64,000 nucleotides of DNA from positions 4,030,001 to 4,094,000 of the forward strand of contig OZ024748.1 in assembly GCA_964016885.1 (NCBI GenBank), given 5' to 3'. Shown here in pieces: positions 1 through 64,000 of this stretch (position 1 is the stretch's first letter; every line of letters begins with the position of its first letter). The notes below the pieces were generated by a model. That model was not told the DNA's origin and made no database searches. It saw only the letters and a list, made by a program, of their open reading frames with translations. The position numbers were made by a program, and so were the translations under genes. Source of the DNA: Eledone cirrhosa (Eukaryota).

Positions 1-34
1 ATGTATATATATGAATATATATATATATATATAT

Positions 35-412
35 TTTTGCGAGGTTTTTGATATGAAATGGTGTGTCGAAACAAATATTGTTATACTTAGGGAGGGTCAT
101 ATTTGTGTAAATAAACAGACTAAATAAAGATGGCGTGGGCATACAATACAACGGGAGGAAACATAATAGCACCACTGACGATGTTGCAGATGTGCAACGA
201 AAGAACTTTGTTAGACTATATATATGTGTTTGTGTCTATATTGTATCTGTATTTTTGACCGTTGGTCAGTCAATGGTAACATGGAGGACCGAATAAATTA
301 AATTAACCGATATAAAAGACACAGAAGCGACAACCAACCAAACAGTGAGTGTGTTCTGTTATTAATTCTGGCAATATTACACAAATATGACCCTCCCCAA
401 GTATAACAATAT
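35..412 (+). mobile_element. TA-embedded hammerhead-bearing element, family C (putative non-autonomous Penelope-like) with inverted terminal segment
   Basis: Flanked by (TA)n on both sides. 36-bp inverted repeat at 75-110 / 377-412 (ATATTGTTATACTTRGGGAGGGTCATATTTGTGTAA). Hammerhead core at 175-210. Related sequences at 17291-17397, 26513-26535 and 51830-52148. Confidence 0.65.
171..210 (+). ncRNA. Minimal hammerhead ribozyme motif
   Basis: CTGACGA (175-181), T, stem II GTTGCA-GATG-TGCAAC, GAAA (199-202), GAAC-TT. Stem I is short (CA/TG). The same layout with a different stem II occurs at 51912. Confidence 0.6.
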
Positions 413-451
413 ATATATATATATATACAGTATATATATATATATGCTTAC

Positions 452-494
<43 letters not shown>

Positions 495-554
495 GATGCT
501 TGATACTGACTCACTGTGTGTATGTGAGTGTGTGTGCGGATAGATGTGTATGTG

Positions 555-750
555 TAAAGTTTGAATGTAGGATGTGGACTCGAGTGTGTATACGTGAGTG
601 TGCACTCGTGTGTGTATATGTGAGTGCGCACTCATGTCTGTATATGTGATTGTGCACTCATGTCTGTATATGTGACTGTGCACTCGTGTGTGTATATGTG
701 AGTGTGCACTCATGTCTGTATATGTGAGTGTGCGCGTGTGCGTGTCATGT
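555..750. repeat. ~24-26 bp minisatellite (CACTCATGTCTGTATATGTGAGTG-like)
   Basis: Visible tandem units. Confidence 0.75.
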
Positions 751-804
751 CTTTGCACATGAGTGACACCTTTTTAGATGAACGAACGCATAATTGATGC
801 GCAT

Positions 805-1561
805 ATGATTGTGATGACTACGGTGATGGTGATGATGGTGGTGGTGGTGATGGTGGTGATGATGGTGATTATGGTGATAATGACGGTGATGATGATGATG
901 ATGGTGATGATGATGTTGGTGTTGATGATTATTATTTTCATCATGTGCAGTTGTATTTGACTGTGATTGCGTATGTGTGTGTGTTGGGTTGTTTGTGTGC
1001 GAGTGTGTATGCCTGTGAATAGTTGTGTGTATGATAGTGGTGGAGGTGGTGGTGGTGGTGGTGGTGGTGATAGTGGTGGTGGTGGTGATAGTGGTGGATG
1101 TGGTGGTGGTGGTGGTGATAGTGGTGGGGGTGGTGGTGGTGGTGGTGGTGATAGTGGTGGAGGTGGTGGTGATAGTGGTGGAGGTGATGATATATGGTGG
1201 TGGCGCTGGTGTCGGTAGTGGTGTAGGAGAGGTGATGTAAAGAATTTCTGTTCAGTCATGCGTAATGGTGACCAAGGAGCGAGACTGTCTTATTGTTAAG
1301 TTCACAATTGTTCATCTTGAACGTCGCTGTAACCACCATCACCACCATCACCACCATCACCACCATCACCACCATCATCACCATCACCATCACCACCATC
1401 ATCACCATCATCACCTTAACCACCATCATCATCACCATCACCATCACCACCATCATCACCATCATCACCTTAACCATCATCATCATAATCATCATCAACA
1501 CCACCATCACCATCACCATCACCATCACCATCATCACCATCATATATATCATCACCATCAT

Positions 1562-1570
<9 letters not shown>
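805..1570. repeat. (GAT/GGT)n and (CAT/CAC)n trinucleotide arrays
   Basis: Direct reading; these produce the poly-P/H/M/V pseudo-ORFs. Confidence 0.9.
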
Positions 1571-1624
<54 letters not shown>

Positions 1625-1628
<4 letters not shown>

Positions 1629-1819
1629 AAAAAGTATGACCCCGACGGCAGAGCTCAAGCCGTTGCGACGGTTATTTCTAGTCCAGAAATAGCCGTCGAA
1701 ACGGCTTGAGCTCTGCCGTGGGGGTCATACTTTTTCCTATTTCCCACTCTGCTACCCTAAGTATGGAGTACTCTGGTGCGTTATGGTCCATCTGGTTCCT
1801 TACCACAATTCCTTTGTTA
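1625..1819 (+). mobile_element. Family A fold-back element (hairpin plus unique tail) in (TA)n
   Basis: Inverted repeat 1625-1740 (TAGGAAAAAGTATGACCCCGACGGCAGAGCTCAAGCCGTT...AACGGCTTGAGCTCTGCCGTGGGGGTCATACTTTTTCCTA), then tail ...CCCACTCTGCTACCCTAAGTATGGAGTACT...GGTTCCTTACCACAATTCCTTTGTTA(TA)n. About 11 copies in the window. Confidence 0.85.
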
Positions 1820-1823
1820 TATA

Positions 1824-1865
<42 letters not shown>

Positions 1866-1890
1866 TATATATATACATATATACATATAT

Positions 1891-1946
<56 letters not shown>

Positions 1947-1961
1947 CATATATACATATAT

Positions 1962-2086
<125 letters not shown>

Positions 2087-2473
2087 ATATATAGATGTAT
2101 ATATATATATATATACACCCCCCACATATATATGTATATGTTTGTGTACCATTTTCCCCCTTGATTCTCCCCTACTGCCACTACCACTACCCCTAGTACC
2201 CCCATTCCCCACACCACCACCACAACCATCATCTTGTAAGACGCTTGCCCTCTGCTACTAAGCCACACGTTGGCCCCTGAACATGTATGAAGACAGTTCT
2301 CATGATTGACACGAACACACAACTGTGAATAAATGAATAACAATATGGCTCATGACAACAACAACAACAACAACACGAATACCATGAATAATGATAATAA
2401 TAATAATAATGTTGATGATAATAAGGGTGATAATAGACGAATAATTTAATAATAATAACATGAATGTTATTAT

Positions 2474-2905
2474 TACAACAACAACAGCAACAACAACAAC
2501 AGCAACAACAACAGCAACAACAACAGCAACAACAATAACAACAACAGCAACAACAGCAACAACAGGAACAATAACAACAACAACAGCAACAACAACAACA
2601 ACAGCAACAACAACAGCAACAACAACAACAACAACAGCAACAACAACAACAGCAACAACAACAACAGCAGCAACAAGAACAAGAACAAGAACAACATCAA
2701 CAGCAACAAGAACAACAACAGCAGCAACAACAAGAAGAAGAAGAAGAAGAAGAAGAAGAAGAACAACAACAACAACAACAACAACATCAACAGCAACAAT
2801 AACAACAACAACAGCAACAACAGCAACAATAACAATAACAACAGCAACAACAACAACTAAAACAACAAGAACAAGAACAAGAACAAGAACAAGAACAACA
2901 GCAGC

Positions 2906-2974
<69 letters not shown>

Positions 2975-3259
2975 AACAACAACAAAAACAACAAAAACAA
3001 CAGCAACAACAACAACAGCAACAACAGGAACAATAACAACATCAACAGCAACAAAAACAACAACAGCAGCAACAACAAGAAGAAGAAGAAGAAGAAGAAG
3101 AAGAAGAAGAAGAAGAAGAAGAAGAACAACAACAACAACATCAACAGCAACAATAACAACAACAACAGCAACAACAGCAACAATAACAATAACAACAGCA
3201 ACAACAACAACTAAAACAACAAGAACAAGAACAAGAACAAGAACAAGAACAACAGCAGC

Positions 3260-3319
<60 letters not shown>

Positions 3320-3652
3320 AACAACAACAAAAACAACAAAAACAACAGCAACAACAACAACAGCAACAACAGGAACAATAACAACATCAACAACAACAAA
3401 AACAACAACAGCAACAGCAACAGCAACAAGAACAAGAACAAGAACAAGAACAAGAACAAGAACAACAACAACAACAACAACAACAACGGCAACAACAACA
3501 ACAACAACAGCAACAACAGCAACAATAACAACAACAACAGCAACAACAACAACAACAAAAACAACAAGAACAAGAACAAGAACAACAGCAGCAACAACAA
3601 CAACAACAACAACGGCAACAACAACAACAACACCAGCAACAACAACACCAGC

Positions 3653-3726
<74 letters not shown>

Positions 3727-3736
3727 CGGCAGCAGC

Positions 3737-3795
<59 letters not shown>

Positions 3796-3866
3796 CGGCA
3801 GCAACAACAACAACAACAACAACAACAGCAACAGCAACAACAACAATAATAATAACAATAACACTA
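2474..3866. repeat. Compound (ACA/AGA/GCA)n array with a ~354-bp higher-order duplication
   Basis: Marker ACAACTAAAACAACAAGAAC recurs at ~2853 and ~3207. The poly-Thr ORF 2460-3884 is a repeat artefact. Confidence 0.85.
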
Positions 3867-3949
3867 ATGAGAAGAATTATATAAAAAATATTTTAATAAT
3901 AACAATAAAAAGATGATAGTTGTGATGATGATGCTGATGATGGGATCAT

Positions 3950-4625
3950 AGTGACGATGATGGTGATGGTGATGATGGTGGTGATGATGGTGATGGTGAT
4001 GGTAATGGTGATGATGGTGGTGATGGTGGTGATGATGATGGTGATGATGGTGGTGATGGTGGTGATGGTGGTGATGGTGGTGATGATGGTGATGGTGGTG
4101 ATGGTGGTGATGGTGGTGATGGTGATGATGGTGGTGATGATGGTGGTGATGGTGGTGATGGTGGTGATGATGGTGATGGTGGTGATGGTGGTGATGATGA
4201 TGGTGATGGTGGTGATGATGGTGATGGTGGTGATGATGGTGATGGTGATGGTGGTGATGGTGATGGTGATGATGGTGGTGATGATGGTGATGGTGATGGT
4301 GGTGATGATGGTGATGGTGATGATGATGATGGTGGTGATGGTGATGATGGTGATGGTGATGGTGATGGTGGTGATGGTGATGGTGGTGATGGTGGTGATG
4401 ATGGTGGTGATGATGGTGGTGATGGTGGTGATGATGAAATTGGTGGGAATGATGACGGTGATGAAGATGATGATGATGGTGAACATGTTGGTGGCTGCTG
4501 AGGATATAGATGATGATGATGATGATGATGATGACAACGATGACAATGGCGACGACGACAAAGCTAGTGACGATGAAAGTAATGATGTCGATGCCGATGC
4601 CGATGATGATGATGATGATTATTAT
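3950..4625. repeat. (GATGGT)n / (GAT)n array
   Basis: Direct reading. Confidence 0.9.
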
Positions 4626-4888
4626 TATTAGGATAAACAAGAAAAACTATCAGGTTGTCTACAATGTCTTGAACGCAAAGAATAGTGTTAAGAAATGATG
4701 AATTATCTCCCGCTAATAGTCTCATGAGAGACCTCATTTTCTGCTTACATACCCACCACCGACAGGCGGCGCTGCTTTATGAATATTTATTACAGAATAC
4801 ATATAGAACAGGCTACAACTTTCTTCCACTAGCGGAAAAAAAAATGAAAAAAATATTTCTTTTATACAAACACACATATATATATATA

Positions 4889-4928
<40 letters not shown>

Positions 4929-5112
4929 CTCATGTACACCAGAATTTCATTATATATATATATATATGGGGGGGGGGGGGTATGGTGCACACATACAGTA
5001 CAAAAAATATTTACTTGTAATAAATAAAACTAGGACAGAAAAACTATCATATTAAAAAGAGAAACACACACACACACACATATATATATATACATATATA
5101 CATATATATACA

Positions 5113-5144
<32 letters not shown>

Positions 5145-5147
5145 CAT

Positions 5148-5178
<31 letters not shown>

Positions 5179-5989
5179 AATAATGAAAAACAATGTTGTA
5201 TTTGATCGAGACGAAGCCAGAGTGTATTAGAATACAACCCCCCCTCCAACACACACACACACATATATATATATATACACATAAAAATATTCGTACATAT
5301 GTTGGTAGATTGGTACATTCAAATGAGAAGGGTTAGCATAATCTGTTCCGTTTCTTTGAGTTTTGTTTTATATTCCATCTTTCCTGTACAGACTACCACA
5401 CTCGGAATGAGTCTGTAACCCGGTAACTGTGTCATGGATGCCAAGGTTTTTGAGCATCAAGCGCATTGAAGAAAAAACTCACAACTCTTTCTCCTCCACA
5501 TTAATGAATATTATGTGGAAAGTGATATAAGGCCAAACAATGCATTATTTAACCTTATTACACCTATCACTTTCCACATTATATATTATATACAATGCTT
5601 TAAGCAAAGTACAGAACTTTATTATTATTAAATAGCATTAGGTTCTGGTCACGTGGTCACTGCGTTTCAGAAAGAAAAAACAGAACTGTGTAAACCTTCT
5701 CGAGGAAAAATCGACGTTGTCAACGCTGAAGACGATAGAATTTATGGATCCCGGACGAGAGACAATCATTGAGATTTGAACTGATAACATCAAGTATAAT
5801 GACCGAAAGAATATGATCGCAAATATAAGCAATCGATATGGGATTCCTCCGAGGTGTCTTTGGAGTAACGTTACTTAATAGAGTGCATAGCTCGGAGATC
5901 TAAGTAGAGCCGTTACTTCTCTTAGAGATCACATCTCCGATATACATAAATATAAAAATATATATGTATAATATAAATATAAATATGTA

Positions 5990-6094
<105 letters not shown>

Positions 6095-6111
6095 GTATAT
6101 ATTTATGTATG

Positions 6112-6177
<66 letters not shown>

Positions 6178-6755
6178 CATACATAAATATATACGTGTAT
6201 ATATATATATATATATATATACACAGGTATACATTTATATATATATTTGATATTCCTTCTAAACTTCTTAAAGCTTATTAACTTAATATTATCGATTATA
6301 ATTTTTATTCTTGTTATTTAGGTATTATTGTCTGTTTCTTATACCTGGTTATTACTGGAGTTGTTGTGGTTGTTGTTCTATTGATGCTTTTAATAGAGAC
6401 GTGTTAATAATTATGTTGTTGTCGTTGTTGTTGTTGTTTATGTCTCAAAACTATTTCTATTAACACTTTGGAGTCCTCATATAACAAAGTACATTCACAC
6501 GAAAACGCCCACGTAGAGAGAATCACTAACACAAACACATACATATTCACACACACACACACACACACGCGCATATTCACTCAAACACACACATACACAC
6601 ACACGTATATTCACTCACACACATACACACAGACACCCACACGAATAGACTTATATATGCATGAACAAAAAATGTCTTCATACATACATTTGTATAAGTA
6701 TGTTTACCACCTAGTATTATATATTTCCAGATATAAGCATATATATATATATATT

Positions 6756-6844
<89 letters not shown>

Positions 6845-6867
6845 ATATATAATGAATATAAATGAAA

Positions 6868-6925
<58 letters not shown>

Positions 6926-7037
6926 TTTCATTTATATTCATTATATATATATATAATGAATGTAAATATAAGAATATATATATTATATATATATATATGT
7001 ATATAATGAATGTAAGTGAAAGAACCCCCCCCGCCCC

Positions 7038-7093
<56 letters not shown>

Positions 7094-7264
7094 TATATGT
7101 ATTGAATATGTAAAGCAATTTATTTATTTTTACAGTACAAATTTCCTCCGTCCATTCTTTTTTATCGTAGAGAGAGCCATTATGTCGGAAAATAATTGAT
7201 CGTCTGCTTTAGTGATTATTCCATTTCACCAACTTGACACATTCCTGCACAATATATATATATA

Positions 7265-7316
<52 letters not shown>

Positions 7317-7329
7317 CACACACACACAT

Positions 7330-7454
<125 letters not shown>

Positions 7455-7559
7455 TATACATATATATATATATGTTAGATGGGTGGATATATAGCTAGGG
7501 AGGTAGGGTAGAGAATGATAGAAAGGGTAGAGGAGGAAAAAGATGGACAGATTATAAAC

Positions 7560-7592
<33 letters not shown>

Positions 7593-7600
7593 CATATATA

Positions 7601-7640
<40 letters not shown>

Positions 7641-7641
7641 C

Positions 7642-7678
<37 letters not shown>

Positions 7679-8093
7679 TATATATATATATGTGGTTACC
7701 TCCGATTCAACCCGGAATAACGTATATATATATATATATAGAAATACAGAAATATATATATATATATATATGTCGCAAAGAATATAATGGGACCAGAAAT
7801 ATCAAAATAATTATTGTTATTCGTTATTATCATTATTACTATTATTGTTGTGGATGTTATTATTGCTAATATTTATCACTATTGTTCTTATTATTTTTGT
7901 TATTTTTTTTATATAATTCTCAAAAGAGACATGAAAGAATTCTGAATAAATTACGGTGTAAATGAGGTTGTAAAACTAAGTATACATGTATACCACATAT
8001 ATATATATATAGTTTTTTACTCTATGCTGGTTACTTCCTTATAATCTACATTCTGTCCGAAATGCATATATATATATATATATATATACATAC

Positions 8094-8231
<138 letters not shown>

Positions 8232-8290
8232 TTATATATATATATATGTATAAATATATATATATATGTGTACATACATATATGTATATA

Positions 8291-8439
<149 letters not shown>

Positions 8440-8656
8440 TTATGTATGTATATATTTCTTTCATCAATTTCCTTGTATTCAGTTATGTAGCCACGGAAGT
8501 TCGCGTGTGTAGAACATCAATGTCGTCCAACATAAAAAATGATTTGTGTTCAAATAGATCCGACGTATTTGCTAAACACTAAGTATTTTACCTCGCAATT
8601 TCCATTATCTCCCATATTGTTTAGTCAGATACAAATGTGTCGATTATCTGAGTGTG

Positions 8657-8702
<46 letters not shown>

Positions 8703-8881
8703 ATATATATGTGTGTAAAAGGTAAACAGAAATAACAACACAATCGGTACACTATATGGAAAGAATATATTAGGTGAACGCTTGAAATAGCAATATATAT
8801 ATATATATATATATGTAGTGTTATGTGTAGTGTTACTATTTTTTCTGTTTGTACAGGAAGTGTATATAAGCAATCATGTCT

Positions 8882-8954
<73 letters not shown>

Positions 8955-8958
<4 letters not shown>

Positions 8959-9089
8959 AAAGGAAATGTGGTAAGGAACCAGAAGTACCAGAGCACTCAA
9001 TACTTAGAGTAGTAGAGTGGGAAATAGGAAATTATACATTTCTGTCGAAACGGCTTGAGCTCTGCCGTCGGGTCATACTTTTTCCTATA
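8955..9089 (-). mobile_element. Family A element, internally deleted copy
   Basis: AAGGAAATGTGGTAAGGAACCAG...ACTCAATACTTAGAGTAGTAGAGTGGG tail plus one arm GTCGAAACGGCTTGAGCTCTGCCGTCGGGTCATACTTTTTCCTA; TA-flanked. Confidence 0.8.
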
Positions 9090-9121
9090 TATATATGTAT
9101 ATATATATATACATATACATA

Positions 9122-9250
9122 TTCGTATGTGATTGACGGACGACAGAAAAAAGAGTACTCAATACCGAAGTTGAGTTCAAATATTTCTTTATTATGGCAA
9201 CGTATTGAATCTTGTTACTCTGGAGTTTCACCTGGTAACTCACAGGATCA
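9122..9250 (-). mobile_element. Family E element with partial hammerhead, abutting a Tigger insertion
   Basis: Homologous to 63503-63695 (ATTGACGGACG...ACTCAATACCGAAGT...TTATTATGGC...TTGTTACTCTGGAGT). Minus strand reads ATGA-T-CCTG-TGAGTTAC-CAGG-T-GAAA-CTCCAGAG-TA-ACAA. Confidence 0.55.
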
Positions 9251-9256
9251 TATATA

Positions 9257-9920
9257 CAGTGCTTCTTCGCTTATCCGGATATCGCTTTTCCGAAATTCGA
9301 TTAACCGGACGACTATTTCTCTACTACCTCCGGATGAGGAGGACTTGATTTCGGCAGACGGACAGATTCGGGCAGCATTTCTTCCGGCGAACGTTACGTC
9401 ACTTATTCAGCCAATGGACCAGGGAGTTTTGGAGACACTAAAGCGGATTTACAGAAAACAATTGCTGCGGGATTTGATCGGAAAAGGGGACACGGGAATG
9501 ATTCCATTTTTACCTGCAATAAACATGAGGGAGGTGGTTGACCGTTCAGCTGTTGCTTGGAAATGGTAGTGGGAAATGGTAGTGGAACGACGAGTTTCGG
9601 CGCAAAAACAATCTTCTATTTATTCATTTTTATAAAAGTACTACCTTTTTATGGTTTGACTCAATTCAGTTTTACCAAATTTTTAGTTATTCTTATGTTT
9701 GTTTAATTAATTTTCTTATAAATTCTAGCTGTTCTTTTGTTATTCTAATAAACTTTCTTTACTTAGAATTTGTCTTTTATTTTGACTAAAAGAAGCCAAA
9801 ACCACGAGCATTATGTAACAATGGGATTTTAGAACTCACTTATCCGGATATTTCACTTAACCGGTTCTTTTTCTAACTGTTTGGTTTTGACCGTCCGAAT
9901 AAATAGTAACACAACGGTTA
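9257..9920 (+). mobile_element. Tigger/pogo-like DNA transposon, deletion derivative
   Basis: TA followed by a CAGTGCTTCTTCGCTTATCCGG terminus. TTATCCGG/TTAACCGG subterminal repeats recur at 9840-9865. Right TIR degenerate. Internal DDE fragment. Confidence 0.7.
9325..9569 (+). pseudogene. DDE_1 (pogo/Tigger, CENP-B-like) transposase fragment
   Basis: FLPANVTSLIQPMDQGVLETLKRIYRKQLL matches the conserved LPxNxTSxxQPMDQGVI motif of pogo/Tigger transposases; no N-terminal HTH. Confidence 0.85.
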
Positions 9921-10054
9921 GTTCACCATGCCGAGAACAATTGCATCACCTCCAATTGTTCTTGGTATGGTGAACTAACTGTTGTGCTACTACTTCTACC
10001 AAACTCGTCCCATGGACTGAGTGGTCTACCTCTACGGATGTTACCTTCCAGTAT

Positions 10055-10168
<114 letters not shown>

Positions 10169-10488
10169 TATATATAGATATATGGGTGTGTGTGTGTAAC
10201 ATGAATAAATAAATAAATAAGCCAAAAAAAACAAAACAAATATATATAAAATAACTAACGAATAAAATAACGAACGGGCTCTAAGTTGTAGTATTCGAAT
10301 CTATAAAAATATTGCTATAATTTTTCGTTTCAAACGATTATGTTTCAGTTTAATCATTTTACTACCATCTTTCCCATCTCTTTAGTACTTTATGTTTAGT
10401 TTGGAACAGTAGCTTTACTAAACCTTCTATGTGTAGCAACGTTTCGACGTCTTCTCGACTCTTCTTCACAATGTATTTGTATATGTCC

Positions 10489-10573
<85 letters not shown>

Positions 10574-10702
10574 TTCCGTAGGAAAGGTAAAGGAAAGGAG
10601 AGTGCTCTATTTAAGCTACAGAGCTATTTAGTTATGAAATAAAGAAGATAAATTCCTTTCGTAAATGGAAGAATTTTCTTATGTTGTTTATTACATAACT
10701 AG

Positions 10703-10778
<76 letters not shown>

Positions 10779-11143
10779 TTATATATTTATACATATGTGT
10801 TTATCTCTTTATATATATGTATTTATATACTTATATATAAACATACATGCATCCATGTATATATACAAAATATATATATATATATATATGTGTGCGTGTG
10901 CGTGTGTTTATTTGTGCATGTGTTTGTATGTTTGTATGTTTGTGTGTATGTGTGTGTGTGTGTGTATGTGTGTAAGTGTGTGTATGTGTGTATGTGTGTG
11001 TGTGCGTGTATGTGGTCACTGTTCCTACTTTAATATTGGTGTTTACATAGTTGATTAGATTTTAATGAAGCAAGAAATTTAGTAATGTACGTAGACATAC
11101 ATATTTATGAACACACGCACTCTCCTACTCACGAATGTGTTTG

Positions 11144-11260
<117 letters not shown>

Positions 11261-11322
11261 ATATATATATATATTATATATATATGAATATATATCTATA
11301 TCAGTCTCTCTCTAAATATCTC

Positions 11323-11383
<61 letters not shown>

Positions 11384-11445
11384 CCGTTTGTGTGTGCGTA
11401 TGCGGCGTAAGTGTGTATAAATACAAAACACAAGAAGAGATAAAC

Positions 11446-11478
<33 letters not shown>

Positions 11479-11496
11479 GCATACATACATATATAC

Positions 11497-11545
<49 letters not shown>

Positions 11546-11575
11546 CATATAGCATACATATATATATATATATAC

Positions 11576-11664
<89 letters not shown>

Positions 11665-11777
11665 CTATATGTATATATATATATATATATATATACATAC
11701 ATACATATAACGAGTGAAAGAGCGATAGACGTTGAGAACGACAGATGGACGAAAGACACAGATATATATATATATAT

Positions 11778-11861
<84 letters not shown>

Positions 11862-12138
11862 ACGATCGTATGAAGAAGTATATAGTTGGTGAGAAAAGGG
11901 TGGTATGTTAGCAAGTTGACTCGAATTGGACAGAGACATTGGTGGATGATGGAAGAGAATTGGACAGAACGAGAGTGAATATTATGTAAATATATTAAAG
12001 TTTAGCTTTATTGAATTTTTCTGATGGCTCACGACAATTATGATATATAAGTGAACGTATATTACATACAAATATTAGACACATATGCAAATGTATATAC
12101 AGATATTTTTTGCACCTCTAAATAGTCATATCTACACA

Positions 12139-12199
<61 letters not shown>

Positions 12200-12592
12200 A
12201 TGTGTGTATGAGTGTGTGTGTATGTGTGCATGTGTGTATATATTGTATATATATATATATAAATATACATATTTGTGTACACTTATATATTTATATATGC
12301 ATACATACATACACACACGCACATATATATATGTATATATGTATGAATGTATGTATGTATGTATTGTATGTATGTATGTATGTATGTATGTATGTATGTA
12401 TGTATGTATGTATGTATGTATGTATGTGTGTGTGTGTACATATATACATATACATATAGATATATTTTAATATTATATTGTCATATATTTATACTTACAA
12501 ACACAGAAACACGCATACATATATATATATATGCATATATCTATGAATATATGTTTATATATATATACACAAACACACAAAACACACAGACA

Positions 12593-12654
<62 letters not shown>

Positions 12655-12705
12655 CATACATATATATATAGTCAAATGTTGTAATGATAACTGATAACAC
12701 ATGAT

Positions 12706-12856
12706 AATTGTCTCTACTTTAGGCACAAGGCCAGCATTTACCCAGTGCATTACTGGTACTTTATTTTATCGACCCCGTAAGGATGAAAGGCAAAGTCAAC
12801 CTCGGCGGGATTTGAACTCAGATCGTAAAGGGACGTAACTATGGTGGAAAACACAT
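12706..12856 (-). mobile_element. tRNA-derived SINE (family 1), 5'-truncated
   Basis: Reverse complement of GAGTTCAAATCCCGCCGAGGTTGACTTTGCCTTTCATCCTTACGGGGTCGATAAAATAAAGTACCAGT...GCTGGCCTTGTGCCTAAAGTAGA (B-box plus conserved central domain resembling the Meta-SINE domain). Confidence 0.85.
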
Positions 12857-13165
12857 GATAATATCAGCAACAATGTCATTAAGTATACCAGATATAATGT
12901 AAATAAATAATAATAATAATATTATAATATTATTATTATTATCATTAGTGGGAAAACTATCTTAACGTTTCGGACGGTTTTCTTTCATCGAATGATAGAA
13001 TGAGAGATGGAAGAAGAAATACAACAACAAACGAGAGTATGAGAAAGGAAAAAGGGGAAAACATATTTTGCAAGCTTAATGCATGTCTGTTTAGTCTAGA
13101 ATTGGGGAACATATACCACTTGCTATAGTATGGCTACAGCGAACAAGCTGCAACAGGTAGCATAG

Positions 13166-13272
<107 letters not shown>

Positions 13273-13595
13273 GTGCTACTCTAAAGAGAGTGAGAGAGTG
13301 AGAAAAAGAAAATTATGCATTCATTAGCCCCGACACCACCACCACCAACAACAACAACAACAACTCTACCACCAATACCACCACCACCACCACCAACATC
13401 ACCACCACTAATACCACCACCGCTAATACCACCACCACCACTAATACCACCACCGCCACCACCACCACTACTAATCTGTCAACGTGTTGCTTTCGCAGCT
13501 GTCCTTAAGTGGAGACCATTGTACAGGATAGAAGAAACTGGGAGAGAGAGAACACCCATATACGGTGACATAGATATACACATACAACCACACAG

Positions 13596-13717
<122 letters not shown>

Positions 13718-14019
13718 TCACAGATATACATACACACACACAGGCAAGTACACGGGTACACACAAATTCATACATTACGACAAACTCGAAAATGGCCACA
13801 CACGCGCCTACACACAGGTAATAACCACTGGCATACAACACACATACAATACACCCTTTACATACACAACACACACATATATTTACAACTACCCACACAG
13901 ACCCATACATATATACATACGTACAACGACACGATACTATCACCACAACTACAACAAAATAACTGGTAAGCGACAAAACATGGCTATCATGTCATGTCTA
14001 CCATGTTCCCAAGTTTATA

Positions 14020-14163
<144 letters not shown>

Positions 14164-14180
14164 CGTATATATGTGCATCG

Positions 14181-14270
14181 CCAGTCTGAAGAACAGATCG
14201 ATAATGGAGTCGGATCCATAACCTCTATGGGTAACCTTGAGCCAATCCTCAGTGAAACGCGCGTAACAGG
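14181..14270 (+). ncRNA. Hammerhead ribozyme motif with GCGC palindromic tetraloop (Penelope-type)
   Basis: CCAGT-CTGAAGA (14186-92), long imperfect stem II (AC...CCATA/TATGG...GT), GAAA (14254-57), C-GCGC-G-TA, ACAGG. Stem I pairs 4/5. Confidence 0.65.
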
Positions 14271-14469
14271 TCGATACACAATAAAAAATTGAAATCCATG
14301 TAAACGAAAATTCACTACTATATATATATCTTTCTTTATTTGCCACAGGGGCGTACAAAAATGGGACATTACAAGACGTGACGGTGGGGGTTTTACATAA
14401 AAATAACTTTAACATTAATAAATAACAATAAACTATATATAATAAAATAACAATTGAATACTATATATA

Positions 14470-14675
14470 TAGTAAGAGAAAGGGTTTTGTACAGCCGACC
14501 ATGTTATTCTTCACTCTTTCACTACTATTACTCCAAGAATGACCTGCATGGGTCTCACAAACTCGCCACCTAACTAAGGAAACCTCTTGTTGAGTCAAAC
14601 AACGCCGTACGTCAAAACTATCCATAGCACAGAGTACTCACAACTTCTAGCTGGGCTACCTAAAACGATAACTGT
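14470..14675 (+). mobile_element. TA-flanked island, family F
   Basis: CCATGTTATTCTTCACTC (14499-14516) is the reverse complement of 63779-63796. Contains a GAGTACTC motif like families A and E. Confidence 0.4.
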
Positions 14676-14699
14676 GTGTATATATATATATATATGTAC

Positions 14700-15285
<586 letters not shown>

Positions 15286-15499
15286 AGAGAGGGGGAGGGG
15301 TTGAAATGCCGACGGCTCTCTCCTTTGATTGTGTAAGTAATTCAGGCTATAATGAATGTTCTGGACATATTAAGGTGTCTGCTGTCACGTCACAGGTACA
15401 AGGGGACATCACAACATTGTGTCATACACCTCAACTTTAGCTTTATCTGCTCTATTGTAGTCACACTTGCTACAGACAGACAGCTACACTGGCCAACTG

Positions 15500-15980
15500 A
15501 CATACACATACACACATACACAGTCACAGACATACAGACACATTGTGGGAAAAAGGTACACACACGCACACACACATAGAGGCAAATAGACATATACATA
15601 CACAGTCACAGACATACAGACACATTGTGAGAAAAGGCACACACACACACACATAGAGGCAAATAGACATATACATACACAGTCACAGACATACAGACAC
15701 ATTGTGAGAAAAGGCACACACACACACACACACATAGAGGCAAATAGACATACACATACAGTCACAGACATACAGACACATTGTGGGAAAAAGGTACACA
15801 CACGCACATACACACATAGAGGCAAATAGACATACACATACAGTCACAGACATACAGACACATTGTGAGAAAAGGCACACACACACACACACACATAGAG
15901 GCAAATAGACATATACATACAGTCACAGACATACAGACACATTGTGAGAAAAGGTACACACATGCACATACACACACACT
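15500..15980. repeat. ~80-bp minisatellite, about 6 copies
   Basis: CAGTCACAGACATACAGACACATTGTGAGAAAAGG(CA)nTAGAGGCAAATAGACATA repeated. Confidence 0.9.
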
Positions 15981-16104
15981 TAGGCAAACGTAGAGAGACA
16001 CAGACAGACAGACAGATAGACGGATAGACAGGCAGACAGACGTTTGAGGATTTTAGGGGTTTGTGTTATAGAATAATTGAACGTGGGGGATAGCTATCTA
16101 CCTT

Positions 16105-16941
<837 letters not shown>

Positions 16942-16947
<6 letters not shown>

Positions 16948-17137
16948 AAAGTGGGGACCCCGACGGCTGAGCTATTGCCATTTCAACAGCTAGTTTAAGT
17001 CAGGAACTAGGTATTGAAACGGCAAGAGCTCAGCCGCCGGGTTCCTGACACTTTATAATATAACCATACTGTACTACCCTAAGTATGGATTGGTCTTTTA
17101 AGTATTGGTCTAACCAGTTTCAAGCTAAACCCATCCT

Positions 17138-17140
<3 letters not shown>
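16942..17140 (+). mobile_element. Family A-related divergent fold-back element
   Basis: GACCCCGACGGCTGAGCT...GAAACGGCAAGAGCTCAGCCG hairpin and TACTACCCTAAGTA tail motif; TA-flanked. Confidence 0.7.
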
Positions 17141-17191
<51 letters not shown>

Positions 17192-17232
17192 CGGAGTATC
17201 GCTAAAAAGCTAAAAAGCTTTCTCCGATATTG

Positions 17233-17290
<58 letters not shown>

Positions 17291-17296
<6 letters not shown>

Positions 17297-17397
17297 TTGC
17301 AAGGTTTTTGATATGAAATCGTGAGTGTGTTCTACTATTATTTCTGATTTCTGGCAATATTATAACAATATGACCCTCCTTAAATATAACATAAGCA
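17291..17397. mobile_element. Family C collapsed fragment
   Basis: GGTTTTTGATATGAAAT (as at 43-59) joined to GTGAGTGTGTTCT...TGGCAATATT...ATATGACCCTCC (as at 345-400). Confidence 0.65.
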
Positions 17398-17411
17398 TAT
17401 ATATATATATG

Positions 17412-17488
<77 letters not shown>

Positions 17489-17683
17489 TAAAATAACAGA
17501 TTAAAGTTTATATATATATAAGATTGTTGTACTTCGGCAAAATCAAATATATATATCGTTGATTTTGTCGAGAATAAGTAAATGACATATCCACTACTTT
17601 AAAATAGTTTTCAAAATGTTTTTTAAAATTCAGTATACATGAATGTATACCTTGCTATTTCAGAGCACAAATACTAATACCTG

Positions 17684-17760
<77 letters not shown>

Positions 17761-17762
<2 letters not shown>

Positions 17763-17956
17763 ACGAAGGAAATGTGGTAAGGAACCAGGTGAACCATAAC
17801 GCACCAAAGTACTCAATACTTAGGGTAGTAGAGTGGGTAATAGGAACAAGTAAGACCCCGACGGCTGAGCTCAAGCCGTTTCGACGGCTAATTCGGGTCC
17901 AGAATTAGCCGTCGAAACGGCTTGAGCTCAGCCGTCGAGGTCTTACTTGTTCCTAT
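17761..17956 (-). mobile_element. Family A fold-back element, full form
   Basis: Tail 17761-17839, hairpin 17840-17956; TA-flanked. Confidence 0.9.
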
Positions 17957-18575
17957 CTATATATATATATATATATGTGCATTATGTGTGTATGTATATG
18001 TGTATGTATGTATTTATAAACGCATTATGGACACTAAATTGTGAAATAAGAGACAGGCCAACTCTCGGAACTTGAAGTATACATCTATCGTCTGCCAGGT
18101 GACCGACGACATCATTGACTATATCAACGTTGAGACTTCCGTGTTTTATGAGGCACGACCTTGTGTTAGAACAGGACTATCACTCCGCCTACACCTGACA
18201 ATCAAAATAATGAGACATGTCCGACAAGGGGACTTCAGTAAATAATGTAAGAAGGAGAGAGAAAAAAAACGGTGTCTTAGCAAAACAAACAACCAGCGGA
18301 AATCATTTCCTGTGCCTCAATGAATGGTTTAGCAAGATTTAATAGAATAGAAATATAGTTTGCTTAAACAGATAGTTCCACACTCACTTAAATATACGTA
18401 CATATATACACATGTATACACGCACATATACATACATACATGCATATATATTAACGACAGAGATAGATAGATAGGTAGATATATAGGTAGGTAGATAGGT
18501 AGGTAGGTAGATAGATAAATAGATAGGTATATATGTATGTATGCGATACAACGCATCTATCTATCTATCTCTCTC

Positions 18576-18716
<141 letters not shown>

Positions 18717-18747
18717 GCGTTGCATCGCATACATATATATATATAGA

Positions 18748-19943
<1,196 letters not shown>

Positions 19944-20075
19944 CATATAGAGACACATGCAGACGCTGGCCTGTTGGGCTTTGTTCTAATACACAGGACC
20001 ATACTGTATTTCTAAGGTTGATGTGGAGACCAAACAGAAGAACCAGTAATTACTGTGTAAACCATCAACAATAAT

Positions 20076-20290
20076 AATTGTTTCTACATTTGGTTGAATG
20101 GCAGCACTTGAAGGGAAGTGGAAAGACCAATAAATCGACCCAAGTGCATTACTGGTGCTTTATTCTATTTTATCCAGAAAGAATGAAAAGCAAAGTTGAT
20201 ATTAGTTGGATTTGAACTTAGAATGTTAAGAGCGTAACCACATTCCCATATCAAAATGTATTTTCACTGGCGCTCTACCGGTTCTGCCGG
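20076..20290 (-). mobile_element. SINE family 1, diverged
   Basis: GGATTTGAAC B-box complement, GAATGAAAAGCAAAGTT central domain, CTCTACCGGTTCTGCC head. Confidence 0.7.
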
Positions 20291-20447
20291 TACATCTATT
20301 TCCAAACCCGCTGCCATTATTGCAAAAATTAATGAATAAATAAATAATAGCTATAACATAATGGCGAGACATATATTATGGGTGTTTTATGAACAGAGAG
20401 ACAGAGAGAGAAAGACATACACATATCTATATAGGCACACACACACG

Positions 20448-20505
<58 letters not shown>

Positions 20506-20722
20506 CGTTGAAAACAGAAGTAAAAAATGTATCTTTAAAAGAAAAAGGTAAATAATTGCATTTCAGATACCGGAAGTAGTATGTACGCCATCACGACATG
20601 GCTTCTTTCTTGCAGCAAGATAAACAAAATTAGCAAATGTTGTATAGATGTCAGAAGAATTGAGAAAAGTGGTGTAGGTTGTTGATGGTGGGTGAGGTGG
20701 TGGTGGTTGTGAAGGCGGATGG

Positions 20723-21865
20723 TACCTCACCACTACACAACCACACCACCTCACCACTACACAACCACACCACCTCAACACTACACAACCACACCACCTC
20801 ACCACTACACAACCACACCACCTCAACACTACACAACCACACCACCTCACCACTACACCACCACACCACCTCACCACTACACAACCACACCACCTCAACA
20901 CTACATAACCACACCACCTCACCACTACACAACCACACCACCTCAACACTACACAACCACACCACCTCACCACTACACAACCACACCACCTCAACACTAC
21001 ACAACCACACCACCTCACCACTACACCACCACACCACCTCACCACTACACAACCACACCACCTCAACACTACACAACCACACCACCTCACCACTACACAA
21101 CCACACCACCTCAACACTACACAACCACACCACCTCACCACTACACAACCACACCACCTCACCACTACACAACCACACCACCTCACCACTACACAACCAC
21201 ACCACCTCAACACAACCACACCACCTCACCACAACACAACCACACCACCTCAACACTACACAACCACACCACCTCACCACTACACCACCACACCACCTCA
21301 CCACTACACAACCACACCACCTCAACACTACATAACCACACCACCTCACCACTACATAACCACACTACCTCAACACTACACCACCACACCACCTCACCAC
21401 TACACCACCACACCACCTCACCACTACACAACCACACCACCTCAACACTACATAACCACACCACCTCACCACTACATAACCACACTACCTCAACACTACA
21501 CCACCACACCACCTCACCACTACACAACCACACCACCTCACCACTACACAACCACACCACCTCACCACTACATAACCACACCACCTCACCACTACACAAC
21601 CACACCACCTCAACACTACACAACCACACCACCTCACCACTACATAACCACACCACCTCACCACTACACAACCACACCACCTCAACACTACACAACCACA
21701 CCACCTCACCACTACACCACCACACCACCTCACCACTACACAACCACACCACCTCACCACTACACAACCACACCACCTCACCACTACACAACCACACCAC
21801 CTTACCACAACACAACCACACCACCTCACCACTACACAACCACACCACCTCACCACTACACAACG
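20723..21865. repeat. 24-bp minisatellite (CCTCACCACTACACAACCACACCA), ~47 copies
   Basis: Direct reading; source of the periodic HHYTTTPP / VVRWCGC pseudo-ORFs. Confidence 0.95.
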
Positions 21866-22680
21866 ACGAAACATCACCGCTCTCAGACGATAGAGATAAA
21901 AAAATATTTGAACATATTAGGAAGTTGTAAGGCCAACAGAACTTCATTTACTAACTCTAATATAATATAATATGGCGGTGGTGGTGGCAGTGGTTGTGGT
22001 GGTGCTTGTGATAGTAGTGGTTGTGTTGGTGGTGGATATGGTTGGTGGTGGTTGTTGTGATGGCGGTTGTGGTAGTCGTGATTATGGTGGAGGTGGTTTT
22101 TGGGGGTGGCGGTAGCAGATATGAGAGTAAAGGAGATGAGTAGGTAAGAGGGTCTGAGATAATGCAAGAAGCCCCCCCCCCCAAAAAAAAAAAACTACCC
22201 AAAATCCCATAAAAAAATCAATGATAACCAACTAACTTACAATAACAACATTAAATAAATGGGGAATAAATGAGGAAAAAAAACCCCTTTAAATACCAAA
22301 ATATATACAAGACTTCACTACCGGCAGAGAACGCCCGCATCACCGAACAAACCACCCACTACAACCTGGAAGACACCTCCCCATCATGCTTGGACACATC
22401 GAAAAGTTAACTTTGCAAATCACAGATATATAACTAAAATTATATAAATTTTTATGTGTTGTATATATATGTATATATATATATATATATATACTCGTAT
22501 ATATATATATATAATATATATATATATACATACATATATATATATATATATATACATACATATATATATATATACATATATATACATATATATACACATA
22601 TATATATACATATATATATATATATACATACATACATATATATATATATACATACATACATATATATATATATACATAAT

Positions 22681-22732
<52 letters not shown>

Positions 22733-22856
22733 TTATATATATACACTTATAGATTGACGTGCTGATACAGACATCATAACAAAACAAATAAGTTGATAGA
22801 CAGATGCTAAGTGTAAGATCTGCAGTAAATTGACTGAATGAACGAAGCCTGGCAGC

Positions 22857-22951
<95 letters not shown>

Positions 22952-23040
22952 CATACATACATGTAAATATGTGGGTTTTTTCTAATACGTAAACTTACAT
23001 TTCCGGTATATTGAAAGTAAAAAACAGGTATTTTCTCTCA

Positions 23041-23093
<53 letters not shown>

Positions 23094-23469
23094 AAAGCAC
23101 ATGTGTAAGACAATATAGACGACGTTATCACATCTACGAAATAGCTTTAAAATCACATCCGGTTTATGTTGGTGTGCGTAATACTGTTGAGACGAGTGCC
23201 TCACGTGTACACAGAACAATTTCTGGAGACAAGGTTTTAGAATTTACAAGCGAATACAAGCTTGTTTCAGTTAAATATTTAACTAAGCATCTTGTTCGAT
23301 ATTTTTACCTTTATTTTTATATATAACATTTATTTTACGTTTTCCATAAGTATACCTTCATGTTCCTGAAAACTGGATATATCACTTAACAGAAGAGTGG
23401 GTTTTTTTCTTTAGAATTATGTTACATTTTAATGTGTTTTGATATTATTACTTATTTTCTTACATAAGA

Positions 23470-23570
23470 GAGGTAAGTGGTAGAATCTACTGATTGTCGG
23501 AGAAAATATCTTGCTGTATATTTTCTGGGTCTTTGAACTGAGAGTTCAAACCCTATCGAGGTCAAATCTT
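23470..23570 (+). mobile_element. SINE family 1 head, degenerate
   Basis: TGGTAGAATC...GAGTTCAAACCCTATCGAGGTCAA. Confidence 0.5.
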
Positions 23571-23745
23571 CTCCTGTTATTTCGTGTATACGAAGCTGAT
23601 CTCTTTGACTTTTATACGAAGCGCTGAGGGAATTAAGTTACTATAAGGAATGGTGTGATCATGCACTATAATGCTATAAAATAACTAAACAGGGTGAAGC
23701 CGGTATGAGATGCTATTTTTTACAGCATCTCAGCGCATGAGCACA

Positions 23746-23817
<72 letters not shown>

Positions 23818-23844
23818 TCTCTCTCTCTCTCTTATATATATATA

Positions 23845-24068
23845 TGAAATTATTATAAATGTAAGCTATCGCCGTATTTTGACTAAAGAAATTAAAGAAA
23901 TTATTTAGCCTGATAGTGGGGTTAAGAACCCTCGGAGAGATGGAAAAATATGAGTATTGAAGTACATGGGAGTCAATACTCATCTTTTTCCATTTCTCCG
24001 AGGGTTTTTCTCAAAATACGGCTTACATTTATAATAATTTCAAAACCCGCTCGCTGTTTCGAAAATAT

Positions 24069-24070
<2 letters not shown>
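23845..24070. mobile_element. Microsatellite-flanked nested fold-back element
   Basis: Outer IR TGAAATTATTATAAATGTAAGC 23845-66 / 24021-42; inner IR 23927-60 / 23973-24006. Confidence 0.6.
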
Positions 24071-24166
<96 letters not shown>

Positions 24167-24175
24167 ATTGTTATG

Positions 24176-24219
<44 letters not shown>

Positions 24220-24226
24220 TGTTATG

Positions 24227-24282
<56 letters not shown>

Positions 24283-24292
24283 TGTTATGCTT

Positions 24293-24323
<31 letters not shown>

Positions 24324-24442
24324 AATTGAGATTGAATTATTTTCCCATATCTAATGTTAAATATTTTCCATCTTGACGTTATAGTCACTTATATATTATG
24401 AAATACTGTTGGCTTCTTGCTCACATTAATTTCTCTATTTTC

Positions 24443-24478
<36 letters not shown>

Positions 24479-24565
24479 AGGAGCCCAGAGAGCGCTCATA
24501 TATTAAGTACTGAGCCAAAATATATAAAGGGTTTCTCAACACAGTTGAAATCTCATATATTATAT

Positions 24566-24750
24566 GCGGTGGTTTGGCAGTATCGGTAGAGCGTCAGACA
24601 CCATGCTTTGCAGCATAGTTATGGCCCTTTGCGTTCTGAGTTCAAATTTGCCGAGGTTAACTTTGCCTTTCATCCTTTCGAGGTCGATAAAATAAGGTAC
24701 CAGTGATGCACTCGGGTAATCGCTGGCCTTGTGCCAAAAGTAGAAAAGAA
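24566..24750 (+). mobile_element. SINE family 1, full length
   Basis: A-box-like TGGCAGTATCGG, B-box GAGTTCAAAT, CTTTGCCTTTCATCCTTTCGAGGTCGATAAAAT domain, GCTGGCCTTGTGCCAAAAGTAGAAA tail. Confidence 0.85.
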
Positions 24751-24904
24751 CTATATATTATATATATAAGTATATGTGTGCATGGACTTGTATCTGTTGG
24801 TGGAATCATAGGGGCGCCATAGTGAAATAGGGGGTTTCATGAGCATTTAAACCTGGCGGAGCCCATCCTTCTCCACGTCTGAATACAACCGATTTCTTCT
24901 AAAA

Positions 24905-25021
24905 AAAAATGAAAGGGAAAATTGACCTTGTTGAGATTTGAACTCTAAGCGGAGCGTAGAGAACTCGAACGAATAACGCAAAGCTTCTATCCGACGTTCT
25001 AACCACACTACCAATTCCCGC

Positions 25022-25022
<1 letters not shown>
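24905..25022 (-). mobile_element. SINE family 1, partial
   Basis: ATGAAAGGGAAAATTGACC..GATTTGAACTC. Confidence 0.65.
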
Positions 25023-25056
<34 letters not shown>

Positions 25057-25246
25057 CTATCTGTCTATCTATCTATCTGTCTATCTATCTATCTATATTC
25101 TTTTACAAGGAATAAGCGCCCAATCAACGTCACTTAATACTATATTGATAAGCTTGGAGTATTTGATTTATTTATAATTCATTCCCTATTCTATAAACAA
25201 GCCTCTTAAATAAAGAAGAAGGCCCTTTAAATATTATACGGCCTCG

Positions 25247-25317
<71 letters not shown>

Positions 25318-25384
25318 TATATAGTGCTGGAATAATGTGTTTATCTTTCTTTATTGGATAGACAAGTGTCTAAGGACCCCTATT

Positions 25385-25445
<61 letters not shown>

Positions 25446-26547
25446 CAACAACAAACAAAATGGCAGATCTCAGCGCAGATCGGCAGAAATGTAAACATCA
25501 CTTAAGCCATTTTAAATGTTTTAACAATGGATGATCATGTCTTTAGGATTAGAGTGGTGTGTAAGAAAAAAACCATACGCTTGGTTTCTAATAGAGGGAA
25601 AACTAAAGGAAGAAAGAGACATAGAGTGGGAGGAGAAGGGAAGGAGTTGGAGGTGGTTTCGGGGGTTCTATTGGTTTAGGGGGCAATATAGCCGCCATCT
25701 TCCTCTATCTGTCTTCCATGTATATGCGTGTGTATGTGTTTGTGTGTGCGTATGTCATTCTATATGTTTGCTTTCGTGTATGTGTGTAATATATGCATGT
25801 GTAGTGTGTACGTGTGTGTGTATATGTGTGTATATGTGTATATGTGTATGTGTATATGTGTACATATGTGTATGTATGCGTTTGTGTGTGCACGGGTGTT
25901 GTTTTAAGGACAATACAATCACCATCTTTCTCTTTCTATCTCTCATATGATTGTGTGTGTAGTGTGTGTGTATGTGTGGGTTTGTGTGTATGTGTGTGTG
26001 AGTGTGTGTGTGTTTGTATATGTGTGTGTAGTGTGAGTCAGTTGTGTGTGTGTTTCTCTGTGTAGTGTGTGTCTGTATGTGTGTGTGTTGTGTGCGTATG
26101 TTTGTGTATGTGTGTGTAGTGTGTGTGTAGTGTGTGTCTGCATGTGTGTGTGTTTCTCTGTGTAGTGTATTCTGTATGTGTCTGTGTTTCTCTGTGTAGT
26201 GTGTGTCCGTATATGTGTGTTTGTGTGTGTAGTGTTGTTGATTTAAAGACAATATATCCGCCATTTGTTTTTACTTTTATCTTTCATTTTTTCCCTTTTA
26301 GAATATTCCCTCTCTCTCTCCCAACCTATCGCATTGCCTTAGTGTGTGTACTTGTGTATGTGTGTGTGTACTTGTGTATATGTGTGTGTATATGTGTATG
26401 TGTGTACAGACATTCAGACACAGGCGCATATATACGGTGTTGATTCAGGAGTACTCTAATGGCGACACTTTTCGCTCGAGCGCTCTTTCCCTTCCATATA
26501 TATATATATATATATTGTTATACTTGGGGAGGGTCACACACACACAC

Positions 26548-26597
<50 letters not shown>

Positions 26598-26614
26598 TAC
26601 ATATATATATACAT

Positions 26615-26653
<39 letters not shown>

Positions 26654-26712
26654 CATACATATATACATATATATATATACATATATATATATGCATGTAT
26701 ATATGTACATAT

Positions 26713-26744
<32 letters not shown>

Positions 26745-27045
26745 TGTATGTATATACATATTGTATGCATACATATAACATCTGTATAAAACACATATGC
26801 ACTAAGACCCCCTTCTCCACCTCATACATTACAAAGACATATTGTAAACACAAACTAAAGTATTTTCCTGGATTAATATGGCGTTATGGTGTTTGGTTAG
26901 GGTTTTAGCGTTTAACAAACGAAACGACGAGAAAAAAAATCTATTTATTTGCCTCAAGGGTGCTGGATGAATAGGACATTACAAGGACACCTTACATTGA
27001 GTGTGGCAGTTTATAAAGATCGGGTGATGATTGGGGAAACAAGAT

Positions 27046-27102
<57 letters not shown>

Positions 27103-27152
27103 CATACGTATATACATGCACACACAGATTCATATACATATATACATCAATA

Positions 27153-27236
<84 letters not shown>

Positions 27237-27291
27237 CATACATACGTATATAGATACACACACACATTCATATACATATATACATCAATAG

Positions 27292-27328
<37 letters not shown>

Positions 27329-27383
27329 CATACATACGTATATAGATACACACACAGATTCATATACATATATACATCAATAG

Positions 27384-27422
<39 letters not shown>

Positions 27423-27425
<3 letters not shown>

Positions 27426-27499
27426 GGTGTCCCCAAAAATGTATTCACACTTCAACAGCATTCTAATCAAAGTGTGTATACATTTTTTGGTACACCCTG
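27423..27499. mobile_element. Tc1/mariner-type MITE (77 bp)
   Basis: TA|CAGGGTGTCCCCAAAAATGTATTCACACTT ... AAGTGTGTATACATTTTTTGGTACACCCTG|TA; half copy at 34693-34728. Confidence 0.8.
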
Positions 27500-27519
27500 T
27501 ATATATATATATACACATG

Positions 27520-27615
<96 letters not shown>

Positions 27616-27648
27616 CATACACACACACACACGCACACACACACACAA

Positions 27649-27679
<31 letters not shown>

Positions 27680-27775
27680 ATATATATATATATATGCATA
27701 GCAGTAAATATAAATGTTAGCTTTAGAATCAAGCAAAGGCAGCAACAGAAATATTTCTGTGTAGATATGGATAGG

Positions 27776-27830
<55 letters not shown>

Positions 27831-28199
27831 GGGGCTATATATAGTGGGGTGCTGGAGAGGCACTGTGTCACGTCGGGCTGGCGTCGACGGGGTGATGTTT
27901 GTTTTGAAGGAAAAGAAAAGAAAAAAGAGGTAGAAAAAAATATCATGACGAAAATGATGAAACTTCAGCATAAGTTGTTGATTGGTGATTCATTGAAGAG
28001 GATTGGAGTTTGTGATTGAGGGGCAGAGTAAGGCCGGGTAGCAGGTGAAAGGGAGGGAAGAGGACTTCTATGAAGAGAGGCAAGGGCTTATTTCTCTCTA
28101 TCTTTCTCGCCCTCTCTCTCTATATATATATAAAGAGAGAGAGAGAGAGAAAGAGAGAGAGAATTAGTCAGCAAATTCTCTCTCTCTCTCTCTCTCTCT

Positions 28200-28287
<88 letters not shown>

Positions 28288-29504
28288 GTAGATAGGTAGA
28301 TAGGTAGATAGGTAGATAGGTAGATAGATAGGTAGATAGATAGATAAATAGACATGTTTCTTTATTTTCCACAATGGCGCACAAGAAATGGGACAAGGCA
28401 GATAGTTAGGCAGATAGACAGATATATAGTTAGACCAAGTGTATACATCTGTCGGTCTGTCTGTTTAATGCTTGTCCACTTGTCGACTAGTTAGTGGACA
28501 ATAATTATGAACTGGGTGGTAGATTTAATCCCCCGTTCAGCTTAATACTCCACCACCTGACCCATTGGTACCTTTAGAGAGGTTCACACTGGTGCATGCA
28601 TTCAAGCCAGGATACTTTACACCTTCTCTCGGTTTCGATGGCTCGGAAGAAAGGATCATTTTTACGGACTTTCCCTCTCGGACTAAGCAGTAAAAAAAAA
28701 ATTCTACATTCTATGAATGCGTTTTACTTCTCTGTCAGCAAAACACCCAAAACAAAAAAAAACAAAAAGCTGAAGAAGGTAAAAACAAAATGATAAAAAC
28801 GAAAAACAAAAAAGACCTACTGCAACGTCACATTGTATCGTCTGCATGTGAATCATATACGCCATCTTGTTTTTATCTAGTTTCCGGCCTAAAAATGAAA
28901 AAAATAAATAAATAAAGAACGAAATTAAATCCTTGCAGACAAAAATGTTAATCGTTACAGTTATATATTGTTGTTGATTGTATTTGTCTCTGCCTGTGAG
29001 AGTATTGGGCAGATTTCTTTTATTTTTACGTCAGTGATTCCCAAAGACGTCTCGCTGTTCGTGTCAACGAGCGATAATTCGCCATCTTGTTCTTATCTCG
29101 ATTTTCGGCTCAAAAGTTTTTAAAAGCGACCCAAAACACACGTCCCTTAATATTCATTGTTCCTACTATTATTATTATTATTATTGCGATGTGAGATTTT
29201 ATTTGCTCGTTGTTACAAAGTTTTAGTGTTTGTTATTTCTGTTGTTAATGTTTATGTTGCTGTTGTTGCTGTTGTTGTTTTTGTGAAAGCGACAGTTTAG
29301 AAAACAAAAATCCCTGTCCATGTATTGTCAAACTTCGCTATGTATTGTTTAACGGAGACAGCTTATTCTTATCTCATTCCGGCTCAAACATTTAAAAGCA
29401 GGCCTGAGTGTTCCAGAACCAAATGTATTTCAGGAGCTGCTAATGTCTAATTTTCTTTACATCTGTCAGTCGAATATTACGTGGCTGTTGGTGACGTTAG
29501 TTGA

Positions 29505-30395
<891 letters not shown>

Positions 30396-30518
30396 GCTTC
30401 TGGACGACAAGATACAGGACACAGTCCAGTTTGCAAAGATGACCGCAATTCACATCAGAAGAATGGTATCCCATCAATCAACTAGGAAAACTTCCACAAA
30501 CACACACATATAGATATA

Positions 30519-30614
<96 letters not shown>

Positions 30615-30866
30615 CACACACACATATATATGTACATACATACATACATACATACATACACATATATATATATATATATACACACACACATATATATGTA
30701 CATACATACATACATACATACATACATACATACATACACATATATATATATATATATATATACATACACACGCGCACATACAAATATATATATGTATATA
30801 TACATATATGCATGTATAAACATACTCAACTACACTAAGTGACATTAACACACACACACAGACACA

Positions 30867-30983
<117 letters not shown>

Positions 30984-31774
30984 GAAACAAACACAACCAA
31001 CATGTTATCTCAGGAAGAAGTGCGATTCGAAACGGAAACATTAAGTTTGATCAACCATAATGTTTAGTGACATCATCACATACAAAAGTATATATACTGT
31101 ATACATACATATATATACAGATACATACATATATACACACATACACACAAACATATATACATACATACACACATATACACATACACATATATATACATAC
31201 ATACACACATACATACATACGTACATACATACACATATACAGAAATGTATCAATAGATAAAACTCTGTGATCCCCCCCCCCCCTAAGCCCAGTCTATTAG
31301 CATCGTAAAACCACGACCACCTTCACCATTACTACAACCACCACCACCACCACCACCACCACCATCTTCACCATTACCACAACCACCACCACCGCCTTCA
31401 CCATTACTACAACCACCACCACTACCTTCACCATTACTACAACCACCACCACCATCACCACCACCACCACCACCATTACTACAACTACAACCACCACCAC
31501 CACCTTCACCATTACTACAACCACCACCACCACCTTCACCACCACCACCACCACCACCACCATTACTACAACTACAACCACCACCACCACCTTCACCATC
31601 ACTACCTAACTTTAGTCGTACTCAGTACAGTTATACTCCCTCTCTCGAGATTTACCTCAGCCCCACCCTGACGCCTCACCCACAGGGGAATTACACACCC
31701 TCCCCCGCTAAACCAACAGTCTTCATTCATTAAATTTGAGAATCTTCAGCAACATACTGAGACGTAATGGTGTA

Positions 31775-32357
31775 AAGAGGAAGTGGGAGGAGGATCAGTT
31801 GAGCCATGAATGGGGGTAGTAAGAGTAGGAAGAGTAAGATGGAGGAGGATCAGTTGAGCCATGAATGAGGATAGTAAGAGTAGGAAGAGGAAGTGGGAGG
31901 AGGATCAGTTGAGCCATGAATGGGGATAGTAAGAGTAGGAAGAGTAAGAGGGAGGAGGATTAGTTGAGCCATGAATGAGGATAGTAAGAGTAGGAAGAGG
32001 AAGTGGGAGGAGGATCAGTTGAGCCATGAATGGGGGTAGTAAGAGTAGGAAGAGTAAGAGGGAGGAGGATTAGTTGAGCCATGAATGAGGATAGTAAGAG
32101 TAGGAAGAGGAAGTGGGAGGAGGATCAGTTGAGCCATGAATGGGGATAGTAAGGGTAGGAAGAGTAAGAGAAAGGGGGAGGAGGCTTAGTTGAGCCATGG
32201 TCGGCGGTAGTAAGAGTAGGAAGAGTAAGGGGGAGGAGAATCAGTTGAGCCATGAATGAGGATAGTAAGAGTAGGAAGAGGAAGTGGGAGGAGGATCAGT
32301 TGAGCCATGAATGGGGATAGTATGAGTAGGAAGAGTAAGAGAAGGGGGAGAGGAAGT
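31775..32357. repeat. Purine-rich ~55-bp minisatellite with alternating variants
   Basis: GGAGGAGGATCAGTTGAGCCATGAATGGGG.TAGTAAGAGTAGGAAGAG units, about 10 copies alternating AGTAAGA / AGGAAGT. Confidence 0.9.
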
Positions 32358-32422
32358 AATCCTTTGTGTAGTTGAGTGCGTGTGTATGTGTGTTTATTTA
32401 TGTGTGTATATATATATATATA

Positions 32423-32503
32423 TAACGAAGGAGTTGTGGTAAGGAACCAGATGGACCGTCGAAACGGCTTGAGCTCTGCCGTCGGGGTCATACTTTCTCC
32501 TAT
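32423..32503 (-). mobile_element. Family A element, deletion form
   Basis: TAACGAAGGAGTTGTGGTAAGGAACCAGATGGACC joined to GTCGAAACGGCTTGAGCTCTGCCGTCGGGGTCATAC. Confidence 0.85.
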
Positions 32504-32558
32504 ATATATATATATATTTTAATTAAAGTTTAATTAGTCTCCAATACTTAAACATATA

Positions 32559-32619
<61 letters not shown>

Positions 32620-32698
32620 TTACAATTGTAATGATGTAATCAAACATATAGTAAGATAGATGATAAATAGATATACAGATAGATATCTAGATAGAGAA

Positions 32699-32780
32699 GG
32701 CGGCAGGATTTGAACTCTAAAGGTAAAGGACCAGAACAAACACTGAAGCATTTAATCCTACAGTCATACGACTGCCAACT
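32699..32780 (-). mobile_element. SINE family 1 head fragment
   Basis: GGCAGGATTTGAACTC...CTGCCAA. Confidence 0.5.
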
Positions 32781-32859
32781 GTAGAGATAGATAGATAGAT
32801 AGAGAGATAGATAGAGAGATAGGTAGATAGATAGATAGATAGATAGATATGTAGATAGG

Positions 32860-32915
<56 letters not shown>

Positions 32916-32963
32916 GAGATAGATAGAGAGATAGATAGATAGATAGGTAGATAGATAGATATG

Positions 32964-33021
<58 letters not shown>

Positions 33022-33149
33022 AAGAGATTGGTAGATATAAAGAAATCAACATCAATCTGACAGGAATGTTGAGAAAATGAGCGGGAGAGAGAGAGAGAGT
33101 GAGAGAGAGAAAAAGAGATACGTATAGATATACAGAGGGTGAGAGAGAG

Positions 33150-33200
<51 letters not shown>

Positions 33201-33619
33201 GATATAGAAACACACATAAATAGTAAAAGAGAGAGGGAGAGGAAAAGAGAGAAAGAGGGATATAGAGAGATAGAGAAAGACACATAATTAGAGAGGGAGA
33301 GAGGGAGCGAGAGGGGATGACGTTGAAATAGTCAGTGATTGGTTGGTTAATTACAGCATCAAATGACAGACTAAATTTATATTGTGCTTCATTGAATAGT
33401 ATTGGCTTTTCTCTCGTAGGGGGAGTTGTCTCTCTCCTCCTTCTCTCTCTGTTTCTCTCTCTCTCTGTTTCTCTCTCTCTGTCTCTCTTTCTCTCTTTCT
33501 CTTTCCCTCTCTCCCCCTCTCTCTCTCCCCCTGTCTCTGTCCCTCTCTCTCTGTCTCTCTCCCCTCTTTCTGTCTCTCTCTCTCTGACTCTCTGACTCTC
33601 TCTCTTTCTCTCTCTCTCT

Positions 33620-33668
<49 letters not shown>

Positions 33669-33685
33669 GTATATATATATTTATA

Positions 33686-33756
<71 letters not shown>

Positions 33757-34027
33757 ATAAATATGTGTGTATGTTGCTGGCACATGCGCTTACACACATG
33801 TGTAAATATCAAGACACATACACATACATACACGCATAAAAAACCGAACGCATATGCACAGACACACACATATATAGACACACACACAAGTACATGCTCA
33901 CACAAGTACACAAGTACAACTACATACACAAATACATGGTCACAGAAGCGCAAAAGTAAATGGATTTACGTCAGTTTCAGCGATGCACATTCCAGTTATC
34001 CTATCAACGGGAACCATCTAACTCATT

Positions 34028-34262
34028 GAATCAGCGTGTAAGTGGCTGAATATTCCGCGGACACTTGTAAACCATTATATACTTCTCAGGAAGAATTATA
34101 TACACAATGCCACAGACAGGTTTCTGTAAAATTCCTCTTTTTCTTTCATCAGAATCCAGTCGACACAAGACTATTTTAAAAGACTCCCCGAAGATTCCTT
34201 ACGGTGGATCGAACCTAGAATTATTTGATTACAAAGCAAACATCTTTACCATTTGGTCATAA
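34028..34262. mobile_element. Fragments of other tRNA-derived SINE families
   Basis: 34028-34092 is related in inverse orientation to 45095-45230. 34115-34262 on the minus strand has a tRNA-like head (TGACCAAATGGTAAAG...GGTTCGATCC). Confidence 0.5.
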
Positions 34263-34277
34263 CTATGTCCAGAAAGA

Positions 34278-34436
34278 GGCTGTGATTTGGCAGAGTCGTT
34301 AGAATGTCGGATAGAATACTTTACAATATACCTTTCGGCTGTCTTTCTCCCAGTTCAAATCCCGCCGAGGTCAACTTTGCCTTTCATCCATTCAAGGTTG
34401 ATAAAAGAAGGTACCAGTCAAATACTGGGGTCGATT
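34278..34436 (+). mobile_element. SINE family 1
   Basis: TGGCAGAGTCGTTAG...GTTCAAATCCCGCCGAGGTCAACTTTGCCTTTCATCC. Confidence 0.85.
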
Positions 34437-34542
34437 CTTCTATACTTCTTTTTCACTTTTTCTCTCTCATTTTATATCTTTCTTAGAGTGTCCCCCTCCC
34501 CCCCATATATACACCATTCTAATAAATATTGCCTGTACAGAT

Positions 34543-34692
34543 AATTGTTTCTACATTTGGCACAAGGCCAGCAATAACCAGTATATTACTGGTACTTTAT
34601 TTTATCAACCCTGTAAGGATGAAAGGAAAAGTCAACCTCGGCGGGATTTGAACTCAGATCATTAAGGGACGTAACTATGCTGGAAAGCATGA
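34543..34692 (-). mobile_element. SINE family 1
   Basis: Nearly the same sequence as 12706-12856. Confidence 0.85.
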
Positions 34693-34880
34693 TAATCAAA
34701 GTGTGTATATATTGTTTGGGACACCCTGTTTATGTATGTACGTACGTATGTATGTATGGCTTATGTATGTATGTACGTATGTACGTACATATGTATGTAT
34801 GTATGGCTTATGATGTATGTACGTATGTACGTACATATGTATGTATGTATGGCTTATGATGTATGTACGTATGTACGTAC

Positions 34881-34911
<31 letters not shown>

Positions 34912-35289
34912 TGTATGTATGTATTATGTACACGTTTGGTTGTATGTATGGTTGTATGTATGTATTTATGTGTGTATATATACATATATATATGTATGTA
35001 CGTACGTATGTAAGTATGTATGCAAATATATATATATATATGTATGTATATATTTATACATACACATATATATATATATATATATATAAAGAAGAAGAAA
35101 GAAACATGAAGAGACGCTAATCAGTTAACAAACTAACATTACAAAGAGACAAAATACTAAACAAAACTACAAAATATTACTATATATAAATATAAACATA
35201 AATATATAAAAAGGAGGGAAAACAATAAGAATAGCCACATAGTGAAAGTGGAAGTAGCGAGGATTTTGTGGATAGATTGAAATGGCGGC

Positions 35290-35495
35290 GTGGGGAGGTG
35301 GCTGTGTAGAGGTGGCTGGGTTGAGGCGGCGCGTGGAGGTAGTTGGGTGGAGGTAGCTGGGTGGAGGTACCTGTGTGGAGGCGGCTGTGTGGAGGCGGTT
35401 GGTGGAGGTAGTTGGGTGGAGGTAGCTGGGTGGAGGTAGCTGGGTGCAGGCGGCTGTGTGGAGGCGGCGTGTGGAGGCGGTTGGTGGAGGCGGGG
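35290..35495. repeat. G-rich GTGGAGG(T/C) short-period repeat
   Basis: Direct reading. Confidence 0.7.
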
Positions 35496-35999
35496 ATTAT
35501 CGCATTAAAAGAACACAAAAGCAACAATATACAAAAAACAAAACAACACAACATGAAAGAAAAATACAACAATTAAAATAACAGCAACACCAACAACAAT
35601 AACAACTACAACAACAACAATTAGAAACAACAACACAAAAAAGGGCAAAATAAAATGGCCGCTCCCTTGTTTTTCTTGTTTTTGTTTTGGGGGTTTTGTT
35701 TTGTTGTTTTCTCCGTAATTTCCGTCGTACAAGGACCCCCGGTCTTGTCAGAAAAATGGTAATCAATCATCGAAATTTCATTTCTATACTCTTTGAAAAT
35801 GTCACGTGTGACAGTTACTAAAGTTGGAGGCGGCGGTGGTAAATCCTGGGAGGGAGGTGGACGACAGTGGGAGGTGGGAGCGGAGAGGAGTAGTGGGGGT
35901 AGATGGTGGCACAGGCACAGCAGCCCAAGTTTATCTCAAGCGGACTCAAGTGATGGAGATGGGTTATGGGTAAGGACAGACGCAAGGACAGAATTATAG

Positions 36000-36240
36000 C
36001 TAGCTGGTTGTTTGGATGGTTGGCTGGTTGGCTAGCCAGCTGCTTGGTTGCTTGATTGGTTGGTTGGTTGGTTTGCTAGCCGGCTGCTTGGTTGGTTGAT
36101 TAGTTGGTTGGTTGGTTGGTTGGCTAGCCGGCTGCTTGGTTGCTTGATTGGTTGGTTGATTGGTTGGTTGGTTGACTAGCCGGCTGCTTGGTTGGTTGAG
36201 CAGTTGTTTCGCTGGTTGGCTAGCTGGTTGGGTGGTTGCT
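36000..36240. repeat. (TGGT)n-based minisatellite with CTAGCCGGCTGC markers
   Basis: Direct reading. Confidence 0.75.
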
Positions 36241-36448
36241 TCTGTCTGTGTAGTTTGATCTATCGTGATGTTTTGTTAGTTAGTTGAGCCGTCCTGACTG
36301 GGATTCAACGACAGTGACTCAGTGATGAATTTACTAAATTCTGTACTCAACAGAATTGATTGGGAAGATCAAGTGAAGCAGAAATTGATACAAGAGGTTT
36401 AAAAACAATATCATCAACAACAAGAATAATTATTATTTCTGACAGTGG

Positions 36449-36672
36449 CAGGAGGGTGGATTGGCAGTATCGATAAAGCATCGGATAAAATGCTGTGCAG
36501 CATAGAGTTAAGACTCTTTACGTTTTGAGTTCAAATGCCGCCGAGGTTAACGTTGCCTTTCATCCTTATGGGGTCGATAAAATAAAGTATCAATAATTCA
36601 CTGGGGTCTATTTAATCGAATTTTCCCTCCTCCCAAATCGCTGGCCTTGTGCTTAAAGGGGAAATCATTATT
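36449..36672 (+). mobile_element. SINE family 1, full length
   Basis: A/B boxes, central domain and tail. Confidence 0.85.
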
Positions 36673-36886
36673 TCTGACATTGGTTCAAGGCCAACCATTT
36701 TGTTTTTGCGTTGGGTTAGGGTTGGGAAATGCCGATTAAATCGAGTCTCAGTACTTAACTTTATTTTACCAACCCCGAAAGAGTGAAAGTCGAAGTTGAC
36801 CTCGGCAACGTTTGAACACAGAACATAAAAAGTTGTAAATAAATTCCGCCAACATTTTGACCGATGCTCTACCGATATTGCCAATC
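36668..36886 (-). mobile_element. SINE family 1, tail-to-tail with the previous copy
   Basis: AAGGCCAA...ACCCCGAAAGAGTGAAAG..GACCTCGGC..TTTGAAC..CTCTACCGATATTGCCAATCC. Confidence 0.8.
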
Positions 36887-37079
36887 CTGTAAATTCTTGA
36901 CTAGTTTCAAAACTATTTCAAACAAATAAACTGTCTTTCATATGAAATACGGTAACGAAATGGTTAATATTTAACTAAAAAAAACTTCCATCATAATTTT
37001 TACGTTAAAACATTTAAGTTATGCACCAAACACCAGCTTAATTATGAGAAATATATACATGTACATAGTTATGTATGTA

Positions 37080-37133
<54 letters not shown>

Positions 37134-37151
37134 TACTTATGTATGTATGTA

Positions 37152-37218
<67 letters not shown>

Positions 37219-37294
37219 GTACATAGTTATGTATATATATATATATATTATCTATACATATGTACATAGTTATGTACATATATATATATATATA

Positions 37295-37392
37295 TAGTAA
37301 TGATAATAAATTTGAAGACTAAAATCCAAAGAAGGCTCGATAAGGATAAATATATGTCAAATATATAAGAACCCTAGAGCAATAATTATTAA
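37295..37392 (-). mobile_element. Family D TA-embedded island
   Basis: Reverse complement of 52326-52434 and 61544-61650. Confidence 0.75.
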
Positions 37393-37485
37393 AATAAATT
37401 TTAATTAATATATATATATATATATGTATATATATAAATAAATATATATATATATGTACATATATATATATTATATATATACATA

Positions 37486-37634
<149 letters not shown>

Positions 37635-37855
37635 ATATATATATATATATATACACACTCAAGTGACTCCCATTTATTTGTCCCTTAAGTGAATGATGTC
37701 TGTGATATTCCAGAGTCAATCAACTTTTGAGTTAATATGTATTCCACGTGCAGTTGTTTGGAACTATATATATCCATATATACATACATGCACAGAAATA
37801 TATATATTACAACTAGAATCATATATATAAATATATAGATATAGACACGCTTAGG

Positions 37856-37887
<32 letters not shown>

Positions 37888-37978
37888 CCTCTCTTCTTCT
37901 TCTTCTTCTTCTTCTTCTTCTTCTTCTTCTTCTTCTTCTTCTTCTTCTTCTTCTTCTACATAAATGGCTATATACAAG

Positions 37979-38020
<42 letters not shown>

Positions 38021-38023
<3 letters not shown>

Positions 38024-38205
38024 CGAAGGAAATGTGGTAAGGAACCAGGTGGACCATAACGCACCAAAGTACTCAATACTTGAGGTAGTAGAGTGGGTAA
38101 TAGGAACCAGTAAGACCCCGACAGCTGAGCTCAAGCCGTTTCGACGGCTAATTCTGAATTAGCCGTCGAAACGGCTTGAGCTCAGCTGTCGGGGTCTTAC
38201 TGGTT

Positions 38206-38210
<5 letters not shown>
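38021..38210 (-). mobile_element. Family A fold-back element, full form
   Basis: Tail 38021-38099, essentially perfect hairpin 38100-38210; TA-flanked. Confidence 0.9.
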
Positions 38211-38300
<90 letters not shown>

Positions 38301-38547
38301 CCATCCACACAGTACTAACATCCTCTAAACATATGTTTTATACGAGTATGTCAATCGCTGAAATTATGTAAATATGTTAACAGTTGATATTTTTTTATTT
38401 TGGTTAGAAGAAAGATTGATGGGCGGAGAATAGGTATGTTAATGTGGTTGTTGTTGTTGTTAGTGGTGGTGGTGGTGGTGGTGGTGGTTGTAGTGGTGGG
38501 GGGGGGGGGGAGTGGTGGGGGTGACTATTAGCGGTCCTTCGTGCTGA

Positions 38548-38587
<40 letters not shown>

Positions 38588-38683
38588 GCGTGTATGTGTG
38601 TGTGTGTATATACAAGCATGTACGAAGTACATACCAAAAATGTGTGAAAACCCACGCACACATGCATATATACATATATATAC

Positions 38684-38774
<91 letters not shown>

Positions 38775-38847
38775 TATATATATATATCCACACGCATATA
38801 TATTTATATACATGTATATACATACATATATATATATATACATACAT

Positions 38848-38929
<82 letters not shown>

Positions 38930-39455
38930 ATTTGTATGTATGTATATATGTATGTGTATATATATACGCACATAAAGGTCATCATGAATGGTATTTTGTA
39001 TTTAAGATTGCCAGTTATTTTATACATGTACACAGATATATTTATACACACTCTTACCCATGAATATATGTTAATAGGCAATGATAAATGTACTTGCTAT
39101 GGGCCCTTAACTCCTTAACTAAATTAAGTCATGTGGGCTCTGTAGTGATACACCGTGAGCCTTGGACACATAATTCTCTCCCCCACTGTGTCTCACTGTA
39201 TATACACACACACAGACGCACACGCGCGCACACACACACGTGTGTATGTATATATATATAAATATATATATATATACGTATGTATGTCACCAAATTATAC
39301 TGAGGTACCTCAGTGGGAAGGAATTTTTCTTTCCACCACACTATAGGAATAAGAAAAAGAAAGCAGAGGCTGTGCTGAATGTGGTGATAGAGAATGAGAA
39401 TGAAAGGTTGTGTGTGTGTGTGTGTGTGTGTGAGTGAGAGAGAGAGTAAGAGAGT

Positions 39456-39530
<75 letters not shown>

Positions 39531-39811
39531 GTAAAGGGGAGACAGGTATATAGCCTGGAGTCTACCAGAAAAAAGAACTGTCCGTCCGAATGACATGCGA
39601 TGAGATACAGAGAGAAAGGGAAGCAGGGGTGAAAAAGAAAGAAATAGCATGAATAAAAAGATCTGTTGTACAGGAGAAAGGAGAAGATAGCGTTCAACAA
39701 TAAATAGAGAGAATTAGAGAAGTAACATGATAACATAACAAACGTATAGAGAGAACAAGACTGATGGAATTAATTTTTTTTTAGACGAAAAGTTATCTAC
39801 ATATTTATGAA

Positions 39812-39881
<70 letters not shown>

Positions 39882-40328
39882 TGTGTATATATATATATAT
39901 AAAGGGAGAGAAAGAGAGAAGTCGTTAGAACAATTTCTGCGTTAGATTCCCGTGCATTCCAAGTAATTTTCTTTTCCCATTTTCTCGGGTACTTATTTTC
40001 CCATTAAGTATTTCTTCGCCTTCCTAGAACACAAAACCTTTATCGAAATATAAACATGTTGACACTCTATTATACACACCTGCTCATCTCCTTCCTTCCC
40101 ACTTACTGTCTCTTTCTTTCTTTCTATCTCACTTTCTTTCTTTCTTTCTTTCTTCCACTCATTCCCTCCTCTCTTTATATATATATATATACGTAAATAT
40201 ATACATTGTTATGTATATTTGTGTATATATATTCATGGTTTTACATAATAATTACATATGTATATACGTGTATATATATATGAGCGTGCATTTAATTAAT
40301 TTATATAACACATACACGCACACACACA

Positions 40329-40390
<62 letters not shown>

Positions 40391-40556
40391 GCGTGTGTGT
40401 GTGTGTGTGTGTTTGTGCGTGTGTGTGTGTGTGTTAGTGTGTGTGTACAAGGAATGATGTGTGTTTACGAAAATAGTAGGCTATTACTTAATACACGTAA
40501 TATAAAATGTTAGTGGAGTTCGAGATTTAGGTGGGGGGGGGGGAGGAAGACAACAA

Positions 40557-40618
<62 letters not shown>

Positions 40619-40650
40619 CATACATGAATATATAAGTACCTATAAATCTG

Positions 40651-40733
<83 letters not shown>

Positions 40734-40736
<3 letters not shown>

Positions 40737-40822
40737 CGAAGGAAATGTGGTAAGGAACCAGATGGACCATAACGCACCAAAGTACTCAATACTTAGGGTA
40801 GTAGAGTGGGGTCCTACTCGTT

Positions 40823-40827
<5 letters not shown>
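40734..40827 (-). mobile_element. Family A element with hairpin deleted
   Basis: Full tail joined at GGG to the terminal GTCCTACTCGTTCCTA. Confidence 0.8.
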
Positions 40828-40879
<52 letters not shown>

Positions 40880-40884
40880 GTGTG

Positions 40885-42339
40885 TGTGAAAGCCAAGAAG
40901 AAGATCAAGGAGGGCAAGGCTCATGGAGAAGATGGAGTGACATCAGAGGTGATGAAGAGGTGTGATTTTGATGATATCATCCTGGGGTTCTGTAACCAGG
41001 CACTGGAGAAGGGAGTTACCCCGAATCAGTGGAGGAACAGTAACATCGTCCCAGGGCCAAAGAAGGGAGATCTCTCTAACACCAACAACTACAGGGGGAT
41101 CTCACTGACGTCACTTGTGGCAAAGACTCTCAACAGGATGATTCTTAAGAGGATCCAGCCTGAGATGGAGAAGAAGCTCAGGGACAACCAGAACGGCTTC
41201 AGAGAGGGAAGATCAACCGCCAGTCACATCCTGATGCTGAGGTGGTTATTAGAGGGAACTAGAGCAAAGTGCCTTCCTGCGGTCATGGTTTCCATTGACT
41301 TTAGGAAGGCCTTTGATTCTGTGGACCGTCACTGCCTGATGATCTTACAGGCTTATGGAATCTCCAAGAAGATAGTGGACCTGATATCACTGCTCTACAC
41401 CAAAGCCCAAGTCATTACACCTGATGGGATGACAGAGTTCTTTGAGATACTGGCTGGAGTGCTCCAGGGAGATACATTAGCTCCCTACCTTTTTATCATC
41501 GTAGTGGACTATTGTATGCGCCTTGCACTGGAGAAACACCAGGACTCTGGCTTTACTGTAGCACCGGCTCAGAGCAGGAGAGTTAAGGCGAAAGAGATAT
41601 CGGATGCTGAATTTGCCGACGACATAGTTTTGGTGACAAATACAGTGAAGGATGCAGAGGATTTGATGCGGGAGGTTGAGACTGTGTCGATGAGTGTGGG
41701 GCTGAGAATGAATGAGAAGCCAGAGGGGATGACTAATGTAGGCGGGAAGCCGCTAGAATTGGTTGAGGACTTCCTGTATTTGGGAGCAAAGATTGGGAAT
41801 ACGGAAAATGTAGTCGTTGAGAAGAAGAGCAAGGCCTGGGAGGCGTGCCAAAGCTTGAGATCGGTGTGGAAGTTGGACCTTCGTAAAGACCTGAAAATCC
41901 GCCTCTTCATTGCTGTTGTGGGGAGTCTGTGCTGCTGTACGGGTCTGAGACTTGGATACTGACCAAGAAACTCACTCAGATGGTGGATGGGTGCTACATG
42001 TGAATGTTGAGGATGGCTCTGAACATTAATCAGTATATACTGCGGATGAAAAACTCAGAGCTGTATGGGAGCCTCCCAAAAGTCAGCTCAAAAGTGACAC
42101 AGAGGAGACTGAGGTTAGTTGGACATGCTCACCGGCATCCAGAGTTGACATTGCACTCAGTGCTCCTGCGGGAGCCCCTACATGGAAACACTGGAAGTGG
42201 AAGACCAAGGTTAACGTATGTTGATGCCCTAAGGACAGACACTGATCTGTTGGAGACGCAGGACATGGCAACAATAATGAGGGACAGAGACCGCTGGAGA
42301 GAACTCGTCCATGGATCTCGGGAATTTTACCCGCCTTAG
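40885..42339 (+). pseudogene. RTE-type non-LTR retrotransposon, 5'-truncated reverse transcriptase
   Basis: RT motifs PKKGDL..NYRGISL, QNGFREGRS, IDFRKAFDSV, GVLQGDTLAPYLF, FADD, FLYLG. Frameshift at ~41920 continues as ESVLLYGSETW; premature TGA at 42001; C-terminal GRPRLTY..RDRW typical of RTE. No endonuclease domain. Confidence 0.92.
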
Positions 42340-42445
42340 ATAGATATATATATGCATGTATATATATATAAAATGTAATTGCCACAATGTACCCAAATAT
42401 AATGATAGTTCAAAAATCGGGTAATGTATATATAAACCCTTTACA

Positions 42446-42513
<68 letters not shown>

Positions 42514-42529
42514 CACATATGCATATATA

Positions 42530-42585
<56 letters not shown>

Positions 42586-42777
42586 TGATCTTTTGAGTAG
42601 TGTCAGCAATTGTGATTAAGGATAGGATATATGCGTGTGTATATATGTGTGTGTATAAACCTATTGAGATACATACACACACACACGTATGTATATATAT
42701 ATATATAAACATACATACATATATGTAAATATATATATCTGTCTCTCTCCATCTTTGTGTGTATATATATATATATA

Positions 42778-42869
<92 letters not shown>

Positions 42870-43175
42870 CGCGTGTGTGTGTAATTGTGTTTGTTGTGAA
42901 GTATATCCAGATGATGGAAAATATTATTTCTCCATACAATCAACAAGCAGAAAGAGCTAAAACGGGAATAGTGAAATCCCTAAAATGTCAAGTTCCCCTT
43001 GGGACTATGGTAGATATACCCTAGTCCCACATGTGTTTGTCACATTTATTTGTAGACCAAAGAAAGTTGGAGTCGCTAAGCATTGCCCTCATATTTCATT
43101 GTAGAATGTCTTGCAAACCTTGAGACGAATATTGTGTAATGTAGTGCTTGATGTACTGTCTCTGAAACATTGAAT

Positions 43176-43215
<40 letters not shown>

Positions 43216-43259
43216 CACACACACACACACACATACACACACACACACACATATATATG

Positions 43260-43295
<36 letters not shown>

Positions 43296-43542
43296 ATAAT
43301 ACAAGGACGATTTGTTAAGCCATCATTATTGATTGGTGATTGCGCGTGTCGCTATTCATCAGCTCGAGGTTCGATCTGTATCGATCTGACCCGACTCTGG
43401 AATCAAAAGCTCGTCGGAGCTCTGCTGTAGTAATACACCTCGCCACTGACGTGAAACAAAACATCGAATGCTCACCTGGGTGAACCTACAGTAACTGTAC
43501 GTTATCTTCCCTCGATATATATATGTGTGTATACATATATGT

Positions 43543-43588
<46 letters not shown>

Positions 43589-43978
43589 ACATATATACAT
43601 ATAGGTATACAGACACACAAAATGATCAAAGTTATGTTAAAAACATGTAAAATAAAATGCGATGACTGGAATCGAACCCAGAATAGCAATGCAATAAATC
43701 TCGAAATCTTTACCCACACCCGTCAGTGAGACCCGTGCTGTTTTTCTGCTTCAAATTGCGGTTTACAATGTCTAATGTCATTATATATGTATATATATAT
43801 ATTAATTATGTATCTATTTATTAATGTATATATTTATCTAATTTCCATGCCTGTCTGTGTGTCTCTGTGACTACTTGTCTGTCTGTCTGTCTATTTGTTT
43901 ATCTATTTATCTACATTTGCTTGTCTAAATATTTCTTTCCTACTTTCTTTTTATAGATTTATGTGCATATAACTGTGA

Positions 43979-44054
<76 letters not shown>

Positions 44055-44703
44055 CTTTCTGTACACACATATATATATATATATATATATACACATACAT
44101 ATAGTAACATGTACGTATACACACAAACACACACACATATATATATATATATAAATATATATATATATATGTATATATATCAACATATATATATATATAT
44201 CAATATCAATATATATATATATATATATATATCAATAAAACATTCCGTTCTGTTCGGCTCAGTGAAGCAAAGCCAAACAGTATCAACTCTATTTCATGTC
44301 ACAAAATGGTTGCTAACTATTGAAGACGTTATTTTCAATCTAATTTAATTTGGCCGCCATTTTCCCTACAACTAAAATATTTAGCACAAGTTAAGCAACT
44401 TGTAAAAGGCAGGCTTATTTCACAGTCCACTGCATCAATAAACGATCCTTTATGTTTCATTATCTTCACTTTAGACTTTAAACTTTCGGGATATAAAACG
44501 CTTTTCTTTTTTTTCATTGATCTGTTTTAATCTTTGCCATTAATATCAAAACATTAGCGGCATATCTGGATAACTTCCTGTTCGTCTGTTTGTCAGTATG
44601 TATGTATATCTGTAGGTTTATCTGTCTATCTGTCTATCTGTCTGTCTATCTTCCAGTCGGTATGTATGCTTATTTGTCTGTCTGTCCACACACACACACA
44701 CAT

Positions 44704-44736
<33 letters not shown>

Positions 44737-44849
44737 CATATATACACGTGCGTACACATACATATATATGTATACGTATACATATATATTTACATACATA
44801 TATATGTGTGAGTGTGTGTGAGTATACAGATGTTTATGTCTGTATGTCG

Positions 44850-44945
<96 letters not shown>

Positions 44946-44997
44946 CCACACATGTATATGCACACAAACACATGCATACTTACATACGTATATGCAG

Positions 44998-45230
44998 ACT
45001 TTGTGGATAGGGTGTTCGAATGACCATCGTACGTTTGTGAATTCGATTCTCGCTCTTTCACGTTGCTGCAGTTCAAATGAAAACTATATACTCAATGGTA
45101 CCTGTGTTCCACAGAATCTCCCTGAGAACTACGTTAAGAGTATACGTGTCTGTGCAATGGTCAACCATCTGGACGTTAATTTCAGGAGTATGTTGCTCCG
45201 TTGACCAAACAACTGGAATATACTGCATCG
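44998..45230. mobile_element. SINE fragments (tRNA-like head on +; 3' part of another family on -)
   Basis: GTGGATAGGGTGTT..TTCGATTC head, similar to 59680 and 63262; GAGAACTACGTTAAGAGTATACGTGTCTGTG related to 34028-34092. Confidence 0.5.
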
Positions 45231-45761
45231 GAATTTTTGTTTTCGTAAGATCTGATTGCTAGGGTTTGTGGCAAGATTAACATCCGGCAGTAAAAACATG
45301 GCCTCAAAAAGGGTCCCATCGTAAGTATGAAGAATGTCCTAAGGCCTGCAATGCTAAACTCTGCTTTTGCAGGGGAAAAGGACCTTGAAACGCTTGTTGT
45401 TTCTTTGTTTAAAGGACTGCATTGCTATCAATCAGGTTTATTCATTGTTTGTTATATTATAATTTATCATACGGGGTATAATTATTCTGAATTCGTCAGG
45501 GGAGAGGAGGGGCTTCTCTAGGGGGCATCTGGGCTTTCTTACTTGGTTTGCCTACGTAAAATCTCTATTTTTCTATGTTTACATTAAGTCTTTATAATCT
45601 TCTATGGCGAGCTTTATCTTCTGTAACAATAGATTATTTAATTAGTCTATGAATGTAGTGAGAGAATACACCAACAGAGAGAAAGGACTTCAACTGACTT
45701 TATATATATTATCAGTAGGAATTGATATGTTGTCATGTTGAATTTCTCTATCTACAATAAT

Positions 45762-46020
45762 AGGCGGCGAATTGAGAAAGACTTTAGAGCGCAATACACA
45801 ATGATACACAATGCCTTGTGGTTATTGTTACAGTTCTTTATTATTCGGCTTTGAGTTGAAGTCCTGCTAAAGGCAACGTCACCTTTCATTCTTTGGATGT
45901 CAATAAAGTAAAGTACCAGACCAGGAGAGGTTGATTAGCGGAATTGTTAAAGCAACGGACGAGTTGCCTTGCAGTTTCTGTGTCGGCTCTCAGCGTTCTG
46001 AGTTTAAATTCCACTGTGGC
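45762..46020 (+). mobile_element. Two tandem diverged SINE family 1 copies
   Basis: GAGTTGAAGTCC..CCTTTCATTCTTTGGATGTCAATAAAGTAAAGTACCAG, then a second head with GTTCTGAGTTTAAATTCC. Confidence 0.65.
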
Positions 46021-46926
46021 TAGCATTTAAATCAGCCATATCCGGCGAGAATTCTCTCACCTCATTCTGTTCAAACCGGCCGTAACTGGCCCCTCATACC
46101 GACGTTAAAGTATTGATCTCAAAATAAATAATATCAAAATCTCATAGATTCGATATTATGTGTGATATTATGTGGAATAAAGCCTTTACTGCAAACATAT
46201 AATAGTATATATAGAGTAACGCAAACGCTAAAGGGTTAAAAATCAAACTAAATTCGTTAATATTTAACACAACCACCTGGCCCTCTGGGTGATTTTTAAG
46301 GGGGAATATACTCTGTTGCAAGCATTCAGGTTAGGTCTCCTGCTGTTGTGGTTCTTTAGACCGAGAGCACGCCTATACTAAGAGAAATTATAACGAAAGA
46401 TATTCCAGCCGTGACCATCCAGTCGCATTAACTAAAGTATGGTTTCACATTATTACGCTATTACGTGTTCCAGTCGACGGGATGAGGCCATGCTGGGGCA
46501 TCACCATTGTTTGCTGTTGCTGTATGTTAGTACAGTTTGTTTTGCTGTTTTTGTTGCAGTTGGTTCAGTTGTTGCTGTTATTATTGTTTTTGTTGCTGTT
46601 GCTGCAGCTATTATTGTCGTTGCTATTATTGTTGTTGTTGGTGCAGTCGTAGCAGTTATTGTTGCAGTTGTTGCTGTTATTGTCGTTGCTATTATTGTTG
46701 TTATTGTTGTTACTGTTGTTGTTGTAGTTGTTGTTACTGTTGTTGTTGTAGTTGTTGTTACTGTTGTTATCTCGAGTTTGAAATACGTCAAACTGCCACA
46801 CTGAAGTAAAATATTATATGACAGAAAACCTCAAATTGATTTAATATTAATTGACCAATTCTGTGTGATCGAAGATTTTGTTGTATATTCCATAGATTCA
46901 CACATACATACATATATATATATAAC

Positions 46927-47056
<130 letters not shown>

Positions 47057-47145
47057 AATGTAAAAGTAATAACAAAAATAACAAAACAAATACCACAGTA
47101 CATGGAAGAAATATATTAGTTTAACGCTTGAATTAGCAGGAAGAG

Positions 47146-47187
<42 letters not shown>

Positions 47188-47188
47188 C

Positions 47189-47251
<63 letters not shown>

Positions 47252-47283
47252 TATATGTATGTATATATACATATATATATATA

Positions 47284-47328
47284 TTCTGATGATTTCTAAT
47301 GAATGAAACAGTTCTAGTCCTGTAGAAT
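47284..47328 (+). ncRNA. Isolated minimal hammerhead motif inside (TA)n
   Basis: CTGATGA 47286-92, TTTC-TAAT-GAAT, GAAA 47305-08, CAG-TTCTAGTC-CTG, TA 47323-24; stem I weak. Confidence 0.55.
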
Positions 47329-47390
47329 CTCTTCTATATTAATATATATATATATATTTATATATGTCGGCTCTTTTTTGTCTTTCTTTT

Positions 47391-47572
<182 letters not shown>

Positions 47573-47729
47573 ATATATATATATGTAATATATATATACA
47601 TATATATACATAAATATATATATATGTTTTGAAGTAAGGATGGGTGGTAACTGGTAAAATACGAAACACCAGTCCGACTAAATAAATAATAGAAGCTTCC
47701 TCATTCTTCTTCTTTCTCGGTCTATCTAT

Positions 47730-48250
47730 CATTATACACACATTACATCACTATACACACAATATATACACATTATACACACATTACATCACTATACACA
47801 CACTATATACACATTATACACACATTACATCACTATACACACACTATATCCACATTAGACACACATTACATCACTATACACACAATATATACACATTACA
47901 CACACATTACATCACTATACACACAATATATACACATTACACACACATTACATCACTATACACACAATATATACACATTATCCACACATTACATCACTAT
48001 ACACACAATATATATACACATTATACACACTATATATGTGCTATAAAAATGCTATACACATATTATACACACACAATACACACAGTATACATACTCTAAG
48101 TACACTATAAACACTATATTCACAATATACACATTAAACACACTATATACACACTATATACTCATTATACACCCTATACTATACACACTATATATACACA
48201 CTATATACTCATTATACACCCTATACACACTATATATATACACTATACAC
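47730..48250. repeat. ~40-bp minisatellite (ACACATTACATCACTATACACACAATATAT) degrading 3'
   Basis: Direct reading. Confidence 0.85.
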
Positions 48251-48377
48251 AGTGAGCCAATGAAAGGTCCATTTGTTTTAGTCAACAATTGATGGTTTCT
48301 GTTAAAGATATTTACTGTTGCTGGAGTTTTAAAGGTTTTGTGTACATTAACGCACGCTCATACATACACATACACAC

Positions 48378-48532
<155 letters not shown>

Positions 48533-48533
48533 C

Positions 48534-48583
<50 letters not shown>

Positions 48584-48607
48584 GTCTGTGAGTGTGTGTG
48601 TGTGGTA

Positions 48608-48638
<31 letters not shown>

Positions 48639-49624
48639 ATGTGTGTGTATGTGTGTATGTGTGTGCGTGTGTACCAATTTACTGAGATCAACAAACATCC
48701 GAAATATTGAAGAATCTGAAGAAAAAAATCACATTGACATAACAACAACAACAACAACAACAGCAACATCACCACCACTAAAAACAACAACAACAACAAC
48801 AACACCCTCACCCCCACCACAATGATAACAACAACAGCAGCAACACCACCACCACCACTAAAAACAACAACAATAACAACAACACAAACATAATCAACAA
48901 CAGTAGCAATAAAATATAAACAACAACATAAATATACTATAACAACATAGCAACAACAACTTACACACTTACACCACCACCACCTCCATCATCACCACTA
49001 CCACCACCACCACCTCCATCATCACCCCTACCACCACCACCACCAGCACCACCACCACCACCAGCAACATCACCACCAGCACCACCAGCACCACCACTAC
49101 CACCAGCACCAGCACCACCACCACCACCACTACCATCACAACCACCACCACCACCACCACCACCACCACCACACCACCACTACCATCACAACCACAACCA
49201 CCACCACCACCACCACCACCACCGCCACCACCACCACCACCGTCACCGCCACCACCACTACCATCACAACCACCACCACCACCAGCACTAGTGTGTGAGT
49301 ATGTGTATGTATGTGTGTATGTATGTATGTGTGTGTATGTGTATGTATGTGTGTATGTATGTATGTGTGTGTATGTGTGTATATGTATGTGTGTGAGTAT
49401 GTATGTGTGTGTGTGTGTGTGTGTGTATTCAGACATTCTGCAAGACACATTAGAAAGAGTTACAAATATATAGTTTTTTAATAGATACATTCTTCTTCTT
49501 CTTCTTCTTCTTCTTCTTCTTCTTCTTCTTCTTCTTCTTCTTCTTCTTCTTCTTCTTCTTCTTCTTCTTCTTCTTCTTCTTCTTCTTCTTCTTCTTCTTC
49601 TTCTTCTTCTTCTTCTTCTTCTCC

Positions 49625-49660
<36 letters not shown>

Positions 49661-49708
49661 TTCATATATGTTAAAACTGATACCACACATATATATATAT
49701 GATCTATT

Positions 49709-49760
<52 letters not shown>

Positions 49761-49895
49761 TACATACATATTCTTTAAAGTAAGAAAAACTTATATAGTT
49801 CACATACATATGTATGCATTATGTGTGTATATGTGTGCATATGTGTATGTATTTATGCATGTGCGCCTGTATGTGTGTATGCCTGTATATGTTTG

Positions 49896-49952
<57 letters not shown>

Positions 49953-50251
49953 AGCTATGTATTTATATGTGTATGTCTGTACGTCTGTATATATGTTTGT
50001 ATGTTCGTATAAATATTTGCTTTATTTACATTTGCGTATACAAATACTCGTATATAAATAGAATTTTTTTATACCTGTCTGTCTGTCTCTCTGTCTGTCT
50101 GTCTGTCTGTACGTCTCCAATTTTTCTTATCTCTCCCCACCCCCTATCTCTCTCTCTCTCTCTCTCTCTAACTATCTACTTGTCTCGCTTTCTATTACCG
50201 AATCTCAACACACAAACACGCACACACTATCTCACATATACACACATACAG

Positions 50252-50329
<78 letters not shown>

Positions 50330-51016
50330 AACATCATCTGCTTCACATAACGAATTTGCTTCTCTTTTTTTACTTCAATAGAAGCAAAAAATAAAAAAAA
50401 GATCGCACATAAATACATGTATGCATACAAGAATATATTCATATACATACAGGCATACACACATACACACACATATATGCGCTAGTATGGTCGCAGTGAA
50501 ATGACTGAAACCAGTAAAAGTCTAAAAGAATATCAGCACTGGTTGAAAAAGTTGGTTCACCGGTCTTACGAAACGCACGTCCCTGATAGAAACTGGCATT
50601 AATAATTATAGGTATATCAAGATATTTAACAGGCAGTCAGTGAAAGTTAGCTACACTTGCGGTCAGTCAATGAGGCTTAAAATAACCGCATAAAATAATA
50701 CCAGAGGTCAACCCGGGAGGCTCATGTAGAGAAAAAAAGAAGAATGTCTCCTACAACAGAAATACAACACAAGAACGGTAATTCTACGATTGTAACAACC
50801 GTAAACAGCCAACCGACCGCAAACGACCGATATTTGAGGATGACACGGGACCGCTTCAAACAGCACACACACACACACACACTACCACTACCAATCAGCT
50901 AGTTCGGATGTCTGTGAAGCAAGTCAATAGGATATTCTTCTGATTTGGAAAATTAGACTCGCTGTAGAGATTTAGCTAGTCCAGGGTTACTTTTGTTAAC
51001 TGTAACACACACACGC

Positions 51017-51142
<126 letters not shown>

Positions 51143-51428
51143 GTATATACACATAATAGTATCAGAGATAGATATAATCGCAGATACGATTACATCGCGC
51201 AATCAATTTTCGTATCTATCTATTTAACTCTCTCTTTATACTCTTTATATATATATATATATACACACACATATATATATATGTGTGTGTGTGTGTGAGA
51301 GAGAGAGTGTGTGTGTGATAAAGATATCTAGGACTCCGTTATGTCTACAATGGAAGATATATCATTGCACAATGACGATAAGAAGTTGGGTGAATAATGT
51401 TTGATATGACATTTTACTTATATACACA

Positions 51429-51471
<43 letters not shown>

Positions 51472-51558
51472 ACATACACACAAACACAAAGACAGTAATA
51501 GACACATTTACATCCACAAACGCACAAATACACGTACACACACACATATATATATATA

Positions 51559-51819
51559 TTATAAAGATTCGGGGCCCGACGGCTGAGTTCTTGCCGTTTA
51601 AACAACTAGTTCCAGACTGGAACTAACTGTTGAAATGAAAAGAGCTCAGCCGACGAGTCCCGATTCTTTTTAATATAACCATACTCTACTATCTCAAGTA
51701 TCGAGTACTCTGTTGAGTAATGGCCTGAATTGGGGAGTATAACCCAACGAAACTTAAGTACCTATACATGGTCTGAGTGCTCGTACCCTTGGATATTTCT
51801 AGCAAACTTATACTACAGT
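51559..51819 (+). mobile_element. Family A-related divergent fold-back element
   Basis: GGCCCGACGGCTGAGTTCTTGCCGTTT..AGTTCCAGACTGGAACT..GAGCTCAGCCGAC hairpin; TACTCTACTATCTCAAGTATCGAGTACT motif; TA-flanked. Confidence 0.7.
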
Positions 51820-51829
51820 ATATATATAT

Positions 51830-52147
51830 ATGGCGTAGGACAGAACAAATGATGATGGCGTAGGACAGAACAAAGGAGAGGCACAAAAACAAAGAAAAGA
51901 ATCCCCAGTCACTGAAGAGGTCACAGAATGTGTGATGAAAGAACTTTGACAATATATGAACAACCGTCCGGTTGTGGAACCAACCAACCAACCAACCGAA
52001 AATTTATAAATTTAATTTATAATAAATTGGAGTGAAAGCAACTGGTGCGTGTGTTTCTTATTGGCAACATGACCCTCCCAGAGTATAACAATATCGGTTT
52101 CAACACACGTTTTCAGATAAAGAATCTTGTTAAACAATTCAGAAACC

Positions 52148-52148
<1 letters not shown>
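51830..52148 (+). mobile_element. Family C element with hammerhead
   Basis: ATGGCGTAGG start (cf. position 130), hammerhead at 51908-51950, ATGACCCTCCCAGAGTATAACAATAT tail; TA-flanked. Confidence 0.65.
51908..51950 (+). ncRNA. Minimal hammerhead ribozyme motif
   Basis: Stem I GTCA/TGAC; CTGAAGA 51912-18; G; stem II GTCACA/TGTGAT; GAAA 51937-40; GAAC-TT. Confidence 0.65.
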
Positions 52149-52178
<30 letters not shown>

Positions 52179-52282
52179 GAACTACAACTTTGTCTGATTT
52201 ACATGTCTTATTTACAATCCTTTAAAATGTATAATGGTATTAGAATGAAATAGTATGTAGTAGAATATTAAATTAACACTTA

Positions 52283-52325
<43 letters not shown>

Positions 52326-52331
<6 letters not shown>

Positions 52332-52429
52332 CAGATTAAATAAATATTCGCTCTACGGTTCTTATATATCTGATATATATTTATCCTTATCGAGCCCTCT
52401 TTGGATTTAGTTTTCAAATTTATTATTAT

Positions 52430-52434
<5 letters not shown>
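52326..52434 (+). mobile_element. Family D TA-embedded island
   Basis: AAATAACAGATT..GCTCTACGGTTCTTATATAT..TCCTTATCGAGCCCTCTTTGGATTT..CAAATTTATTATTATTACTA. Confidence 0.75.
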
Positions 52435-52505
<71 letters not shown>

Positions 52506-52571
52506 TATCGCATGCCCATATATGGAATTACCTCTTGAAAAGTTCAGTTATTTATTACCACGCTAAAAGTC

Positions 52572-52626
52572 TAATTTTGTCCCGAAATAGCCGTGGAAAG
52601 GGCTTGAGCTCTGAACTTTTTCCTAT
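52572..52626. mobile_element. Family A arm fragment
   Basis: GTCCCGAAATAGCCGTGGAAAGGGCTTGAGCTCTG..CTTTTTCCTA. Confidence 0.6.
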
Positions 52627-52644
52627 ATATATATATATATATAC

Positions 52645-52709
<65 letters not shown>

Positions 52710-52822
52710 TGTGTGTATGTGTGTGTATGAATGTTTAAAAAAACGAAAAAACTACAATTCAAGACTAGCAAACTATGTAATATCTAAAATGGTTAAATGT
52801 TTTTTAGTCCCCCCCCCCGCCT

Positions 52823-52905
<83 letters not shown>

Positions 52906-53196
52906 GCCTCTTTGAATATTTCAATCCATCTTCCATCTTGTCAGGTATATCCAATATTTTTCAAAATGGAAGCCTGCGTACGATGATGTACATTATATAT
53001 ATATTATTTATATTTCTGCATATATATATGTCATAGAGTTTGCTTATGTGCATGTGTGTACATGTGCGAGTGCTTATACATACATGCCTTCATACATACA
53101 TACATACATACATACATACATACATACATACATACATACATACATACATACACATAGATATACATCCCGAATTCATTTTTTTCTCTCTAAGCTCGC

Positions 53197-53280
<84 letters not shown>

Positions 53281-53399
53281 CACATATATATATATATGTG
53301 TATATATATATATATATATATTTGTCTATATATATATGTATATATATATATGTATATATATATGTATATATATATGTATATATATATGTATATATATAC

Positions 53400-53448
<49 letters not shown>

Positions 53449-53779
53449 TGTGTGTGTGTGTCTATGTATATCTATCTATCTATGTATATATATACGTGTG
53501 TTTGTATGTATATATACACTATATATATTTGTAAAATTCTCGTCCATTACAACTCTAGATATATATATTACAGAGACAAGCTTGGAGATATTTCAGGAGG
53601 CAAATTGTAAACATTTCTAGAAGCTACCCCGTTCGTCCTCAATTGCTTCTCCCGTCCTTTTATTTATTTCTATAAATCTATATCAAATTATTTTCTTTTA
53701 TATTGTAATAATCGTCACTTTTTTCCCTCCTCTCCGATACACTATTCTAACTTTGCATTCTCGGCGTCATATTATATAT

Positions 53780-53822
<43 letters not shown>

Positions 53823-54080
53823 CCGTTTTACGTCCGTTCTTCCATGCTAGCATGGGTTAGACGGGTTGTCCTGTTGTGGGCAGTGTCTGGTCGGCTGACC
53901 ATGCCTTGCTCATACAGGAACTGATTTTGGCTTGATTTCTACAGCTGGATGCCCTTCCTAACACCAACCTCATTTACAGTGAGTGCTGAGTGCTTTTTTG
54001 CCGTGGCGCCTACACGTCCACTTTACAGTGAGTGCTGGGTGCTTTTTTGCCGTGGCGCCTCCACGTCCACTTTACAGTGG
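53780..54080 (-). mobile_element. 3' end of a SINE/LINE-tailed retroposon with (GAT)n tail
   Basis: Minus strand TTAGGAAGGGCATCCAGCTGTAGAAA...GCATGGAAGAACGGACGTAAAACGGT(GAT)n; internal ~49-bp tandem duplication at 53974-54079. Confidence 0.6.
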
Positions 54081-54293
54081 GAGGGTGTGGGGGCATATTG
54101 TCTATATGCTTCAGCTTGTACCCATGGGAAGTCGGGTACTATATATATACATGTGTGTGTGTGTATACATACATATATATATATGTGTGTGTGTGTGCGC
54201 GCGTGCGTGTGTGTGTGTGCGTATGTGTGTATACATATATATGTTTGAGTGTATATCTGTTCGTATATGTGTGCGTGTCTGTATATACATATA

Positions 54294-54435
<142 letters not shown>

Positions 54436-54485
54436 AGTATAGATATATGTATACATACAGGTATATATATCTATATCTATATATA

Positions 54486-54529
<44 letters not shown>

Positions 54530-54532
<3 letters not shown>

Positions 54533-54725
54533 CGAAGGAATTGTGGTAAGGAACCAGATGGACCATAACGTACCAAAGTACTCAATACTTAGGGTAGTAG
54601 AGTGGGTAATAGGAACAAGTATGACCCCGACGGCAGAGCTCAAGCCGCTTCGACGGCTATTTCTGGACCAGAAATAACCGTCGAAACGGCTTGAGCTCTG
54701 CCGTCGGAGTCATACTTGTTCCTAT
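54530..54725 (-). mobile_element. Family A fold-back element, full form
   Basis: Tail 54530-54608, hairpin 54609-54725; TA-flanked. Confidence 0.9.
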
Positions 54726-55750
54726 ATATATATATAATGAAAACTGAAAAACATCAGCCGTTTAAATAAAATTATAGTTTACTCAATTTCTCTATGTATA
54801 GAGAAAAATAACTTTATTTGATAAATTTGAAACAGACATAATATACTTGATAAAAGTATCGAAAGTCAGGAAAAAAGTAGATACTGTATTTAACAAAAGG
54901 TTTATCTAGAACATAAAAAGTAACTCTCAATATATACAACTCAATCAAAAGATATAAGCAAAGTTTGTGCAAATAAAAGGCAGAACAACATGCTTACCAT
55001 AAAGACTTCCATACACTACACTAAAAGACCACAAACAAATTTTCTTAGTTAACTCCACGTTAATATTGGTAATATTCAGTAAAGGGTAAATAACGTGTAG
55101 AATGCTAAGTTATAAATTGTAATATTAGACAACCAATACTGGATCAATGACAACCATTAACTTAATAAAAGTACAATAACAACCATTACAAGAAACAAAG
55201 AAAAAGAAAAAAATACAGAAGAAAAAAAAGAGGAACATCAACTGGTTGAACCCATCATACAGTTTAGATGTAGCGATAAATGTGTCGCAAAAAAACAAAC
55301 TTCCTATTGCTAATTACCAAACCCTTCCCACACGACCAAAGATATCAAACGCTAACCTATTTAAACAACAACCAGCACGAATAACGACAGCAATAATATC
55401 TACCAAAGAGACAACGACAACAACGACAACAACAACTTCTATAATATCAACAGTCACCACTGCCATCACAATCACAGCCACCACCACCTTATATATATCA
55501 GAAAACCCCCCCACCATAATATCATCCACAGCAAATGCGAACCAGCAGCAGCAGCGGCGGCGGGGTGGGGGCTCCAACGAGGGTTGCTCGATATTGGTTA
55601 ACAAGAACAAGAACAACATCAAAAACAACAACAACAACAACCACAACAACAAAAACAACAATTACGACAACAACAATAACACCAACAGAAACAAAAACAA
55701 CAACAACAGCAATAACTACAACAACAACAACTAAAACTGTACCAAAAACT

Positions 55751-55783
<33 letters not shown>

Positions 55784-56126
55784 GTAACACCAATAACAGC
55801 AACAAGAGCAACTATAACATCAACAACAACAGCAACAACAACAACAACAGCAACAGCAACAACAACAACAGCAACAGCAACAGCAACAACAACAACAACA
55901 ACAACAACAACAGTAACTATAACAACACCAACAACAACAACAACCATAACACTACTACACACACCCCGACAAAACTCCTTCTTCACACACACGCCGCCGC
56001 CATTTTTAATGTTTCTACATGCCGCCATGTTTTATCCCAGCTTTGCTGTTCTTAGCTAAGTTTGATTTTTTTAGTTTTAGTTGTTCTTGTTGTTGTCGTT
56101 ATTAATGTGGTTCTAATTATTGTTAT

Positions 56127-56170
<44 letters not shown>

Positions 56171-56554
56171 CTGATATACACGTTGTTGTTGTTGTTGTAG
56201 TTGACGCTAATGCGATCCTACTTGTTGCAGTTATTATAGTTTTAGTTGTTGTTGTAGCAATGGTTAAAATGGCGATTGTTACAGCTGTTGGTGTCGTTTT
56301 AGTTATTGTTGTTTCTGTTGTAGCTGTTGATGTGACCCTAGTTGTTGTTGTTGTTGATGATGTAGTTCTAGTTATTGTTGTTGTTGTTGTTGGTGCAATT
56401 TATTGTTGTTGTTGTTGGTGATGTTGTTGTTGTTATTGGCTAGAGGGTTCACGGTGACGTTTTGACGGAAGTCCCAGCTACTTCATGCATGAGACAAGCC
56501 TTATGATGTAGTGTTTTGTACTGACCAAACCACACTAGCAGAACTACCTTGACA

Positions 56555-56650
<96 letters not shown>

Positions 56651-56666
56651 GATTCGTGGTAGAATT

Positions 56667-56784
<118 letters not shown>

Positions 56785-56795
56785 ATATATATAAT

Positions 56796-57068
<273 letters not shown>

Positions 57069-57079
57069 TATATATATAT

Positions 57080-57197
<118 letters not shown>

Positions 57198-57198
57198 T

Positions 57199-57267
<69 letters not shown>

Positions 57268-57599
57268 GCATATATATATATACATATTTATATGTGTGTG
57301 CGCGTGTGCATGCATGTGTGATTTCTACCACGAGCGCGTGTGTGTGAGTGCGTATGCATATATATATAAATATATGTATGTATATATGTATATGAGCATG
57401 TGTGCGTGTGTATGTGTGTGTGCGTGCGTGTGAATGTATATGAAGTTGTGAATATCTAAGTTGCTGTTATGGGAGTAATGTGTCTGTAGAGAATGAACAG
57501 GAAGTGAGTTTGTTACATTATTATAACCATGGTAACCGACAGACTACATCACCACACACGCACACACACACACATACACTCACACAAATATACACACAC

Positions 57600-57643
<44 letters not shown>

Positions 57644-57865
57644 GCACACACACACACACTCACACACACACACATACACTCACACACTCACACACATATA
57701 CACACACACATACACACACACACACACACACGCACACACACACACACATATACACACACACATATATACGGTTCAACAGAGAATATGTGGTTAAGAGAAT
57801 GCGTTATCCCGAAGCAACTTATAAATTGAAAATGTGACGCATACCTATGTGACAAACCTATCTAT

Positions 57866-57975
<110 letters not shown>

Positions 57976-58096
57976 ACACACAGTCATATCTATATATATA
58001 CACGCACACACATTCATATCTATATACACACCAACACACACACACATACATATATATATAAATATATACATGCATACATACATAAATATACACACA

Positions 58097-58144
<48 letters not shown>

Positions 58145-58182
58145 ATTAAATAAATGGAAAACTATATTTATAAAACCATATT

Positions 58183-58248
58183 TATTTCATTATATATATT
58201 TCGGGGATATCATATTAACAATATGCTATGCCTTCCTCAGACAAAATA
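58183..58248 (-). ncRNA. Type I hammerhead motif (CTGAGGA variant)
   Basis: Inverted copy of 58408-58473 with TCCTCAG at 58234-40. Confidence 0.6.
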
Positions 58249-58407
58249 CAATATAAACAGTTTTATAGATAAATAGATTCGACATACCGTAATAACACCG
58301 ACTTCATTTGAAGAGGTTTAAGCTGGCAGTGAAAAAATTTTACACAGAGAGAAAGAAAGAGACAAAATGTATGTCGAATCTATTTATCTATAAAACTGTT
58401 TATATTG

Positions 58408-58473
58408 TATTTTGTCTGATGAAGGCATAGCATATTGTTAATATGATATCCCCGAAATATATATAATGAAATA
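58408..58473 (+). ncRNA. Type I hammerhead ribozyme motif
   Basis: TATTTTGT-CTGATGA (58416-22), AGGCATAGCATATT-GTT-AATATGATATCCCC, GAAA (58454-57), TATATA-TA-ATGAAATA. Confidence 0.65.
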
Positions 58474-58603
58474 AATATGGTTTTATAAATATAGTTTCCA
58501 TTTATTTAATATTGTATATATACTCCAAATATTTGTCGAGTGCTTTTATATCAGTTATAAATATTTACTAGTTGTAACCCAACAATTTTAAATATAACTT
58601 TCC

Positions 58604-58637
<34 letters not shown>

Positions 58638-58740
58638 TCATATATATATATAATATATATACATATACATTTATCTATATTTCTCTCTCACTCACTCTCC
58701 CTCTCTCTCATATATATATATATACACTGAGGATGAAGAA

Positions 58741-58898
58741 CTCAGTGCTCCTGTGGGAGCCCAGCATGGACACACTGGAAGAGGGAGACCGAGGTTAACA
58801 TATGTTGATACCCTAAGGACAGAAACTGGTCTCTTGGAGATAATGAGGGACAGAGACCGCTGGAGAGAACTCGTCCATGGATCTCGGGAATTTTACCC
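58741..58898 (+). mobile_element. 3'-terminal fragment of the same RTE LINE
   Basis: CTCAGTGCTCCTG..GACAGAGACCGCTGGAGAGAACTCGTCCATGGATCTCGGGAATTTTACCC matches 42156-42332. Confidence 0.9.
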
Positions 58899-58899
58899 A

Positions 58900-58935
<36 letters not shown>

Positions 58936-59343
58936 GTAAACACAGAGAAATCAGTTTCGAAGTTTCGAATGTCACAAAATGAAGATAAAACAGAGATCGG
59001 AACCTAAGTTGAGTCTACATTAAGATGGCGTCAGAAGTGATATCATTTGGGTGACACGTGAAAATACTTAGGAGTTTAACCAGTTTAAAGATGGAGTGAG
59101 CTGAGAAACTTGATCCTCGTTTCTCTAACTATGTCAGTACACTTTCAGTTATACATGGCTAGGTATGTATGTATGTATGTATATGTGTGTATGTATGTAT
59201 GTATGTATGTATGTATGTATGTATGTATGTATGTATGTATGTATGTATGTATGTATGTATGTATGTATGTATGTATATATGTATGTATATATGTATGTAT
59301 ATGTGTATATGTATGTATGTATGCATGTATGTATGTGTGCACG

Positions 59344-59412
<69 letters not shown>

Positions 59413-59679
59413 ATATGTACGTATGTATGTACGTATGTATATATGTATATATGTACGTATGTATATATGTATGTACGCGATTAGATATTTATGTAACTAT
59501 ATATGTGCGTGCATACGTGCGTATGGTTATACACATAATTATATCTCTCACACATAGACTCAGACACACTCACACACACATACACTGACCCACAGACGCG
59601 CATGCACACACACACACACATACATACAAATACACACACACACATATATATATATATGTATATATATATTTGCGAAATA

Positions 59680-59780
59680 CATGGTTTAGTGGTTAGAGCG
59701 TTTGGTGCAAAATCGAGAGGTCATAATTTCGATTCTCGGCTGCACGTTGAGAAGATACTTTATTTCATGTTGTGTAGTTC
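59680..59780 (+). mobile_element. tRNA-derived SINE head
   Basis: TGGTTTAGTGGTTAGAGCG A-box, TTTCGATTC B-box-like. Confidence 0.55.
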
Positions 59781-60439
59781 AAAGATCCGAGCTTGTATTT
59801 TCATTTAAAGGGTTATTCTAAAGATTTTATTGCCACGCCAAGTATTTACAGATCCTGCAAACACATTGTTCTTTAAATATTCCTGACATTTCTCTACTTG
59901 ATTTCTCATCTTATTTAACTTTCTATGCAATGCTGAGAATGTCATCTGTTTTTCCTTCAGTATTGTTCATAACCTGTTTCCTGTGTTAGTCTTCACCTCC
60001 ACCACAGTTATTAGATAAAAATTGTTTTCACCCCCAACAGAGATACCAGGTAAAAGTTGTTTGTAGAATAATTATTGGCTCTCTTGCGGCTTTGACAGGT
60101 GAAGTTTGTTTATTGGTTTCATTAACTAATTATCTCCTTACACAATTTACCTGTCCCGGACACCTGAAGCAAGCATACAGGGTAGTCTGATTCTGTAGTA
60201 AGTTTTATTAGTTGTTAGTTTTAAGTTCTTATGAACTGGATTTGATCTTTGCGCTTTGAACTCTGCTGCTGGTGATCGAACCTTGTGGAGAAAAATATCT
60301 CATGTTGATGCGCAGTCTGCATCTGGCGGAGTTTAGTGTCACAAGAAGAGTTTTAAGTAGTGAGTTACATCTAAAGTCTGGGCTTAAATAATCACCCCCA
60401 CCCACTAAACAAAATAAAAAAAGAAAAAAAAAGGAAAAT

Positions 60440-60479
<40 letters not shown>

Positions 60480-60519
60480 CCACACACACGCGCGCGCGCG
60501 CGCACACACACACAAATTA

Positions 60520-61012
60520 ACCGTTTTGAGTACAAAGCCTGCCGATGTTAACTTTGCTTTTCATCCTGACGGGGTCGATAAAATAAAGTATCAGTAACGT
60601 ACTGGGGTCGATTTAATCGACTTTCCCTTCCCCCCAAATTGTTGGCTTTCTGTCTAAATCAGAAACTTATTAATTTCAAACAATTCATCAAATTTACTCG
60701 AAGATCAAAGTTGATATAATCGACCCTAGTACATGACTGGTACTTAATCTTAACGATCTCGGAAGGATTAAAGGCAACGTCTCCGTTGGTGGGATTTCAA
60801 CTCAGTATGTAAAGAGCCAGAAAGCCGCAATAGTATGTTATTCGATGCTCTACCAATTCTGTCCACCAACAACCCTTACTCACATATGTCATTATTATAC
60901 TCAAATCCCGCCGAGGGTGACTTTGCCTTTCATCCTTACGGAGTCGATAAAATAAAGTACCAGTAATACACTGGTGTAATTGCTGGCCTTGTGCCTAAAG
61001 TAGAAACAATTA
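60520..61012. mobile_element. Cluster of three SINE family 1 copies (+ 60520-60670, - 60712-60866, + 60900-61012)
   Basis: Each contains the CTTTCATCC..GGTCGATAAAATAAAGTA domain or its complement. Confidence 0.8.
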
Positions 61013-61370
61013 TTATAAATGAAGACGAGACCTCACAAATGTTCAGATGTCAGTTTTGCCCCGTTTTCACATGATATTTTTCTCACCCAGATCTCACACG
61101 AATGTGACAAAAGTCACACAAACGTCTTCTCATACTCTCGGGTCCCAAATAATAGAAGGTGAGGGCTGGAATAAGCAGGAAGGGGGTTGGACATTGGCTT
61201 AAATTCTTATAAGCGGATGGGTGAGGTGGGGTGCGATAGGTAATTGTATAGTGTACGTTCGTAAATATGGGATTTCTTGTAATGTCCTTTTTTGAGATAT
61301 ATAATGTTGTTTTTTTTTAAATGTAAAATAAAATAATTATTAGATTCTCCAGCTGCTGTATCGATATAAA

Positions 61371-61496
61371 GGCTGTGGATTGGCAGACTCGGTATAATAT
61401 ATAAGGTTAACTTTGCCTTTCATCCTTACGGGGTCGATAAAAAAAAGTACCAGTAATCCACTGGGTAATTGCTGGCCTTGTGCCAAAAGTAGAAAC

Positions 61497-61500
<4 letters not shown>
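61371..61500 (+). mobile_element. SINE family 1, internally deleted
   Basis: GGCTGTGGATTGGCAGACTCGG head joined to the central domain and tail. Confidence 0.8.
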
Positions 61501-61543
<43 letters not shown>

Positions 61544-61548
<5 letters not shown>

Positions 61549-61644
61549 TAAAATAACAGATTTGCTCTACGGTTCTTATATATTTGATATATATTTATCC
61601 TTATTAAGCCCTCTTTGGATTTTAGTCTTCAAATTTATTATTAT

Positions 61645-61650
<6 letters not shown>
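61544..61650 (+). mobile_element. Family D TA-embedded island
   Basis: Matches 52326-52434. Confidence 0.75.
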
Positions 61651-61685
<35 letters not shown>

Positions 61686-61689
<4 letters not shown>

Positions 61690-61880
61690 AAAAGAGTCAG
61701 GACCCCGACGGCTGAGCTCCGGCCGTTTCGACAGACAGCTAGATTCCGATCTAGCTGTCGAAACGGCCGGAGCTCAGCCGTCGGGGTCCTGACTCTTTAC
61801 CTATTACCCACTCTACTACCCTAAGTATCGAGTACTCTGGTGTATTATGGTCCACCTGGTTCCTTACCACACTTACTTCG

Positions 61881-61883
<3 letters not shown>
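61686..61883 (+). mobile_element. Family A fold-back element, full form
   Basis: Hairpin 61686-61804, tail to TTCGTTA(TA)n. Confidence 0.9.
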
Positions 61884-61924
<41 letters not shown>

Positions 61925-61980
61925 CTGTGTATGTGTGTATGTGTGTGTGTGTGTGTATTATATGCACGTATATGACTATA

Positions 61981-62100
<120 letters not shown>

Positions 62101-62691
62101 CATGGAGAGGGGGGTGAAGTGATTTGGACGGGTGGGATGGGGCTGGTGGTGTTGATGGTGTTCGTGATGGTGTTGGTGTTGGTGTTGGTGTTGGTGGTGG
62201 TGATAGTGACGCTGTTGGTGGTGGTGATGCTGGAGGTGACGCTGGTGATGGGGCTGGTGGTGGTGGTGTTTGTGGTGTTGGTGGTGGTGGTGTTGGAGGT
62301 GACGCTGGTGGTGGTGGTGCTGTGCCTGCAAACTGTCTGGATCGGTTAGTATGGCCTCTCAGTTGGGCGCCAGTTTGGCCATCTCTGGCAACCAAGTCCG
62401 CATCCCACATCTAAACACTCCATCACTGTCACCAGGCCACACCTTTCACCCCCACCCTCTAAGGACACACTGTGAAACATCGAAACCCTCTTTTGCTGCA
62501 GTTTTAAACTGCCCCCTACCTCCACCACCACCACCACCACCACACACCCTTGCCGTCATCGAAACCTTTATCAATACCACTATCTCCATAACAACAACAA
62601 CAACAACAACAACTGCCATAGTCACTAGTGCCATAACAAGTACAGCTACCACCATCACCATTCCCACAATAACAACACCAATAGTAACACT

Positions 62692-62754
<63 letters not shown>

Positions 62755-62926
62755 CATCATCACAGCAACAACTGAAAAAATTGCTCTCATCATCACAACC
62801 ACTTTCTCAACAACCCCTACCTCGACCACCACCCCTTTCACCATCACAACCCTTATCATAGCCACCACCACCACCACCACCACCACCACCACCACCACCA
62901 CCACCACGCCACTTCTATGGTCACCA

Positions 62927-62975
62927 TCAAATAGCAACCTCTTCGTAGTTACGGCTGGCTTCACTGGGTTTGCAG
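62927..62975 (-). CDS. Possible short terminal coding exon of an unidentified host gene
   Basis: Minus strand CTAATTTTCGCAG acceptor-like site, then non-repetitive CKPSEASRNYEEVAI*; no homology recognised. Confidence 0.2.
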
Positions 62976-63261
62976 CTGCGAAAATTAGAGGTATCACGTA
63001 TACATACTCATGTATATATATATATATACGCACAAACATATATATATATATATATATATATACCGCCACACACTAACATACATATGCATTCAGACGTTTT
63101 CAAACACACACAAACCCCCTCCCCTCCGCCACATATATATGTATATATGATATACACACCTCCATGCATATATAATTATGAGTGTACACGAGGAACAATC
63201 TTTCCTTTAAATGTGTTATTTTGAAAACACTTTAATACTGCGACTGCGAGTAAATGAAGTC

Positions 63262-63345
63262 TCGTTGGCTTAGTGGTTAGGGTGTTTGGCTGGCGATCGT
63301 AATGTTGTACCTTCGATTCTGGGCGATGCGCTGTGTTCTTGACGT
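63262..63345 (+). mobile_element. tRNA-derived SINE head
   Basis: TGGCTTAGTGGTTAGGGTG A-box, TTCGATTC B-box-like. Confidence 0.55.
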
Positions 63346-63403
63346 CCACACATCTTCTACCATAGCAGGAGGTCAATAAAATACTCATAGAAAGTGTGTG
63401 GAA

Positions 63404-63499
63404 GTCTGTTTCTGTTTTGAAGTGATAAACTTAATTGGTGACCAAGTGATAAACTTAATTGGTCACCAATTAAGTTTATCACTTCAAAACAAAGACAGA
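63404..63499. repeat. Palindrome with internal partial duplication
   Basis: TGTTTTGAAGTGATAAACTTAATTGGTGACCAA ... TTGGTCACCAATTAAGTTTATCACTTCAAAACA. Confidence 0.85.
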
Positions 63500-63502
63500 G
63501 AG

Positions 63503-63693
63503 TACGTGAATTATTGACGGACGTCAGAATGAAAACTCAATACCGAAGTAGAGCTTAAATATTCATTTATTATGGCTAGGCCTTGTTACTCTGGAGTCTC
63601 AAATGCGAACTCACTAGACAATACTGGTTGGACCTGTGAGTGCGCAGGTGAAACTTTAGAGTAACAAATCTCAACAATAGCCATAATAAATGA

Positions 63694-63695
<2 letters not shown>
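63503..63695. mobile_element. Family E fold-back element with partial hammerhead
   Basis: IR ATTCATTTATTATGGCTA..TTGTTACTCTGGAGT / ACTTTAGAGTAACAA..TAGCCATAATAAATGAAT; ACCTG-loop-CAGGT-GAAA (63650-53)-CTTTAGAG-TA. Confidence 0.6.
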
Positions 63696-63753
<58 letters not shown>

Positions 63754-63910
63754 GTGTATATATATATATAAAATAAAGGAGTGAAGAATAACATGGATCG
63801 CTTAAACAGTAGGTGTTATTCCAAGTATTACCAAATGTTTGATTGGTCCGGTGTGTCTAAAAACCGCTATCTGTAGTTGGGTTGCCCCTTAAACGACACC
63901 TCGTTAACTT

Positions 63911-63963
<53 letters not shown>

Positions 63964-64000
63964 AATCTCTCTCTCTATATATATATATATAGAATAGATA

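Follow-up and report, generated by a model that had tools for sequence, protein, structure and literature searches.

A head-to-head insertion and its relatives in the window

The window, that is the whole 64,000-nt stretch of DNA analysed here, comes from Eledone cirrhosa (GCA_964016885.1, contig OZ024748.1, 4,030,001 to 4,094,000, forward strand). At 17761..17956 it contains an insertion of 196 nt into a (TA)n target, which encloses it on the left (17684..17760, start approximate) and on the right (17957..17976, approximate). The insertion consists of a 79-nt unique segment and a 117-nt palindrome; an earlier note had pointed to this palindrome, and a fold z of -20.9 confirmed it. It is made of two leader copies of a Penelope-like element (PLE) placed head to head, and is one of tens of thousands of such stumps. 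The tail-bearing arm (17761..17894, minus strand) runs from +7, counted from the inferred RNA start, to the far end site at +140, and includes the 79-nt tail that lies between the two end sites (17761..17839, minus strand). In full-length tandem copies this tail continues into the ORF, with the start codon at +232 in the copy L237. Two untemplated nucleotides (17895..17896) form the junction and the symmetry axis. The tail-less arm (17897..17956, plus strand) extends from +2 to the near end site, +61, with 1 mismatch to the other arm over 55 nt.

Both arms carry the 3' half of a hammerhead ribozyme, composed of GAAA, stem III with its GAGCTC loop, GTC and GGGG. It is intact in the tail-bearing arm (17856..17882, minus strand, C17 at 17860), whereas in the other arm (17914..17940, plus strand, C17 at 17936) its stem I strand differs by a single G>A. 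The motif GAAA-CGGC-nn-GAGCTC-n-GCCG-TC-GGGG, proposed earlier as the family signature, was found 15 times in the window with at most 3 mismatches, and 0 times in 100 shuffles. A complete hammerhead core is present on neither strand of the 196-nt copy, the 5' half being missing, and its RNA is predicted to form one long hairpin.

The family is represented in the window by eleven clusters. Sister hairpins were found at 1625..1821 (tail arm on the plus strand), 38019..38210 (subfamily variants common to both arms), 54528..54725 and 61685..61885 (GGCCGG subfamily), and hairpins of an older, diverged subfamily at 16942..17140 (right end approximate) and 51559..51723 (right end not defined). An alteration of GTC had been reported for the copies at 1625, 16942 and 51559; it is there, but in one arm of each, the other arm retaining GTC. 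The description of these insertions as stereotyped hairpins of about 195 bp holds for the typical length but not for every copy. The arms are short and non-overlapping at 8953..9088; at 32421..32503 a 38-nt tail arm is joined to a tail-less arm; and at 40732..40827 a tail arm meets a 20-nt tail-less arm which begins at or next to the ribozyme cut site, its exact start being ambiguous owing to a G microhomology there. A last copy, at about 52506..52626 (plus strand), is tail-less, non-palindromic and decayed, with stem III and stem I deleted in part, and includes the 5' half of the ribozyme, with a TTGAAAA core.

In 580 kb of unselected genome, 19 clusters were counted (about 33 per Mb), which extrapolates to roughly 10^5 copies in the 3.0-Gb assembly, where simple repeats are abundant. 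Exact matching gave lower bounds of at least 16,521 short hairpins and at least 30,426 tail ends. Both flanks of family insertions are (TA)n; a target-site duplication was sought, and such flanks would mask any.

Some copies are adjacent or form short tandem arrays with TA spacers (L187 217-663; L225/L226; G000:C3:187250086-187250332; G000:C12:24548298-24548445), and in L042, L053 and L054 a chimeric junction near the centre joins a family arm to the end of another repeat that bears a hammerhead. The window also holds a separate repeat family, whose minimal hammerhead is canonical (CTGATGA...GAAA), at 14855 (+), 16366 (-), 58240 (-) and 58416 (+). The last two are paired head to head within (TA)n, with a one-sided tail, and the one at 14855 sits in an arm of a palindrome centred near 14770. 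More CTGANGA motifs at 175 (+), 51912 (+), 47286 (+), 14186 (+)/14252 (-), 31749 (-) and 58727 (+), several of them in a hairpin-like context, are probably the ends of other PLE families.

The parent element and its ribozyme

Non-palindromic parents were reached by extending the longest arm sequence, after a search for CTGANGA. The parent is a full-length Hydra-type PLE inserting into (TA)n. A full-length copy of the same subfamily group as the window copy, L244, reads in order (TA)n, an inverted tail-less pLTR, a pLTR with the ribozyme, the tail leading into the ORF, reverse transcriptase and endonuclease domains, the 3' UTR, a second pLTR, the tail and (TA)n; its pLTR and tail are 93-95% identical to the window copy. 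The partial tandem pLTRs, inverted 5' copy and one-sided tail of endonuclease-bearing (EN+) PLEs are thus all present in L244. Another full-length copy, L237, is a direct tandem terminating at the near site. Long parents were present for all three subfamily groups checked. Taking the A of TTAGT in loop II as +1, GAAA lies at +19, C17 at +41, the near end at +61, the far end at +140 and the start codon at +232.

ORF fragments of L231, L232, L237 and L244 align end to end with homologues of 717-759 aa which match RVT_1 and GIY-YIG; the decayed fragments themselves gave no Pfam or PDB match above the cut-off. RWR (a conservative variant of RWK) and DKT are present in L244 and L237; a CxCx5C linker, together with CxxC and CxH around conserved E and N, is found in L244, and the linker also in L232. 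The features given for the Hydra clade are RWK, DKG changed to DKT, the CxCx5C linker, CxxC/CxH, the lack of a CCHH motif and insertion into (TA)n (PMC8557442), the last of which is seen in the family copies. The sole named top homologue is from a bivalve. ORF pieces of other PLEs lie beside the parents (L237 5930-7441 (+), L245, L247, L244 1-786, L246 3302-3976), and, by eye, L231 (-) contains an ORF resembling that of a DNA transposase, and L233 an RTE-like ORF in two copies.

Other identities were considered for the family. Readings as a Helentron, a parvovirus-like terminal hairpin or an HDV-like ribozyme were abandoned when the coding parent came to light. A MITE or other non-autonomous DNA transposon was rejected, as the palindrome is off-centre, one end is a unique tail and each arm is also found alone, and so was a non-LTR retrozyme, the copies being single, without the 5' core and matching the end of a coding element.

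The parent fits the fold of a type I hammerhead, with the 3' half as in the window, in agreement with the assignment made in the earlier note. It reads CCCC-TTGAAAA-G, the 5' strand of stem II, a loop some 38 nt long and finally the window-type half, and this 5' half has 804 exact genomic matches over 21 nt. The unfolded parent foreseen in the note, with a stem I complementary to GGGG, therefore does exist, with stem I being CCCC/GGGG, but the predicted CCCC-CTGANGA does not describe it: CTGANGA had 55 genomic matches, which look like chance or chimeric junctions with no consistent stem II by eye, and was found in none of the 92 captured parent segments (3 false captures included). The core in these segments was TTGAAAA in 58, TTGAAGA in 11, TTGAGAA in 7, CTGAGAA in 4, CTGAAAA in 3 and others in 9, position 7 being freely variable. 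The parent core hence departs from the canonical C3-U-G-A-N-G8-A, and U3-A8 is a described core variant of PLE hammerheads (PMC4209133).

The parent has the three-helix junction of stems I, II and III, with G10.1-C11.1 and A15.1-U16.1. In 50 of the 92 segments, which we picked for their spread, 91% of 1291 cells are paired under the hammerhead structure, as against 29-52% when it is slid. Stems I, II and III are paired in 94.5, 91.8 and 96.4% of cells of the parent segments. Covariation is thin: two-sided changes occur in only 4 pairs, a number reached in 175 of 500 shuffles. The hammerhead was the minimum-energy fold in only 1 of the 4 parents folded. Rfam returned no hammerhead in the best 150 of 759 matches for the window, nor among the 5 matches for the parent region. 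In loop II a second hairpin segment may form (84% of cells paired).

In the window copy, the inverted copy does occupy the position of the ribozyme 5' half, as had been claimed, although what it stands in for is a core other than CTGANGA. Similarly, the symmetry axis was placed correctly within the loop II region, on its 3' side, but the hairpin that closes it is distinct from the stem II of the parent, which is built with a separate 5' strand and encloses a loop region of about 38 nt.

Ends of the arms

The arms have two fixed 3' ends, +61 (near) and +140 (far), and a hairpin generally uses one of each. Exactly one tail was present in 101 of 102 hairpins and two tails in none; 39 of these hairpins were selected by their tail and 56 came from other targeted searches, and the 7 unselected ones all obey the rule. 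A short pair with both arms tailed (L218/L219), whose arms end before the ribozyme motif, falls outside the count of 102.

Arm lengths do not follow a fixed order. Of 46 short hairpins, 22 had the longer arm on the tail side and 17 on the tail-less side, and 7 had equal arms, without rank correlation between the two lengths (rho 0.11, p 0.47); the centre loop was of 0-2 nt in 15 of the 46. The 37 long inverted pairs gave 24 with opposite arm types and clean junctions, of which 9 had a tail-less arm longer by more than 25 nt, 7 a longer tail arm and 8 near-equal arms, and among long pairs the tail-less arm could exceed the tail arm by up to 1.1 kb. The two arms of a copy are nonetheless closely related in sequence. 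They differ by a median of 1 nt, versus 5 between copies, and a diagnostic 13-mer was identical between arms in 69 of 102 hairpins and clearly mixed in 2. The class of the base at -1 is likewise correlated between arms (both non-T in 10, one in 7, both T in 29 of 46; chi2 18.4; hand count among the matches listed, 100 of 7,566). That the arms share subfamily and -1 class fits a single RNA template. The centres of L296, L202 and L045 contain short templated copies of arm sequence, as in polymerase-theta end-joining.

At their other end, the arms stop in a narrow region. Among 161 arms, drawn from loci that were unselected or anchored on the tail, the end lies no more than 25 nt upstream of GAAA in 144, at 31 nt in 1 and beyond 60 nt in 16; most ends are 12-19 nt upstream of GAAA, where 18 corresponds to +1. 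The depth of contigs inside the leader, in four DNA-like runs of one study, is about 15-40-fold that just upstream of the axis and more than 100-fold that past the tail end, values which are not to be read as copy number and do not bear on transcription starts or expression. The ends range from +7 to -5, so that there is no single-base boundary.

At (TA)n junctions, 85 distinct loci were scored for the base preceding +1 (AGTCC), which was G at 49 of them, C at 21 and A at 15, counted by hand among the matches listed (100 of 599) after removal of 15 overlapping duplicates, T being excluded by the pattern. A control site 4 nt further on gave 7 G, 38 A and 10 T over 55 loci (among the matches listed, 100 of 290; 23 duplicates and 22 variant rows removed). 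This enrichment in G is significant (Fisher p = 2e-10, set up as G against A plus C and G against A). Genome-wide, TATATG followed by AGTCCAG occurs 158 times, versus 1 for TATATG followed by CAGAA at the control site. In the parent, the base at -1 is T in 84, C in 3 and G in 0 of 87 cases, and the G is thus untemplated. Blunt junctions were more numerous than the 158 with G, 469 at +1 and 131 at +2. In hairpins where both arms reach +1, the templated T at -1 was present in 66 of 100 arms among the matches listed (100 of 7,566), and many arms run 2-5 nt further. The same mark was sought at the A at -4, as a second start, and no more than about 4 of 78 cases had G. Some centres hold stretches of 7-13 A/T absent from the parent (C1:43259605, 44860430 and 55270256); these look like bases added reiteratively, or without a template, by a telomerase-related reverse transcriptase on reaching the end of its template.

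Thirty loci bearing the extra G were classified by arm type: 19 were tail-less (two of them duplicates) and 11 tailed (one of them a hairpin with a TA centre). Since both types are found, +61 and +140 each appear to prime independently, and solo copies of both arm types share one 5' boundary. The site around the A of TTAGT is similar to a Pol II initiator. The start would then be a Pol II start at this A, the extra G being the copied cap, and the point where the arms meet likely marks a capped RNA start inside the element's own ribozyme; start, cap and cleavage are all read here from DNA junctions. For LINE-1 and SVA, an untemplated G is accepted as the sign that a cap has been copied (PMC4859970), and PLE start sites within the pLTR are documented (PMC2377424, PMC8557442).

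A second accumulation of junctions is seen at the ribozyme cut site. Of 79 distinct loci with a junction nearby, 53 start at +42, the first base after GTC, and the others at +40 (7), +41 (4), +43 (5), +44 (7) or elsewhere (3); the count was made by hand among the matches listed (100 of 125), with 11 overlapping and 10 tandem duplicates removed. Two upstream comparison windows yielded 44 and 63 rows, the 63 clustering at a TT microhomology. A fifth G at the boundary was present in 5 of the 53. Some of the T-GGGG junctions could be CpG-decayed starts at +40 or +41, and undecayed starts of this kind are few (11). The peak at +42 suggests that the ribozyme cleaves in vivo and that cleaved RNA may serve as template, and would be compatible alike with cleavage in cis or in trans, the latter being the alternative that the earlier note had offered for the half-ribozyme. 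Uncleaved RNA appears to be the main template, because most copies span the cut site.

Origin of the stumps

These observations are best read as two separately primed cDNAs placed head to head, rather than a single one snapped back at stem II. We consider it probable that the stumps arose when the element's enzyme cut (TA)n and used both DNA ends to prime cDNA on a single capped sense mRNA. The PLE enzyme would cut both strands of a (TA)n tract; one cDNA would start at the near site (+61) and the other at the far site (+140), on the same RNA molecule, and both would run to its 5' end. The cDNA ends would then be joined by end-joining with small losses or inserts, from a maximum of 61+140 = 201 nt to the typical length of about 195 nt. 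The U3-A8 ribozyme would cut in vivo, and as the mRNA would start inside the ribozyme, the leader would hold its 3' half only. Internal priming in the leader would yield dead-end stumps far more often than full-length copies. Cutting and extension of both strands by a PLE protein, with two internal start sites bracketing the tail, have been reported (PMC11167929), and the cap-like G on both arm types argues for a sense, capped template primed twice.

A further elaboration is more speculative, and we regard it as possible though rather doubtful. The capped leader would act as the substrate half of the ribozyme, to be completed by the 5' half that the same transcript carries in its downstream pLTR; the RNA would be cut at both ends and could circularise at unit length, and a dimer of reverse transcriptase would prime on one RNA from both DNA ends, at the two fixed sites.

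The earlier note had proposed that cDNA reaching stem II primes on itself, and self-priming, on an antisense template, has been proposed for PLE palindromes (PMC3846280). Applied to the present family, a tail-primed cDNA would reach the template end in loop II, fold and copy itself up to the TA-like +61 site. The one-tail rule and the common haplotype of the arms both follow from such a scheme, and the near-equal arms of 8 of the 24 clean long pairs are in its favour. We nevertheless disfavour it and hold it to be improbable. In 17 of 46 short pairs and 9 of 24 long ones it is the tail-less arm that extends further, by up to 1.1 kb; loops are of 0-2 nt in 15 of 46; some copies have an untemplated G on both arms with a 1-nt centre; and solo tail-less copies, some G-bearing, make +61 a priming end in itself. 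Later central deletions could blur the asymmetry of the arms, and without them the folding back of a single cDNA explains neither the solo arms nor the asymmetry and the tiny loops.

Two other explanations are less probable still. The 195-bp hairpin might be a non-autonomous element propagating itself, copied as a unit from earlier hairpins, as its very high copy number (at least 16,521 exact short hairpins), the young subfamilies with few long copies (12 matches) and the recurrence of some centres would suggest. This seems to us quite unlikely, for centres are highly varied, the commonest centre has the tail on either side, the subfamily groups checked have their long parents, and stumps lack the sequence past +140 that is needed by the PLE template in vitro (PMC11167929, for another clade). 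We give equally little credit to a boundary set by a stop of the reverse transcriptase, or by a nuclease cut, in a structured stem II region, with the G reflecting a terminal-transferase habit. The possible second hairpin segment in loop II (84% of cells paired), the spread of arm ends from +7 to -5 and the extra A/T runs at centres all speak for it; against it, the G is specific to +1 (158 versus 1) and seldom accompanies the boundary at the cut site (5 of 53), and start sites of PLEs in the pLTR are on record (PMC2377424, PMC8557442).

Much of the framework into which the putative twice-primed leader copies fit is already published, namely the clade, the inverted pLTR with its tail, the two start sites and the U3-A8 core. 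The family resembles the Hydra clade of C-terminal EN+ PLEs, including Hydra-1_Obim (Craig et al. 2021, PMC8557442), in RW(K/R), DKT, CxCx5C, CxxC and CxH, in its single ORF of about 700 aa, its (TA)n target and its pLTR hammerhead. Its likeness to Hydra-1_Obim was judged by eye. It is another family, with U3-A8 in place of the canonical core listed for Hydra-1_Obim; its unit is of 3.2-3.5 kb, its tail measures 79 nt as compared with 30-40 in the clade, and its ribozyme motif was absent from the supplement of that paper. With other EN+ PLE insertions (PMC3846280, PMC8557442) it shares the head-to-head 5'-truncated copy, the one-sided tail and the palindrome at the junction, but most Eledone copies are cut down to a leader of about 200 nt with a fixed junction, and the occurrence of the G in arms of either type speaks for a sense, capped template primed twice, whereas the proposal in PMC3846280 is antisense self-priming. 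PLE hammerheads of the U3-A8 type (Cervera and de la Pena 2014, PMC4209133) have in common with the predicted one U3-A8 for C3-G8, G10.1-C11.1 and a palindromic loop III; with 5 bp in stem III and a stem II that is long and interrupted, the Eledone hammerhead departs from the minimal motifs that depend on dimers.

Anolis Poseidon, studied in vitro (Frangieh et al. 2024, PMC11167929), likewise has two internal start sites bracketing the tail at the pLTR-ORF junction, cutting and extension of both DNA strands, and an AT-rich target. In the accessible text of that study, no RNA reads end at the ribozyme cut and 5' junctions are not treated, whereas the genomic junctions of Eledone pile up at the cut and at the putative start. 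In twin priming of LINE-1 (PMC4859970, PMC11702581), both DNA ends also prime on RNA and an untemplated G marks the capped 5' end, but the inverted segment abuts the first cDNA, while the Eledone cDNAs overlap almost wholly and both extend to the 5' end. A cap mark at PLE junctions, a start within the ribozyme and a junction peak at its cut site were not found in the open literature, Repbase and Dfam being outside this scope; related elements may figure in the supplements of bioRxiv 10.64898/2026.07.22.740005.

Taken as a whole, the feature is real and of a known insertion type, with unusually clean evidence, at the level of sequence, on what its mechanism may be. In the accessible parts of PMC3846280, PMC8557442 and PMC11167929, the origin of the inverted pLTR and one-sided tail, the template strand and cutting in vivo are open questions, for which the Eledone family offers base-level predictions: a capped start at +1, a cut at +41/+42, and priming at +61 and +140, one for each end. 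An RNA start within the ribozyme would account for the odd inverted ends of the PLE class. The family also explains a very abundant palindromic repeat open to being mistaken for a MITE. If the more speculative scheme, with RNA cut at both ends and primed by a dimer of reverse transcriptase, is true, the roughly 10^5 stumps would amount to a fossil 5' RACE library of the cap, of both priming sites and of ribozyme cuts in vivo. They would also be a large source of perfect hairpins of about 58 bp for RNA editing; hyper-editing in octopus has been linked to near-perfect dsRNA (PMC5625713), and by analogy the stump hairpins are candidate editing substrates in an octopus-like genome.
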